Part shown: positions 1-64,000 of the stretch, in pieces
Layout of the letters: every line of letters starts with the position of its first letter
Numbering within the stretch: the stretch's first letter is position 1
Sequence record: OR567511.1
Length of the DNA stretch: 64,000 bases
Reading direction: 5' to 3' (one strand)
Origin: Enterobacter phage vB_Ent31
Program-made: the position numbers and the translations under genes
Notes under the pieces: model-generated
What the model saw: the letters and a program-made list of their open reading frames with translations, nothing else
What the model was told of the DNA's origin: nothing
The model's database searches: none

Positions 1-4
1 ATAC

Positions 5-316
5 TCATACCTTTTCCTCTAAGAAGTCAGACAGTTTAAAATCTTTACGGTCCATCAGACCATAGTGAATGTTCTTCAGCGTATCATACATGTCCCAGTA
101 CTTTTCTTTTAGCATATTACCAAATGGCGGAATGTAAAGCTTATCCCATTTAGCAGCTAACTGGCCGTTGCGTAGTTCTCCTGGAACATTTTCAACGATA
201 CGTAAAACTTTAGTTGCAACCTCATAATCAGACGGTGCAAACCATCCCCAATTATGATGCACTGAACCGTTAATTTCGCCATTCAGCGAAGTAAAAATTG
301 TAGCTGGACAACTCAT
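5..316 (-). CDS. hypothetical protein; the reading frame runs off the window start, so the 3' end is truncated
   Basis: Open frame continues to the window edge with no stop. Start is ATGA-coupled to the next ORF. Confidence 0.4.
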   Translation of the reverse strand: MSCPATIFTSLNGEINGSVHHNWGWFAPSDYEVATKVLRIVENVPGELRNGQLAAKWDKLYIPPFGNMLKEKYWDMYDTLKNIHYGLMDRKDFKLSDFLEEKV

Positions 317-675
317 CGTTCACCTCTAATACCTTGAATGAAATTTAAAGCATCTTCACCTGGTGGAATTTCTTTAGGCTTAGATTTACGTTTAAAAAGT
401 TTCCATTCTTTCTTTTGGTCAAAAGTTCTTCGTTGAACCTGACCAAGATAAAATAACCACTTTCCAATCCAGTAGAATGGAGTTAAAATTCCGGCCATCC
501 AACCGACGAAAAGTAATTGTTCTCCATACAGAGGACTAAAGAAGTACAATCCCCAATATAAACCAAATCCATTAAGCATTGTGAACATGAAGCAAATAAT
601 TATAGTGCAAACAGCCCATCCGAAATTATCATATGAACCAGCGTCTTGAAATCCGCGAAATAATGTTTTAATCAT
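313..675 (-). CDS. small hydrophobic/membrane protein (120 aa)
   Basis: Translation is rich in W/F/L/G transmembrane-like segments. Its stop overlaps the downstream gene start. Confidence 0.5.
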   Translation of the reverse strand: MIKTLFRGFQDAGSYDNFGWAVCTIIICFMFTMLNGFGLYWGLYFFSPLYGEQLLFVGWMAGILTPFYWIGKWLFYLGQVQRRTFDQKKEWKLFKRKSKPKEIPPGEDALNFIQGIRGER

Positions 676-1010
676 CGTTTAACCCTGCATCTGGAGATAA
701 AGTTCTCTAAATTTTGTTTGCTATCATAAGCAGCTTTGGCTTTAGTAAACAGTTTAACATGAATTTTACAGTAGCACCACTTAATAAAAGAAGCTAAAAC
801 GATTACAACGAATAATGAACCTAAAGCACTTAGTGGCACAGAGATAATCATTTCGGCTACAAATCCATTGAACCACCAAACTGCAAAATTTGTTAAGAAA
901 ACAGTAAGTATAATAATTGCCCAACAAACATTGTTCTCGTATTTCGACTTGAATCTGTCAGCAATTTCTCGTTCAAAATATCTGATACCCATTCTAGGAT
1001 TGTATTTCAT
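672..1010 (-). CDS. small membrane protein (112 aa)
   Basis: Two predicted transmembrane helices (AIIILTVFLTNFAVWWF..., LGSLFVVIVLASFIKW). Translationally coupled to its neighbours. Confidence 0.5.
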   Translation of the reverse strand: MKYNPRMGIRYFEREIADRFKSKYENNVCWAIIILTVFLTNFAVWWFNGFVAEMIISVPLSALGSLFVVIVLASFIKWCYCKIHVKLFTKAKAAYDSKQNLENFISRCRVKR

Positions 1011-1347
1011 TTTTACCTCGGCATTCCGTAATAAATTCTTCTGATTCTCGGATTATTCTATTACGAAGAACTTTAGCGTTCTGTTCAGCTAAACGTTTAT
1101 TTTCTGGTCGCATCACCCACCAAATTGCGATGTCTTTAGATTTTCCGTGAGACCAAAGTAAAATTGGAATAGAAAGAAGCATTGATACTACAACCCAAAC
1201 AGGAGCATATACTCCGTCATTAAGTATTAAAGCAGGAACAAAAATTAAAAGCGTCGCTATTGAACTAAAAGCCAAAAATACCAACATAAACAAAAATTCC
1301 GCTTTTGCTGCAAGCTCTCTTAATTCACTTTTTGGTTGATATCCCAT
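994..1347 (-). CDS. small membrane protein (117 aa)
   Basis: Hydrophobic helices (LFMLVFLAFSSIATLLIFVPALIL, VVVSMLLSIPILLW). Overlaps its neighbours. Confidence 0.5.
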   Translation of the reverse strand: MGYQPKSELRELAAKAEFLFMLVFLAFSSIATLLIFVPALILNDGVYAPVWVVVSMLLSIPILLWSHGKSKDIAIWWVMRPENKRLAEQNAKVLRNRIIRESEEFITECRGKNEIQS

Positions 1348-1349
1348 GA

Positions 1350-1724
1350 TTATTTCCTCGCTCTACGGCAATCGTCAATAAAGCTTTCAAACCGTTTAGC
1401 TTTACCAAGCTTTGACACTATTCTATTTCTTCGCATGCCAATTAAGGTTTGTGCAATAAAATTAGCAAATTCACCAATCAACATAACAATGATACCAAAC
1501 ATTCCCCAACCAAAGCATGTGAACGCAGCCATTGCTCCAGCAGAGTCAGCTCTTTCTTCTTTTGGAAGATTTGTGATATCAGACCAACCTAAAAATACAA
1601 TAATTCCGTATAGTGTCCATGCTATGCACCAGCAGAGCTTTTCATTTTTAGTCAAAATATATCTGACTTTGGTTGAAAGAGAATCCGTTTTAGCAATTTT
1701 AGCTTTAAGTTCAGTTGAATTCAT
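1350..1724 (-). CDS. small membrane protein (124 aa)
   Basis: Hydrophobic helices (LCWCIAWTLYGIIVFLGW, GWGMFGIIVMLIGEF). An intergenic hairpin lies at 1741-1757. Confidence 0.5.
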   Translation of the reverse strand: MNSTELKAKIAKTDSLSTKVRYILTKNEKLCWCIAWTLYGIIVFLGWSDITNLPKEERADSAGAMAAFTCFGWGMFGIIVMLIGEFANFIAQTLIGMRRNRIVSKLGKAKRFESFIDDCRRARK

Positions 1725-1757
1725 TTTATTTTCCTCATAGGGCCCTAAGGCCCTTTA

Positions 1758-2675
1758 TCATTTAAAAGGGCGAATCATATCAAAGTTTTGTTTAAAGCGT
1801 TTGACATAATCTGTCTTTCCGAGTTTCTTATGCATTGCAACTATCTTATGGTAGTTTTCCCATGCATATTCACGGAACCATCCAGATGTAATGCTAGTAC
1901 AAACTTTTTCCAAAGCGTACATAAATGAACCGGTAGGGTCTGGATTGAAATTGTTTGGAATTTGATGACGTTCTAAAGCAAGTACGCAAGTTTCTTCATA
2001 TACACCTGCAAGCTTGAGTTCTTCAGGAAGAGAATCGAACTTCTCTTTTGAAGTCATTACTTCAGAGCCATCTTTCATGTAGAAAGTATAAGCAGGACGG
2101 CCAGCTAAGGCTACTGCTTCATGAATTGAATCATGGTCGTAGATATAAAAATCATCTTTAAAGAAAGAATCTTTATCTACATCCAGATTAGGATGAGAAT
2201 ATGCTAACGTTTCTTTCTGGCGCAGTTCAGAAATCTTTTTCAGACCATGGTCTAAAACAATTCCTTTATTACGCAAGAAACGAATATGATGCATAGTCTT
2301 TTGGAAGAAACGAGTGTTCTTCTTGAAGCGGTGAGATAACTTAATAGCTAAGCACATCTCGGGAGTTGCCCAGTACATCTGAGACAGCGCATCATAGCAG
2401 CCCCGGAACAGCGCGTAATTTGCAAGCATTTCAGATGAAGTATTTTCATCATATTCAAAAATGTATGCCTCAAAGTAAGTCTCACGACCATTATGCATGC
2501 ATTTGAAAGCTTGTACATTAGGGGATTGAACTTCAACCTCTGTTCCATTCATGCGGTTTTTGAAATGAAGCCATTCGCCTGGAGATGCGATGAAGTCCCA
2601 ATCAGAATTCTTAACATCACTATACTCAATGAGTCCATGATGATGAAGCGCTCGAGAACCAATAACCAGCAACAT
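1758..2675 (-). CDS. hypothetical protein (305 aa)
   Basis: Long uninterrupted ORF. No family recognised by eye. Confidence 0.55.
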   Translation of the reverse strand: MLLVIGSRALHHHGLIEYSDVKNSDWDFIASPGEWLHFKNRMNGTEVEVQSPNVQAFKCMHNGRETYFEAYIFEYDENTSSEMLANYALFRGCYDALSQMYWATPEMCLAIKLSHRFKKNTRFFQKTMHHIRFLRNKGIVLDHGLKKISELRQKETLAYSHPNLDVDKDSFFKDDFYIYDHDSIHEAVALAGRPAYTFYMKDGSEVMTSKEKFDSLPEELKLAGVYEETCVLALERHQIPNNFNPDPTGSFMYALEKVCTSITSGWFREYAWENYHKIVAMHKKLGKTDYVKRFKQNFDMIRPFK

Positions 2676-2704
2676 AATATTTTCCTCTTTAGAATGTAGA
2701 ACTA

Positions 2705-3100
2705 CTATAACACACTTGTCTGGTGTTGTAAACGGTTCTTTCTACACATTCGTATGAAGCCTTCAATGGGTTCTTCCAGTTCATTTCCATATGGGCTTTT
2801 CTTCCAATTCCAGCCGCCAAGTAAGTCAAAGATTTGGTCAGGAAGAGGGTCCCATGGATGTTCTCTTTCACGGAGTTGAAGCACAATATCACCGGCTGCT
2901 TCTCTAATTCCGGTATCGAGTTTTCCGTTACAAATCACAACATCCATAAGTACTGCAAGACAACAACTATCATGGCTTCCGTATTTGTTCGGATAATAGA
3001 AATAATGGTCAATGATGTAGCAGCAATTACGGTCTAAACCTTTCATAGTGTTCCTCCAGTGATTCTGGGGAAACTTTTCAGTCTCCCCATATATTACCAT
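2705..3100 (-). CDS. Cys-rich hypothetical protein (131 aa)
   Basis: ORF with CC...HD...CC clusters (possible metal site). No recognisable family. Confidence 0.45.
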   Translation of the reverse strand: MVIYGETEKFPQNHWRNTMKGLDRNCCYIIDHYFYYPNKYGSHDSCCLAVLMDVVICNGKLDTGIREAAGDIVLQLREREHPWDPLPDQIFDLLGGWNWKKSPYGNELEEPIEGFIRMCRKNRLQHQTSVL

Positions 3101-3333
3101 TAACAGCTGCTAGTGTACCACACAGAGCCGTCCTCGTTAACCCCAAAGGTCTCAGAGTTGCCTTCGCCATAACAATCGGAAGACATCCAATCATTAAAGG
3201 TCAGATATCCACCAGAAACTTCCATGCCGAAAGAAGCTTCACTTGCCATAGTTTCAAGTTTACCAAGAAGTTTAGCTACTTCAACTGCTACTTCTTCGAT
3301 TTCTTGACGTTTTTCTTCACGAGTTTTAGACAT
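3100..3333 (-). CDS. hypothetical protein (77 aa)
   Basis: ORF coupled to the upstream stop. Confidence 0.35.
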   Translation of the reverse strand: MSKTREEKRQEIEEVAVEVAKLLGKLETMASEASFGMEVSGGYLTFNDWMSSDCYGEGNSETFGVNEDGSVWYTSSC

Positions 3334-3341
3334 AATTTACC

Positions 3342-3626
3342 TTAGCACATATCAGAGGAAGAAAGCCAAACGCCTTCTACGAGTTTTTCATTTTCATCAA
3401 CTTCTACGCCGTCATAACCTACAAGCCAGTGAGCATCATAACCTACTGGATAGTAAGTACGACCACTTCCGTAATCACCGGTATTAAAAGTTAAACAATG
3501 CTCATCGGCGATAATTTCAGCAGCTTGCTCAACTTCTTCTGCTCGTTCCAGAAGTTTTGCAATAGCTGCCGCGGCAGATTTACGGTCATTGTATTCGGGA
3601 ATTTCAATCTGAATCACTTTGTTCAT
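3342..3626 (-). CDS. hypothetical protein; start moved to the internal Met (MNKVIQ...)
   Basis: The track ORF 3342..3680 overlaps the upstream gene by 76 nt. Using the internal ATG at 3626 avoids most of that overlap. Confidence 0.35.
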   Translation of the reverse strand: MNKVIQIEIPEYNDRKSAAAAIAKLLERAEEVEQAAEIIADEHCLTFNTGDYGSGRTYYPVGYDAHWLVGYDGVEVDENEKLVEGVWLSSSDMC

Positions 3627-4272
3627 TTCTTGTTCTCTTTGCAATCTGCCCACGGCAGTAGTTAATAAAATCGGAAACATCTGCTCCGATATGGCTTCCA
3701 GGAACCTGGAGTTTTTCTACAAGCTTATTCATTTCAGCTGAAAAATGCTTAACAAGATATTCTCGTGAAGGACCACGGAATGCTTGAGCCTCTTCAAGAA
3801 GATTGTTACAAATGAATGAGAAAATAAATTTTCCGCCGCGAGTATTGTAATGAACTTCAATAGCTCCGCAGAACCAATGGCCCATTGAATAACGAGTTCC
3901 TTCATCTTCTTTACGAACTTCAGAAGTCAAGTTATTCAACGAAATTGTTGAATAATGATACGAATATGCGCCTTTATAAGCGATACTACATCCGTCAGCG
4001 ATTAAAGCAGAAAGCATACGACGAGCATCTTTCAAGCTGTTGATGTAAACGTGACCTGGAACTTTTCGTTCTTTAAGCTGATGATCGTCCATACGCAAAG
4101 AACAATCATCATAAACTGGAGCTAAAGGTTCAATGATATTGATTAAGCGCTTTGGCATACCAGAATATTCTAATTGGCTACGAACATATTTCCCAAACTT
4201 ATTTCCAGTAGAAACTTTTGTATCTCCAGAATCTTTCTTCTTTGGTTCATGAAAATCATCATAAAAAGCCAT
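3604..4272 (-). CDS. hypothetical protein (222 aa)
   Basis: Long ORF. Terminator hairpin upstream at 4277-4316. Confidence 0.5.
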   Translation of the reverse strand: MAFYDDFHEPKKKDSGDTKVSTGNKFGKYVRSQLEYSGMPKRLINIIEPLAPVYDDCSLRMDDHQLKERKVPGHVYINSLKDARRMLSALIADGCSIAYKGAYSYHYSTISLNNLTSEVRKEDEGTRYSMGHWFCGAIEVHYNTRGGKFIFSFICNNLLEEAQAFRGPSREYLVKHFSAEMNKLVEKLQVPGSHIGADVSDFINYCRGQIAKRTRNEQSDSD

Positions 4273-4325
4273 AATGTTCTCCTCTTATTATCCCGAAAAC
4301 CGGGGATTTCTCCCCGGTGTATTTC

Positions 4326-4928
4326 TTAGCCTTTCAGACTTTCCAGATATTCCTGGAGGTCAGCGGTGGTGGTTTCAATACCGACCGGGGTGGTGTTGAA
4401 GGTATCAATACGAGACAGGGTAGTTTGTACATCAACTTTCATCAGGGATGCAGATTCAATGATATCTGCTACGTTGTCCAGACCCATGGAGTTGGCAGCA
4501 CGAGTTTCACGGATGTACTCGAGTTTCACCTTAAGGTCTTCACGCTGGTCGTCCAGAGCTACGACAGTATTTTCAATTTCAGTGAGCATCTGTGTCAGTT
4601 CAGTTGCTTTGTTACGCAGAGCTTCTGCGGTACGACGATACAGAAGACCAAGTTTAGCATGAGTCTGTACGTCAGCGTTAGGATTTTCAGCCAGAATCCG
4701 GCGAATTTCTTTTTCTTTGCTTTCAGCCTGTGCATCTTTTTCAGCAGCAGCTTTGGTTTTGTCGTTGATTTCGCGAGTAGCGGTCACATGACGAGTTTTC
4801 AGTTTGTGAACTTCAGAGATAATCTGCTCAGCAGCATGTGTCATCTGGTCTTCAACCGAAGTGTTTTTGGTCATGAAGGCACCCAGTTTAATGCGGATGA
4901 ATTCAACAATTTTCTTCAGAATAGCCAT
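4326..4928 (-). CDS. PspA/IM30 (phage-shock protein A / Vipp1 / ESCRT-III-like) coiled-coil protein
   Basis: 200 aa, almost entirely helical heptad-type sequence. The N-terminal amphipathic helix (MAILKKIVEFIRIKLGAF) and the E/K/R/Q-rich coiled coil resemble PspA. The assignment is by eye only. Confidence 0.45.
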   Translation of the reverse strand: MAILKKIVEFIRIKLGAFMTKNTSVEDQMTHAAEQIISEVHKLKTRHVTATREINDKTKAAAEKDAQAESKEKEIRRILAENPNADVQTHAKLGLLYRRTAEALRNKATELTQMLTEIENTVVALDDQREDLKVKLEYIRETRAANSMGLDNVADIIESASLMKVDVQTTLSRIDTFNTTPVGIETTTADLQEYLESLKG

Positions 4929-4982
4929 GTTTATTTCCTTTTTGTTTAGAGATTTGAATTTTATACTCTATGTTGTAAAGCA

Positions 4983-5183
4983 TTAAATTTTATCACCGAA
5001 GATAACTTCAGCGGTGCACCAGTGTGCATTAACATACTCAACGATATCAGTCATTTTCTTACTTTCAACGATGTTAGTTACGTGGTACTCGTGTTCGCCT
5101 CTATTGAGTATTGCTCGGAACTTCTCAAAGCGACCGAAATCATCAGTTATTTCATTAATGGTTACTGTATTGAATTTAACCAT
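4983..5183 (-). CDS. hypothetical protein (66 aa)
   Basis: Small ORF. A T4 early-type promoter (GTTTAC ... TATGATATTAT) lies upstream on the minus strand at 5221-5250. Confidence 0.3.
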   Translation of the reverse strand: MVKFNTVTINEITDDFGRFEKFRAILNRGEHEYHVTNIVESKKMTDIVEYVNAHWCTAEVIFGDKI

Positions 5184-5220
5184 GATTTATTCTCCGATTC
5201 AATTTTGTTTTGATGAGGTA

Positions 5221-5250
5221 ATAATATCATACTACCCCATCATTGTAAAC
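5221..5250 (-). promoter_or_regulatory. putative T4 early-type promoter (sigma70-like: GTTTAC -35, TATTAT -10)
   Basis: Minus strand reads GTTTACAATGATGGGGTAGTATGATATTATTAC, just upstream of the ORF start at 5183. Confidence 0.35.
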
Positions 5251-5254
5251 AATT

Positions 5255-5515
5255 TTATTTCATTCTGTTGAAATATTTTTCAGCTGCTTCGTCGTCTTTA
5301 TGGTAGGTCTTAGTCAAAGCTACCGGGCGAACGTTGAAAGTGTTAAGAGAATCGCGAGCAATCACGATAGTAAACCAACGGCCGTCATCATTACCTAAAG
5401 CAGCATAACGATAAGTGTCCCACACAAATTGCTTAATGCTTTTGATATCATTCAATGAATTAGCTAAATCTGAATGACCGTTCTTAGCAAGTTTTTCTAT
5501 GATGTTGTTGAACAT
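5255..5515 (-). CDS. hypothetical protein (86 aa)
   Basis: ORF only. Confidence 0.4.
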   Translation of the reverse strand: MFNNIIEKLAKNGHSDLANSLNDIKSIKQFVWDTYRYAALGNDDGRWFTIVIARDSLNTFNVRPVALTKTYHKDDEAAEKYFNRMK

Positions 5516-5666
5516 TTTCTTTACTCCATTTGTTTTTGATAGAGCTATAATAACACATCTAGAACCAATGTAAACGGCTGAGGCGAAAGATTTTAAAGAA
5601 GATATTTGGATTCACCAGAACGGTTGAGAGGAACTTTCTAGAAGAGAATGATTAAACCATTGACTA

Positions 5667-5703
5667 TGCATACAAAAATGCCCTGAGTGTCATAGAGATA
5701 CCC
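5667..5703 (-). terminator. rho-independent terminator at the distal end of the tRNA cluster
   Basis: Minus strand has a 9-bp stem AATGCCCTG/CAGGGCATT followed by TTTTTGT. Confidence 0.5.
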
Positions 5704-5737
5704 AGGGCATTAAAATTGTTGTATTTATATGCAACAA

Positions 5738-5759
5738 CGCCCCGTCCGAAGACAGGGCG
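5738..5759 (-). terminator. UUCG-tetraloop hairpin / terminator
   Basis: Minus strand reads CGCCCTGTC-TTCG-GACGGGGCG followed by TTGTTGC. It sits in tandem with the 5667-5703 terminator. Confidence 0.45.
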
Positions 5760-5962
5760 TAAGAATCGACAGCACCACCCACTGGCAGATGGTCTGCAGA
5801 TGTTCATTCCCAGCGACTCGGAGGCATCAGTCTCGCCACTGGAAATATAGCGCCGTGGAGGTTATGCTTGCGACAGGGAACAACCGACTAGCGGCAATGG
5901 AAAACCATTCTCTTCTAACACGACGTCTCAACGAGGGCATACGCAAGTTTCCCTTCGAATTT

Positions 5963-6037
5963 GGTGCCGATTGCAGGAGTCGAACCCGCGGCATCTTCAT
6001 TACAAGTGAAGCGCTCTACCAGCTGAGCTAAATCGGC
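5963..6037 (-). tRNA. tRNA-Thr (anticodon UGU)
   Basis: Reverse complement GCCGATT..CTTCA-CTTGTAA-TGAAG..GCGGG-TTCGACT-CCTGC-AATCGGC folds as a cloverleaf with a 7-nt loop. T4 also encodes tRNA-Thr. Confidence 0.75.
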
Positions 6038-6039
6038 TT

Positions 6040-6135
6040 AAGACGGAAATAAGGATTCGAACCTTATGTAGTTGCACAGACGTATCTGCCGTTGAATTCC
6101 TCACTAAGTTTAAGCAACTATTCCCGGGGTCTTAA
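6040..6135 (-). ncRNA. tRNA-like element; the acceptor stem cannot be resolved
   Basis: Has a perfect T-arm (ATAAGG-TTCGAAT-CCTTAT), but no 5' strand complementary to the 3' end was found. Possibly a class II tRNA or a stable RNA like T4 species 1/2 (rnaC/rnaD). Confidence 0.3.
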
Positions 6136-6140
6136 TTTGG

Positions 6141-6222
6141 TGCATCAAGAGGGATTCGAACCCTCAATCCTTTCGGCGGAAGATTTTAAGTCTTCTGTGT
6201 ATACCAGTTCCACCATTGATGC
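6141..6222 (-). tRNA. tRNA-Leu (anticodon UAA), class II with a long variable arm
   Basis: Acceptor GCATCAA/TTGATGC with TGG (CCA) encoded. Anticodon arm GAAGA-CTTAAAA-TCTTC. T-arm GAGGG-TTCGAAT-CCCTC. T4 also has Leu(UAA). Confidence 0.6.
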
Positions 6223-6231
6223 GAAATTTGG

Positions 6232-6313
6232 AGCTAGGAGTGAGATTCGAACTCACGAAGGGATACCCGGCGGATTTGCAATCCGCTGCCTTTGGCCACT
6301 CAGCAACCCTAGC
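6232..6313 (-). tRNA. class II-type tRNA with anticodon GCA (formally Cys); atypical
   Basis: Acceptor GCTAGGG/TCCTAGC. Perfect anticodon arm GCGGA-TTGCAAA-TCCGC. 13-nt variable region. T-arm GTGAG-TTCGAAT-CTCAC. Confidence 0.45.
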
Positions 6314-6320
6314 AAATTGG

Positions 6321-6395
6321 TCGAGGTAGAGGGATTCGAACCCGTCGACCTGTGGATTAGAAGTCCACTGCTCTATCCAGCTGAGCTATACCCCG
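6321..6395 (-). tRNA. tRNA-Arg (anticodon UCU)
   Basis: Acceptor CGGGGTA/TACCTCG with CCA encoded (6318-6320). Anticodon arm GTGGA-CTTCTAA-TCCAC. T-loop TTCGAAT. Confidence 0.7.
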
Positions 6396-6396
6396 A

Positions 6397-6523
6397 GTGT
6401 GTTCAGACAGGACTCGAACCTGTAAGCATGTTCTTGCGGCGTTTTACCACCATCGTCAGCGTATGATTCAATACGCGAACTCAAAAGGTGTTGGACCCCT
6501 TGTCTACCAATTTCAGCACTGAA
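6397..6523 (-). ncRNA. ~127-nt tRNA-like stable RNA candidate
   Basis: The 3' part has a T-arm (ACAGG-TTCGAGT-CCTGT) and acceptor strand CTGAACA. Its complement TGTTCAG lies about 120 nt upstream, which is too long for a tRNA. The size matches T4 species 1/2 RNAs (rnaC/rnaD). Confidence 0.3.
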
Positions 6524-6535
6524 CAACTTTATTTA

Positions 6536-6763
6536 TTACATATCAACTTGTGTAAACCAGTTGATTTTGAAATACTCATCAAAATGAAGAGCAGGCTCAA
6601 CTTGAGTATCCTCCTCAAGAAGAATTAAATTCTTTCTTACAAGAGGGTCAAGATGAGTTGTGTTTAAGCAACTATCATGCCAATATGTAAGTACTCTATT
6701 AGATTCGGCGGTATCAACAAGATAACGAACATTCATATCAGGATGTCGGTACAGATTAATCAT
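6536..6763 (-). CDS. hypothetical protein (75 aa)
   Basis: ORF only. Confidence 0.35.
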   Translation of the reverse strand: MINLYRHPDMNVRYLVDTAESNRVLTYWHDSCLNTTHLDPLVRKNLILLEEDTQVEPALHFDEYFKINWFTQVDM

Positions 6764-6766
6764 AAT

Positions 6767-7216
6767 CTATTTCTCTTGAAGCATTTTGCGTAAACGATAG
6801 AGCTGATTACAAAATTCTTTTTCAGTCAAAACTGTTTCGGAGATTTTGTTCTTGCCCATACTGTGAGTTAATGTTGCGTTACGAGTGGCAATTAATGCTT
6901 TTTGGAATCCAGTGTTTTGAGAAAGTGCATCATATGCTCCAGTTAAAAGATTCTGGTATGCTTCAGATGCTCGATGAATAGGAACACCCTTCCAATAAAG
7001 GGTTTGAGTAGGCCACCAACGTTTCTTCTTGCCTTTGAACTTTGCTGCCTTTCCAACTAAAGTGCAAACATGAGCTTGCATTTCAGGGTTAGAAAATTTG
7101 AGGGATTGTAAGAATCCCTCCATTGATGCACATTCTACATCATCGTAAACGAAAGCATGTGGTGCAAAGTTACTTAAAGCACAAGAAGGATATGAACTTC
7201 CAGAGCCAATGTCCAT
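6767..7216 (-). CDS. NADAR / YbiA-like (DUF1768) domain protein
   Basis: The N-terminal motif ALSNFAPHAFVYDDVECASMEGFLQSLKF matches the NADAR hallmark (SNF...F.YDGV.Y.S.EH.FQA.KF). Size is 149 aa. Confidence 0.5.
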   Translation of the reverse strand: MDIGSGSSYPSCALSNFAPHAFVYDDVECASMEGFLQSLKFSNPEMQAHVCTLVGKAAKFKGKKKRWWPTQTLYWKGVPIHRASEAYQNLLTGAYDALSQNTGFQKALIATRNATLTHSMGKNKISETVLTEKEFCNQLYRLRKMLQEK

Positions 7217-7447
7217 TTAATTACCGTGAGATATTCTAGAAGGTTTCTTACCAAAATAATATTCATATGAGCCATCTAAACGACCTGCTTTAGTGCGGCA
7301 ATATGAATCCCGTTTCTTATAATGCCGCCATTCATCATTGTATCTTGGACGACGGTCAGCGATTAAAATCTCTAATGGCCAACCAGGCGCAAAGGAACGG
7401 AGCCGTTCGACTTTTCTAATGTATCTTTTCTTTAAGATTTTCTTCAT
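7217..7447 (-). CDS. small basic hypothetical protein (76 aa)
   Basis: ORF only. Lys/Arg-rich. Confidence 0.35.
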   Translation of the reverse strand: MKKILKKRYIRKVERLRSFAPGWPLEILIADRRPRYNDEWRHYKKRDSYCRTKAGRLDGSYEYYFGKKPSRISHGN

Positions 7448-7665
7448 ATAGATTCCGACATTACGTGAGTAGTTCTCTTTCTGATTGTAAATTGAGTTAA
7501 TTCATCAACTTCACCACAACGCCAAGCGTCATCTTCAGTTTCAAAACCAAGAGCCTCAAATAGGTTACCTAAACGCCAACCTTCGTCAAACTCGGGGTCT
7601 CCTGAAAAATAGTAATAGTAATCGGCAGTTACTAAATCTTGAATTACAAAATCAAACTTTTCCAT
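7444..7665 (-). CDS. hypothetical acidic protein (73 aa)
   Basis: ORF with ATGA coupling. Confidence 0.35.
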   Translation of the reverse strand: MEKFDFVIQDLVTADYYYYFSGDPEFDEGWRLGNLFEALGFETEDDAWRCGEVDELTQFTIRKRTTHVMSESI

Positions 7666-8162
7666 CAGATACTTACCACAGTAATAGCTTCAGGAGCTTT
7701 AGGAATAACGATATCTTCTTCGATGTAGAAGAGCTTAAATTTTTCAGCTACACGCATGAAGTCAGTATCATAACCAACTGGAGTTCCAATCAATTCTTGG
7801 ATTTTATCCATCACTTTATACTGAACTTGATAGAAATCTTCAAGACGAGCATCGAATTCATCTTCAGTATAATTGCCTTCTGGGATTACAAAGCCAAGCA
7901 CTTCTGAACAGAACTCTGGAGTGATTTCTTCATTTTCAACACAATATTCAAAGAAAGCATCACCGGAATAATCTTCGTTACCCATTCCATTAGGGTCTGA
8001 ATTATCAGACGCGAAACATTTCGCAACGGCACACCAACCTGAAATGTGTCTAGCATTTACATTATAAATCACATTCTCTTGATAATCATCGCCGTCGTTT
8101 TCCCATGATACACATGATACTGCATAGCCTTTAGGGATAGTTTGACCAAAGCGGAGTTCCAT
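7665..8162 (-). CDS. hypothetical acidic protein (165 aa)
   Basis: ORF only. Confidence 0.45.
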   Translation of the reverse strand: MELRFGQTIPKGYAVSCVSWENDGDDYQENVIYNVNARHISGWCAVAKCFASDNSDPNGMGNEDYSGDAFFEYCVENEEITPEFCSEVLGFVIPEGNYTEDEFDARLEDFYQVQYKVMDKIQELIGTPVGYDTDFMRVAEKFKLFYIEEDIVIPKAPEAITVVSI

Positions 8163-8172
8163 AATATTTCCT

Positions 8173-8577
8173 TCAATTAAATGGTGGAAGTGGTTTCATG
8201 TACAAATCTATCAACATACGCCATTTAGCAATTACTTCAGCATACGTATCATTGCATAAAAATCGTGTGATGTCAGAATAATCAATTGCTGGTAGCGGAG
8301 TTAAATGATTCATCAATTCGCGAGGAAATTGATTAAAGCATTTCATCATATCTTTGTAAACATAATCAAGTAAGTCTTGAACAGAGAAGAACTCAGTGTT
8401 TCGTCCTTCTTTGGAATACCGATATTTCAGAAATTTCCAATGGCCGGAGTCTCTGTCTTGAGTGAATGCGTAGTCACTATGTAACATGACATTACGAACT
8501 AAATCTTCAGAGAAGAAGATGGAGTGAGTGCAACCATAATAAATCATAATATTTTCCTCAGAATTTGGTGGCCCCAT
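8173..8577 (-). CDS. hypothetical protein (134 aa)
   Basis: ORF only. Confidence 0.45.
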   Translation of the reverse strand: MGPPNSEENIMIYYGCTHSIFFSEDLVRNVMLHSDYAFTQDRDSGHWKFLKYRYSKEGRNTEFFSVQDLLDYVYKDMMKCFNQFPRELMNHLTPLPAIDYSDITRFLCNDTYAEVIAKWRMLIDLYMKPLPPFN

Positions 8578-8641
8578 CCGGATTCGAACCGAAAACCTAC
8601 CAGTTATGAGCCGGGTGCTCTACCAATTGAGCTATAGGGCC
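8569..8641 (-). tRNA. tRNA with anticodon CAU (Met, or Ile2 if lysidine-modified as in T4 tRNA-Ile)
   Basis: Acceptor GGCCCTA/TGGGGCC with CCA encoded. D-arm GCTC-AATTGGTA-GAGC. Anticodon loop CTCATAA. T-loop TTCGAAT. Isolated between protein genes. Confidence 0.6.
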
Positions 8642-8665
8642 AAAGTCCTCCGAAGAGGACGAATG

Positions 8666-8890
8666 TTATTCAACCATGAAATCTGCTACTTCATCAAAGT
8701 CGTTATCAATAACAACAGTAAATGGCAGAGCTTCATCGCTTGTTTTGATAGTCAGCTTAACGAAGCCATCGACAGTTTCAACCAAACCTACAATTTTATC
8801 AGAACGTACTACAGCACGAGCTACGTCAACAATTTTACCAGTCAGTGCAAATGTAGCGATTTGGTTAACTTCAACAACGATACGTTTCAT
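8666..8890 (-). CDS. hypothetical protein (74 aa)
   Basis: ORF only. Confidence 0.35.
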   Translation of the reverse strand: MKRIVVEVNQIATFALTGKIVDVARAVVRSDKIVGLVETVDGFVKLTIKTSDEALPFTVVIDNDFDEVADFMVE

Positions 8891-8931
8891 TCTTTTTCCT
8901 TAGTGGTTTTGATGTAGTAATAATAACATCA

Positions 8932-9489
8932 TTATTTTAAAGCGTAATATCTGAACGGATTGATATGAAATGATAACATTGCTCTGTCATTCTTTTCAGG
9001 CTTATCAACTTCAGATTTCAGTTTCCACCCACAGTAAACTCGTAAGCAGAATTGAATTTTTCCAATTTTAAGCCAAGGCTGATATCCAAATACACCCCAA
9101 GCTGATTCATTCCACATAAGCAACCAACCGTTAGATTTACCGTTAGATTCTACAGTCGGATTGCCCTTCCATTTAAACTCTGAAGTAGCTTCTCGTCCAA
9201 GAACATAATAAGCAAAGTTATATGCTTTATTTCGCCATAGCCATGCTACGCGTTGCATATATTTTCCAACGATCGGAATTTTACGAATCTTTTCCCAGCG
9301 CTTAACATGACCGCCATCTCCGTCAATTGGATTATCAAATGTCATCATCCAATTGAATCCATATGGAAGTTTTCCGCTAACTTCATTATAGAATGGAACT
9401 ACAAATGGAGCAAGCAAAATAGCTAGCACGCCAGTAATCCAATCAAGTGGTACAAGAACAATATAACTTAAGTATTTTAGCAGTTTCAT
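8932..9489 (-). CDS. membrane protein (N-terminal TM helix); start set to MKLLKYLSY
   Basis: The longer track ORF would overlap tRNA-Phe. The internal ATG at 9489 is preceded by AAGGAG. Confidence 0.5.
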   Translation of the reverse strand: MKLLKYLSYIVLVPLDWITGVLAILLAPFVVPFYNEVSGKLPYGFNWMMTFDNPIDGDGGHVKRWEKIRKIPIVGKYMQRVAWLWRNKAYNFAYYVLGREATSEFKWKGNPTVESNGKSNGWLLMWNESAWGVFGYQPWLKIGKIQFCLRVYCGWKLKSEVDKPEKNDRAMLSFHINPFRYYALK

Positions 9490-9559
9490 AGTAGTCTCCT
9501 TTGACACTCTATTTATGCTAAAAAGCCCGAACAGATTTCTCTGCTCGGGCGTTGTTTGG

Positions 9560-9631
9560 TGGGAAGTGTTGGAATCGAACCAACCTCTCATGCTCTTCAG
9601 GCACGCGCTAATCCATCTCAGCTAACTTCCC
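9560..9631 (-). tRNA. tRNA-Phe (anticodon GAA)
   Basis: Acceptor GGGAAGT/ACTTCCC with CCA encoded. Anticodon arm CGTGC-CTGAAGA-GCATG. T-arm GTTGG-TTCGATT-CCAAC. Confidence 0.75.
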
Positions 9632-9635
9632 TTGG

Positions 9636-9709
9636 TCTCCATACGAGGATTTGAACCTCGGACCCTCTGGTCCCAAACCAGATGCTCTACCAGACTGAGC
9701 TACACGGAG
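9636..9709 (-). tRNA. tRNA-Pro (anticodon UGG)
   Basis: D-arm GCTC-AGTCTGGTA-GAGC. Anticodon arm TCTGG-TTTGGGA-CCAGA. T-arm CGAGG-TTCAAAT-CCTCG. CCA encoded. Confidence 0.7.
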
Positions 9710-9806
9710 ATATTTTTCAGGATGGACGCCACTCTACATTTATGGGTCGAGTCTCCATCATAAAACGTCACGGTCCTCGGCGATTTTCCGTGGTCTGAAA
9801 ATTTGG

Positions 9807-9878
9807 AGCATCCAGAGAGAATCGAACTCTCATCTACTGGGTGGAAGCCAGTCATAATAGCCGCTATACGATGGATGC
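9807..9878 (-). tRNA. tRNA-Gly (anticodon UCC)
   Basis: Acceptor GCATCCA/TGGATGC. Anticodon arm ACTGG-CTTCCAC-CCAGT. T-arm GAGAG-TTCGATT-CTCTC. CCA encoded. Confidence 0.7.
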
Positions 9879-9886
9879 AAATTTGG

Positions 9887-9958
9887 CAGGCCCTGAAGGA
9901 ATCGAACCCTCATCACTGGGTTTGGAGCCCAGCATAATAGCCGTTATACTAAGAACCT
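9887..9958 (-). tRNA. tRNA-Trp (anticodon CCA)
   Basis: Anticodon arm CTGGG-CTCCAAA-CCCAG. T-loop TTCGATT. Acceptor has two G-U pairs. CCA encoded. Confidence 0.65.
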
Positions 9959-9967
9959 GTTATTTGG

Positions 9968-10040
9968 TGGGAGTAACTGGACTCGAACCAGTCACCGCTC
10001 GATTATCGGTCGAGAGCTCTACCAAATGAGATATACTCCC
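9968..10040 (-). tRNA. tRNA-Ile (anticodon GAU), copy 1
   Basis: Acceptor GGGAGTA/TACTCCC. Anticodon arm CTCGA-CCGATAA-TCGAG. T-arm ACTGG-TTCGAGT-CCAGT. CCA encoded. Confidence 0.7.
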
Positions 10041-10109
10041 ATGGAAAGCTAATCATCTAATTGTTGATGTACCACTGCTATGGACAGTGTTTAACTTTCA
10101 TAAATTTGG

Positions 10110-10191
10110 CGGAGAGTAAAGGAGTTGAACCCTCACCGTTTCCGATGGCCCGGATTTCAAGTCCGGTTTGCTACCACTAGCGCTACTCTCC
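10110..10191 (-). tRNA. tRNA-Ser (anticodon UGA), class II
   Basis: Acceptor GGAGAGT/ACTCTCC. Anticodon arm CCGGA-CTTGAAA-TCCGG. 16-nt variable arm. T-loop TTCAACT. CCA encoded. T4 has Ser(UGA). Confidence 0.7.
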
Positions 10192-10197
10192 AGTATT

Positions 10198-10283
10198 TGG
10201 TGAAGGAAGTGTCATATAGACACAATTCGCTTAGCGACAGCCACAGCGTTTTGCGGGCCGTGTATTTTTCCACCATTCCTTCA
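10198..10283 (-). ncRNA. tRNA-like element with a perfect acceptor stem and CCA, but no canonical T-loop
   Basis: Reverse complement is TGAAGGA...GTGTC-TATATGA-GACAC-TTCCTTCA-CCA. The 7-bp acceptor is perfect, CCA is encoded, and it is about 86 nt long. The T-loop is TATATGA instead of TTCRAAT. Confidence 0.3.
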
Positions 10284-10290
10284 TTGTTGG

Positions 10291-10363
10291 GGTGACCGGA
10301 CGGATTTGAACCGTCGACGGCAGCAATCACAATGCTGAGTTCTACCAACTGAACTACGGCCAC
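10291..10363 (-). tRNA. tRNA-His (anticodon GUG)
   Basis: Anticodon arm TCAGC-ATTGTGA-TTGCTG. T-arm GACGG-TTCAAAT-CCGTC. Acceptor GTGGCCG/CGGTCAC. CCA encoded. Confidence 0.65.
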
Positions 10364-10458
10364 ATCAATATTCACTCCATCATGAGGACTTCATACGAAA
10401 TTAAGAGAAGAATGATTAGTTCAACCCCTGTAGACGCGTTGAATGAATATTAATTTGG

Positions 10459-10530
10459 CTGGACTATCTGGATTCGAACCAGAGATACCGGAGTCAAAGG
10501 CCGGTGACTTAACCGCTTGTCTATAGTCCA
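10459..10530 (-). tRNA. tRNA-Gln (anticodon UUG)
   Basis: Acceptor TGGACTA/TAGTCCA. Anticodon arm CCGGC-CTTTGAC-TCCGG. T-arm TCTGG-TTCGAAT-CCAGA. CCA encoded. Confidence 0.6.
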
Positions 10531-10539
10531 ATTGTTTGG

Positions 10540-10613
10540 AGGCGGGTGATGGACTCGAACCATCGCGTAACGGGATATGAACCCGTCATTCTACCAACTG
10601 AAGTTAACCCGCA
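10540..10613 (-). tRNA. tRNA-Met (anticodon CAU) with initiator-like features
   Basis: Anticodon arm ACGGG-TTCATAT-CCCGT has three G-C pairs next to the loop. Positions 1-72 are mismatched (T opposite C). T-arm GATGG-TTCGAGT-CCATC. CCA encoded. Confidence 0.6.
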
Positions 10614-10773
10614 TTTATCCGGGTTCTTGAAGTACTAACAAGTAGCTTGATGTAGAACACGCTAAAGATATAATCTTCCGAATATAGAGCTTATCCCGTG
10701 GGAACAAACAGCTTCGTCCTCGGCATTATCTTATAGGACTCAAACTCATCTTCAAGAACTGCCTCATATTTGG

Positions 10774-10847
10774 CAGTGCTGACGGGTTTCGAACCCGCGA
10801 TCTCTCCCGTGACAGGGGAGTGTCTTGACCATCTCGACTACAGCACT
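10774..10847 (-). tRNA. tRNA-Asp (anticodon GUC)
   Basis: Acceptor AGTGCTG/CAGCACT. Anticodon arm CTCCC-CTGTCAC-GGGAG. T-arm GCGGG-TTCGAAA-CCCGT. CCA encoded. Confidence 0.75.
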
Positions 10848-11096
10848 ATAAATTTACTTTCGTGAGTATGGGATTACCCTCAAGCCTTCCGGAAAGCTGA
10901 ATAGGCGTTATTGGCTCTCATATACCCGTGCACAGATATAATCTTCATTAACACAATAACTTCATCAATATACTCCGAAAGTAAACTTTCGGCGCCGTAT
11001 TTAATTTGAGCTATGTGGTTATCGTTGAGGGAACTCATAGTCAGGGATTAAAGTGCCGACGACTTTGTCAGAACGTCTTCCAACTTCTATATTTGG

Positions 11097-11178
11097 CGGG
11101 TCGTGCAGGTATCGAACCTGCCTAGTCATTTCTGACACGGATTAACAGTCCGCCGCTTACCCTCTCAGCCAACGACCC
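11097..11178 (-). tRNA. class II-type tRNA with anticodon GUU (formally Asn); atypical
   Basis: Acceptor GGGTCGT/ACGACCC. D-stem 3 bp. Anticodon arm GCGGA-CTGTTAA-TCCGT. 15-nt variable arm with stem GTCA/TGAC. T-arm GCAGG-TTCGATA-CCTGC. CCA encoded. Confidence 0.5.
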
Positions 11179-11186
11179 TAAATTTG

Positions 11187-11259
11187 GTTCTCCGTAAGAG
11201 AATTGAACTCTTCTTTCCGACGTGAAAGGTCGGCGTCCTAACCGATAGACGAACGGAGA
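11187..11259 (-). tRNA. tRNA-Glu (anticodon UUC)
   Basis: Acceptor TCTCCGT/ACGGAGA. Anticodon arm CCGAC-CTTTCAC-GTCGG. T-arm AAGAG-TTCAATT-CTCTT. CCA encoded. Confidence 0.75.
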
Positions 11260-11263
11260 TTGG

Positions 11264-11337
11264 TAGGACACGAAAGATTCGAACTTTCGACACCCGGATT
11301 AAAAGTCCGGTGCTCTAACCAGCTGAGCTAGTGTCCT
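11264..11337 (-). tRNA. tRNA-Lys (anticodon UUU)
   Basis: Acceptor AGGACAC/GTGTCCT. Anticodon arm CCGGA-CTTTTAA-TCCGG. T-arm GAAAG-TTCGAAT-CTTTC. CCA encoded. Confidence 0.75.
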
Positions 11338-11378
11338 GTAGATATTTATAATATCAAAAATATCTTTAAGCAAATTGG

Positions 11379-11451
11379 TGGGAATAACTGGACTCGAACC
11401 AGTGACCTAACGATTATCGGTCGTTTGCTCTACCAACTGAGCTATATTCCC
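11379..11451 (-). tRNA. tRNA-Ile (anticodon GAU), copy 2
   Basis: Acceptor GGGAATA/TATTCCC. Anticodon arm AACGA-CCGATAA-TCGTT. T-arm ACTGG-TTCGAGT-CCAGT. CCA encoded. Confidence 0.7.
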
Positions 11452-11460
11452 GGAATTTGG

Positions 11461-11545
11461 TGGGGAGTGATGGAGTCGAACCACCCGAGTCGCAATGACA
11501 ACAGATTTACAGTCTGCACCGCTACCTCTACGGAATTAACTCCCC
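11461..11545 (-). tRNA. tRNA-Tyr (anticodon GUA), class II
   Basis: Acceptor GGGGAGT/ACTCCCC. Anticodon arm GCAGA-CTGTAAA-TCTGT. Long variable arm. T-arm GGTGG-TTCGACT-CCATC. CCA encoded. Confidence 0.75.
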
Positions 11546-11550
11546 GAAAT

Positions 11551-11910
11551 TTATTTAAGAACTGTAGAATTCATGGACTTAACCAAGAAAACTTGATGTG
11601 GCGAACGAAGTGAACCTTCAATATAACGATGTTCTGGAAATCGTGTTGAAGTTTGGAAACCAGCTATACGATAACCTTGTTCAGTCCAACCCAAAAGTAT
11701 ACCAACCATGCATCCAGAAGTTTTTCCGCCTTTATCAAAGGCTACAATATCACCAGGAGCAATTTCATTACCCATTGAATCAGGCTTAATCCATTGTGGA
11801 GTAACCAGTTCTATAGGTATATTTATACCGCTTGAAAATTCGTAGTATTCGTCAGAACGAAGACCTTTGATATCATTAAACAGTTTGTTCCAGGTGTTGC
11901 TGATGCTCAT
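11551..11910 (-). CDS. hypothetical protein (119 aa)
   Basis: ORF ending next to tRNA-Tyr. Confidence 0.4.
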   Translation of the reverse strand: MSISNTWNKLFNDIKGLRSDEYYEFSSGINIPIELVTPQWIKPDSMGNEIAPGDIVAFDKGGKTSGCMVGILLGWTEQGYRIAGFQTSTRFPEHRYIEGSLRSPHQVFLVKSMNSTVLK

Positions 11911-12136
11911 AATGTTCTCTCGCAGTATTTTGGTGAATCAACGATAATTCATCGAAGATTGACTTCATTGCATTTTTCACAAAAACTTTTTCAGATGGCT
12001 CCATCGACGTATTGTTGATGATTCTTGCCATTCGTTCTTTTAGCTTCTTTTTCCGATTCCGGACCGTCTCCTTAGAAGCGGTCCTCATGTGAGCAAGATT
12101 AGTCATCATGTTCCGTCGATAGATTAATAATATCAA
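11876..12136 (-). CDS. hypothetical basic protein (86 aa)
   Basis: ORF only. Confidence 0.3.
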   Translation of the reverse strand: MILLIYRRNMMTNLAHMRTASKETVRNRKKKLKERMARIINNTSMEPSEKVFVKNAMKSIFDELSLIHQNTAREHYEHQQHLEQTV

Positions 12137-12152
12137 GTAGTTCTTTAAGCAT

Positions 12153-12352
12153 TTAACTGCGTTTGTATGCGTGGTGAATCAGAATACCAAGTACACCACA
12201 AGAAACTATAGCGCTTTTAATAATAGTTAAAACAACGCCAGTAGCAATGCCGATAAGAATCCAGTCAAACTTATTCATCGGAGAGTCGACATCATAAGTC
12301 TTCTTAGCCCACGCTTTAGCTTTGACGAACAGTTCTTTAATTTGAGTCATTT
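12153..12352 (-). CDS. small membrane protein; start at MTQIKELF, ATGA-coupled to the upstream ORF
   Basis: Hydrophobic segment WILIGIATGVVLTIIKSAIVSCGVLGILI. Confidence 0.35.
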
Positions 12353-12516
12353 GCAATTTTATCCATAACGAATGAAATGATACCAGCAACGAGTGTAAGT
12401 ACTACGCTACTGATGAGTTCAGAATTTGAAAGGAACGGCCATCCGAAGATTGAAGTTCCAAGTGCTCCCAGGGTTACTACAGTAAAGATGTTTCCGATGA
12501 TTTCGCAACGTTTCAT
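12349..12516 (-). CDS. small membrane protein (about 55 aa), not in the ORF track
   Basis: Read manually: MKRCEIIGNIFTVVTLGALGTSIFGWPFLSNSELISSVVLTLVAGIISFVMDKIANDSN. Confidence 0.3.
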
Positions 12517-12581
12517 TTTTAATCTCCTTGTGTTGATAGGGCTATAGTATCATAGCCCTCAAGGAAAGTAAACGGCTAAAA

Positions 12582-13592
<1,011 letters not shown>

Positions 13593-13596
<4 letters not shown>

Positions 13597-14321
13597 TTAA
13601 TTACCTTTTCAATTTTAGAATAGAGGTCCTCTAAAGAACCATCGTTTGTTATTACAATATCACCGTCTCTGATTGGTAAACCAGCTTCAGTGATGTGAGT
13701 ATCTTGTGAACTTTCACTATCTGGACGAACTACATGAATTACTGTAGCACCCATCGCCCGAGCAGCATCGAGTTCATGGTCCTGACGAGTATCTGGAACA
13801 ATGTAAAAATCCAGGTCGTCATGGAAGCTATCGACATAATCAATAGCGAATAACTTCAACCAATACATGCGGTCAACCATGTTGCAGAAAATATCAGTCC
13901 CAAGGGTCTGCATGAGACGACGTACTGTCCATGGTTTGGTATTTTTATTTATTAGGGCTTCAATCTTGGTATTTCCACTGAATGAAAAATCACCATTGTC
14001 ATGAATGAAGAACCCGTTTTCTCTTTTTCCAGCTTTTAATTTGCGGTCCAAAAGACGATAAACACACCGTTTCATGTAATCGATGACGTCTTTGTTATTC
14101 AGCAACAGAATCTGTTCGCGGTCATAACCTTTACCTTCAAAATCAAGGCGGTTCAAAGATACACCAGTTTTTTGGGTCAAATCTGGATTCCAGCAATCAG
14201 CTAATGTATCTTTAATTGGACCAGCAAGCTGGAACTTTTTAGTTTTGTAGTTATTCGCAAGATAGTCAGCGGTGGTATCTTTACCTGACCGTTTCTTACC
14301 TATGATGAAAATAAGTTTCAT
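13593..14321 (-). CDS. 1: gp1 deoxynucleoside monophosphate kinase
   Basis: 242 aa (T4 241 aa). P-loop GKKRSGKDT. Synteny. Confidence 0.85.
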
Positions 14322-14322
14322 A

Positions 14323-14913
14323 TTACCTCATAGAAGGATGCATTCCAACAGATGAACGAGACTGAGCAGCCTGTTCGATATTTTGTTTACCTACTATGAT
14401 TTTACCATCTTTTTCTATTTGCAAATACTTGAATGGGAACATTGCAGTGCAAATAACCGCTGGGTCAGTATCTTCAGTATAACTGAATTCTACTTCGCCT
14501 AAATCAGAACACCAAGCTCCATAATAATGAAAACTCATTACAATTTTCTTCTTGGAGTTATCAAGCATATGCACAGAAACATGAGGTGGAACGAATCCGG
14601 GTTTCCACGCTTGAGAGTTAAAATCTACGTAGTTGTTAATCGAAAGCATCCATTGATACATCTGAAGCCAAGAGTTTAGGTCTTCATCGACTAAAAAGCG
14701 TATGACCAGTGGGTCATGCTCAAAAGTTGAGCCTGGCAGTTGAGAACGTGCTAGACCACCTTGTCCAGATGGAGTTTCAGTGATAGGGATGCGTATACCT
14801 GGTATATTAGCTGATTGCACGTTAAGCGTAAAAGCTTTTGTCAATCCAGCATCAGGAATATCTACTATAAAGTTAGTAATATTCGTTTGGTTAAAAAGTT
14901 GATTAGCGTCCAA
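14323..14913 (-). CDS. 3: gp3 tail tube terminator / sheath stabiliser
   Basis: Position between genes 1 and 2 as in T4. Confidence 0.65.
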   Translation of the reverse strand: MDANQLFNQTNITNFIVDIPDAGLTKAFTLNVQSANIPGIRIPITETPSGQGGLARSQLPGSTFEHDPLVIRFLVDEDLNSWLQMYQWMLSINNYVDFNSQAWKPGFVPPHVSVHMLDNSKKKIVMSFHYYGAWCSDLGEVEFSYTEDTDPAVICTAMFPFKYLQIEKDGKIIVGKQNIEQAAQSRSSVGMHPSMR

Positions 14914-14994
14914 TTCGCTTTCCTTCTGAAGTAGTTATAATGGTTTTGAGTTCTTCCGGAGCAATCAATATCAATCAATCCGGAAGAAGATGGA

Positions 14995-15825
14995 TTAAGA
15001 TTTCCAAACAGCAGTAGCAGAATAACGCTTGCCTTTTGACATAAACTGCTGAAGAGGAAGTAGGACAACGTTAGCCCAGTCTGCTGGCTTAATCTCTACT
15101 AAACTTCCTTTGATATGACCAGGAAGATAAGCTTTAATCATCTTATCCGCGCCAGCGAAACCTTTAACTTGACTCCAATTAATCTTCAATTTAGTTTTGT
15201 TAGTAATAGTCGGAGTGTTAGCATATTGCTTTAGCAACTCTTCGAGAAACTGTTGTCGTGCTTTTGGTGGAATATAGTGCAAGTTCAAACCATACATCAA
15301 CGTAGTTGAGCCTTGTTTACCCAATCCCAAATAAATAATCAATGGAAATCTATCCCAGAATGGAAGTGTGTCTTTATGCTTAGCATCATACATATAAGCA
15401 TAAAGTTTTCCTGGAGTAGGTTTTGATACCTGATGACCACGAATATTTTTCTTCATAGTCTCGTTGAACCAACGAGCTGACTTATTGTTAACAGCTGCTC
15501 CTTCGTTAGCAATTTTTTGACGAATGCTCTGACGGAAACTGTTAATCATCACAAGCTGTCTTTCTTGACGAGTAAGTTTCTTTGGACTCTTTCCTTCGAG
15601 TTTAGCAACTTGAACAGCTGTCTTAATTCTCGAAGCATATCTGCTCATCGCCTTTGTAAATGTAGCATATTTTATGCCTTTTTCTTCGGCAAAAGATTTG
15701 GCGGTGGCACCTTTCTTTTTCGCTTCAGCATATTCTACACCTATCTCTACCCATTTTCTTTCGTCTTTAGGGACTGTTCGAGCTATCGGTTGAGCACCTT
15801 CATTAAGTAATTCAAATATAGCCAT
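14995..15825 (-). CDS. 2: gp2 DNA end-protector protein
   Basis: The N-terminus [10 protein letters not shown]...[38 protein letters not shown] matches T4 gp2. Start chosen at the internal Met, coupled to the gene 4 stop. Confidence 0.8.
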
Positions 15826-16274
15826 TAGCCTTTCCACCCTAATCTCTTCAGACCATCTTCTGTGAGCAATCTGAATTTAATGTTATTCTTTTCAGCAACT
15901 TTTTGAGCAGCTGTCCATTTATCCTGATTCACGCTCCACGTGTATATCTCATCAATATATCTTTTCTTTGCTGCTGTGGTAAGTTTAGCAGGCTTTGGAG
16001 GTGGTTGAGTTTCTTTCTTTGGTTTCACTTCAACAAAGAATTCTTGGCCATTTACATCTCTGAACCAAAAGTCCATGAAGTATCTACGTTTTTTGCCATC
16101 CGCATTACAGAAATAAGGAATAACAACTTCTTCACTATTCCATTTAACTATTTCTGGATTTGCATCGAGCCATTTCATGAACCATGACTCCCAGGATGAG
16201 CGATATGTTATTTTACGAATATCACCCCTGTACTTTTCATGGTTCTTAGGCATGAACTTTCCGCTGTAAGCCAT
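15825..16274 (-). CDS. 4: gp4 head completion protein
   Basis: [25 protein letters not shown]...[22 protein letters not shown] is near-identical to T4 gp4 (150 aa). Confidence 0.9.
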
Positions 16275-16887
16275 TTGGATTCTCCTTGCATCTGTCGAAG
16301 TGCCAAGATTTCATTCCGGTTAGTTTACCGGTTTTACCACACCATGGACAAGTCATTGTGATATTTATTTTAGCTATACTTTTTGACTGTTTAGATTTGG
16401 TATCTTCACTTAAAACTTTTCCTAAGTGAGTTTGTCTTATCTTTTCTTTTCCTTCTGGAGTGGTGAAAGATTTACCTTTTAATTTTTCTGACAAAGCAGC
16501 TCTGTGTTTAGCTGATTTTGGTTTACCCTTCGAAGCTAAACTCATTTTACGCCGAGTTTCTTTTGAATGAGTTTTACCAGTCATTCCAGTATGTAATTCA
16601 GCATTCTTTCTTTTAATCCACTCAAACTCTTTATTGTTCCTTATTTGGCCATTCGATGAAGCTGTCATTAATCTACAAGCTTTGGCCAAACCGTGGTTTG
16701 ATGGATTCATTTTGAGTAAAAGCTGATGAGCTACAAAATGTTCTGCGGCATTTAGATAAACTAAATTATCTTTATCGTCTGAACCACCCATGCATCTTGG
16801 AATAATATGATGCAACTCTTTATAGCAATTCAAATTTCGGTCTTTTGCTCTATCCATCAAAGAGTTGTAATGTCTTTGATAGTCCAT
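16246..16887 (-). CDS. HNH homing endonuclease with NUMOD-type DNA-binding repeats
   Basis: HNH motif HHIIPRCMGGSDDKDNLVYLNAAEHFVAH. Three NUMOD3-like repeats (HSKETRRKMSLASKGK, SAKHRAALSEKLKGK, TPEGKEKIRQTHLGK). Inserted between genes 4 and 53, where T4 has no gene. Confidence 0.75.
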   Translation of the reverse strand: MDYQRHYNSLMDRAKDRNLNCYKELHHIIPRCMGGSDDKDNLVYLNAAEHFVAHQLLLKMNPSNHGLAKACRLMTASSNGQIRNNKEFEWIKRKNAELHTGMTGKTHSKETRRKMSLASKGKPKSAKHRAALSEKLKGKSFTTPEGKEKIRQTHLGKVLSEDTKSKQSKSIAKINITMTCPWCGKTGKLTGMKSWHFDRCKENPNGLQRKVHA

Positions 16888-16898
16888 TTCATTTTCCT

Positions 16899-16906
16899 CT
16901 AATAAA
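16899..16906 (-). promoter_or_regulatory. T4 late promoter (TATAAATA on the minus strand) upstream of the HNH gene
   Basis: Plus strand shows TATTTATA, just upstream (for minus-strand transcription) of the start at 16887. Confidence 0.45.
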
Positions 16907-16936
16907 TAATATTACTATTTATAAAGTGGAGGCTTT

Positions 16937-17512
16937 ATGTTATTCAGCTTTTTTGACCCTATTACATACACCGCTAAAACGGTTGATGAAAACGCTAAGC
17001 CTATTTCCATGACAGACATTTTCAGAAACTATAAAGCATACTTCAAAAGAGTTGCTGCTAACTATCGTCTGCGCACATATTATATCCAAGGTTCTCCACG
17101 ACCTGAAGAGTTGTCTAACATCATTTATGGAAACCCTCAATTGTATTGGGTACTTCTGATGTGTAATGATAACTATGACCCTTACTACGGTTGGATTACA
17201 AGCCAAGAAGCGGCTTATAGAGCTTCTGAACAGAGATATGAAAATGCTGGTGGAAATCAGGTGTTGTACCATGTTGATGCTAAAGGAGAAAGATACTATA
17301 ACTTAGTAGAATCTGAAACTAATCCAGGCACATGGTATGACAAAGGAGATACTCTTCAAGAACATCCTCAATATCAAGGTGCTTTAGCAGCTGTAGATGT
17401 TTATGAAGCAGCTATTCTTGAAAATGAAAAGAAACGTCAAATCAAAATTATTTCTCCTGCTGATATTGACACTTTTATTGCAGACTTAATCCGTGAGATG
17501 GAGATTGCATAA
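16937..17512 (+). CDS. 53: gp53 baseplate wedge protein
   Basis: 191 aa (T4 196 aa). Immediately upstream of gene 5, ATGA-coupled. Confidence 0.75.
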   Translation: MLFSFFDPITYTAKTVDENAKPISMTDIFRNYKAYFKRVAANYRLRTYYIQGSPRPEELSNIIYGNPQLYWVLLMCNDNYDPYYGWITSQEAAYRASEQRYENAGGNQVLYHVDAKGERYYNLVESETNPGTWYDKGDTLQEHPQYQGALAAVDVYEAAILENEKKRQIKIISPADIDTFIADLIREMEIA

Positions 17513-19242
17513 TGGAAATGATTAGTAACTCTCTTCAATGGTTCACAGGGGTTGTTGAAGATAGAATGGACCCGCTTAAGCGTGGTCGCGTACGCGTAAG
17601 AGTGCATGGGCTTCATCCATTCCAGAAGACTCAAGGCCCAGTAATGGGTGTTCCAACTGAAGACCTTCCATGGATGAGTCCAATATTTCCTGTAACATCT
17701 GCAGCTATTTCTGGTGTTGGTGGTTCAGTTACTGGCCCCGTTGAAGGGACTCATGTGTATGGTCATTTTTTAGACAAATACAGACAAAACGGAATTATTC
17801 TTGGAACGTATGCAGCAAACGCAACTGCTCGTCCAAATAGAACAGAAGGATTCTCTGACCCGACTGGACAATATCCTCGATATCTTGGTAATGACACTAA
17901 CGCATTGAACCAGGGTGGAGTTGAAGGCGACGATTATACCGCGAATATAGTTCAAGATAGTAACCTTGACACTGGTATTAATCCAGATGATACTGACCTT
18001 TCTAATATCCCGGAAGACAATAATCCGAATTACACAATAGAAGCAATGCTTCGTCGTGACGAAGGTCTCCGTTTGAAAGTTTATTGGGACGTTAAAGGAT
18101 ACACAGTTGGTATAGGTCATTTTATCGGTGAATTCTCTCAGGGAGACATGGCTGGAGCAAATAAAGCTCTTTCTAAGCAAATAGGACGAGAAGTGACTGG
18201 AAACCCAGGTTCTATTTCAATTGATGAAGCATCTATGCTCTTTGAACAAGATGTTGAAAAAGTTCAAAAAGATATTAAAGCTAACTCTGCTGTTGGCCCA
18301 GTTTATGCCAAGATGAATAAGTCTCGTCAAATGGCTTTGGAAAATATGAGTTTCCAGATGGGTGTAGGTGGTGTAGCTAAATTCACTGGCATGCTCGCGG
18401 CTATGTTCATTGGTGATTGGAAAACTGCCTATAATGAAGCAAGAAATTCTCGTTGGTTCCAACAGACCAAAGGACGAGCATCTCGTGTTTCAATGATTAT
18501 ATTGACCGGTAACTTGGAGTCATATGGTATTCCAGTATCTCCTCCAAGCCCAAAAAGTTTATCAGCGGCTGCTGTAGCTATGGCAACTGGGTCATCTGAC
18601 CCGTGGGGACCACCAGTTCCTCAAACCGGAAGAATACTTTTTAAAGAACCGCCATCGTCATATAACGGTCAATATCCATATGTCCATACAATGGAAACTG
18701 AGTCTGGACATATTCAAGAATTTGATGATACCCCAGGATATGAACGTTATCGTATTGTTCATCCAACCGGGACGTATGAAGAAGTTGCTCCTGACGGACG
18801 AAGAACAAGAAAAACTGTCGGCGACCTTTATGATATGACCGGTGGTGACGGAAATATTTTAATTTCAGGCGATAAGAAAGTCAACGTCGGTGGTGATGAA
18901 ACTTATTACAATATGGCTAATAAGATTAATCAAATCGATGGAAACAATACTCTCTTTATTCGTGGTGATGAAACTAAAACTATTGAAGGCGACGGAACCC
19001 TTTATGTGAAGGGTAATATCAAAATTGTTGTTGATGGAAATGCTGATATTCTTGTGAAAGGCGATGCAAAAACACAAGTTGAAGGCAACCACGACTACAC
19101 TGTCAATGGTAATGTCACTTGGTCTGTTAAAGGTAACGTGTCAATGAATGTCACCGGAAACTGGGCTGAAACTATGCAGACAATGAGTTCTAAAGCATCT
19201 GGTCAGTACACTGTCGACGGTTCACGTATCGATATCGGTTGA
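17512..19242 (+). CDS. 5: gp5 baseplate hub / central spike with lysozyme domain
   Basis: 576 aa (T4 575 aa). N-terminal OB-fold region. T4-lysozyme-like domain (EAMLRRDEGLRLKVYWDVKGYTVGIGH). C-terminal VxGxxxxxx beta-helix repeats. Confidence 0.9.
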   Translation: MEMISNSLQWFTGVVEDRMDPLKRGRVRVRVHGLHPFQKTQGPVMGVPTEDLPWMSPIFPVTSAAISGVGGSVTGPVEGTHVYGHFLDKYRQNGIILGTYAANATARPNRTEGFSDPTGQYPRYLGNDTNALNQGGVEGDDYTANIVQDSNLDTGINPDDTDLSNIPEDNNPNYTIEAMLRRDEGLRLKVYWDVKGYTVGIGHFIGEFSQGDMAGANKALSKQIGREVTGNPGSISIDEASMLFEQDVEKVQKDIKANSAVGPVYAKMNKSRQMALENMSFQMGVGGVAKFTGMLAAMFIGDWKTAYNEARNSRWFQQTKGRASRVSMIILTGNLESYGIPVSPPSPKSLSAAAVAMATGSSDPWGPPVPQTGRILFKEPPSSYNGQYPYVHTMETESGHIQEFDDTPGYERYRIVHPTGTYEEVAPDGRRTRKTVGDLYDMTGGDGNILISGDKKVNVGGDETYYNMANKINQIDGNNTLFIRGDETKTIEGDGTLYVKGNIKIVVDGNADILVKGDAKTQVEGNHDYTVNGNVTWSVKGNVSMNVTGNWAETMQTMSSKASGQYTVDGSRIDIG

Positions 19243-19249
19243 GGTAATA

Positions 19250-19753
19250 ATGGTTGACATACTTCCAGTAAACACTGAACTGCCTGATATTCAAGAAGGC
19301 GGTTCAGTTAATCAAACATTCACAGCTCAATTAGAAGCAACAGACACATTAGAGTCTATAAATATAATTGATTTTCAACCTACTCCTGGGATTATGGTCT
19401 CAGGAGCCAATTACAAAGGCGTATATGAAAGTGTCTTTTCCTTTGGAGGAGATGCTCTTAAATATCGAGAAGGTGATGAATTTAAAGTAGCACAATCGTG
19501 GGAATCTTTACCACCTTCTGGTACAGCCGATTTATACCTCTGGAAAGCCCCCTCTAAACTTGAGAGGACATTTACGTACACAGTTAAGGTTATATATTGG
19601 AGACAAGGCGAAGACACTACAGGACCATCTGGTGAACCTGTCACACCTCCTCCAGTTAAAATGGAAATGACCAAAACTTATTCTCAGTTAGTGTATGGTA
19701 ATTGGAGCAAATGGGCTGAACAACTTCGTTCATACGTATATGCGAGACCATAA
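19250..19753 (+). CDS. 5.1: gp5.1-like protein
   Basis: 167 aa ORF between gene 5 and 5.4, as in T4. Confidence 0.55.
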
Positions 19754-20049
19754 TGGCCGGATTAAGTTATGACAAAGCTTTAACTGCAGGACACTCTGCT
19801 TATCCTCCAACGCAAGTAAATGCGACACAGGGAAAAGTATTTGTTGGTGGAATTGCAGTTCTAGTAGATGGAGACCAAATAACTCCTCATACTAAAACAG
19901 TTAAACCCTACGACACTCACGGGGGTTCTGTTCAACCTCGTACAAGTAAAGTGTTCGTTACAGGAAAGAAAGCCGTTCAAATGGCTGACCCTATTTCTTG
20001 CGGTGACACTGTAGCCGAATCGAGTAACAAAGTATTCATTCACGGATAA
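19753..20049 (+). CDS. 5.4: gp5.4 PAAR-repeat spike-tip protein
   Basis: 98 aa (T4 97 aa). PAAR-like repeats (VFVGGIAV..., VFVTGKKAV..., VFIHG). Confidence 0.7.
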
Positions 20050-20053
20050 AACA

Positions 20054-22000
20054 ATGGCAACTACTGAACCCTTTAACTATCAATTAAAAAGAACCGCGAA
20101 TGCGATTCCTGAAGTTTTCATCGGCGGCACGTTCCAAGAAATTAAAAAGAACTTCGTTGACTGGCTGCGTGGCCAAAATGAGTTTTTAGATTATGATTTC
20201 GAAGGTTCACGCATGAACGTACTGCTGGACCTCTTAGCATACAACACTCTTTACATTCAGCAATTCGGTAATAGTGCAGTGTATGAATCATTCATGCGTA
20301 CTGCCAACCTCAGAAGCTCAGTTGTTCAAGCAGCTCAAGATAATGGATATCTTCCATCTTCTCGTTCGGCAGCTAAAACACAAATCATGCTGGAATGTAC
20401 TCATGCATTGAATGAAAACAGTTTAAGAATTCCTCGCGGAACAAGATTCCTTGCATACGCTCGAGACACAAGTGCTGACCCGTATCCATTCGTAACTACT
20501 GAAGACGTAATTGCGTTAAAAGACCAAAACAACTTATATTTCCCTCGTGTTAAATTAGCACAAGGTCGTATTGTTCGCACTGAATTAAAATACAATAAGT
20601 TGAAACCAATTATCATCAGGGACGAAAATATCGACCGTTCAGAGGTTCGTTTATTCGTTGATGGTGCAGAATGGACTAACTGGACTTACAAGTCAATGGT
20701 GCACGCTGGTTCTACATCAACAATTTATTACATGCGCGAAACTGTAGATGGTCACACTGAATTCTTCTTTGGAGAAGGTGAGCAATCTGTTTCCGTCGCT
20801 GGCGCAGCTTTAGAAGCTAACTACATCGGCGGGTTAAAACCTATTCAAGACCAAACTATCGTTATTGAATATATTCGTACTGATGGTGAACGAGCAAACG
20901 GTGCTACTGAATTTTCTTATGCTGATACACTCCCGTATATAAGTGTACAGAAAATCTACGAAAACCCAGATGATTCTCCAGATTACGTTGGTGCTGATGG
21001 TGGTGGTGACCCTGAAGATATTGAACGTATTCGCGAACTCGGAACTATTAAAAGAGAAGCTCAAGCTCGTTGCGTAACCGCAACTGACTATGATACTTTC
21101 GTTTCAGAGCGTTTCGGTTCAATAGTTCAAGCTGTACAGACATTTACTGACCAATATAAGCCTGGCTATGCATTTATCGCAATTAAACCAAAATCTGGAC
21201 TGTACTTAACTTCTGTTCAAAGAGAAGACATTCAGAACTATCTGAAGCCATTTAACTTGGCTACGATTACTCCATCTGTTATTTCTCCGAACTATTTGTT
21301 CTTGAAGCATAAAATTAAAGTTACTTATGCTTTAAACAAACTTCAAGAATCAGAGCAGTGGTTACATGGACAAATCATCGATAAAATTGATGAGTATTAC
21401 ACCAATGAAGTTGAAATTTTCAATGCTCAATTTGCTAAGTCAAGAATGCTGACTTATGTTGACAGAGCAGACCATTCAATTATCGGTTCATCTGCCGAAA
21501 TTGAAATGATTCGTGAAGTTCAAAACTTCTTTGAAACTCCATCTTCAGGTATTAAATACTATAACCAGATTACTCCACGCAGTTTAAAATCAAGCGAATT
21601 CAAATTCATTAAAGGCTCTTCATCTTACATGGTACGTTTAGCTGGTACTGTCGGTGATGGCAAAAAAGGTAAAATTGTTCTTGGGCCATTTAAAGCCGGG
21701 GATTTAGCAGCTACTCCAGCCGCTCCAATTTATACCGGTAGTGATTTTGAAAAGCTTCCAGTAACTGATGGAAGAAATACATATTTCGTTGTTGGTGAAG
21801 TAGATTATCCATCTGATTATATCTATTGGAATATCGCAGCTCTTAATATTAACTCAAGTTTATTTGACGTTCAATCAATTGAGCTTTATTCTTCACCAAA
21901 AGAAAACAACATTTTCACTAAAGATGGTTCATTGATTGTATTTGAGAATGATCTTCGTCCTCAATACACGACCATCACATTGGAGCCTATTGCACAATGA
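20054..22000 (+). CDS. 6: gp6 baseplate wedge protein
   Basis: 648 aa (T4 660 aa). Synteny. Confidence 0.85.
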   Translation: MATTEPFNYQLKRTANAIPEVFIGGTFQEIKKNFVDWLRGQNEFLDYDFEGSRMNVLLDLLAYNTLYIQQFGNSAVYESFMRTANLRSSVVQAAQDNGYLPSSRSAAKTQIMLECTHALNENSLRIPRGTRFLAYARDTSADPYPFVTTEDVIALKDQNNLYFPRVKLAQGRIVRTELKYNKLKPIIIRDENIDRSEVRLFVDGAEWTNWTYKSMVHAGSTSTIYYMRETVDGHTEFFFGEGEQSVSVAGAALEANYIGGLKPIQDQTIVIEYIRTDGERANGATEFSYADTLPYISVQKIYENPDDSPDYVGADGGGDPEDIERIRELGTIKREAQARCVTATDYDTFVSERFGSIVQAVQTFTDQYKPGYAFIAIKPKSGLYLTSVQREDIQNYLKPFNLATITPSVISPNYLFLKHKIKVTYALNKLQESEQWLHGQIIDKIDEYYTNEVEIFNAQFAKSRMLTYVDRADHSIIGSSAEIEMIREVQNFFETPSSGIKYYNQITPRSLKSSEFKFIKGSSSYMVRLAGTVGDGKKGKIVLGPFKAGDLAATPAAPIYTGSDFEKLPVTDGRNTYFVVGEVDYPSDYIYWNIAALNINSSLFDVQSIELYSSPKENNIFTKDGSLIVFENDLRPQYTTITLEPIAQ

Positions 22001-25000
22001 CTGTAAAAGCACCTTCTGTTACAAGTCTCAGAATAACAAAACTATCTGCAAACCAAGTTCAAATTAAGTGGGATGACGTTGGTGCTAACTTCTTCTATTT
22101 TGTTGAACTTGCAGAGACTCGTAGCCCAAACGGGGAGGTTATACTCCCCGAAAATTATCAATGGAGAAATTTAGGCTATACTGCTGAAAATGAATTTTTC
22201 GAAGACAACTACATTCGCCCATTGAGTTATTATGTTATGCGAGTGGCTGTGGCCGCTGAAGGATTCGAGCAATCAAATTGGAAAATGACTGAAGAATTTC
22301 AGTCATTCGAAACGAACGTCTACACGTTTGAAATGATGCGTCAGATGACTTTATCTAAGCAGTTCATTGAAGAAAAATTCACTAAAGATAACGAAGATTT
22401 TGTGAATTTTAACCGTGATACTATCATGGCATCTTTGATGGATGAAACATTCCAATTTTCTCCTGAATATCGCACGGCTTCTTCTGTTAACAATTTTATT
22501 CTTAAAGAAGATGAATACCATGAAATTCAAGGCGACATAGCTAAAATCTGTAAAGATAAAGAGCGTGTAATGCTTATGGAATCTGAAGGGGTTCTTTATC
22601 TCTTTGAAAGATTCCAGAATATCGTTAAAGTATCAAACGATAAAGGACAGACTTGGAAGGCCGTACGATTACTCAATGATCGCGTAGGGAACCCAGTATC
22701 AAAAAATGTATATTACCAAACGCGGAACACTACGTATCTCCTGGGATACGACAGGGTCTTCTACGGACGTAAGAGTAATGACATTCGTTGGTCGGCAGAT
22801 GACGTAAAATTCAGTTCTCAGGACGTTACGTTTGCTAAAATTGGTGACCAACTTAAACTCGGATTTGATGTAGAAATTTTTGGTACTTATGCTCGGCTTC
22901 CATTAGCAGTTCAGAAATATGCTGAAGCTATCACAGCAACAGATAGTATGATTTATGTTGCTGGTCGTGATGTTGTTTACAGAGCTAAGACTAGAAATGC
23001 TCCTATCGACCAAGACCCATTATCACCTACGTTTGGTGAAAAACTGTTCGATAATTGGACTTCAAGAATCACTGGTAATTCAAAAGCAGTTTGTCATAAC
23101 TTAGTTTCCGTAGATGGTGTAACTTTAGCATTAATCACTGGTGAAGTTAGAAACGAATTAGACGATCGTACTATTCCAGATAATGTTATCGATTCAGAAT
23201 CTAAAGGTGTTTATCTTTTAGAAGGTGATAACTGGGTAAGAGTCTTTGGAAACACTGCAGAAGAACGTAGACGTATAGAACATGGTTATACTTCAATGTC
23301 TACTAATGGAACTGATATTTTCTTCAGTTCAAGTAACTTTAAGTTTCTGGACTCTAATGTGGTACCAGACCCAGAAACAACTGCAAAATATGGTCTTTTA
23401 GGCGCTGTTAAGTATGAGTTCACAAGAGAATGGTTGTCTGACAAACATTATCATATGATGAGTTTCAGAACCAATTCTAAGAGCGGATTTAAAACTTTTG
23501 TTCCAGGCGCGATGAATTACTACGCTGAACCATTCTTTAACTGGTCTCGTAAATCAAAAACTCGTTGCTGGATTGACACATCATACAGAATTGTGGTTGT
23601 TTATTCTGATATCACTCACTCTAAAGTCATTGATATTAATGGCTCGGGTTCTCCTGACCGAGTGTTGCATGAATACTGGGATAAAGGCACTTGTACAGTA
23701 ACAAGTCCTAACATTCAGTTTGACAATTTCACAAAATATGCTTCTGGTATTTTATTCCACAAAATGTCAGGTGAAATCATTTCATACTTCGAATTTGATT
23801 ATCGAGTTCGTGATGAAGTGTCTATCATATGGAAACCATCTGAAATTTTCTTAAAAGCATATCTTCAGAACCAAGAAAGAGTTGTTCCTTGGACTCCAGA
23901 CAATCGTGACGGACTTAAAGACCCTGATTTGCGTCCATTACTGAATACAATGATGCCAGATAGCTATTTGTTAGAAGAAAGCAACTTTGAGGCTTTCTGC
24001 GAAGCTTATATTCAGTACCTGTCAGATGGGTATGGAACTCAGTACAACAATTTGCTGAATTTAATTCGTAACAAATATCCTCGTGAAAAAGACGCTTGGG
24101 AATATTTGTGGTCTGAAGTTTATAAGCGCAATATCTATTTGAATCCAGATAAACGAGATGCTGTCTCAAGATTCTTTGAAGCTCGTAAGTCTGATTTTTA
24201 TTCAACTAAAGGTATTGAAGCTTCTTATCAATTCTTGTTCAAATTGTTATACAATGAAAACGTTGAAATTGAAATTGAATCAAATCCTGGAACAGAATAC
24301 GATATTATCATTGAATCTGATTCAGTGAACGACGATTTAGTTGGTCATACAATTTATACAGCGACCGGGCGTACAAACGTTACTTATGTTGAACGCCACT
24401 ATAATGAAGGTCGTTTGCAATGGCGAATTACAATTCACAACCTTTTAGGTCGTTTAATTGTAGGACAAGAGCTTAAAGCAGAACGTATGCCTGGATTTAG
24501 TGGTACTATTGTTCAGGGTGTACGTGGTAAAGAGTTAGTTGAAAATACCATAGAGTATATCAACCGTAACCGTTCTTACTATGTGATGAAAATTAAATCA
24601 AATCTTCCTACGTCAAGATACAGAAATGATGTTTTAAGATTTGTTCATCCAGTCGGTTTTGGATTTATTGGTATCACGTTACTGACTATGTTCATTAACG
24701 TTGGTTTGACCCTTAAACACGTTCAAACTATAATCAATAAATACAAAAACTACAAATGGGATGCAGGACTTCCACTTATTTGGCCTGACCGAGTAGCTCA
24801 ATTAGATTCAAATGGAAATATCGAGCATAACGATGTTACTGGAGAGGCTCTTTATTTACCTCATCCAAGAGCAAACGAAGACTTTGATATTCCTGACGAC
24901 TATGATGCTGAAAACAATAACTCAGTAATAGCTGGTCAGCTTCCATCGGAAAGACGAAAACCAATGAGTCCTACATTCGACCAAAGTGCAGTAACATTCT

Positions 25001-25095
25001 CCAATTGGAGAGATTTGGTTAATTCAAGACTTATTGATAAAGTTAATATCCCTCGTGACCCGGCTAATCCAACACAGGTTAAGATTAATGAATGA
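21997..25095 (+). CDS. 7: gp7 baseplate wedge initiator
   Basis: 1032 aa, exactly the T4 gp7 length. Synteny. Confidence 0.85.
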   Translation: MTVKAPSVTSLRITKLSANQVQIKWDDVGANFFYFVELAETRSPNGEVILPENYQWRNLGYTAENEFFEDNYIRPLSYYVMRVAVAAEGFEQSNWKMTEEFQSFETNVYTFEMMRQMTLSKQFIEEKFTKDNEDFVNFNRDTIMASLMDETFQFSPEYRTASSVNNFILKEDEYHEIQGDIAKICKDKERVMLMESEGVLYLFERFQNIVKVSNDKGQTWKAVRLLNDRVGNPVSKNVYYQTRNTTYLLGYDRVFYGRKSNDIRWSADDVKFSSQDVTFAKIGDQLKLGFDVEIFGTYARLPLAVQKYAEAITATDSMIYVAGRDVVYRAKTRNAPIDQDPLSPTFGEKLFDNWTSRITGNSKAVCHNLVSVDGVTLALITGEVRNELDDRTIPDNVIDSESKGVYLLEGDNWVRVFGNTAEERRRIEHGYTSMSTNGTDIFFSSSNFKFLDSNVVPDPETTAKYGLLGAVKYEFTREWLSDKHYHMMSFRTNSKSGFKTFVPGAMNYYAEPFFNWSRKSKTRCWIDTSYRIVVVYSDITHSKVIDINGSGSPDRVLHEYWDKGTCTVTSPNIQFDNFTKYASGILFHKMSGEIISYFEFDYRVRDEVSIIWKPSEIFLKAYLQNQERVVPWTPDNRDGLKDPDLRPLLNTMMPDSYLLEESNFEAFCEAYIQYLSDGYGTQYNNLLNLIRNKYPREKDAWEYLWSEVYKRNIYLNPDKRDAVSRFFEARKSDFYSTKGIEASYQFLFKLLYNENVEIEIESNPGTEYDIIIESDSVNDDLVGHTIYTATGRTNVTYVERHYNEGRLQWRITIHNLLGRLIVGQELKAERMPGFSGTIVQGVRGKELVENTIEYINRNRSYYVMKIKSNLPTSRYRNDVLRFVHPVGFGFIGITLLTMFINVGLTLKHVQTIINKYKNYKWDAGLPLIWPDRVAQLDSNGNIEHNDVTGEALYLPHPRANEDFDIPDDYDAENNNSVIAGQLPSERRKPMSPTFDQSAVTFSNWRDLVNSRLIDKVNIPRDPANPTQVKINE

Positions 25096-26098
25096 TTCAA
25101 GCGTAATCTATCGTTCCATAGTGACTTCAAAATTCCGTACTGAAAAGATGCTGAATTTTTATGAGTCAATTGGTGATGGCGATAATCAAAACACAATTTA
25201 CATCACATTCGGACGAAGTGAACCTTGGTCAGATAACGAATCGGAGGTGGGGTTCGCCCCACCATATCCAGTAGATAATACACAAGGCGTTGAAGACATG
25301 TGGACTCATATGATGGGTTCAGTAAAAGTAATGCCTTCTATGCTGGACGCAATTATTCCCCGTAAAGATTGGGGAGATATTCGTTATCCTAACCCAAGAA
25401 ACTTTTCAATTGGTGAAATTGTTGTTGTAAACAGTGCTCCATATAACGCCACAGAAGTAGGTAGTGGCTGGTTGGTATATCGTTGTATTGATATTCCTGA
25501 TGCAGGCACATGCTCAATTAATACTATCAAAAATAAAGAAGAGTGTATTAAGCTCGGTGGTAAATGGACTTCTTCTGTTCAATCAGCATTTCCTCCAAGA
25601 GGACGTGGCGATGCAATAAACGATAATAAGATTGATATGAAAGACGGATATCTTTGGGAATATCTTTATGAGATTCCACCTGATGTTTCTATCAACCGTT
25701 GCACAAACGAATATATTGTCGTTCCTTGGCCTGATGAAGTTAAAGAAGACCCAGAACGTTGGGGTTACAACAATAACTTGGAATGGGAACACGACGCGTA
25801 TGGAATTATCTATCGCGTAAAAGCATATACTATTCGATTTAAAGCATATTTCGATTCAGTATATTTCCCAGAAGCAGCTTTACCTGGTAACAAAGGCTTC
25901 CGTCAAATTTCAGTTATTACTAATCCATTAGAAGCTAAAAAGATACCTTCTGAGCCAAATAAAAAGGCTAAGAATTTATGGTACAACCCTATTGATTTAA
26001 GCCGTCATTCCGGTGAAATGATTTACATGGAAAACAGGCCTCCTATCATTATGGCTATGGACCAAACCGAAGAAATTAACATCATCTTCGAATTCTAA
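25088..26098 (+). CDS. 8: gp8 baseplate wedge protein
   Basis: Start set at MNDSSVIYRSIVTSKFRTEKMLNFY, which is the T4 gp8 N-terminus. 336 aa (T4 334 aa). Confidence 0.85.
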   Translation: MNDSSVIYRSIVTSKFRTEKMLNFYESIGDGDNQNTIYITFGRSEPWSDNESEVGFAPPYPVDNTQGVEDMWTHMMGSVKVMPSMLDAIIPRKDWGDIRYPNPRNFSIGEIVVVNSAPYNATEVGSGWLVYRCIDIPDAGTCSINTIKNKEECIKLGGKWTSSVQSAFPPRGRGDAINDNKIDMKDGYLWEYLYEIPPDVSINRCTNEYIVVPWPDEVKEDPERWGYNNNLEWEHDAYGIIYRVKAYTIRFKAYFDSVYFPEAALPGNKGFRQISVITNPLEAKKIPSEPNKKAKNLWYNPIDLSRHSGEMIYMENRPPIIMAMDQTEEINIIFEF

Positions 26099-26100
26099 TG

Positions 26101-26125
26101 CGGGAGCCTGAGGGCTCCCATTTTT
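26101..26125 (+). terminator. rho-independent terminator after gene 8
   Basis: GGGAGCC-TGA-GGGCTCCC followed by ATTTTTG. Confidence 0.6.
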
Positions 26126-26126
26126 G

Positions 26127-26134
26127 TATAAATA
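26127..26134 (+). promoter_or_regulatory. T4 late promoter TATAAATA for gene 9
   Basis: Exact TATAAATA 25 nt upstream of the gene 9 ATG. Confidence 0.6.
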
Positions 26135-26158
26135 GCATATATCAATAGAGGACTTATT

Positions 26159-27067
26159 ATGTTCGAACAAGAAGCAAAGCAACTAATTGACGTCGGTGAA
26201 ATTGGTAACGCATCGACTGGTGATATTTTGTTCGATGGCGGTAACAAAATTAATAACAACTTCAATGGCATTTATAATGCATTTGGTGACCAAAGAAAAA
26301 TGGCCTTAGACAATGGCCAAGGTTCTGGAGTTGGACAAGTAATTCATGCTACCGGCTATTGGCAGAAATCAAATGACCCACTGGAATTTACTACTCCAGT
26401 ACCAAACGGCTCACAATATGACATTGACACTTCAGGAGGAGCTGTACAAGTTACTTTAAGTAAAGGCGTTCGCGGAGAAGCAGTATTTTTCTGCAACAGC
26501 AATGGCTCATTCTCTCCAACTAACCCATTAACTATTGATGCAAACGACACATTTGCAACTGTAACAGGTTCATTAAGAATTACGTCTCCTTACGTATTTG
26601 TAAAATGCTGGTGTATTTCTGACGAAGGCGGCCGTTCTGTTTGGGATTATTCAGTAGAAAGTATGTTTGGTGAAAAACATATTCCAACTGATGGCACTTG
26701 GCAATTAGGAGCCGTTGGTACTTCAGTAGATATTCCATTATTTCATAATACTGAATTTACTGTAGCGAAGTATCTTATTACTGCCGAAACCAGTAATGGT
26801 TCAAAAGCCAAAAGTTGCGAAATAAATATTCACATAGACAGAATTAAGAAAGAAGTTAATAGTGTAGAATATGCGGTAATTCGAATTGGAGCAGTTGACA
26901 CTCCAGCTACTTCTACTACACCTGAAGTGATTGATAAAATTTTCGTTCCTTCATTTGCTATTAACCCTAGCACAGGATATGTAGTCCTGACATTAACGCC
27001 AGGAGTCGCTGGTTTGAGAGCGGCAGTTAAAGCTATCGCTACACAGAAAATTGGGAATCCAAGATGA
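26159..27067 (+). CDS. 9: gp9 baseplate wedge / long-tail-fibre socket
   Basis: MFEQEAKQLIDVGEIGNASTGDILFDGGNKIN...YNAFGDQRKMA matches the T4 gp9 N-terminus. Confidence 0.85.
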   Translation: MFEQEAKQLIDVGEIGNASTGDILFDGGNKINNNFNGIYNAFGDQRKMALDNGQGSGVGQVIHATGYWQKSNDPLEFTTPVPNGSQYDIDTSGGAVQVTLSKGVRGEAVFFCNSNGSFSPTNPLTIDANDTFATVTGSLRITSPYVFVKCWCISDEGGRSVWDYSVESMFGEKHIPTDGTWQLGAVGTSVDIPLFHNTEFTVAKYLITAETSNGSKAKSCEINIHIDRIKKEVNSVEYAVIRIGAVDTPATSTTPEVIDKIFVPSFAINPSTGYVVLTLTPGVAGLRAAVKAIATQKIGNPR

Positions 27068-28872
27068 AGCAAGATATTAAAATTGGTCAAGCTGTTGACG
27101 ACGGCTCCGGCGACTACCTGCGTAAGGGTGGTCAAAAAATTAATGATAACTTTGATGAGTTGTATTACGAGCTTGGCGATGGAGATGTTCCATTTGCTGC
27201 TGGTGCATGGAAAAACCACAAGACCTCTACAGCAGCTACATTAAACGCTGAATGGGGTAAAGCTTATGTGCTTGATACTTCAACCGGCCGTTTAAATGTG
27301 CGTCTTCCTAAAGGTACTGCGAATGATTATAATAAAGTCATTCGTTTACGAGACGTTTATGCAACTTGGCAAGTTAACCCTATAACTGTTATTCCTGGTT
27401 CAGGAGATACTTTAAAGGGTGATTCTCGTCCAAGAGAAATTCGCACTCAATTCGCTGACTTGGAAATGGTATACTGTCCTCCGGGTCGTTGGGAATATGT
27501 TGAAAATAAGCAAATCAACAGAATTTCAAATAGCGAATTGAGTACAGTAGTTCGTAAAGAGTTTTTAGTTAAAACTAACGGACAAACTGATTTCCCTGAT
27601 GTATTCAGTGGAACAGAATACAACATTGGAAATACCCAAGTATTCCATCGTGGTAACATTCTGTATTACGGTGAGAAATTCAGTGCAACTGATTCTGATT
27701 TTGGCTCAATTGGACCAAATGGAACAAGAGTTGCGCTTGATGGCAAAAGCATTAAGTTGAAAAACCCGGCTAATGCGGGTGATACTGTAATTGTAGTATC
27801 TTACTTAGACGGTATTTCTCAGTTCCGTAGTTCTTACAATAGACGATCAGTTACTCTGAGAGATTCATCTAAAACTAACCAGACATCTATTGAAGGTTCA
27901 TTATTAGTTGACGATTTAAAAACTCTCAGATATTTTCCATTGAGTGCATTTGGTATTGATAGTTTTTCTCCTGTAAACCATCAATCCATGGAAGTTCGTT
28001 TTAACGGAATACTTCAGAATGAAGCTGGTACTGCAGGTCTTCCATTAGCTCGTTGTATTGATGCTATTGCAGACGACGCATTTACATGTCAGGCACTTGG
28101 TGGAACTTGGCAAAACAGTAAACTTGACTATGTTCTTGATATCGATGACAATAATAAATTGATTGGTATCGAAACAGACCGTGAAATGGAAGATGGCGAC
28201 ATTATTACTTTAACTTGGTACAACAACCAAATTGGTACAGTAATGGAGCTTGAAGACATTCTTAATGAAACTGACGCAAAATATGTATCTAAAGGCGAAG
28301 TTCTCAATCTCACTGGTCAAGTACGTATTACTAACCAAAACAAACCAGGTTGGCCTAATGTTGCTCCTGAGCCTTCTACTGCATTTGAAGTAAATAATGT
28401 TCAAAACTTATTTGATTTGGTTTATCCGATTGGAACAATTTACGAAAACGCAGTAAACCCTAATAACCCAGCAACATATATGGGATTTGGTACTTGGGTT
28501 CTTTGGGGACAAGGTAAAGTTGTTGCTGGCTGGAATAACGATACAACCGACCCTAATTTCGCAATGAACAATAACGATTTGGATGTAAATGGTAATCCAA
28601 GTCATACTGCTGGTGGAACTGGTGGTGTAATTAGCAATGAATTAGAAAATGCTCAAATTCCTGCTTCTCAAACAACCGAAAAAGTTTTAGTAGTTGACCC
28701 TAATGGACCTATTGTCGTCGGCGGATGTCAATTTGACCCGAATGAACAAGGGCCGGCTTATACTAAATATCGTGAATCGGTTGCTAACATCAACCCGACT
28801 CACACACCTCCAAAATCAGTAACTAATATTCAGCCATATGTTACCGCATATCGTTGGTTAAGGGTTTCTTAA
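27064..28872 (+). CDS. 10: gp10 baseplate wedge protein
   Basis: 602 aa, the T4 gp10 length. Synteny. Confidence 0.85.
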   Translation: MKQDIKIGQAVDDGSGDYLRKGGQKINDNFDELYYELGDGDVPFAAGAWKNHKTSTAATLNAEWGKAYVLDTSTGRLNVRLPKGTANDYNKVIRLRDVYATWQVNPITVIPGSGDTLKGDSRPREIRTQFADLEMVYCPPGRWEYVENKQINRISNSELSTVVRKEFLVKTNGQTDFPDVFSGTEYNIGNTQVFHRGNILYYGEKFSATDSDFGSIGPNGTRVALDGKSIKLKNPANAGDTVIVVSYLDGISQFRSSYNRRSVTLRDSSKTNQTSIEGSLLVDDLKTLRYFPLSAFGIDSFSPVNHQSMEVRFNGILQNEAGTAGLPLARCIDAIADDAFTCQALGGTWQNSKLDYVLDIDDNNKLIGIETDREMEDGDIITLTWYNNQIGTVMELEDILNETDAKYVSKGEVLNLTGQVRITNQNKPGWPNVAPEPSTAFEVNNVQNLFDLVYPIGTIYENAVNPNNPATYMGFGTWVLWGQGKVVAGWNNDTTDPNFAMNNNDLDVNGNPSHTAGGTGGVISNELENAQIPASQTTEKVLVVDPNGPIVVGGCQFDPNEQGPAYTKYRESVANINPTHTPPKSVTNIQPYVTAYRWLRVS

Positions 28873-29534
28873 TGATTAGTGTATCTTCTTCAAAGGCGGG
28901 ACTTAAGTCCCGCAATGCAGATTTCTTGCAATATGAAATCGCCCCAGGCAGTATTGATGTTATGAATACTCAGCCAATTGGGTCAAATACGATTTCACAA
29001 AAATATAAAGGTGTTGATTTTCCAAATGTTCAATCAGCGATAGAAGATGTTCGTGGATTCGCTATTCTTCCAATTGGAACAATTGTAATTAACGATACTG
29101 GCGTTTCTCCTGAAGGTATTCAACAAATTGATGATTGGACTTTCACTGGAACAGTAGCAGTTGATGGAAAATCTGAAGGTGAATCAGTTTTAGTTGATGT
29201 GTACGGATTTATGGTTCCAGCTTTAATTGGTGATACCGACACTGAATTTGCTGCGAAAGTTAAATTAGTTCTTGAAGACGCTATTACCGCTGGTGACGTA
29301 ATTTCTTCAGTTGAAGTATCTACATCTGCCGGTAATATTTTAAACGTTAAATATATCGATAACCAAGAACATATTCTTCCCTCATATTCTTCATGTGGAG
29401 TTTCCATCTCTGCTTCAATCCAGTCTCCTTCTAAGGTTGGTTATGGGTCATGGGATTTAATCGGTCGTCAATCATTAACTTTCGATGGAGCTACTTCACC
29501 GACAGTTTTACAATACTTTAAGAGAATGGGTTAA
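28872..29534 (+). CDS. 11: gp11 baseplate wedge / short-tail-fibre attachment
   Basis: Start TAATG-coupled to gene 10. Conserved TGVSPEGI and TYLDNQ(E/K)H(I/V)L motifs shared with T4 gp11. Confidence 0.8.
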   Translation: MISVSSSKAGLKSRNADFLQYEIAPGSIDVMNTQPIGSNTISQKYKGVDFPNVQSAIEDVRGFAILPIGTIVINDTGVSPEGIQQIDDWTFTGTVAVDGKSEGESVLVDVYGFMVPALIGDTDTEFAAKVKLVLEDAITAGDVISSVEVSTSAGNILNVKYIDNQEHILPSYSSCGVSISASIQSPSKVGYGSWDLIGRQSLTFDGATSPTVLQYFKRMG

Positions 29535-31084
29535 TGGCTACTAATACTCTAAACCACATAAGTGACGAATCAAAATATAAAACATTTAACCCGGCTGGAA
29601 CTAGTTTTCCAGCCAACATAACAAACGTTCAATCAGCATTAGCCGCATTAAAGCCAATAGCAGTTAACGGCGTTCCTGACGCAACTGAAACTGTTAAAGG
29701 AATAATTCGTATTGCTACACAGCAAGAAGTTGATGATGGTGATTCAGCTAATACTGTAGTTACTCCAAAAACTTTAAAAGAACGTCTTGGTAATCCGCAA
29801 GCTTCTACTACAGTAATTGGTTTAACTCGATATGCTACTACAGCTGAAGCCACTGCGGGGTCTATTGGCAATGCTGCGGTTGTTCCGACTGGATTAAAAG
29901 CTTCAATTGACAATGCGTTTGCTACTCGTATTTCTAAAGAGTCAGTTTTAGGTGTAATTAAAATTGCTACAGTTGCAATGGCTGAAGCCGGTACTGATGA
30001 TACCTCGGCCATGACTCCATTGAAAACCCAAAGAGCAATTGCAAAAGCAACAGCAGTTCTTCCAGTTTATGGACCAGCGACAGAATCAGTAAGTGGTACT
30101 GTGCGTATTGCTACTAACGGGCAAGTTGCTCAAGGAACTCTAAGAGACGGGTATGCCGTATCTCCAAGTGGATTAGCCTCTTTAACAGCTACATCTTCTC
30201 GCAGAGGTTTAGCTCGTTCCGCTACTATCGCAGAAGTTAACGCAAATACCGCCGGAGATATTTTTGTTACTCCAAATGGATTGAACCAAAGAGTTGGTAC
30301 TACTTCAACAAAAGGTCTTGTTAAATTAACTACTACTGTAGGCTCAGGTGACGCAAATACTGCATTAGCATATAACGCTGACGTTGTTCATACTCGCGGC
30401 GGACAAACAATTAATGGAACCACAACGTTTGGTGCTGCGCGAGTAAATGGTCGTCTTGATGTTGGTTCTGGTTTTATTAACAACCAGCAAATTGCTACAG
30501 TAAACATGTTAGTTGATTCCGTTCCAATTGGAACAATTATCATGTGGCCAGGAAATAACCCTCCAAGCTCAGATTGGATGCATTGTAACGGAGCATTATT
30601 GAATAAAGGGGATTCTCAATATTCTACTTTATACAGCATTATTGGCACTATATATGGTGGAGACGCTACTCGGTTCGCTCTTCCTGATATGCGCGGTATG
30701 TTCCCTCGTGGTGTTGGTAAGTCAAACATCATGAACCAGTATTCAGGAAACGACTCAAAAGGTAAACCTGGTCTTGGTGCTGGGTGTGGTAACGCTTCAT
30801 TAGGCCAATCAATGCCGCAATCCGTTCGTAAACATAAACACGAGTCGAGTTGGGGAGAGCATCACAAACGCAATGAAGCTCGTAATGGCTGTACTGTAGG
30901 AAATGGTTATGTAGGGTCTAATAAAACTGACTACGATAACTATAAGTGGTTTACTAACGACGGTAGTGAAGTAGAAGCTGCTAATATTCGTGATGGATTT
31001 GGCACAATGAATACAGAAGGTCTAATGGGCGATGAAAACCGTCCTTGGTCAATTGCTCTAAACTTTGTAATAAAAGTAAGATAA
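29534..31084 (+). CDS. 12: gp12 short tail fibre
   Basis: 516 aa. N- and C-termini (ETRPW.I.LN..IKV, GVPDA..T.KGI) match T4 gp12. Confidence 0.85.
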   Translation: MATNTLNHISDESKYKTFNPAGTSFPANITNVQSALAALKPIAVNGVPDATETVKGIIRIATQQEVDDGDSANTVVTPKTLKERLGNPQASTTVIGLTRYATTAEATAGSIGNAAVVPTGLKASIDNAFATRISKESVLGVIKIATVAMAEAGTDDTSAMTPLKTQRAIAKATAVLPVYGPATESVSGTVRIATNGQVAQGTLRDGYAVSPSGLASLTATSSRRGLARSATIAEVNANTAGDIFVTPNGLNQRVGTTSTKGLVKLTTTVGSGDANTALAYNADVVHTRGGQTINGTTTFGAARVNGRLDVGSGFINNQQIATVNMLVDSVPIGTIIMWPGNNPPSSDWMHCNGALLNKGDSQYSTLYSIIGTIYGGDATRFALPDMRGMFPRGVGKSNIMNQYSGNDSKGKPGLGAGCGNASLGQSMPQSVRKHKHESSWGEHHKRNEARNGCTVGNGYVGSNKTDYDNYKWFTNDGSEVEAANIRDGFGTMNTEGLMGDENRPWSIALNFVIKVR

Positions 31085-31092
31085 GGAAAAAT

Positions 31093-32505
31093 ATGTCAAC
31101 TATTGATTTAACTCCCCTTCCTTACGTCAACGGCCTTCCGGATGAAGGCCAATCTCGTGTGAACTGGATTAAAAATGGCGAGGAATTAACAGGAGCATCC
31201 ACCAAGAATGGTGTAGACGGTAATTTGAACCGTGGACCTGTACAGGTCCAACAAAACGTGGAAGTGCTCGACGGGAATATCGTAGTTGTCCGTGATTCTC
31301 TTGAGCAATCAAATGTAAGAATTAAGAATGTCGAGGATGCCCTAGGAGTCATTGGGGATGTCGATGTTGTCAAACAAATAGGTATTAACACATCTGCAAT
31401 TAAAGTTCTCCAGAGTGACACAGAGGGACTTAAAACCACATCAGATGACCATGGTCTGCGTATAACTCACATCGAAGAAGATGTAGGTGAATATGACCCG
31501 TCACGTGATTCTGTTTATCGTCCAGTTCGTGAAGACTTGCTTTGGATTAAAACTGAGTTAGGCGCTTATCCAGGCCAAGACATCAACGGTATGTCTATTC
31601 CTATGGCTCCGGCGTTAGGTTTGAAGAAGCGTGTTATTGACACTGCTAAAGTTGTAAATGATAACTCAATTCGTATCGCTAATATTGAAAAACAATTCAA
31701 TGACTCAGATGTTGGTTCATTAACGATTGAAGTCCAAAACCTTCGAAATGAAATGGGTTCAAGAGCATCTGCTGGTATTGATAGTGTTTACGTTCGTTTG
31801 AACAAAATGAATGGAACTATTAGTACTTTAGCAATGGACATGGAAAATGTTTTAGATTCGATTGGGTATAACAATGGAGTTATCGATTTACACAACTTGG
31901 TTGTAATAAACCGCGATGCAATCACCGAGGTTAATCGTAAATTAAGTGACCCTACAATAGGATTAATTCCTCGTGTAGATTTAATTGAATCAGCTATCGG
32001 AAAAGATTCTCAGCCGTCAAGCATCAACGGAAGAATTAAAATTAACCGTGATGAAATTACAGCTCTTAAATCTATTGTTGGTGCAGATACTTCGTCTGGT
32101 TTACGTGGACAAGTTGCATGGATTAACCAAGTAGTTGGTATTAATGAAAGCGGAACTCCTGCTCCGTCTAATTCTTTAATTGGACAAATTAATACTTTGA
32201 CTACCATGCAAAACCAAATGGCTAATACCATTCAGGATATCCAGGTAGATATTGGTAACAATAACGAAGGTTTAAAAGGCCAAGTAATTCGTTTAAATAG
32301 TCTTGTAATGGGTACAAACCCTAACGGTGCTACTGTTGAAGAAAGAGGACTTTTAAACGTAGCAAAAACTCAAGACACTGATATTTCAAATATTAAAACC
32401 GAACTTCAAAACTTAATTCCAGAAGCTCCTCGTGATGGAAAAGCTTATGTTCGTAAAGACGGTGCTTGGGTCGACTTAGACACCATTCTTAATCCTACTC
32501 CATAA
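31093..32505 (+). CDS. wac: fibritin (whisker antigen control)
   Basis: Start MSTIDLTPLPYVNGLPDEGQSRVNWIKNGEE. C-terminal foldon-like IPEAPRDGKAYVRKDGAWVDL, as in T4 Wac. Confidence 0.85.
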   Translation: MSTIDLTPLPYVNGLPDEGQSRVNWIKNGEELTGASTKNGVDGNLNRGPVQVQQNVEVLDGNIVVVRDSLEQSNVRIKNVEDALGVIGDVDVVKQIGINTSAIKVLQSDTEGLKTTSDDHGLRITHIEEDVGEYDPSRDSVYRPVREDLLWIKTELGAYPGQDINGMSIPMAPALGLKKRVIDTAKVVNDNSIRIANIEKQFNDSDVGSLTIEVQNLRNEMGSRASAGIDSVYVRLNKMNGTISTLAMDMENVLDSIGYNNGVIDLHNLVVINRDAITEVNRKLSDPTIGLIPRVDLIESAIGKDSQPSSINGRIKINRDEITALKSIVGADTSSGLRGQVAWINQVVGINESGTPAPSNSLIGQINTLTTMQNQMANTIQDIQVDIGNNNEGLKGQVIRLNSLVMGTNPNGATVEERGLLNVAKTQDTDISNIKTELQNLIPEAPRDGKAYVRKDGAWVDLDTILNPTP

Positions 32506-32510
32506 TAAAG

Positions 32511-32524
32511 GGCCTTCGGGCCCT
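32511..32524 (+). terminator. UUCG-tetraloop hairpin GGGCC-TTCG-GGCCC after wac
   Basis: Perfect 5-bp GC stem with a TTCG loop. The identical 14-mer recurs at 40743-40756. Confidence 0.5.
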
Positions 32525-32535
32525 TAGAGGTTTAT

Positions 32536-33474
32536 ATGGCCGCAAATACCGCACGAAATCCAAAAGAACTTAAAGACGTTATTCTGCGTCGCCTTGGTGC
32601 ACCAATCATTAACGTCGAATTAACCGAGGATATGATTTATGATTGTATCCAACGAGCTTTAGAGCTATTCGGTGAATATCATTATGACGGCTTAAACAAA
32701 GGCTATCAAGTAATTCATATTGGCGATGACGAAATTGGTCGTGGTCAATTCAAAAATGGTGTGTTTGATTTTTCAGATCGCAACATTTTCGCAGTCACAC
32801 AAATTGTTCGTACTAACGTTGGTTCATTAACGAGTATGGACGGCAATGCTACTTATCCATGGTTCACTGATTTCCTATTAGGAATGGCTGGAATTAATGG
32901 TGGCATGGGTAGCTCTTGTAATAAAGCTTATGGGCCAAATGCCTTTGGTGCTGACCTTGGCTATTTCACTCAGCTTACAACTTATTGGTCAATGATGCAA
33001 GACATGCTCGCTCCATTACCAGACTTTTGGTTCAACGATGCTACCGGCCAGCTTAAAATTATGGGCAACTTCCAGTTAGGCGATGTAATTGTAGTTGAAT
33101 GCTGGACTAAATCTTATATTGACGTGGACAAAATGATTGGAAATAAAGCTGGATATGGAACAGCAGGCCCAGAAACATCTTGGACTCTTCCTGATGTGTA
33201 TGATAATCCAGATAAGCGTTTGACTGGTTACAGAGCTGGTGAAGAACTTTCAATTGTTCAAGGCTCTTATAACAATCGTTGGGTAAAAGATTATGCTCAT
33301 ATTCTGGCGAAAGAATTACTTGGTCAAGTATTAGCTCGTCACCAAGGCATGCAACTTCCAGGTGGTGTCACATTAAATGGTGAACGCTTAATTGAAGAAG
33401 CTCGATTAGAAAAAGAATATGCTTTAGAACAGCTTTACTTACTTGACCCTCCAACAGGAGTACTTGTAGGATGA
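32536..33474 (+). CDS. 13: gp13 neck protein
   Basis: [44 protein letters not shown] is near-identical to T4 gp13. Confidence 0.9.
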
Positions 33475-34271
33475 TGAATAAAAATTTGTTCGCGAAGCTC
33501 GAGAACAAATCAGGTTATTCACGCACTAATGAAGAGGAAGTTCTCAATCCATATGTGAACTTCCATAATCATTTTAACACCCAAGCTCTGTTTGATACTC
33601 TTGTGGCTGAAAGTATTCAAATGCGTGGGGTTAAATGCTACTACGTTCCGCGTGAATATGTAAAACCTGACTACGTCTTTGGTGAAGACCTTCAGTCCAA
33701 GTTCACTAAAGCTTGGCAATTTGCAGCTTACATTAACTCATTTGAGGGTTATGAAGGAGCAAATACATTTTATAGCAAGTTCGGAATGCAGGTTAATGAT
33801 GAAGTTACTTTGTCAATTAACCCAGGTCTCTTTAAGCATCAAGTAAATGGGCAAGAACCTAAGGAAGGAGACTTAATTTACTTTCCGATGGACAACAGCT
33901 TGTTTGAAATTTCTTGGGTAGAGCCGTATGACCCATTCTATCAAGCCGGACGAAATGCTATTCGTAAGATTACAGCAGAAAAATTCATTTACTCTGGCGA
34001 GCAGCTTAAACCTGAGCTTCAGCGTAATGATGGAATTAACATTCCTGAATTTAGCGAGCTTGATTTAGACCCTATTCATGAATTAGACGGTCTTTCTGAT
34101 ATCAATGAAGTTCCGTATCAAGAAGTAGACCAAATGAATGATGAAGCTGATAAAGATGTTAAGCAATACGAAGTCGTTAATGGTACCGGTTCACCTAAGG
34201 TAGAACCACCAAGAAACAGACCACCTGCTAATCATGTAGCATCTCCATTTGATGATGGTTTTATGCTATAA
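33471..34271 (+). CDS. 14: gp14 neck protein
   Basis: 266 aa (T4 256 aa). Synteny. Confidence 0.8.
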
Positions 34272-34274
34272 ATA
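34267..34274 (+). promoter_or_regulatory. T4 late promoter TATAAATA for gene 15
   Basis: Exact TATAAATA. Followed by a UUCG hairpin at 34288-34305 in the leader. Confidence 0.55.
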
Positions 34275-34287
34275 GTTAAAAGCATAT

Positions 34288-34305
34288 ACGGCTCTTCGGA
34301 GCCGT
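34288..34305 (+). promoter_or_regulatory. 5' leader stem-loop ACGGCTC-TTCG-GAGCCGT in the gene 15 transcript
   Basis: 7-bp stem with a UUCG tetraloop between the late promoter and the gene 15 start. Confidence 0.4.
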
Positions 34306-34316
34306 TAGGAGAAACA

Positions 34317-35146
34317 ATGTTCGGATATTTTTATAACTCGTCTTTGCGCAGATACATCCTAATGCTGGGTGACTTGTTCTCCAATATTCAAGTTCAGAGA
34401 GTGCGCGAAGACATAGGCAAGACATATATCAGAGTTCCAATTACTTACGCTTCTAAAGAACATTTTATGATGAAGCTGAATAAATGGACTTCTGTTAATA
34501 ACGAAGATGGTCCTGCGAAAGTAGAGACAATTCTTCCACGTATCAACCTTCATTTAGTTGATATGATGTACAACCCAACTTATAAGACTGGACAACTTAA
34601 TCGTTCAGCAATGAGCAATCCTAATTCGAAGACTGGGACTATTTCTCAATATAACCCAACTCCGATTAAAATGATTTTTGAGCTTGGAATTTTTACTCGT
34701 CACCAGGACGATATGTTTCAAATTGTAGAGCAAATTATGCCCTACTTCCAACCTCATTTTAACACCACAATGACTGAACTATTCGAAAACGAAATTACAT
34801 TTGAAAGAGATATAAGAATAACTTTCCAATCTATTTCAATTGACGAACAAATCGATGGAGACAAACAATCTAGAAGAAGATTAGAATGGTCCATCATGTT
34901 TGAAGTGAATGGTTGGCTTTATCCTCCAGCTTTCGATTTAAGTGGTGAAATCCGTACAATTTATCTTGATTTCCATGCTAACAGTCGTGAATTGGTAAAT
35001 GAAGGTGTATTTGAATCTGTGGATTCTGAAGTAGACCCGCGCGATGTTGAAATTGAAGATTGGGACGGAAAATCTATTCAGAAATATGACAGCGATTCAA
35101 CTCCAATTCCAAAAGAGCCTGAACCGCCTGGACCACGAGGTGTATA

Positions 35147-35147
<1 letters not shown>
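34317..35147 (+). CDS. 15: gp15 tail sheath stabiliser / tail completion
   Basis: 276 aa (T4 272 aa). Synteny. Confidence 0.8.
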
Positions 35148-37463
<2,316 letters not shown>

Positions 37464-37493
37464 TACTAAAGCACACATGTAGAGGAATTCTTA

Positions 37494-39476
37494 ATGGCTT
37501 TATTATCTCCGGGCGTTGAGCTCAAAGAAACTAGTGTACAAAGCACTATTGTTAATAATGCTACTGGGCGTGCGGCCCTGGCTGGTAAATTCCAGTGGGG
37601 TCCGGTTGGTCAAGTTGTTCAAGTGACTAACGAAGTCGAATTAGTCGATATTTTCGGCACTCCAGATAGCGAAACTGCTGATTACTTTATGTCAGCAATG
37701 AACTTCCTGCAATATGGCAATGATCTTCGTATTTCTCGTGCAGTAAATCGCGAAGTAGCTAAAAACTCATCTCCAATTGCTGGGAACGTTGAAATTACCA
37801 TTTCTGCTGCGGGTTCAAACTATGCTGTAGGCGATACCGTTCGAGTTAAATACAACGTAAACGTTATTGAATCAGCTGGTAAAGTTACTGCGGTTGATGG
37901 TAACGGTGGTATTGTTTCAGTTTCAGTACCAAGCGCAAAAATTATTGCATACGCAAAATCAATTAATCAATACCCTGGCCTTGGAGCAAACTGGACTGCT
38001 GAAGTTACTTCTGCATCTTCTGGCGTAGCTGCAACTCTGGCTGTTGGAAAAATTGTAACTGATTCTGGTGTTCTTTTAACTGAGCCAGAAACTGCTACTG
38101 AGCAAATGACTTCGGTCGAATTCCAAGCTGCTTTGAAAACTTATGGCATGCCAGGTATCGCTGCTCTTTATCCAGGTGAACTTGGTTCTCAATTAGAAAT
38201 TGAAATTGTTTCTAAAGCTGGATTTGAACAAGGTGCAAGCGCTCAATTACAAATTTATCCTGCTGGCGGAACTCGTGTTTCTACTGCTCGTGCAGTATTT
38301 GGATACGGTCCTCAGTCAGATGACCAATATTGCATTATCGTTCGTCGTGACGGAGCAATTGTAGAAAGCTTTGTTCTTTCAACTAAACGCGGTTCTAAGG
38401 ACGTTTACGGAAATAACATCTTCATTGATGATTTCTTCTCTAAGGGTTCAAGCAATTATATCTTCGCTACTGCTGAAGGCTGGCCAACTGGATTCTCTGG
38501 TATTGTTCAGCTGTCAGGAGGCGTATCTGCAAACGAATCAGTTACAGCTGGTGATGTAATGCAGGCATGGGATTTATTTGCTGACCGTGAAGCTCTGCAT
38601 GTCAATCTCTTGATTGCAGGTGCATGTGCTGGTGAAGATGACGAATTTGCATCTACTGTTCAAAAACATGTAGTATCAATTGCTGATGAACGCCAAGACT
38701 GTCTGGCTCTTATTTCTCCTCCACGTAGTGTGTTGGTAAATATTCCTCTGACTCGTGCAATTGATAACTTAGTCGATTGGCGTACAGGTACTGGAACTTA
38801 TGCAGATGCAAATATGAACATCAGTTCTACTTACGCATCTATCGACGGTAACTACAAATATCAGTATGACAAATACAATGATGTTAACCGTTGGGTTCCG
38901 TTAGCTGCTGATATGGCTGGTCTGTGTGCTCGTACTGATAATGTCAGTCAACCTTGGATGTCTCCAGCTGGTTATAACCGTGGACAGATTCTGAACGTCA
39001 TTAAATTGGCAATCGAACCTCGTCAGAGCCAACGTGACCGTCTGTATCAGGAAGCAATTAACCCTGTTACTGGCACCGGTGGTGACGGATTCGTTCTGTT
39101 CGGCGATAAGACTGCAACCAAAGTTCCTACTCCGTTTGACCGCATCAACGTACGTCGTCTGTTCAACATGCTGAAAACGAATATTGGAAACGCTTCTAAA
39201 TATCGTCTGTTCGAGATGAACGACAACTTCACTCGTTCAAGCTTCCGTATGGAAACTTCTCAGTACCTGTCTGGAATTAAATCTCTGGGTGGTGTATATG
39301 AATTCCGTGTGGTGTGTGATACTACGAACAACACGCCTGCTGTAATCGACCGCAATGAATTTGTTGCGTCGTTCTACATCAAGCCAGCTCGTTCTATCAA
39401 CTACATCACTCTGAACTTCGTTGCTACTGCTACGGGTGCTGATTTCGATGAACTGATTGGACCACAAGCTCAATAA
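37494..39476 (+). CDS. 18: gp18 contractile tail sheath
   Basis: 660 aa (T4 659 aa). Conserved N-terminus MALLSPGVELKETSVQSTIVNNATG. Confidence 0.95.
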   Translation: MALLSPGVELKETSVQSTIVNNATGRAALAGKFQWGPVGQVVQVTNEVELVDIFGTPDSETADYFMSAMNFLQYGNDLRISRAVNREVAKNSSPIAGNVEITISAAGSNYAVGDTVRVKYNVNVIESAGKVTAVDGNGGIVSVSVPSAKIIAYAKSINQYPGLGANWTAEVTSASSGVAATLAVGKIVTDSGVLLTEPETATEQMTSVEFQAALKTYGMPGIAALYPGELGSQLEIEIVSKAGFEQGASAQLQIYPAGGTRVSTARAVFGYGPQSDDQYCIIVRRDGAIVESFVLSTKRGSKDVYGNNIFIDDFFSKGSSNYIFATAEGWPTGFSGIVQLSGGVSANESVTAGDVMQAWDLFADREALHVNLLIAGACAGEDDEFASTVQKHVVSIADERQDCLALISPPRSVLVNIPLTRAIDNLVDWRTGTGTYADANMNISSTYASIDGNYKYQYDKYNDVNRWVPLAADMAGLCARTDNVSQPWMSPAGYNRGQILNVIKLAIEPRQSQRDRLYQEAINPVTGTGGDGFVLFGDKTATKVPTPFDRINVRRLFNMLKTNIGNASKYRLFEMNDNFTRSSFRMETSQYLSGIKSLGGVYEFRVVCDTTNNTPAVIDRNEFVASFYIKPARSINYITLNFVATATGADFDELIGPQAQ

Positions 39477-39557
39477 TTCTAAGACACTTAGGGACCTTCG
39501 ATAGGAGGTCCATAAATACAATCATCTTAGGAAAACTAATTCATCTCGGCCGCTCTG

Positions 39558-40277
39558 GTGAATCAGAGCGGTATAAATATTCGTATGATAAAGAATAACT
39601 TTCATCTCGTAAAAGTTTCAAACCGCAATTTAGCTAAATTAAAATCTCTTGGATATTCTGTTAAAAGCGGAGAATACGTTCAAGTAAAAACTGAACATGC
39701 TCCTGGAAAACTTAAAATAGCTTGCGTTTGTGATAAATGCGGAATTGAATATTCTGTAACAAACGAAAAATTAAATGATATAGCATCTAGTTATTGCAAA
39801 ATCCATCGATGGGAGAAATATGGAGAAATTCGTAAAGATTTCCATTCAACCCCTCAAGGTAAAGCGGTAGCCAAAAATAGAGGTGATGCTATATCCAAGA
39901 ATCGTGTTGGTAAAGGGTTAAAACCTGAATCACATTGGATTGACAAAAAGAAATATCATCAATACTGTATGAGTGTTAAAAGACACCAATATAAATTCAA
40001 TAAGTTAATTCAAGAACTTCCAGGATTTTCTTCTATTGGATTAAATGGTATTGAAGGTGCTACACAAATTGACCATATCGTCTCAAAAAGATTTGGTTAC
40101 GATAATTCAGTGCCTCCTGAAATTATAGGTCATATTTGCAATTTACAGATAATTCCTTGGAAGAAAAATTTGGAAAAATCTGATACTAACGGTATGACGT
40201 TAGAAAATCTTTTAACACTAATTGATAAATATGAAGGAAAATCTCATGGAGTTAACAGACCTCACGAGAGCATTTGA
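39558..40277 (+). CDS. HNH-like endonuclease ORF inserted between genes 18 and 19
   Basis: 239 aa. Cys-x2-Cys (CVCDKCG). HNH-like core IDHIVSKRFGYDNSVPPEIIGHICNLQIIPWKKN. Its 3' end overlaps the gene 19 start. T4 has no gene here. Confidence 0.5.
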   Translation: MNQSGINIRMIKNNFHLVKVSNRNLAKLKSLGYSVKSGEYVQVKTEHAPGKLKIACVCDKCGIEYSVTNEKLNDIASSYCKIHRWEKYGEIRKDFHSTPQGKAVAKNRGDAISKNRVGKGLKPESHWIDKKKYHQYCMSVKRHQYKFNKLIQELPGFSSIGLNGIEGATQIDHIVSKRFGYDNSVPPEIIGHICNLQIIPWKKNLEKSDTNGMTLENLLTLIDKYEGKSHGVNRPHESI

Positions 40278-40737
40278 ATCCGGTGATTTCGCGCGTCCTA
40301 ACTTGTTTGAGGTAGAAATTCCTTATCTCGGTAAGAACTTCAGCTTCAAATGTAAAGCAGCTCCACTGCCTGCTGGTATCGTTGAAAAAATTCCGGTCGG
40401 TTATATGAACCGTAAACTTAACGTTGCCGGTGACCGTACATTCGACGATTGGACCGTGACTATCTATAACGATGATGCTCATAATACTCGTCAAGCTATT
40501 GTTGAATGGCAGGGTATTGCAGCAGGTCAGGGTAATGAAATTACTGGTGGCTCGCCTGCAGAGTATAAGAAAAAAGCAATTGTCCGTCAATTCGCACGTG
40601 ATAGTAAAACAATTACTCGTGAAATTGAAATTACGGGCGTTTGGCCAACTAACGTTGGTGAAGTCCAGCTCGACTGGGATTCAAACAACGAAGTTGAGAC
40701 CTTTGAAGTAACATTCTGTCTCGACTGGTGGTTGTAA
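40249..40737 (+). CDS. 19: gp19 tail tube protein
   Basis: Start at MELTDLTRAFESGDFARPNLFEVEIPYLG matches the T4 gp19 N-terminus. 162 aa (T4 163 aa). Confidence 0.9.
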   Translation, partial: ELTDLTRAFESGDFARPNLFEVEIPYLGKNFSFKCKAAPLPAGIVEKIPVGYMNRKLNVAGDRTFDDWTVTIYNDDAHNTRQAIVEWQGIAAGQGNEITGGSPAEYKKKAIVRQFARDSKTITREIEITGVWPTNVGEVQLDWDSNNEVETFEVTFCLDWWL

Positions 40738-40742
40738 AATGT

Positions 40743-40756
40743 GGGCCTTCGGGCCC
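40743..40756 (+). terminator. UUCG-tetraloop hairpin GGGCC-TTCG-GGCCC after gene 19
   Basis: Identical 14-mer to 32511-32524. Followed by the late promoter at 40758-40765. Confidence 0.5.
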
Positions 40757-40757
40757 A

Positions 40758-40765
40758 TATAAATA
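40758..40765 (+). promoter_or_regulatory. T4 late promoter TATAAATA for gene 20
   Basis: Exact motif 33 nt upstream of the gene 20 ATG. Confidence 0.55.
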
Positions 40766-40797
40766 TTAGTATGCTTTAACCCTTATTGGAGACTCTA

Positions 40798-42366
40798 ATG
40801 AAATTTGACGTCTTAAGTTTGTTCGCGCCGTGGGCCAAAGTCGACGAACAGGAATACGACCAGCAGCTAAATAATAATTTAGAGTCTATCACGGCCCCTA
40901 AATTTGATGACGGCGCGACAGAGATTGAATCGGAACGTGGAGACATTGCAGGCGCTGGATTATTCCAGAGAATGTACGGTCAAAATGAACCGGGAATGAA
41001 AAACACCAGGGAGCTTATCGATACTTACCGTCAGTTAATGAATAACTACGAAGTAGATAACGCTGTCCAAGAAATCGTCTTAGATGCAATTGTATACGAA
41101 GATGATCATCCAGTGGTTTCATTGGATTTAGATAACACTGATTTTAGCCAGGCGATTAAAGACCGTTTACAAGAAGAATTTAACGAAGTTCTTACTTGTC
41201 TGAATTTTGAAAGAAAGGGTCTTGACCATTTCCGTCGCTGGTATGTCGATTCTCGTATCTTCTTCCATAAAATTATTAACCCTAAAAAACCGAAAGAAGG
41301 TATTCAAGAGCTTCGTCGTTTAGACCCTCGCAATATTCAGTTCGTTCGTGAAGTTATCACTGACACTGAAGCGGGCGTGAAAATTGTTAAAGGCTACAAA
41401 GAATATTTCGTTTATAACACCGGTCACGAGTCTTATCAATGCGACGGTCGAATTTACGACGCTGGAACGAAAATTAAAATTCCAAAGGCTGCAGTTGTTT
41501 ATGCACACTCTGGATTAGTTGATTGTTCAGGAAGAAACATCATCGGTTATTTGCACCGAGCTGTTAAACCTGCTAACCAGCTTAAACTGCTTGAAGACGC
41601 AATGGTGATTTATCGTATTACACGTGCGCCAGACCGTCGAGTATTTTACATTGACACAGGGAACATGCCTTCCCGTAAAGCTGCTGCTCATATGCAACAC
41701 ATCATGAACACCATGAAAAACCGTGTGGTATATGATGCATCTACTGGTAAAATTAAAAACCAGCAGCACAATATGTCAATGACAGAAGATTATTGGTTAC
41801 AGCGCCGAGATGGTAAAGCTGTTACTGAAATTGATAATATGCCTGGTGCTTCAGGCATGAACGAAATGGACGATGTCCGTTGGTTCAAGAACAACCTTTA
41901 CCAAGCATTACGTGTTCCACTGTCTCGTATCCCGAATGACCAACAAAGTGGAGTTCAGTTTGATGCTGGAACTGGAATTACACGTGACGAGTTACAATTT
42001 GCTAAATTCATTCGTGAACTGCAGCATAAGTTTGAAGAAATTTTCCTCGACCCTCTTAAAACAAACCTTATTTTGAAAGGCGTAATGAGCGAAGATGATT
42101 GGAAAGATGAAATAAATAACATTAAGATAGTATTTCATCGTGACAGTTACTTCACTGAACTTAAAGATGCTGAAGTCACTGAACGCAGATTCAATATGCT
42201 TCAAATGGCCGAACCGTTTATCGGTAAGTATATTTCTCATCAGACTGCAATGAAGACTATTCTTCAAATGACTGATGAACAAATTGACCAAGAGGCTAAG
42301 CAAATTGAGCTAGAGTCTAAAGAGGCTCGTTTCCAAGACCCAGACCAAGAACAAGAGGATTTCTAA
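40798..42366 (+). CDS. 20: gp20 portal vertex protein
   Basis: Start [14 protein letters not shown] matches T4 gp20. 522 aa (T4 524 aa). Confidence 0.95.
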
Positions 42367-42614
42367 TGGAAGATTTCATCTCCGCACTCAAATCCAACGA
42401 CCTCGTTAAAGCTAAGAAAGCCTTTGGTGCTATTATGCTTGAACAGACCGCTGATTTGATTAGCCAACGTCGTGTTGAGATTGCCCAATCTATTATGATT
42501 GAAGGCGAAGAAAAAGAAGACGACGAAGACGAGAATGATGATTCTGAAGATGAAGGTAAAGAAAAACCTGAATCTAAAGATGAAAAAGATTCTGAAGACG
42601 AAGACGAAGAATAA
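42366..42614 (+). CDS. 67: gp67 prohead core protein
   Basis: 82 aa with a poly-acidic C-terminus (T4 gp67 is 80 aa). Between genes 20 and 68. Confidence 0.7.
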   Translation: MEDFISALKSNDLVKAKKAFGAIMLEQTADLISQRRVEIAQSIMIEGEEKEDDEDENDDSEDEGKEKPESKDEKDSEDEDEE

Positions 42615-42623
42615 GGAGTCGCA

Positions 42624-43049
42624 ATGCTGATTGTTCCTGATGAGTACGAAGTCGTACTTGAAAACATCGAAGCAGCTATTCCTGAAGCCGAATCTCGTTT
42701 TAAGCAGTTGTCAGAAGCTCTCGATAAAGCAGACATAAATACAATTGTAGAAAACATGTTGCCAATTGAACCTGAAGTAGCAATTGCTATGGGTTCACTG
42801 AATGAAGAAATGCAGCTCAATGAATTTATCGTTAAGCATGTTTCTTCTCGTGGAGAAATTACGCGTACTAAAGACCGTAAAACCCGCGAGCGCCAAGCAT
42901 TCCAAACAACTGGTTTATCTAAAGCTAAACGTCGCGCTATCGCTCGAAAAGTCGTTAAGTCCAAACGCGCTAATCCGTCTGGTACTGTACGAGGCAACCG
43001 CAAACGTAAGAAAGCTATGAAACGTCGTCAGGCGTTAGGATTAAGCTAA
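42624..43049 (+). CDS. 68: gp68 prohead core protein
   Basis: 141 aa, same length as T4 gp68. Basic C-terminus. Confidence 0.7.
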
Positions 43050-43690
43050 TGAATGAACCCCAATTACTCATTGAGCATTGGGGTCAACCCGGCGAAATTT
43101 TGAATGGCGTACCGATGCTTGAGTCATACGATGGCTCAGATGCAGGGCTAAAACCTGGATTATACATCGAAGGCGTGTTCATGCAAGCCGAAGTAGTTAA
43201 CCGAAATAAGCGTCTTTATCCAAAGAGAGTATTGGAAAAAGCCGTAGCTAATTATATTAAAGAGCAGGTTTCTACTAAACAAGCACTTGGAGAATTAAAT
43301 CACCCACCACGTGCTAACGTTGACCCGATGCAAGCCGCAATCATCATCGAAGATATGTGGTGGAAAGGAAACGATGTTTATGGACGAGCTCGTATTATTG
43401 AAGGTGACCATGGTCCTGGAGATAAACTCGCTGCAAACATTCGTGCTGGCTGGATTCCTGGAGTATCTAGTCGTGGACTAGGCTCATTAACGGAAACCAA
43501 TAAAGGCTACCGTATCGTAAACGAAGGATTTAAACTCACCGTTGGTGTTGATGCTGTGTGGGGACCTTCTGCACCAGATGCTTGGGTAACTCCGAAGCAG
43601 ATTTCGGAATCCGCTGAGGCGCAAGTCGCCAAAAAGAATGACGATGAGTCATTTAAAGCTCTCGTAGAGAGTCTCGAAAAAGCATTATAA
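43049..43690 (+). CDS. 21: gp21 prohead core scaffold protease
   Basis: 213 aa (T4 212 aa). Synteny upstream of gene 22. Confidence 0.9.
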   Translation: MNEPQLLIEHWGQPGEILNGVPMLESYDGSDAGLKPGLYIEGVFMQAEVVNRNKRLYPKRVLEKAVANYIKEQVSTKQALGELNHPPRANVDPMQAAIIIEDMWWKGNDVYGRARIIEGDHGPGDKLAANIRAGWIPGVSSRGLGSLTETNKGYRIVNEGFKLTVGVDAVWGPSAPDAWVTPKQISESAEAQVAKKNDDESFKALVESLEKAL

Positions 43691-43693
43691 ATA
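43686..43693 (+). promoter_or_regulatory. T4 late promoter TATAAATA for gene 22
   Basis: Exact motif overlapping the gene 21 stop. Confidence 0.5.
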
Positions 43694-43723
43694 ATAATGT
43701 AACTTAACAACAGGACTAACAAA

Positions 43724-44539
43724 ATGCTGAAAGACATCCTGCTCCAGGAAGCTCAGAATATTGAAGCTACCGTAGCTGTGGACAGTATTTTCGAATCGGT
43801 CGAGCTTTCTCCGGAAGTAAAAGCGAAGTTCGAAACTGTATTCGAAGCAACTGTAAAGAAACATGCCGTTGAATTGGCTGAATCCCACATTACCAAAATT
43901 GCTGAAATGGCTGACGAAAAGCTGAAAGACGCTAAAGAAGAAGCCGAAGAAAAAGCTGAAAAGAAACTGACCGAACATGCTTCACGTTTCTTCAATCACA
44001 TCGCTCAAGAATGGATGAACGAAAACAAACTGGCTGTTGATAAAGGCATCAAAGCTGAACTGTTTGAATCCATGTTCGCTGGTATGAAAGAACTGTTCGT
44101 TGAACACAACGTTGTTCTGCCAGAAGAATCAGTTGATGTAGTTGCTGAAATGGAAGAAGAACTGGCTGAAGCTCGTGAAGAAATCAGCAATCTGTTCGAA
44201 GGTATTTCTGCTCGCGACGAAAAAATTAATACCATGCTGCGTGAAAGCGCTGTAATGGAATCAACTAAAGACTTGACCGACGTTCAGAAAGAGAAAGTAG
44301 CTTCTCTGACCGAAGGTATGGAATATTCCGACGAATTCTCAAGTAAGCTGTCTGCCATCGTCGAAATGGTTAAAGGCTCCGTCGAGAAAGAGGTAGTAAA
44401 TGAAAGCATAAATACTACCGACAATGATGCTGACGGTCTCAACTTCATTACTGAAGAACACATTGAGCCAGAAGAAAAAGTATCAAAACAGCCATCGATG
44501 ATGGACGCATACGTAGCCTCTGCGGCACGTCTTTCTTAA
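43724..44539 (+). CDS. 22: gp22 prohead core scaffold
   Basis: 271 aa acidic coiled-coil (T4 269 aa). Confidence 0.85.
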   Translation: MLKDILLQEAQNIEATVAVDSIFESVELSPEVKAKFETVFEATVKKHAVELAESHITKIAEMADEKLKDAKEEAEEKAEKKLTEHASRFFNHIAQEWMNENKLAVDKGIKAELFESMFAGMKELFVEHNVVLPEESVDVVAEMEEELAEAREEISNLFEGISARDEKINTMLRESAVMESTKDLTDVQKEKVASLTEGMEYSDEFSSKLSAIVEMVKGSVEKEVVNESINTTDNDADGLNFITEEHIEPEEKVSKQPSMMDAYVASAARLS

Positions 44540-44561
44540 TTTTTAAAAGGTTATAAAACAC

Positions 44562-46124
44562 ATGAAAAAGATTAATCCGTTAGTAGAAAAATGGACTCCG
44601 CTGCTTGAGAACGAAGCACTGCCTGAAATCGTTGGTGCTGGTAAAAAAGCTCTGATTGCAAAAATCATGGAAAACCAGGAATCAGCTATTAAAACTGAAC
44701 CTGCATTCCGTGATGAAAAAATCGCTGAAGCATTTGGTTCGTTCCTGACTGAAGCAGAAATTGGTGGTGACCACGGTTATGATGCTCAAAACATCGCTGC
44801 TGGCCAGACATCAGGCGCAGTAACTCAGATTGGACCAGCTGTTATGGGCATGGTACGTCGTGCAATTCCTAACCTGATTGCTTTCGACATCTGCGGTGTT
44901 CAGCCAATGAGTTCTCCAACCGGACAGGTATTCGCTCTGCGTGCTGTTTACGGTAAAGACCCTCTGGCCGCTGGTGCTAAAGAAGCATTCCACCCAATGT
45001 ACGCTCCAGATGCAATGTTCTCTGGTCAGGGTGCTGCTCAGAAATTCGCAGCTGTTAAAGCTTCCGATGTTCTGACTGTTGGTGCTATCGTAGTTCACGA
45101 TTTCGCTGATGTTGGTCGCGCTTACTTCCAGGTTGCTGAAGGTTTCACCGTAGACGCTGGTGCTACCGATGCTGAAAAACTGGATAAAGCAGTTAAAGCT
45201 GCTGAAGAAGCTGGTCAGCTGGTAGAAATCGCTGAAGGTATGGCTACCTCTGTTGCGGAACTGCAGGAGAACTTCAACGGTTCTACTGACAACCCATGGA
45301 ATGAAATGGGCTTCCGTATCGATAAGCAAGTTATCGAAGCTAAATCCCGTCAGCTGAAAGCTCAGTACTCTATTGAACTGGCTCAAGACTTACGTGCTGT
45401 TCACGGTATGGATGCAGATGCTGAACTGTCTGGTATTCTGGCTACCGAAATCATGCTGGAAATCAACCGCGAAGTTGTAGACTGGATTAACTACTCTGCG
45501 CAACTGGGTAAAACCGGTATGACTCAGACCGTTGGTTCTAAAGCTGGTGTATTTGACTTCCAGGACCCAGTAGATATTCGTGGCGCTCGTTGGGCAGGTG
45601 AAAGCTTCAAAGCTCTTCTGTTCCAAATCGATAAAGAAGCTGCTGAAATCGCACGTCAGACTGGTCGTGGTGCTGGTAACTTCATCATCGCTTCTCGTAA
45701 CGTAGTTAACGCTCTGGCAGCTGTTGACACTGGCGTTACTCCTGCTGCTCAGGGTCTGGGTCAAGGCTTCAACGCTGATACCACTAAGACTGTGTTCGCA
45801 GGTATTCTGGGCGGTCGTTATAAAGTATACATCGACCAGTACGCTCGTCAGGACTACTTCACCATTGGTTACAAAGGTGCTAACGAGATGGATGCTGGTA
45901 TCTACTACGCTCCATACGTTGCTCTGACTCCACTGCGTGGTTCCGACCCGAAAAACTTCCAGCCGGTCATGGGGTTCAAAACCCGTTACGGTATTGGTAT
46001 CAACCCGTTTGCTGATAGTGCATCACAGCAGCCGAATGCTCGCATTCAGTCTGGTATGCCTTCTATCGTCAACTCCGTTGGTAAGAACGCGTACTTCCGT
46101 CGCATCTGGGTTAAAGGTCTGTAA
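44562..46124 (+). CDS. 23: gp23 major capsid protein
   Basis: 520 aa with very high identity to T4 gp23 (AFGSFLTEAEIGGDHGY...QTSGAVTQIGPAVMGMVRRAIPNLIAFDICGVQPM). Confidence 0.98.
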   Translation: MKKINPLVEKWTPLLENEALPEIVGAGKKALIAKIMENQESAIKTEPAFRDEKIAEAFGSFLTEAEIGGDHGYDAQNIAAGQTSGAVTQIGPAVMGMVRRAIPNLIAFDICGVQPMSSPTGQVFALRAVYGKDPLAAGAKEAFHPMYAPDAMFSGQGAAQKFAAVKASDVLTVGAIVVHDFADVGRAYFQVAEGFTVDAGATDAEKLDKAVKAAEEAGQLVEIAEGMATSVAELQENFNGSTDNPWNEMGFRIDKQVIEAKSRQLKAQYSIELAQDLRAVHGMDADAELSGILATEIMLEINREVVDWINYSAQLGKTGMTQTVGSKAGVFDFQDPVDIRGARWAGESFKALLFQIDKEAAEIARQTGRGAGNFIIASRNVVNALAAVDTGVTPAAQGLGQGFNADTTKTVFAGILGGRYKVYIDQYARQDYFTIGYKGANEMDAGIYYAPYVALTPLRGSDPKNFQPVMGFKTRYGIGINPFADSASQQPNARIQSGMPSIVNSVGKNAYFRRIWVKGL

Positions 46125-46136
46125 TCCAATTAAATG

Positions 46137-46165
46137 GGAGCCGCAAGGCTCCCATTGTTGTTTCT
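46137..46165 (+). terminator. rho-independent terminator after gene 23
   Basis: GGGAGCC-GCAA-GGCTCCC followed by ATTGTTGTTT. Confidence 0.55.
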
Positions 46166-46209
46166 ACGGATGATAAATAAAAGTATAATCCACTAGAGGA
46201 AAAGCGACG

Positions 46210-47493
46210 ATGGCTAACATCCATGACCTTCTGCGCGAATCAACTACAACGACGAGTTCAATTTCTGCCCGTCCTAGCCTCGTTGCATTGACTCGCGCTA
46301 CTACTAAATTAATTTACTCTGATATTGTAGCTACTCAGCGTACTACTCAACCTACTGCTGCTTTCTATGGTATCAAATATTTGAACCCTAACAAAGAATT
46401 AACGTTCCTTACTGGTGCTACCTACGCAGGTCAAACTGGTACTGAGGACCGTAAGTCTATTGAAACATTAACTGCTTCAAATAAAGATTCATTTGGCAAG
46501 GGCGATTTATTCAAATACAATGACATTGTTTACAAAGTACTTGTAGATAATCCATTTGACCAGATTACTGAAACTGATTTAGAAGTTGTAATTCAGATTT
46601 CTCTGGTTAAACTCACTACTCGTTTAATGTCTGATGCTGCTATCACTTCCAAGTTTGAAACTGCTGGAGCTGATATCGCTGAAGCTAAATTCCAAATTGA
46701 TAAATGGCAGACTCAGGTTAAATCTCGTAAACTTAAAACAAGTTTGACTGTTGAATTGGCCCAGGACCTTGAAGCTAACGGCTTTGATGCTTCTAATTTT
46801 ATCGATGATTTACTGGCTACTGAAATGGCCGATGAAATTAACAAAGACATTTTACAAAGTCTTGTGACAGTTTCAAAACGATATAAAGTTGAAGGTATCA
46901 CAGATACTGGATTCATCGATTTATCTTATGCATCTGCCCCAGAAGCTGGTCGTTCTCTGTATCGCATGGTATGCGAAATGGTTTCTCATATTCAGCGCTC
47001 AACATCCTTTACAGCAACATTCGCTGTAGCATCTACTCGTGCTGCTGCTGTTCTTGCTGCATCAGGTTGGTTGAAACATCAAGCTGGAGATGATGAATAT
47101 CTATCAGAGAATGCTTATGGTTTCCTGGCAAACGGTTTGCCTCTGTATTGCGATACTAACACTCCACTTGATTATGTAATTGTTGGTGTAGTAGAAGATA
47201 TTGGTGATAAAGAAGTTGTATCGAGTATTTTCTATGCTCCATACACTGAAGGTATCGACCTTGATGACCCGGAACATGTTGGTGCATTTAAAGTAATTGT
47301 TGACCCAGAAAGCTTACAGCCTTCTGTAGCTTTACTCGTTCGTTATGCACTGTCTGCTAACCCGTATACTGTAGCTAAAGATGAAAAGGAAGCTCGAATC
47401 ATTGATGGCGGGGATATGGATAAGATGGCAGGACGTTCTGATTTATCAGTTCTTCTTGGTGTTAAGTTACCAAAAATCATCATTGAAGACTAA
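46210..47493 (+). CDS. 24: gp24 capsid vertex protein
   Basis: 427 aa, the T4 gp24 length. gp23 paralog. Confidence 0.9.
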   Translation: MANIHDLLRESTTTTSSISARPSLVALTRATTKLIYSDIVATQRTTQPTAAFYGIKYLNPNKELTFLTGATYAGQTGTEDRKSIETLTASNKDSFGKGDLFKYNDIVYKVLVDNPFDQITETDLEVVIQISLVKLTTRLMSDAAITSKFETAGADIAEAKFQIDKWQTQVKSRKLKTSLTVELAQDLEANGFDASNFIDDLLATEMADEINKDILQSLVTVSKRYKVEGITDTGFIDLSYASAPEAGRSLYRMVCEMVSHIQRSTSFTATFAVASTRAAAVLAASGWLKHQAGDDEYLSENAYGFLANGLPLYCDTNTPLDYVIVGVVEDIGDKEVVSSIFYAPYTEGIDLDDPEHVGAFKVIVDPESLQPSVALLVRYALSANPYTVAKDEKEARIIDGGDMDKMAGRSDLSVLLGVKLPKIIIED

Positions 47494-47497
47494 AAGA

Positions 47498-47522
47498 AAG
47501 GGAACCGTGAGGTTCCCTTTTG
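47498..47522. terminator. bidirectional terminator between gene 24 and the convergent ORF
   Basis: AGGGAACC-GTGA-GGTTCCCT flanked by A-run and T-run. Confidence 0.55.
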
Positions 47523-47525
47523 TAG

Positions 47526-48071
47526 TTATAAAGCAAATATATCGAATGTTGGCGCGTACTTGTCTTTGAATCTCTGATAGATTTCCTTTTCATACAGATT
47601 GTAGCAAGGTATCCCATGACGCTTAGCTATATCAACGGCCACTCGTGTCCCTCCAGTAACGCTAGAGAGTTTTATTGGAGCATAGAATAGTACCATATCT
47701 ACGGGTGACTGGCAGTCCTCTCCGAGCACCTGGAGTGCATTGCGGGCAAATAAAGTCTTCACTATATCCCGGCACTCATCCCAGTAACTTGTCACTTCTC
47801 TTGCTTTAATTACACTCCTGATTCTCACTTCATTTGGAAAATCTTTCCACACCTTTACTCCAACTCCGGTTTTAAGACCATTGAAGCCTTCGTATGGTAT
47901 GATACGTAATGAACGTTCACGGTCGTATCTACTGAGCCATGATTCATCTGCACCAGGAGCACCTCCCGAATACGAAAAATGGCCTGACTCCGAAAGAGCC
48001 TGACCAGTTAATGACATGACATCTAAAACACGACGTGGCGTCTCTCGAGAACCGATTAACGCCAAACGCAT
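47526..48071 (-). CDS. DprA/SLOG-like Rossmann-fold protein
   Basis: ALIGSRETP...SGGAPGAD resembles the DprA/Smf / LOG-superfamily glycine-rich nucleotide-binding core. 181 aa. Between 24 and rnlB. Confidence 0.4.
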   Translation of the reverse strand: MRLALIGSRETPRRVLDVMSLTGQALSESGHFSYSGGAPGADESWLSRYDRERSLRIIPYEGFNGLKTGVGVKVWKDFPNEVRIRSVIKAREVTSYWDECRDIVKTLFARNALQVLGEDCQSPVDMVLFYAPIKLSSVTGGTRVAVDIAKRHGIPCYNLYEKEIYQRFKDKYAPTFDIFAL

Positions 48072-49075
48072 TAGTTACTTACCAGTTCAATCCAAACCGG
48101 ACGAATTACGCCTTGCACGTAATTGACAAGCTCTTTCTTGACTACATCAGGATTATCAGCGTCAGTAATGAAGATTTCTTCACGACCAGCTTCTTCCAGA
48201 ATGTCCTGGACAGTAAGACCCATAACTTTGCCAAAGTCTTTTGGACCAACTTGACCAATCTTACTGATAACGTTATTGACTCGGTTCAGAGTAGCATAAG
48301 CTGCCAGGGTGGAGAAAGCTACCTTATCAATATCAGTCAGTTCAACCTTAGCTTTAATAGGCTTATCGGATTTAGCTTTCTCAGAGAACTTGGAGTTCTT
48401 GCATTTGATAGCTACACGAGAACCATTAGGGAAGAATTTAGGATAGCACGGTTTCAGAACGTAGCCTTCAGCGATGTTGCTTTCTGAAACAACCGCCTGG
48501 AATGGCATAGTATTAGCTTCTTCAAGACCGTGAGCTTCAATAGCTTGATTATAGCGATTAACTACAACATCCAGCATATTAGGAATTTGAATCAAGTCAT
48601 CGAATTTACCACGACCCAGCAGTGGAGCCATTTTAAACCCAAAGACATTACACATGCGTTCCATCATGAAATCGTCAACATAAGACGATTCACCGGATTC
48701 GGTAGTCACTTTAATATCAAAGACATAGAAGTCTTTTTCACCGTAATCAACACCTTTCTGAATTCCGCCACCAGCAAATTCACCAAAGATTTGATAAGCT
48801 ACAGTAGCACCAGTCAGTGCAGCTTGAACAGCTTTAAATGACTCGTTATAGCGACCCATAATAACCATATAGCCAAAGAAGTCTTCCGCTGGCAGAATAG
48901 GGCCAGTACGCTTAGCAGGCTGAATGTTATCTTTAGTTACGATAACAGAGAAGTTAGTGCCGTGAATTTTCTCACGCGCCACCCAAGTTTCAGAGACATC
49001 AAAACCAGCATTACGAATACGCTCAATGAATTTACCGTTGTAGTGGTTCTCGAGCGTTGAATATTTCTCAAACAT
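48071..49075 (-). CDS. rnlB: RNA ligase 2
   Basis: 334 aa, the T4 Rnl2 length. The N-terminus [18 protein letters not shown]...[13 protein letters not shown] carries the KxHG nucleotidyl-lysine motif. Confidence 0.85.
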
Positions 49076-49083
49076 ATTTCACC

Positions 49084-49341
49084 TTAGAATTTAATTTTGA
49101 AAGACTGACCTTGATAGTCAGCATTGAACTCATATGAGAAGCCATTTTTAGAAAAGAATACTTTCATAGCTTCTACATTATTGCTCCATTTTTCTGGAAC
49201 AATATAAAACGTTTCAAACTTACCACGTTGTGCTGCGTTCCGCAGGTTATCTTTAATATGAGCTTTAATATCTTCTGGTAGTTCATCACGCACACCCTGC
49301 GCCAATGCTCTGTATTCTTGAGCTAGACTCATTATAATCAC
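49084..49341 (-). CDS. hypothetical protein (85 aa; 24.2-like position)
   Basis: ORF only. Synteny. Confidence 0.4.
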   Translation of the reverse strand: MIIMSLAQEYRALAQGVRDELPEDIKAHIKDNLRNAAQRGKFETFYIVPEKWSNNVEAMKVFFSKNGFSYEFNADYQGQSFKIKF

Positions 49342-49446
49342 CGTATAAATATCAATAATTAGGGAGGGTTCTATCCTTCTATGGTCAAGCGTATGTACTA
49401 GAAAGAATCCGTGAAACCATTATACCACGCGGATTCTTTAAGCATA

Positions 49447-49800
49447 TTATAGAGGGATTACCTTATACTTCTTATTGCCACGAGCATCACGCTTACAAAC
49501 TAATCTGCACTTCATGCCGCTTGCGATTGTGTAATCTTCATCAACCTTCATCCGCATCCAGTCTAATATCATTCCAAATGGGTTCAAAGATTTTTCAACT
49601 TCAACCATAATCTTCGTTCCAGATTTATAGAACTTCGATTCTTGTTGTACATGGTCAGCCAATGCACAAGCAAATGCAGATGGACTCAGGAATTTGTTGT
49701 AACCATGAGCTGCAGCTACAAATGTGTTATCTAACGCATGCTGAATGTTTTTGATAACTACCTTAGAATATCCAAGGTGTTTTTCAGGATACTTATTCAT
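49447..49800 (-). CDS. hypothetical protein (117 aa; 24.3-like position)
   Basis: ORF only. Confidence 0.4.
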   Translation of the reverse strand: MNKYPEKHLGYSKVVIKNIQHALDNTFVAAAHGYNKFLSPSAFACALADHVQQESKFYKSGTKIMVEVEKSLNPFGMILDWMRMKVDEDYTIASGMKCRLVCKRDARGNKKYKVIPL

Positions 49801-50026
49801 TAAATCCCCTCATATGTTTTACGAGTTGTTGATGACGAGATTCTACATCAGTATTAGATAAGCGTTTACGATAGACGATGATTTCTCTTCGTTTAGCGCG
49901 AGCTCGAGCGGCTTCGACTTTTGCGTAATACAGCGCAGCTTCTTCTGGCTTAATGCCAGCTTCTCGAGCGATTTCAATAAAGCTCATGCCGTTTTCATGC
50001 TTAAAATGAATCTCAATCGGTGTCAT
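49793..50026 (-). CDS. hypothetical protein (77 aa)
   Basis: ORF with ATGA coupling. Confidence 0.35.
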   Translation of the reverse strand: MTPIEIHFKHENGMSFIEIAREAGIKPEEAALYYAKVEAARARAKRREIIVYRKRLSNTDVESRHQQLVKHMRGFNE

Positions 50027-50075
50027 TACTTTATCCTACAGTGAAAGTTGTTGGTATAATACCATTCTCTAGAAA

Positions 50076-50106
50076 AAGCAAAAGGAGCCCGAAGGCTCCT
50101 TTTAAT
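50076..50106 (-). terminator. rho-independent terminator after hoc
   Basis: GGAGCC-TTCG-GGCTCC followed by TTTTGCTTTTT on the minus strand. Confidence 0.55.
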
Positions 50107-50659
50107 AGATGATACCAGCATCAAGTGCTGTTCTGTGGACGATTCGTCCATTTCGTGATTCTTGCACATCAACTTCAGGATAGTCTGCTATCATTTTAGC
50201 TAATGTAGCTAAGTGGCAGTAATATGGAGTATCTGATGCAGTTGCTGTCTTCCAGTCTTTACCTTCTTGAGTCAGCTTCTGAATAGCATCCATTACCCAC
50301 CAACCCGCCCAGATATAAGCAGATGAACGCCATGGAAGTGGATGGACATAAAGAATAGGGCATTCAGCTGGAATTTCTGGTTCAGCCGCATTAACAGTCA
50401 AATTGGTAGTAGCAGTTTGAACATCATCTGGTTGAGCATCAACTTTAGTCGTAGACGTAACTTTAACAACTTTAGTTCCTGCTGTAGCTGCTGTGTAATC
50501 TAAAGTGTTTGTAACTGAAGATTGAACTACATCATCAATCATCCATTCGTAAGTTACAGTTGAACCTTCAGGTGCTCCCGTCAAAGTAGCAGTGAACTGC
50601 TGGGAATCTCCAATCTTGATAGTGGGATTTAGTGGCGCTAAAGTAATTGAGGTAGCCAT
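50102..50659 (-). CDS. hoc: Hoc-like outer capsid protein, shortened form with one Ig-like domain
   Basis: An N-terminal Ig-like (BIG2-type) domain is followed by a C-terminal capsid-binding region. Position matches T4 hoc. 185 aa against 376 aa in T4. Confidence 0.5.
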   Translation of the reverse strand: MATSITLAPLNPTIKIGDSQQFTATLTGAPEGSTVTYEWMIDDVVQSSVTNTLDYTAATAGTKVVKVTSTTKVDAQPDDVQTATTNLTVNAAEPEIPAECPILYVHPLPWRSSAYIWAGWWVMDAIQKLTQEGKDWKTATASDTPYYCHLATLAKMIADYPEVDVQESRNGRIVHRTALDAGIIY

Positions 50660-50692
50660 ATATTTTCCAAAGTTAAAGAGGGACTAGCCCTC

Positions 50693-51448
50693 TTATGAAA
50701 GTGTAGCAAATGAGGAGTTTCGAGTTTCTCTTACTTGAACTGAACCATTACGTTTGATGTAATAAATCAAGCTCAAAAGAGTTTGATGAGCAGTAGGATG
50801 CTCAAATGACAGTGGTCGAGATTTCCAATCTGGATTTTCAAGAATCCACTGATAAATCCACCAAGGAAGAGTAGCATAGCCTGGATTACGCCCAATTAAA
50901 TGCAGAGATGGACTGAAATCAGTCGGAAGCTCGAATGTGTCAGTTTCAATAACTTTGACAACTTTATCCATAGCTTCATTAAATTCATCTTGGGCCATAT
51001 TCCTTACTGGAATTTTATGAACTTCACCGTCATCTGAAACTATAATCACAGAATCGCCGATTGGGGCTTCAAGAATAACGCCTTTAGCAGGGTCCATTGG
51101 CTTACCAAAATGAGGGTCGATATCAGTTACTTTCACTTGTGGCGTATCTGCCGATACAGAATCAATCAACAGACGAGCTTCTTCTTTAGCTTCATCTTTA
51201 AAAATAGCAGTGCCTTTGGCCTCGTCGTCAGCTTGAATAAGGTCATAGATTGAAAGACCGTCATTCTGCTCTGGCATGGGTTCATTAGCAAGTTTAGCCA
51301 ATTCGACTTCAAGGTCAGCGACCATATTGTCAAAGGCTTTAGTTTTCTTCAGCTTGATGCCGAAGGTTTCAGCGTACTCGGCAAGCTTTTCTTTGGCTTC
51401 TTTTTTCTCAAGTGCACCGATTTCAGCAATATAATCTTTATCTAACAT
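50693..51448 (-). CDS. inh: Inh-like protein (putative inhibitor of prohead protease)
   Basis: Position between hoc and uvsW as in T4. Start set at MLDKDYIAEIG, preceded by GAGG. Confidence 0.4.
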   Translation of the reverse strand: MLDKDYIAEIGALEKKEAKEKLAEYAETFGIKLKKTKAFDNMVADLEVELAKLANEPMPEQNDGLSIYDLIQADDEAKGTAIFKDEAKEEARLLIDSVSADTPQVKVTDIDPHFGKPMDPAKGVILEAPIGDSVIIVSDDGEVHKIPVRNMAQDEFNEAMDKVVKVIETDTFELPTDFSPSLHLIGRNPGYATLPWWIYQWILENPDWKSRPLSFEHPTAHQTLLSLIYYIKRNGSVQVRETRNSSFATLS

Positions 51449-51463
51449 AGTAGCCTCGTTGTG

Positions 51464-51471
51464 TATAAATA
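51464..51471 (+). promoter_or_regulatory. T4 late promoter TATAAATA upstream of uvsW
   Basis: Exact motif 30 nt upstream of the uvsW ATG. Confidence 0.45.
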
Positions 51472-51500
51472 TAAATGTATTTATAACTAAGGAATCGGCA

Positions 51501-53003
51501 ATGCACGATATCAATGTAAAATTTCATGATTTTAGTCATGTGTTTATTGAGTGTGATGAATCCACATTCCATGAACTAAGAGACTATTTTAGTTTTGAAG
51601 CTGATGGCTACAAATTCAATCCAAAGTATCGTTATGGACATTGGGATGGACGTATTCGCCTTCTGAACTATGACCGTCTGTTACCGTTCGGCCTCGTCGG
51701 ACAAATCCGTAAATTCGCAAACAACATGGGTTATTCAGTTTACTTCGAACCGAAGATTTTTGAGACTGAAGAAATTACTCGTAAAGATTTTGATGACTGG
51801 CTTGGTAATCTCAACATTTACTCTGGGAGTAAAAAGATTGAGCCTCACTGGTATCAGAAAGATGCTGTGTTTGAAGGGTTAGTGAATCGTCGTCGAATTC
51901 TAAACCTCCCAACATCTGCTGGTAAATCTTTAATCCAATGCTTGCTTGCGCGTTATTATGTTGAGAACTACGAAGGTAAAATTTTAATCATCGTTCCAAC
52001 GACAGCATTAGTTGACCAGATGATTAATGACTTCTGTGATTATCGTCTGTTTGGCAAACAACATTGTCTTGGTATTCGGTCAGGTACAAAGCGCGATTCA
52101 GATGCGATGATTTATGTTGCTACCTGGCAGACAGCTGTTAAACAGCCAAAAGAATGGTTTCATCAATTCGGCATGATGATGAATGACGAATGTCATCTGG
52201 CTACTGGCAAATCTATTTCAACTATCGTTGCTGGTTTAAATAATTGCATGTTTAAGTTCGGCTTGTCTGGTTCATTAAAAGACGGCAAAGCTAACGTGAT
52301 GCAGTATGTTGGAATGTTCGGTGAAATTTTCCGTCCAGTTTCAACATCTCAGCTTATGGAAGATGGTCAAGTAACTGACTTAAAAATTAACTCAATCTTC
52401 CTTCGTTACCCAGACGAATTCACCACTAAGATGAAAGGTAAAACTTACCAAGAAGAAATCAAGGTAATTACCAGTGCAAAACGTCGTAACAAATGGGTAG
52501 CTAATTTAGCTGTTAAACTGGCCAAAAGAAATGAAAACGCGTTCTTGATGTTCAAACATGTTGCTCATGGTAAAGAGCTGTTTGAAATGATTAAAGAACT
52601 TGGACATGAGAAGGTGTATTACGTTTCAGGCGAAGTATCAACTGAAGTTCGTAACGCATTGAAAGCGATGGCTGAAAGTGGTACGGGGATTATTGTAGTT
52701 GCATCTTACGGTGTATTCTCTACTGGTATTTCCGTTAAGAATCTTCACCATGTTATTTTAGCTCATCCAGTTAAGTCTAAAATTATCGTTCTGCAGACTA
52801 TCGGTCGTGTACTTCGTAAGCATGATTCTAAATCAATTGCTACAGTATGGGATATCATCGATGATATGGGTGTTAAACCAAAATCAGCAAATGCTAAGAA
52901 GAAATACGTTCATTTGAACTATGCTTTAAAGCACGCGCTGGAGCGCATTCAGAGATATGCAGACGAAAAATTCAATTACGTAATGAAACAAATCGATATT
53001 TGA
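51501..53003 (+). CDS. uvsW: UvsW recombination/repair helicase (SF2)
   Basis: Start MHDINVKFHDFSHV matches T4 UvsW. Walker A LPTSAGKS. DECH box MMNDECH. Confidence 0.9.
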   Translation: MHDINVKFHDFSHVFIECDESTFHELRDYFSFEADGYKFNPKYRYGHWDGRIRLLNYDRLLPFGLVGQIRKFANNMGYSVYFEPKIFETEEITRKDFDDWLGNLNIYSGSKKIEPHWYQKDAVFEGLVNRRRILNLPTSAGKSLIQCLLARYYVENYEGKILIIVPTTALVDQMINDFCDYRLFGKQHCLGIRSGTKRDSDAMIYVATWQTAVKQPKEWFHQFGMMMNDECHLATGKSISTIVAGLNNCMFKFGLSGSLKDGKANVMQYVGMFGEIFRPVSTSQLMEDGQVTDLKINSIFLRYPDEFTTKMKGKTYQEEIKVITSAKRRNKWVANLAVKLAKRNENAFLMFKHVAHGKELFEMIKELGHEKVYYVSGEVSTEVRNALKAMAESGTGIIVVASYGVFSTGISVKNLHHVILAHPVKSKIIVLQTIGRVLRKHDSKSIATVWDIIDDMGVKPKSANAKKKYVHLNYALKHALERIQRYADEKFNYVMKQIDI

Positions 53004-53010
53004 GGAAGCT

Positions 53011-53250
53011 ATGAGCAATCTTAAAACTTTTGAACAAATCATTTACGAGGCATCGATTGATAACTTCATGAGCAAAATTAATTCTTGTCAGACTTTAGAT
53101 GGTTTGAAAGAGCTTGAGAATTATTATGAGAAGCGCTCAAAGGAAGCTGAGCTGGCTGATTCTGATGACATCAGTGTACGTGATGCTTTGGCGGGGCGTC
53201 GAGCTGAACTCGAAGCTGCAGATGATTCTGAGTCGGAAGAAGACTTCTAA
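53011..53250 (+). CDS. uvsW.1: UvsW.1-like small acidic protein
   Basis: 79 aa ORF immediately after uvsW, as in T4. Confidence 0.5.
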   Translation: MSNLKTFEQIIYEASIDNFMSKINSCQTLDGLKELENYYEKRSKEAELADSDDISVRDALAGRRAELEAADDSESEEDF

Positions 53251-53265
53251 TAAAAAGGCCCCTCT

Positions 53266-53284
53266 TTCGAGGGGCAAACCACAA
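53266..53284. terminator. hairpin terminator GGCCCCTC-TTTC-GAGGGGC
   Basis: GC-rich stem flanked by AAAAA. Sits between convergent genes. Confidence 0.5.
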
Positions 53285-53302
53285 GTGGCATAAAACACTA
53301 GG

Positions 53303-53470
53303 CTACATTAAAAGTTGCGTTTCGGTTAATTGCTCTTCTGCGCTTTCGCTTACCGGCAATTCAATCGCATAATTATAGCAGGCTCCCGGATGAACCGGAC
53401 CTTTATCTGTCTCAACAACCAATGCCGAATCAATCGGTTGCTTACAGACAGCACAAATCTTTTCAGACAT
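53303..53470 (-). CDS. small Cys-containing protein (55 aa; uvsY.-2-like position), not in the ORF track
   Basis: Read manually: MSEKICAVCKQPIDSALVVETDKGPVHPGACYNY..., a CxxC...C pattern. Confidence 0.3.
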   Translation of the reverse strand: MSEKICAVCKQPIDSALVVETDKGPVHPGACYNYAIELPVSESAEEQLTETQLLM

Positions 53471-53493
53471 GATTGTCTCCTCTAGTTACAATT

Positions 53494-53721
53494 CTATTTA
53501 TAAGCTTGTTTATAAACTTCCATATTGCCACCAATTTGTCTCATATGCATGTCAATTCCCATATTTTCTTCATAGAAATAGACATCTAAGTAACCAGCGA
53601 ACTTTCCTTTGATATAAAGTACATCTTCACCGACTGGATGGTCTGGGATGATGCGAATATCATCCCTTCTAACACGTCGTGACTTCATCAAAAACTGTAT
53701 TTCAGTTTCAAACTCATCCAT
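53494..53721 (-). CDS. hypothetical protein (75 aa; uvsY.-1-like position)
   Basis: ORF with ATGA coupling to uvsY. Confidence 0.4.
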   Translation of the reverse strand: MDEFETEIQFLMKSRRVRRDDIRIIPDHPVGEDVLYIKGKFAGYLDVYFYEENMGIDMHMRQIGGNMEVYKQAYK

Positions 53722-54134
53722 TACTCACCCGCTTCAAATTTACGCATTTCAATAATATGCTTAATTGAGAATCCACGAGATTTGATAGCATCCATCGCAT
53801 CACGACAGAACTCCAACAAAATCCCCCAATATTGCAAACTGGTATCAATACGAAGTACTTCTTTATCAGCAGACAGAACAGTCTTCATTTCGGACTTTTC
53901 ATAACGGTCCATGCTGAACTCGTCACCATCTCCTCTGCCTGTGTAATAATCCAACTTCTGTTTTAACGCGGACTTCTTCGAAGCCTCGATGCGAAGCATT
54001 TCTTTACGAATAGCAGACAATTTTGTCAACCACTTACCATAAAGAACTGGATTATTAGCTGATTCATACTGCAATTTAGTTGAATCAATAATCAAATCTT
54101 GCTTCAACTCCTCTTGGAGCTCTTCAAGTTTCAC
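53721..54134 (-). CDS. uvsY: UvsY recombination mediator
   Basis: 137 aa, about 80% identical by eye to T4 UvsY (LQYE.ANN...GRGDGDEFSMDRYEKSEMKTVLSADK.VL). Confidence 0.92.
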   Translation of the reverse strand: MKLEELQEELKQDLIIDSTKLQYESANNPVLYGKWLTKLSAIRKEMLRIEASKKSALKQKLDYYTGRGDGDEFSMDRYEKSEMKTVLSADKEVLRIDTSLQYWGILLEFCRDAMDAIKSRGFSIKHIIEMRKFEAGE

Positions 54135-54717
54135 TCACTTTCCTCTTAAAATATTCAACCATTCCAGCATAATCTACGGCTGGAAACCCATTATTCTTAG
54201 CTATAGTACCAAATTTACCACGTTTTGGTTTATTATTGCTTAACCAAAGAGAGTACAATTCAGTTTCTTTATCCCATGGGATAGCTGAGCTTCTTTTAGA
54301 TATCTTTGTAGAGTCTTTAGCCCAATGAGATTGGGTTTTAAACTTTTCTTTCATTGATTTAGATATCTTAAGTTTTCTTTCATTTGAGCATGGGCGCTTT
54401 AATCCACTCATTGGATGTATTTCCCATACTCTGCCTCCATCTCCACCGTCTGCAATGTTAACACAATTACTGAATTTTTCTTTTGCTTCTCTTATAAGCA
54501 AATTTTCGAATTCAGCGTTTAGTTCAGCGGTTTCAAATGTGGCAAGCACATATTTTTCAAACCTTATACTTGGATTCTTTTTGGCATCTTTTATAGCCTT
54601 GCCAGAACCTATGTACTTATTGTTTAAACCGCATCTAGAAGAATGTTTCCCAAAATACAGTTTTATTCCGTTATCACTTATAATTTTAGTAAGATAGCAA
54701 TAATGGTCCATAATCAC
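54124..54717 (-). CDS. GIY-YIG (Seg-like) homing endonuclease
   Basis: N-terminal GIY-YIG module YCYLTKII...KLYFGKHSS...NKYIGSG. Basic NUMOD-like region NERKLKISKSMKEKFK. Inserted between uvsY and gene 25. Confidence 0.7.
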   Translation of the reverse strand: MIMDHYCYLTKIISDNGIKLYFGKHSSRCGLNNKYIGSGKAIKDAKKNPSIRFEKYVLATFETAELNAEFENLLIREAKEKFSNCVNIADGGDGGRVWEIHPMSGLKRPCSNERKLKISKSMKEKFKTQSHWAKDSTKISKRSSAIPWDKETELYSLWLSNNKPKRGKFGTIAKNNGFPAVDYAGMVEYFKRKVSET

Positions 54718-54787
54718 CTTTCTTTGTTCAATTTGTTACTCTAGCAAGGAACTCAAAACCATTATAACCATCTTGAAATGAAAGCGA

Positions 54788-55186
54788 TTAGTTACGGCTT
54801 GAGCTTGCCAATTGAAGCTTAATCTGTTCAAGGTCGTCAGGGTTGTCAATGACTGAGAACTGAACTTCAACGATAAGCGTGTAATCATCGTAAACCGGAG
54901 TGACGTTCACCTGAAGACGACGAATGCGTGGTTCGTAGTTTCTTATAGCAGATGTGATGTTTCGTTCTACAGTGTCAGCTGTAAGAGGAGTCATGTTCTC
55001 GAAAAGCTGGTCTTGTAAATCACACCCAAAGTTAGGGTCAAATGGACGGCTTCCCTTTCTTGTTGTTATAATACCTAAAAGAGAGTTTTTAATTGCTCGT
55101 AACCCACGAGCACGTGCAACGTCTTTGGACCAATCCATTTTAAGTTCAGGGTCCAAATCCGAATAAAGGTCGTTTATATTTGCCAT
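54788..55186 (-). CDS. 25: gp25 baseplate wedge / sheath initiator
   Basis: 132 aa, the T4 gp25 length. Synteny. Confidence 0.85.
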   Translation of the reverse strand: MANINDLYSDLDPELKMDWSKDVARARGLRAIKNSLLGIITTRKGSRPFDPNFGCDLQDQLFENMTPLTADTVERNITSAIRNYEPRIRRLQVNVTPVYDDYTLIVEVQFSVIDNPDDLEQIKLQLASSSRN

Positions 55187-55815
55187 TACAGATACCTGAA
55201 GAATTCTTTAAGGCCTTTAATCACTTCAACGTGAGTTGCTCCGCATTTCTGACATTTCACAGGAACTGCTAGATAAACGGTAGGCTTTAAAAGCATATTT
55301 TTGATGCGGATAATATCCTCTTCAGTTATAGCTGAGTAAAGGTCATCGATTTCTTTGTCATTCAAATCTTCGATTGAAATGGTTTCACCATTCACATAGA
55401 TGTACTCGATACACGTGGCAATCATCTGTGCGATGTTTTTATCATCGAATAATTTTGGATAACGAAGCTTAAGTTTAAAATTCGCTAGAGGATACCAGAG
55501 TTCCTCTGGTTCATCGATTTGTGCAGATGTAAAGTTAATCGGCGTTAATGTTTCGTGACCTTCTGGACATATCCAGATGTTCTCATGATTAACCTCACCT
55601 AATGAGTGAGACCATAACTGAATCAGCAGAAGTTCTGACTCTTGCTTATTAAGGTTTCGTGCCGATGTACAATTATTAATCAACCGTTTTACTACTTCAT
55701 CAATGTTTCCATTGATTTTGCCATCGATGAGCTCTTTGTATTCTTCTAACGTAAAAGCTCTGCATTGGATATCAGAGCCATTAATCTGGACTTCAAATTT
55801 GTAATCGTAGTTCAT
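55186..55815 (-). CDS. 26: gp26 baseplate hub subunit
   Basis: 209 aa (T4 208 aa). Confidence 0.8.
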   Translation of the reverse strand: MNYDYKFEVQINGSDIQCRAFTLEEYKELIDGKINGNIDEVVKRLINNCTSARNLNKQESELLLIQLWSHSLGEVNHENIWICPEGHETLTPINFTSAQIDEPEELWYPLANFKLKLRYPKLFDDKNIAQMIATCIEYIYVNGETISIEDLNDKEIDDLYSAITEEDIIRIKNMLLKPTVYLAVPVKCQKCGATHVEVIKGLKEFFRYL

Positions 55816-55842
55816 ATTAGCTCCTTACGGACTATTTATAAA

Positions 55843-55854
55843 TATTTCAATAAA
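55843..55854. promoter_or_regulatory. divergent overlapping late promoters (TATTTATAAATA) for gene 26 (minus) and gene 51 (plus)
   Basis: Palindromic TATTTATA/TATAAATA in the 49-nt gap between divergent starts. Confidence 0.5.
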
Positions 55855-55864
55855 GGAGACCTCT

Positions 55865-56617
55865 ATGGCCAATATAATTCGTTGTGTACTACCGGACGGG
55901 GTCCATCGTTTTAAACCCTTCACGGTAGCTGATTACAGAGATTTCCTTCTGGTTCGTAACGACATGCAGCACAAAACTTACGAAGAACAGAAGGTGATTA
56001 TAAAAGAACTTTTAGCTGATTACTTTGGTGAATACCCTGAGACTTTACGCCCATATATGTTTATGAAGGTATTCACCGGCTCAATCGGTAAAACAAAAAT
56101 TCCAGTAGCTTTTACTTGTCCGACTTGCGAAAAACAAAAGCAAGTTCTGTTTGATATCAGTCAAGAAGATTTGGTTGAACCTACTATTGAAGTGGCTGGA
56201 ATCACAATAGCTTTCAAATTCCCTGAGAAGGAATACGAAGATAAAGCTGCAATGATTTATGATTGCATTAAAGCAATTAAATACAACAATCAATGGTATC
56301 CTTGGAAGGAGATATCAGAAGACAACCAAATCCAAGTAATAGAAGCAATTGACTTCACAACATTTGAAAAGATTTACACTCAATTAACTCCGATGAGATT
56401 TGAGCTTAAGATGAAATGTTGTGAGTTGAGAACAAACGTGTATGAAGACATTTTATCAGTTTTTAAGCTTCTGATAAACCCAGATGAAATTTTTAGCTTC
56501 TATCAAATCAATCACACTCTTGTTAAAAGTTCATACGACTTGAACAGCATAATGGGTATGATTCCAATCGAGCGAAGCATCGCCCTTTCGTTAGTAGAGA
56601 AGGACAATAAGAAATGA
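55865..56617 (+). CDS. 51: gp51 baseplate hub assembly catalyst
   Basis: 250 aa (T4 249 aa). Synteny. Confidence 0.8.
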
Positions 56618-57798
56618 CAGTACTACAACGTCCAGGTTTTCCTAACTTAAGCATAAAGCTCTATGAAAATTACGATGCTTGGTTAGATAACCGTTTCCTT
56701 GAATTAGCAGCAACTGTAACGACGCTTACTATGCGTGATGGTCTTTATGGAAGAAATGAAGGAATGCTGCAATTCTATGATAACAAAAATATGCATACCA
56801 GAATGAATGGTGACCAAATCATTCAAATTTCTGTGGCCAATGCAAACAGTAAAAGAACATTGAACCGCATTTACGGTTGTAAGCATTTTTCAGTTTCAGT
56901 TGACTCTAAAGGCGATAACATCATCGCAATTCAACTTGGATTGGTGCACGAGATTATCAACCTCAAGTTTAGTCGTTGTTTCTTCAACGATGCTGGTGAG
57001 TCAATTAAAGAGATGATTGGTGTAATTTACCAAGACACTCCTCATATCGCTCCAGCTATAAACTCGATTAACACCTACGTTCCACGAGTTCCATGGACGA
57101 GTACATTAAAGGACTATTTAGCTTGGGTTAGAGAAATATCTCTTGCTGTTGAAAGTGACCAGTTCGTGTTTGTGTGGGAAGATATCTATGGCATCAACAT
57201 GATGGACTACGCGTTTATGATTGCCCAAGAGCCTATCCCGGTTGTTGTTGGTGAACCTCGCCAAATTGGCCAAATGATTAATGAACTGAACACAGACCTT
57301 GCTTATAATTTCGAGTGGCTTACTAAAGCTAATCAATTCACGCGTAACCCAATGGCCAATGCTACATTTTATGCCCACAGCTTCTTGGATAACCAATTCC
57401 CTCGAATTATTACTGGCGATGGTTATAACTCGGTTTTGGTATCTCGCTCAGGTTCATATTCTGAAATGACTTATCGTAATGCATATGAAGAAGCTTTACG
57501 ATTAGGAACAATGGCGCAATATGACGGTTATGCTAAGTGCACTATGGTTGGTAACTTTGAATATACTCCAGGAAAAAAGATAAACTTCTTTGACCCTAAA
57601 AACCAATTCCGCACAAACTTTTACGTAGATGAAGTTATTCATGAAGTTTCTAACAACCAGTCAATAACTACATTATACATGTTTACTAACGGACAGAACT
57701 TAAGTCCAGTAGAACCAATTAAGGTGAAAAATGAATTTAAACCTAATACTTCCAATGAAAACAATTCAAGTGAACCAGAAGGAAATAAAAATTCCTAA
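56614..57798 (+). CDS. 27: gp27 baseplate hub
   Basis: 394 aa (T4 391 aa). Confidence 0.85.
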
Positions 57799-58258
57799 GC
57801 TTGGATTGAAGCATCACAACATGCTGAAAGAAGTTAAATCTCCGGAAGAGAATTTATCGCTGCTGATTAATTCAATTCATCCAGGTTTAACACCAGCCGA
57901 AATCGATTACGTTTCAATTCATTTACTTGAGTTCAACGGTAAGATTAAAAGTAAGGTAGTCAAAGATGATTTTGAATATGACCTTTCAACTTTAAGAATT
58001 GTTCAACGATTAGAATTTCAATTCGCTGGTCATACTTTCAAATTCAGAGCTCCTAAGCAGTTTGAAGGATTTGGCGGTGTTGATAAGATGCTTTCAAAAT
58101 GCCTTGAAACGGTAGACGGTAAAAAAGAAGATGTCGACTTCATGAAGATGCCAGCATTTGTAACTAAATGGGCAGACGACATTTCAAGTACTGTAGCAGT
58201 AAGCGGCCCTAATGGCGACATCAGAGGAGTTGCCAAAATCATAGGAATTTTTGAATGA
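57731..58258 (+). CDS. 28: gp28 baseplate hub distal subunit
   Basis: [31 protein letters not shown] matches the T4 gp28 N-terminus. Overlaps the gene 27 3' end as in T4. Confidence 0.8.
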
Positions 58259-60015
58259 AAACCGAAAACATGAAGACGATGCGCCGGAAGGTTATTGAAG
58301 AGGGTCGTAGTGAAAGAGATGCAGCGAAAGCTGCATCAACTCAAGCCGAATCTTTATCAGTTCTTTCTTCTCAGCTTGATGATTTACAAACTCAAGCTGA
58401 GCTTACGTCTGAAGTAATTGAGGATAAAGGTAATCAAGTTATTGATGCCTTGAATCGCGTTGACCAAAGCATAATTGATACTACAGCCGGAGCTGAATTA
58501 ACCGCCGAAGCATCTGAAAGAACTACAGAAGCTGTTAAGCAGCAGACTGAAGTATCAAACAAGATTTCAGATAAGCTCAGTAAGCTAACAGAACTTTTAA
58601 ATGAACGTCTTTCAGCTATCACTCCGAATCTTCCACAGATATCTGTTCCAGATACGTCACTGTCTGTAGTTGAAGATGCAGTACCTGTTGATATAGTGAC
58701 ACCAGGGTTACCAGAATTACTTCAGGAGTTAATTCCGGACCCGGTCAATAATACCAATAACCCTAATGATGCGTTCTTCCCTACCGTTCCAGAGAACCCA
58801 GAGAGTGATTCTAAAAAGGGAGCTGATGAGGAACGTAAGAAGAAAGACTCTGACACTCTGAGCAATCTGCTTAAAGCTACAAAAAGCGGATTCAAAGCTT
58901 CAATGAGCATTACAGACAGAATAGCTGGAATGCTTTTCAAGTACACTGTAACTGCTGTGATTGAAGCTGCTAAAACAGCTGCACTGCTGTTCTCTATCGT
59001 GCTCGGTATAGATGTTATAATGAAGCACTTCAAGTATTGGTCAGATAAATTCACTTCAGACTTTGATAAGTTCTCTGCTGAAGCTGGCGAATGGGGAAGC
59101 ACATTATCATCTATATTTGGAACACTTGAAAATATTCAGAAGTTCTGGGAAGCTGGAGATTGGTCTGGATTAACTGTGGCTATTGTAAAAGGCGTAACTG
59201 AAATCATTTACAACCTCAGCGAACTCATTTCTTTAGGAATGTCAAAAGTGGCTGCTGCTATTCTTTCACTTATTCCTGGTTTAGGAGATGCTGCATTATC
59301 TGTTGAAGGAGCTGCATTGGAAGGTTTCCAAGAAAGAACGGGTAACTCTCTTTCTAAAGAAGACCAAGACACATTAGCTAAGTATCAATCATCTAAGATT
59401 GAAAAAGGCGAAAACTTCTTCGATAAAGTATCTCAAGGTAAAACTTGGATTGTTAACAAAATAACTGGAGATGCTAACATTTCTGATTTTGTTACAGATG
59501 AAGAAAGAGAATCCCAGAATGAAAAACTTCGTCAGATGAAACCTGAAGAAAGGGAACAAGTTCTGAAGAAAGGGAATGAAGCTCGTGCTGCTATTGTTAG
59601 ATTTGAAAAATACATGGAACAAATCAACCCTGATGATAAACGCTCAGTTGAATCAGCTGATAAAGCATATGCTAATCTTCAAACGCAGTTAAACGACACT
59701 GACCTGAATAATTCTCCTGTAACTAAAAAAGAATTAAGTGCTCGTATGAATATTGTTACTGCTAAGTATGATAAGCTCAAAGGTAAAGAACCTCAGCCTG
59801 CTCCATCGTCTCAATCTGAGGATGTTAAAAAAGTCGAAAGCATTGAGAAGAATAAAGCGGCTAAAGAGGCTTCATTAGGTACTAGTGCTGGAGCTGCTGC
59901 GGCTAACTTGTTCAATACAAATAACGTCATTAACAACAGTAGAACTATAAATACTGTTAGTCCTGTAACGAGCACTAATGCTCCAGGCGTATTTGGTGCA
60001 ACTGGTGTTAACTAA
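58255..60015 (+). CDS. 29: gp29 tail tape measure / baseplate hub
   Basis: 586 aa (T4 590 aa). Confidence 0.8.
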   Translation: MKTENMKTMRRKVIEEGRSERDAAKAASTQAESLSVLSSQLDDLQTQAELTSEVIEDKGNQVIDALNRVDQSIIDTTAGAELTAEASERTTEAVKQQTEVSNKISDKLSKLTELLNERLSAITPNLPQISVPDTSLSVVEDAVPVDIVTPGLPELLQELIPDPVNNTNNPNDAFFPTVPENPESDSKKGADEERKKKDSDTLSNLLKATKSGFKASMSITDRIAGMLFKYTVTAVIEAAKTAALLFSIVLGIDVIMKHFKYWSDKFTSDFDKFSAEAGEWGSTLSSIFGTLENIQKFWEAGDWSGLTVAIVKGVTEIIYNLSELISLGMSKVAAAILSLIPGLGDAALSVEGAALEGFQERTGNSLSKEDQDTLAKYQSSKIEKGENFFDKVSQGKTWIVNKITGDANISDFVTDEERESQNEKLRQMKPEEREQVLKKGNEARAAIVRFEKYMEQINPDDKRSVESADKAYANLQTQLNDTDLNNSPVTKKELSARMNIVTAKYDKLKGKEPQPAPSSQSEDVKKVESIEKNKAAKEASLGTSAGAAAANLFNTNNVINNSRTINTVSPVTSTNAPGVFGATGVN

Positions 60016-60024
60016 GGAATAATC

Positions 60025-61074
60025 ATGGCTATAAGAGCTACAGAAATTCTAGATAAAGATTTCGGCAGTGGAGAAAAGACCTCTGCCGGTCAAAGTTCTA
60101 TTTCGTCAACTCGAAGAAGTACTATAGTAGCTCAATACCCGGCACAACGTGCCGCCGGTAACGATGCTGCAGGAGACCTTCGTGTTCATGACCTTTATAA
60201 AAATGGATTGCTTTTTACCGCATATGATATGAGTTCAAGAACATCTCCGGACCTTCGTAATATGCGACAATCCCAATTGAGTAAATCAGCGAGTTCTATT
60301 CTTAATAGCCTCGGAATTAAAAATAACGGCCAAGTTGATAAATCTCCGATTGCGAATATTTTACTTCCACGTTCTAAATCTGACGTTGAATCAACTTCTC
60401 ACAAGTTCAATGACGTTGGTGAATCATTAATTACTCGTGGAAATAATTCAGCTACTGGAGTATTGAGTAACGTTGCATCCACAGCAGTATTTGGTGCATT
60501 AGATTCAGTCACTCAAGGTCTGATGGCTGACAATAACGAGCAAATCTATAATACCGCGCGAAGCATGTATGCGGGAGCAGATAACAGAACAAAAGTATTC
60601 ACTTGGGATTTGACTCCTCGTTCAGTAGCTGATTTAGTTTCAATTATTCAGATATACGAGTGCTTTAATTATTTCAGCTATGGCGAAACTGGCAATTCAA
60701 GTTACGCTAAAGAATTAAAAGGCCAATTGGATGAGTGGTACAAAACAACTCTGCTGTCTCCATTAACTCCAGATGGAGCTGATTTGAACAACACGATGTT
60801 TGAAAATATCACTTCATTCTTAAGTAACGTTATTGTTGTAACTAACCCAACGGTATGGTTCATCAGAAACTTTGGTAAGACATCTAAATTTGATGGAAGA
60901 ACCGAGTTGTTTGGTCCATGTCAGATTCAGAGTATTCGCTTTGATAAAACTCCGAATGGTCAATTCAATGGTTTAGCAATTGCTCCTAATATGCCAAGCA
61001 CTTTTACTCTGGAAATTACTTTCCGTGAAATCTTGACATTAAGCAGGGCATCACTTTATGCAGAAGGTTTCTAA
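60025..61074 (+). CDS. 48: gp48 baseplate tail tube cap
   Basis: 349 aa (T4 364 aa). Synteny. Confidence 0.8.
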   Translation: MAIRATEILDKDFGSGEKTSAGQSSISSTRRSTIVAQYPAQRAAGNDAAGDLRVHDLYKNGLLFTAYDMSSRTSPDLRNMRQSQLSKSASSILNSLGIKNNGQVDKSPIANILLPRSKSDVESTSHKFNDVGESLITRGNNSATGVLSNVASTAVFGALDSVTQGLMADNNEQIYNTARSMYAGADNRTKVFTWDLTPRSVADLVSIIQIYECFNYFSYGETGNSSYAKELKGQLDEWYKTTLLSPLTPDGADLNNTMFENITSFLSNVIVVTNPTVWFIRNFGKTSKFDGRTELFGPCQIQSIRFDKTPNGQFNGLAIAPNMPSTFTLEITFREILTLSRASLYAEGF

Positions 61075-62036
61075 TGCTTAATTTAGATGAATTCAACAAC
61101 CAAGTAATGAACGTTGATTTTCAACGTACAAATATGTTTAGTTGTGTATTCGCAACGACTCCATCTGCAAAGTCTCAATTATTGTTGGACCAATTCGGTG
61201 GAATGCTTTATAATAACTTGCCAGTCTCAGGAGACTGGCTTGGATTATCTCAAGGCGAATTTACACAAGGAATTACATCAATTATCACTGCAGGTACTCA
61301 AGAACTAGTTCGTAAATCGGGTGTATCTAAGTACCTTATCGGTGCAATGACAAACCGTGTTGTTCAATCTTTATTGGGAGAATTTGAAGTTGGTACTTAT
61401 TTACTTGACTTCTTCAATATGGCTTTCCCAACATCAGGATTGATGATTTATTCAGCTAAAATTCCTGATAACAGACTGTCACACGAAACAGATTGGCTTC
61501 ATAACTCTCCTAATATTCGTATCACCGGAAGAGAATTGGAGCCACTTACATTAAGTTTCCGAATGGATTCTGAAGCAAGCAACTGGAGAGCAATGCAAGA
61601 CTGGGTTAACTCTGTACAAGACCCAGTCACTGGATTAAGAGCTCTTCCTATCGATGTTGAAGCTGATATTCAAGTTAACTTACATGCACGTAATGGATTA
61701 CCTCATACTGTGTGTATGTTTACTGGGTGTGTTCCAGTTTCATGTGGTTCACCTGAATTTACTTGGGATGGCGACAACCAAATTGCTGTATTTGACGTTC
61801 AGTTTGCTTATCGCGTTATGCAGGTGGGTGCTGTTGGTCGTCAAGCTGCTGCTGATTGGGTTGAAGATAGGCTTGTTCATGCTATTGGAAATATTTCTGA
61901 TGACATGAGTCTTGACCCATCATTGTCAAGACTTAGTAGATTAGGAGGCGCTGGCGGTGGCATTACTCAGATGGGTAATGCAATAGGGCGTAAGACTGGA
62001 ATGTGGAATAGTACTTCCAAGATACTTGGATTATGA
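61074..62036 (+). CDS. 54: gp54 baseplate tail tube initiator
   Basis: 320 aa, the T4 gp54 length. Confidence 0.85.
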   Translation: MLNLDEFNNQVMNVDFQRTNMFSCVFATTPSAKSQLLLDQFGGMLYNNLPVSGDWLGLSQGEFTQGITSIITAGTQELVRKSGVSKYLIGAMTNRVVQSLLGEFEVGTYLLDFFNMAFPTSGLMIYSAKIPDNRLSHETDWLHNSPNIRITGRELEPLTLSFRMDSEASNWRAMQDWVNSVQDPVTGLRALPIDVEADIQVNLHARNGLPHTVCMFTGCVPVSCGSPEFTWDGDNQIAVFDVQFAYRVMQVGAVGRQAAADWVEDRLVHAIGNISDDMSLDPSLSRLSRLGGAGGGITQMGNAIGRKTGMWNSTSKILGL

Positions 62037-62064
62037 AAAAAGGGAGCCTTTCGGCTCCCTTTGT
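62037..62064. terminator. bidirectional terminator GGGAGCC-TTTC-GGCTCCC
   Basis: Flanked by AAAAAA and TTTGTTTT. Sits between convergent genes. Confidence 0.55.
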
Positions 62065-62065
62065 T

Positions 62066-62401
62066 TTATTTACGGAACACCACGAAAGCATTAATAACAA
62101 CTTCCGAAGACTGCTCAACGTTAGTTACAGTGATTTTAAACGGAACTTCACCATCGAATTTACCATTCAGAGTATAAGCGATATACCCTTCACATTTATC
62201 TTCTGGAATTCCGAACGGTGCCAGTGGAACCATTTCAACCATTCCTTTAGCAATCTTTTGAATCTCGTTAAAGACCATGTTGTTGAATTCGTCAGATACT
62301 GGAACTACACCTTCAACTACAGTTTCTTGGCCATTCATACGTAGAATCGATTTCATGATGTTCTCCTCAGTTAGTGTAAGTCTATAGTAACACACTTCCA
62401 T
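62066..62401 (-). CDS. hypothetical protein (111 aa; alt.-1-like position)
   Basis: ORF only. Confidence 0.45.
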   Translation of the reverse strand: MEVCYYRLTLTEENIMKSILRMNGQETVVEGVVPVSDEFNNMVFNEIQKIAKGMVEMVPLAPFGIPEDKCEGYIAYTLNGKFDGEVPFKITVTNVEQSSEVVINAFVVFRK

Positions 62402-62415
62402 GTGCGTGTAAACGG

Positions 62416-64000
62416 TTAAAGAACGAACTTCTCTGGGGTGTCTTCAACATCAATCATTGAAGCCAGCAGAGCAAGAATCTTGTTACTTTCCGATGTCTTT
62501 GTGGACTTCACAAATCCTTCAAAATCAAATGGGCTTGATTCGGGCTGAGGTTCGTCACTGTATTCTACCACTTCACCAGTTTCCATCAGAACATCGCCGT
62601 CATAAACAACAGCTTCTTCTAGCTGGTCAGCCGTCATTACTTCGGCTTGGATAAATTTCTGATTGTTGTAAACCATGCCATCATTATAGGAAGCGTCTGT
62701 AATTTTATTAATCTGGAGCATAGTACCGCGTGGAAGAATAACTTCCATTTCACCTGACATATTACTTAAGTCGCCAGGATAAACCACGTTAACTTTCTCG
62801 CCGCCAGTAATAGCCCAACCTAATGAAATGCGAATACGTTCTTCACCATATTCTTGAACCATTCTAATTTCTTGGTCTGGAACAATAGCAGTTTCATCTG
62901 ATTTATCAACTGTTAAAACAGCACGAGTATTATCAGAAGCCATTGCTACGCCTTGGTTACCTTTCCAACCACCAAAGATAATTGGAGATAAAGATGTTGA
63001 AACATAGTTTCTGAAATAGAATACTCTGTTCTTAACCATAGCTTCAAAAATTGGTTTACGAACTGACTGTGAACGCCATAAGGTAAGTCCTTCTGGAATT
63101 CTGTCACCGCGTTTAAATGCATCGTCCAAATTTTTGATAGCAGTAGTAACTTCTTTATAAGACAGAGTATCGTAATTGTCAGCTCTGTAACGGCCTAAAA
63201 GCATATTGTTGATGTCTGAATAACCGGAACCAACATACTCTTTAATGCCACGTTTTTCTGCGTTTGTATATTGAAGAGGCGTACGAGTACGAGTAATATC
63301 TTCAATAGTAGCAGAAACGTTTTTAGCATAACCTTGAAGAGCTGCTTTAATCATTTTGGTACGTTCAATGTTCCAAAGATTATTAGCCATATGTTCTTTA
63401 TATTCTGGCTCTAAGTTTGGAGAAATACGACTCATGATATGTTCCATCGCTTCATGCTTGCGCTCTTCTAATGAATCCAAAAGAGTTTGAGTATATGCCT
63501 GCATACTCTTAACAGAAGTTAATGGAGCATTGCCAATTCTTGATTCAAGTTCTTTTACGAATCTTTGTTCAAATTTCTCAGATTGGCTCAATTTAATCGT
63601 AGTTAACGATTTTAAATGGAAAATAGCACCAGTAGCTGCTAATTGAGCAGAACGAGCTTTAGCCGCTTTAGATTCTACTGCATCCTTCAATTGCTGAGCT
63701 TCTGGAATAGGATTTGCCGTTGCGGGTTTACTGAATTCGGCAGCAGTAGCTTCGTATTTTTCAAATTCTTCTGGGTCATGAATAATGTCAGAAGTTAAAG
63801 ATTGACTTGCTGCTACTTGACGACGAGATACCTTAGCACGAGCAATAACAGATTGGTCGGTACGTTTGTCGTTCTCTTGAGCAATAGTAGCTGCTAATGC
63901 TTCTGATTTAGAAACTTGTTTACCCGACTTATTATTGATGTAAACATCACCGACGGCGGTGTCGACCTTAGTGAACTCTTCTGTTGATATCTCTGGGATG
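62416..64000 (-). CDS. alt: Alt ADP-ribosyltransferase (packaged); 5' end outside the window
   Basis: The frame stays open to the window edge. R-S-ExE ART signature (FYFRNYVSTSLSP ... SGEMEVILPRG). Position after gene 54 as in T4. Confidence 0.7.
   Translation of the reverse strand, partial: IPEISTEEFTKVDTAVGDVYINNKSGKQVSKSEALAATIAQENDKRTDQSVIARAKVSRRQVAASQSLTSDIIHDPEEFEKYEATAAEFSKPATANPIPEAQQLKDAVESKAAKARSAQLAATGAIFHLKSLTTIKLSQSEKFEQRFVKELESRIGNAPLTSVKSMQAYTQTLLDSLEERKHEAMEHIMSRISPNLEPEYKEHMANNLWNIERTKMIKAALQGYAKNVSATIEDITRTRTPLQYTNAEKRGIKEYVGSGYSDINNMLLGRYRADNYDTLSYKEVTTAIKNLDDAFKRGDRIPEGLTLWRSQSVRKPIFEAMVKNRVFYFRNYVSTSLSPIIFGGWKGNQGVAMASDNTRAVLTVDKSDETAIVPDQEIRMVQEYGEERIRISLGWAITGGEKVNVVYPGDLSNMSGEMEVILPRGTMLQINKITDASYNDGMVYNNQKFIQAEVMTADQLEEAVVYDGDVLMETGEVVEYSDEPQPESSPFDFEGFVKSTKTSESNKILALLASMIDVEDTPEKFVL

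Follow-up and report, generated by a model that had tools for sequence, protein, structure and literature searches.

The window analysed here, the whole 64,000-nucleotide stretch of Enterobacter phage vB_Ent31 DNA (OR567511.1), contains 19 tRNA genes identified by ARAGORN, and the phage tRNAs cover 18 amino acids. Fifteen of these genes, including the one that is the subject of the present analysis, form a block on the minus strand (9525..11545) that runs from tRNA-Tyr (11461-11545) to tRNA-Phe (9557-9631) and ends, after tRNA-Phe, with a strong terminator-like hairpin and a T run at 9550-9525; by consensus scans only, this block is probably a single transcription unit. For ten ORFs of the tRNA cluster and its surroundings, PHROGs searches detected only families of unknown function, with one ORF left unmatched, and Rfam at a permissive threshold yielded no additional RNA within the cluster. 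The gene in question is a complete 77-nt tRNA gene on the minus strand (10537..10613, position 1 being 10613), called tRNA-Met(CAU) by ARAGORN. The CAU tRNA that the earlier note had placed at 10540-10613 is thus present, its span corresponding to tRNA positions 1-73, with an encoded CCA at 10539-10537. The Rfam tRNA match (10541-10612) scores 44.1 bits against a gathering score of 29, which is among the lowest scores in the cluster. The tRNA-Gln gene starts 6 nt past the CCA, and this Met-Gln adjacency is kept in other phages.

The tRNA folds into a cloverleaf in which the 5' strand of the acceptor stem, U1 followed by GCGGGU (2-7), occupies 10607..10613 (minus strand, as are all the elements below) and is joined by U8 and A9 to the D arm (10588..10604), which consists of A10 (10604), a bulged C (10603), UUC (11-13; 10602-10600), the loop AGUUGGUA and GAAU (22-25; 10591-10588). 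After G26 comes the anticodon stem, with the 5' strand A27 C28 G29 G30 G31 (10582..10586) and the 3' strand C39 C40 C41 G42 U43 (10570..10574) enclosing the loop UUCAUAU (10575..10581; anticodon CAU at 10579-10577), followed by UACGC and the T arm GAUGG, loop UUCGAGU, CCAUC (10548..10564). The 3' strand of the acceptor stem (10540..10547) comprises ACCCGC (66-71; 10547-10542), C72 (10541) and the discriminator U73 (10540). The T loop, G18 G19, U8, A14 and G15:C48 are all canonical. As read from the sequence, the anticodon stem ACGGG/CCCGT contains the three consecutive pairs G29:C41, G30:C40 and G31:C39, and U1 (10613) lies opposite C72 (10541), with no pair possible, so that both initiator hallmarks described in the earlier note are indeed there.

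The U1/C72 mismatch is real, and the possibility, raised along with the original observation, that it results from an error in the acceptor assignment can be dismissed. The acceptor register is sound because N73-CCA ends all 19 ARAGORN tRNAs of the window and, in this tRNA, appears only in the register used here, because homologues vary in a compensatory manner at the pairs 7:66, 6:67 and 5:68, because a canonical U8 results, and because the alternative found by Rfam requires that position 66 be deleted, that position 8 be A and that the CCA be non-adjacent. That alternative, in which G is position 1, a gap falls at 66 and C becomes the discriminator, was dropped in view of the encoded CCA, U8 and the covariation at 7:66. 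For the D stem, the ARAGORN register, with a C11·A24 mismatch and a 9-nt loop, was likewise dropped: it is 75% paired in the family, compared with 100% across 16 sequences for the register with the bulged base, which shows covariation at 10:25 (A:U, C:G) and 11:24.

Identical or similar copies of this tRNA were found by BLAST in 227 phage records, and the comparison covered 16 distinct homologues carried by enterobacterial phages of the T4-like type. Across these sequences, 94.9% of the cells of the cloverleaf are paired, with compensatory changes at 11 pairs distributed over all four stems, and none of 500 shuffles is as good; given this pattern and the 227 records, the tRNA is under selection. 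Positions 2-7 and 66-71 pair with covariation, 27:43 and 28:42 covary, and the T stem is 100% paired, with compensatory changes at 3 of its 5 pairs. The opposition at 1:72 is non-standard in all 16 homologues (U·C, A·C or A·A). G30:C40 and G31:C39 never vary and, with G29:C41 present in 14 sequences, the full GGG/CCC set is kept in 14/16; in the PM2 homologue, the first pair is A29:U41, a natural variant in alpha-proteobacterial and chloroplast initiators (PMC1635315). G2:C71 is found in 16/16 homologues and C3:G70 in 15/16. U38 is invariant in the family and position 32 is U or C, and U73-CCA is shared by 14 of the 16 sequences, with A73 in L044 and LionER11, the latter lacking an encoded CCA. 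The divergent homologue L044:6590-6666 retains A11:U24 and A73 together with A1·A72, which points to a probable initiator-type ancestor of the family.

Several features of bacterial tRNA-fMet are present in this tRNA, namely CAU, the unpaired 1:72, G2:C71, C3:G70 and the three G:C pairs at 29-31:39-41. G2:C71, C3:G70 and the 1:72 mismatch are the chief Fmt determinants (PMC5389676, PMC6265465), and C·U, U·U and A·A occur at 1:72 in sampled bacterial initiators besides the usual C1·A72. Among the 19 tRNAs of the window, the present one is the only one with a non-Watson-Crick 1:72, and GGG/CCC recurs only in tRNA-Trp. The A11:U24 pair, which the earlier note had proposed to look for, is missing along with G12:C23: the tRNA has U11:A24 and U12:A23, or C11·A24 in the ARAGORN register. 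[quoted passage not shown] The A73 discriminator, found in all 57 sampled bacterial initiators, is also absent, U73 being fixed by the encoded CCA. Lacking A11:U24 and A73 and carrying a D-stem bulge, the tRNA is not a canonical bacterial tRNA-fMet. Two traits expected of an elongator tRNA-Met, a Watson-Crick 1:72 pair, which EF-Tu binding requires, and freedom from selection for GGG/CCC, are also lacking, as none of the 16 homologues has a 1:72 pair and GGG/CCC is conserved among them. The Y11:R24 pair (U11:A24) is elongator-like. The CAU anticodon suffices for E. coli MetRS (PMC9976931).

Isotype scoring was performed with home-made, entropy-weighted surrogate covariance models of fMet, Met and Ile2, as distinct from the tRNAscan-SE isotype models; the training sets were gathered with a pattern that required CUCAUAA and a standard T loop, so that all three models penalise U32 and U38 equally and the sets are, by construction, uninformative on the frequency of the U32/U38 deviation among bacterial initiators. 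The controls were sorted correctly (fMet/Met/Ile2 bits: E. coli metZ, 102/75.8/63.8; metT, 58.8/83.3/81.9; ileX, 58.1/81.2/90.9). For the tRNA at 10537-10613, the scores are ambiguous (fMet 48.3, Met 52.4, Ile2 41.1 bits): the fMet call that would agree with the initiator reading of the earlier note was not obtained with these surrogates, and neither was a clear elongator call, the Met model being ahead by only 4 bits, with several non-Met tRNAs of the window scoring higher with the same model. The fMet-minus-Met gap is -4 bits here, from -7 to -16 bits for the elongators of the window and -24 bits for E. coli tRNA-Met. Equally weak scores (49.5/45.4/35.9 bits) are obtained for the phage T5 gene that GenBank record AY543070 annotates as 'tRNAfM, initiator tRNA fMet' (CAU; 32428-32505). 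A naive position-specific profile, which placed the tRNA approximately 60 bits nearer Met than fMet, was discounted because a uniform fMet training set heavily penalises any divergent tRNA.

A second CAU tRNA, noted previously at 8569-8641 as either an elongator Met or a lysidine Ile2 species, is encoded on the minus strand at 8566..8641 according to ARAGORN. The Ile2 assignment is supported: the scores are 76.1 bits for Ile2, 64.7 for Met and 56.5 for fMet, BLAST matches the gene to E. coli CAU tRNA-Ile of the ileX type, and the tRNA carries C4:G69, C5:G68 and A73. The pairs C4:G69 and C5:G68 have a role in recognition by TilS. They are also frequent in tRNA-Ile CAT genes (PMC1635315). An Ile2 identity of the tRNA at 10537-10613 was considered and rejected (G4:C69, G5:C68, U73, and the lowest of its three scores with the Ile2 model). 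No separate elongator tRNA-Met is found among the window tRNAs identified by ARAGORN, which include only these two CAU species; the other being Ile2-like, the tRNA at 10537-10613 is therefore the only candidate methionine tRNA of the phage. The same combination of an Ile2-like and a Met CAU tRNA is present in related phages and in L044.

The presence of the two hallmarks in this tRNA is beyond chance, and they tend to co-occur in viral contigs of IMG/VR. Among the matches listed, to a pattern that required U32, so that the figures are associations and not frequencies, a 1:72 mismatch is present in 79/107 (74%) CAU tRNAs with GGG/CCC and in 0/13 CAU tRNAs without it. Of 287 non-CAU tRNAs in viral contigs, 4 (1.4%) have the mismatch and 4 have GGG/CCC. 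Viral contigs commonly carry CAU tRNAs with the three G:C pairs (at least 107), some of the single-tRNA contigs possibly being prophage ends with host tRNAs. Besides CAU, GGG/CCC and the 1:72 mismatch, these initiator-like tRNAs share with the vB_Ent31 tRNA U32 (forced by the pattern), often U38 and frequently a non-A discriminator; they differ from it in that, among the matches listed, 64/107 retain A11:U24 and 45 a full GAGC/GCUC D stem. tRNA-fMet genes are also called by tRNAscan-SE in jumbo and huge phages (PMC7760394, PMC10747093). With an annotated T5 tRNAfM and abundant initiator-like CAU tRNAs in viral contigs, a phage initiator tRNA is less noteworthy than was initially suggested.

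On balance, we are inclined to regard 10537-10613 as a functional phage-encoded initiator-type methionine tRNA, the counterpart, in Karamvirus and related T4-like phages, of the T5 tRNA-fMet. Direct observation covers the gene with its fold, the retention of both hallmarks in the family and an acceptor stem in common with T5 tRNAfM, to which charging, formylation, P-site use and a benefit to the phage would be added in such a scenario. The tRNA would be transcribed within a minus-strand multi-tRNA precursor, excised by RNase P and 3' nucleases of the host with its CCA end already encoded, and charged with methionine by host MetRS via the CAU anticodon. The unpaired 1:72, together with G2:C71, C3:G70 and G4:C69, would allow the host formyltransferase to act and would disfavour EF-Tu and peptidyl-tRNA hydrolase. 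The likely value for the phage would be sustained initiation during infection when the host tRNA-fMet becomes limiting or is hit by tRNA-fMet-directed toxins. Several points count against an initiator: the absence of A11:U24, U73 in place of A73, the fMet model score 4 bits below that of the Met model, with all scores low, and the lack of a BLAST link to T5 tRNAfM beyond the acceptor stem; furthermore, in a tRNA set that covers 18 amino acids, a supply of elongator Met might be expected. The initiator identity proposed in the earlier note is partly supported: the two hallmarks stand, whereas the A11:U24 pair and the fMet model call that it asked for do not, and the discriminator is not A73.

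The mixture of features could also mean that the tRNA serves both functions, being only partly formylated owing to U73 and the absence of A11:U24, with the formylated fraction initiating via IF2 and the rest delivered by EF-Tu to internal AUG codons. Such a dual mode is that of the single mitochondrial tRNA-Met and of engineered E. coli tRNA-fMet mutants. The near tie of the model scores and the combination of an initiator-like acceptor end and the three G:C pairs with an elongator-like U11:A24 and D loop would fit this possibility, as would the lack of another Met tRNA in the window and the recurrence of the same pair of CAU tRNAs in related phages and L044. A single tRNA-fMet mutant that undergoes partial formylation and is bound by IF2 as well as EF-Tu is enough to keep E. 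coli alive (PMC6265465). The known dual-function tRNA-Met species, those of mammalian mitochondria and the E. coli tRNA-fMet acceptor-stem mutants (Govindan et al., 2018; PMC6265465), resemble the phage tRNA in their mixed initiator and elongator features and weakened formylation determinants, and each is the single Met tRNA of its genetic system, as would apply to the phage. Unlike the phage tRNA, however, these tRNAs, including all the published mutants, are base-paired at 1:72, whereas the strictly kept phage mismatch should weaken EF-Tu binding; the U1:A72 mutant is reported to be a poor elongator (PMC6265465). Moreover, T5, with the same acceptor design, has a separate elongator tRNA-Met, and the host supplies both normal Met tRNAs, including the elongator, so that a dual role is not forced on the phage tRNA. 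Taken together, a dual function seems rather unlikely.

Still less credit can be given to an ordinary elongator tRNA-Met that completes the elongator set, with the mismatch and GGG/CCC as peculiarities that a phage tRNA under rapid evolution has inherited or tolerates, and we consider this quite improbable. The top score with the Met model (52.4 vs 48.3 bits), Y11:R24 and the elongator-like D loop are compatible with this explanation, GGG/CCC is also present in the phage tRNA-Trp, and isotype-model scoring of phage tRNAs is often inconsistent (PMC12482277). Yet each hallmark is found in only 1.4% of the 287 non-CAU tRNAs from viral contigs, and both are conserved across many genera despite a U to A change at position 1; one base change, either U1 to G or C72 to A, is all that a pair would need, and it is never seen among the 16 homologues. 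The fMet-minus-Met gap is also smaller than that of the window elongators and of E. coli tRNA-Met, and the acceptor stem is shared with T5 tRNAfM but not with T5 tRNAM. Finally, it is very improbable that the tRNA has no role in translation and is either a pseudo-tRNA in decay or a decoy by which a host toxin or nuclease that attacks tRNA-fMet is sequestered. The low Rfam score, the bulged D stem, U73, which is atypical for Met, and the pseudo-tRNA label given to the T5 counterpart in one record could be cited in favour of such a fate, but compensatory changes in four stems, the canonical T loop, G18 G19, U8, A14 and G15:C48, the conserved CCA and the presence in 227 genomes are unlike decay, and the pseudogene reading was rejected; a decoy, which would still require a tRNA-like fold, may be compatible with the sequence.

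If the favoured reading, a working initiator, is correct, hundreds of sequenced phages of Klebsiella, Enterobacter, Serratia and Citrobacter, some of them candidates for phage therapy, supply their own start tRNA, masked by the annotation label 'tRNA-Met'. A broader and more speculative proposal, to which we attach only limited credence, is that enterobacterial phages, both T4-like (227 genomes) and T5-like (approximately 400 genomes), carry 'stealth' initiator tRNAs that are missed by isotype callers and are re-tooled at the toxin-read sites, U38 and pyrimidines 72/73, keeping phage initiation going despite VapC-type nucleases or GNAT acetyltransferases (AtaT, KacT), and that the single T4-like Met tRNA might also elongate. 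Such tRNAs would bear on the view of phage tRNAs as a means to outlast host attacks on tRNAs and, if truly 'stealth' initiators, would conflict with the conclusion of the same study that enteric phages generally avoid encoding tRNA-fMet (PMC10264068). The tRNA is, in addition, a natural experiment on initiator identity, in which the 1:72 mismatch is kept along with the three G:C pairs, while A11:U24 and A73 are dropped; it can thus be used to test directly which features formyltransferase, MetRS, IF3 and EF-Tu need.

Compared with E. coli tRNA-fMet (metZWV, metY), the phage tRNA has the same length, 77 nt with CCA, and aligns without gaps. Both have CAU, G2-G6/C67-C71, an unpaired 1:72 and G29-G31:C39-C41. 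They differ at the acceptor end (C1·A72 and A73 in E. coli, U1·C72 and U73 in the phage), in the D stem (GAGC/GCUC, with A11:U24 and G12:C23, vs A[C]UUC/GAAU), in the anticodon loop (CUCAUAA, with C32 and A38, vs UUCAUAU, with U32 and U38) and in the T loop (UUCAAAU vs UUCGAGU), and the fMet model gives 102 bits for the former and 48 for the latter. A BLAST search with the phage tRNA against 5,426 E. coli genomes produced no match, and therefore no host tRNA can be named as its source.

The closest parallel is T5 tRNAfM. Both tRNAs have CAU, lie within large phage tRNA clusters, appear as plain tRNA-Met in automatic annotation and combine a pyrimidine-pyrimidine 1:72 mismatch with the same acceptor stem (U1, GCGGGU/ACCCGC), a pyrimidine at 72, U73 and an encoded CCA; by alignment, this stem is that of T5 tRNAfM and not of the elongator T5 tRNAM, and the only difference in acceptor design is U in T5 and C in vB_Ent31 at position 72. 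In one record, the T5 counterpart is labelled 'tRNA-Pseudo-CAT'. Outside the acceptor stem, BLAST detects no similarity between the two tRNAs, neither family's search retrieves the other, and the D, anticodon and variable regions differ. T5 tRNAfM keeps A11:U24, but the three G:C pairs are reduced to G30:C40 (A29:U41 and U31·G39 at the other two positions), whereas the vB_Ent31 tRNA has all three, combined with U11:A24 and a D-stem bulge; the anticodon loops are CUCAUAA and UUCAUAU, respectively. T5 also has a separate elongator tRNA-Met (tRNAM), whereas the vB_Ent31 window has none. A formylmethionine-specific tRNA coded by T5 is named in the title of Chen et al. (PNAS, 1975; cited in PMC4810235) and is presumably the product of the annotated tRNAfM gene. 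A phage-encoded initiator tRNA has thus been reported for T5 since 1975, so the vB_Ent31 tRNA is a further example rather than the first, and extends a known phenomenon rather than opening a new one.

Both initiator hallmarks pointed out in the earlier note are present in the CAU tRNA gene at 10537-10613 (minus strand; 77 nt with the encoded CCA): the anticodon stem contains the three G:C pairs G29:C41, G30:C40 and G31:C39, and U1 lies unpaired opposite C72. The RNA reads U1 GCGGGU U8 A9 A10 [C] UUC AGUUGGUA GAAU G26 ACGGG UUCAUAU and, from position 39, CCCGU UACGC GAUGG UUCGAGU CCAUC ACCCGC C72 U73 CCA, and scores 44.1 bits against Rfam tRNA (gathering score 29). Within the window, an unpaired 1:72 is found in this tRNA alone, and GGG/CCC recurs only in tRNA-Trp(CCA) (9884-9958, minus strand), which has it at 29-31:39-41 too, yet with a normal A1:U72.

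The phage behind the window is T4-like and belongs to the genus Karamvirus (Straboviridae, Tevenvirinae); the closest records are Enterobacter phages EnC07, PG7 and CC31. The window contains 20 tRNA genes, all on the minus strand and spanning 5962-11545, 19 of them identified by ARAGORN and one added by Rfam (11461-11545, minus strand; Tyr by the EnC07 annotation); the tRNA-Gln gene starts 6 nt downstream of the CAU gene, and the only matches of the ORFs within and around the cluster are to families without a known function. A promoter-like site upstream of tRNA-Tyr (11620-11649, minus strand) and a strong terminator-like hairpin directly after tRNA-Phe (9550-9525, minus strand; 11 pairs, then TTTTT), both of them consensus matches only, would bracket a 15-tRNA transcription unit from Tyr to Phe. 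The tRNA-Ser(UGA) at 10107-10191 (minus strand) has a weak D stem of 2 pairs (ARAGORN) and scores 32.3 bits against Rfam tRNA, barely past the threshold; the tRNA-Sec model scores higher at a permissive threshold (36.5 bits, under the Sec cut-off of 47). Two 85-nt tRNAs, 'Asn' (GUU, G73; 11094-11178, minus strand) and 'Cys' (GCA, U73; 6229-6313, minus strand), combine a class-I anticodon with a long class-II-like variable arm. To our knowledge, long variable arms in bacteria are limited to Leu, Ser, Tyr and Sec tRNAs. SerRS recognizes a long arm together with G73. The long-armed Asn-type tRNA matched 634 phage records, T5-like ones included, and is tRNA-Asn wherever labelled.

The mismatch at 1:72 might have come from an erroneous acceptor assignment, as the earlier note itself allowed. 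The Rfam alignment indeed differs by one base: it starts with G at position 1, leaves a gap at 66 and takes C for the discriminator. We reject this register because N73-CCA ends all 19 ARAGORN tRNAs and the target only in the ARAGORN register; because the latter puts U8, which is universal in tRNA, in column 8; because 7:66 alternates between U:A and G:C in homologues, with 5:68 and 6:67 covarying as well; and because the Rfam register reduces the acceptor stem to six pairs, the base at position 7 being unpaired. The U1·C72 register is thus upheld. In the D stem, the best fit across 16 distinct homologous sequences from T4-like enterobacterial phages has one nucleotide bulged out between positions 10 and 11 (100% paired, versus just 75% in the rejected ARAGORN D-stem register). 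The bulged register covaries at 10:25 (A:U, C:G) and 11:24, regains the canonical A14, G18, G19 and A21, and places G15 and C48 for the usual tertiary pair. The single-nucleotide bulge itself (window 10603, minus strand), between 10:25 and 11:24, is conserved in 16/16 sequences (C, with A in some homologues) and is unusual for a tRNA core.

The gene was detected by BLAST in 227 phage records, its carriers belonging to Karamvirus, Winklervirus, Jiaodavirus, Kanagawavirus, Kagamiyamavirus, Mosugukvirus and Marfavirus, with further Klebsiella phages, KPV15 and Mineola among them; they infect, among others, Klebsiella, Enterobacter, Citrobacter, Serratia, Erwinia and Pectobacterium. In the alignment of the 16 sequences, 94.9% of the cloverleaf cells are paired and 11 pairs are changed on both sides, which none of 500 shuffles attained; slid controls were 42-50% paired. 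Position 1:72 is non-standard in all 16, mostly U·C, with A·C in EcS1 and Gravdalen and A·A in a divergent homologue from the environmental contig L044 (6590-6666). G30:C40 and G31:C39 are invariant and G29:C41 is present in 14/16, the exceptions being Gravdalen (A·C) and PM2, with A29:U41, a natural variant of alpha-proteobacterial and chloroplast initiators (PMC1635315). The L044 homologue also has A73, as well as A11:U24 in a D stem with the same bulge, so that the family looks derived from a more canonical initiator. The homologue in Klebsiella phage vB_KpnM_Lion_ER11 (L013, 61-135) diverges directly past C72 (CCGCC-AAAT), which gives it A73 and no encoded CCA and sets it apart from the other members.

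Among the 57 distinct bacterial initiators that 120 sampled loci of bacteria and archaea provided, the D stem is invariably GAGC/GCU(C/U), with A11:U24 and G12:C23, position 73 is always A, and 1:72 is C·A, C·U, U·U, A·A, U·G or U:A; the sample is in line with the published figures of ~100% for A11:U24, 98.5% for C1·A72 and 85% for GGG/CCC (Silva et al., 2006; PMC1635315). In contrast, the target has U11:A24, U12:A23 and U73, so that the A11:U24 check proposed earlier came out negative, and it carries U32 and U38 where E. coli tRNA-fMet has C32 and A38.

Covariance models built from this bacterial sample (52 fMet, 17 elongator Met and 23 Ile2 sequences) served as surrogates for the tRNAscan-SE isotype models. 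The E. coli controls metZ (fMet 102, Met 75.8, Ile2 63.8 bits), metT (58.8, 83.3, 81.9) and ileX (58.1, 81.2, 90.9) were all assigned correctly. The target (10540-10613) scored 48.3, 52.4 and 41.1 bits, low in absolute terms with all three models; the lowest score rules out Ile2, and Met stands over fMet by only 4 bits, so that the models neither assign the target to fMet nor clearly to elongator Met. The fMet-minus-Met gap is -4 bits for the target, -1 to -10 for its homologues, -7 to -16 for the best-scoring ordinary elongators of the window and -24 for E. coli tRNA-Met. A naive position profile places the target far from fMet, due to the D arm, D loop and variable loop, a distance that we discount because the fMet set is almost invariant. 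The second CAU tRNA (8566-8641, minus strand; acceptor GGCCCUA/UGGGGCC with C4:G69 and C5:G68, A73, CCA) scored 56.5, 64.7 and 76.1 bits (8569-8641) and matches the E. coli CAU tRNA-Ile by BLAST, which bears out the lysidine-Ile2 option and leaves the target as the sole Met tRNA of the phage. This tRNA has a C27·U43 mismatch in its anticodon stem. One Ile2-like and one hybrid Met CAU tRNA are also found in related phages and in L044.

Viral contigs (IMG/VR) were scanned with the pattern GGGTTCATAWCCC...GGTTC, which yielded at least 120 loci. Among the matches listed, a 1:72 mismatch is present in 79 of 107 CAU tRNAs with GGG/CCC, in 0 of 13 without it, and in 4 of 287 non-CAU tRNAs (GGG/CCC likewise 4/287). 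The two hallmarks therefore co-occur in phage CAU tRNAs, as selection for initiator function would predict. Among the same listed matches, A11:U24 is kept in 64/107 CAU tRNAs with GGG/CCC, and 23 of the 51 CCA-encoding initiator-like tRNAs, from at least 8 lineages, have a non-A73 (bacteria, 0/57). These discriminators are mostly U73 (loci L017-L136; examples with a non-A73 are L020, L037, L042, L062, L103, L123 and L134). A different, elongator-type tRNA-Met, mostly with U1:A72 and without GGG/CCC, occurs in environmental phage contigs (IMG/VR loci L257-L283); its anticodon loop is usually UUCAUAU, as in the target, so U32 and U38 are not specific to initiator-like phage tRNAs. Genes for tRNA-fMet are called by tRNAscan-SE in jumbo/huge phages as well (PMC7760394, PMC10747093).

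On balance, and with confidence only slightly above even, we read the target as a phage initiator-type tRNA-Met. It would be charged with methionine through the CAU anticodon, which is enough for MetRS (PMC9976931), and formylated by virtue of its acceptor end; the three G:C pairs would give it access to the P site. Being the only Met tRNA of the phage, with weakened elements for Met-tRNA formyltransferase (Fmt), it might instead serve both initiation and elongation, but 1:72 is paired in the dual-function tRNAs known so far (PMC6265465), and we regard this role as unlikely. A plain elongator tRNA-Met seems still more doubtful and a non-translational role very improbable, both fitting the conservation pattern poorly.

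What an initiator-type tRNA would offer the phage is a matter for speculation: it could escape toxins or defences aimed at tRNA-fMet. Enteric VapC toxins cleave tRNA-fMet in the anticodon stem-loop (PMC8522696, citing Winther & Gerdes, 2011), and the target has its invariant U38 in that region. Acetylation of Met-tRNA-fMet by AtaT is lower after replacement of C1-A72 by A1-C72 or G1-C72, and a purine at 72 was suggested to help (PMC7595197); the target has C72 and U73. These features, together with the recurrent non-A73 in viral initiator-like tRNAs, fit the view that phages use tRNAs of their own to get round defences that target tRNA (PMC10264068). Enteric phages are said to generally avoid encoding tRNA-fMet (PMC10264068). 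That conclusion may in part be an effect of isotype callers missing divergent phage initiators.

A phage initiator tRNA is less noteworthy in itself than was supposed, such tRNAs having been reported since 1975, when a paper by Chen et al. reportedly described a formylmethionine tRNA coded by phage T5. The target gene is already labelled tRNA-Met in >200 genomes, and what may be new is to recognize it as an initiator-type tRNA that mixes features in an unusual way. The T5 record (AY543070) annotates three CAU tRNAs, tRNAM, tRNAI2 and 'tRNAfM (CAU), initiator tRNA fMet', and a review gives both tRNA-Met and tRNA-fMet for T5 (PMC4810235). The tRNAfM (L285, 10429-10506, minus strand) reads UGCGGGU UA GAUC ... 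GAUC G CUAGU CUCAUAA GCUAG ... ACCCGC U72 U73 CCA. It is carried by ~400 T5-like records as 'tRNA-Met' or 'tRNA-Pseudo-CAT', suggesting that automatic annotation under-reports phage initiators. The surrogate models classify it as weakly as the target (fMet 49.5, Met 45.4, Ile2 35.9 bits). It differs in having A11:U24 and, of the three G:C pairs, only G30:C40 (A29:U41, U31·G39), whereas the acceptor stems are identical and in both tRNAs 1:72 is a mismatch of two pyrimidines, followed by U73 and an encoded CCA. Because Fmt determinants are concentrated in the acceptor stem (PMC5389676, PMC6265465), this common acceptor design is the best argument that the target could be formylated despite U73.
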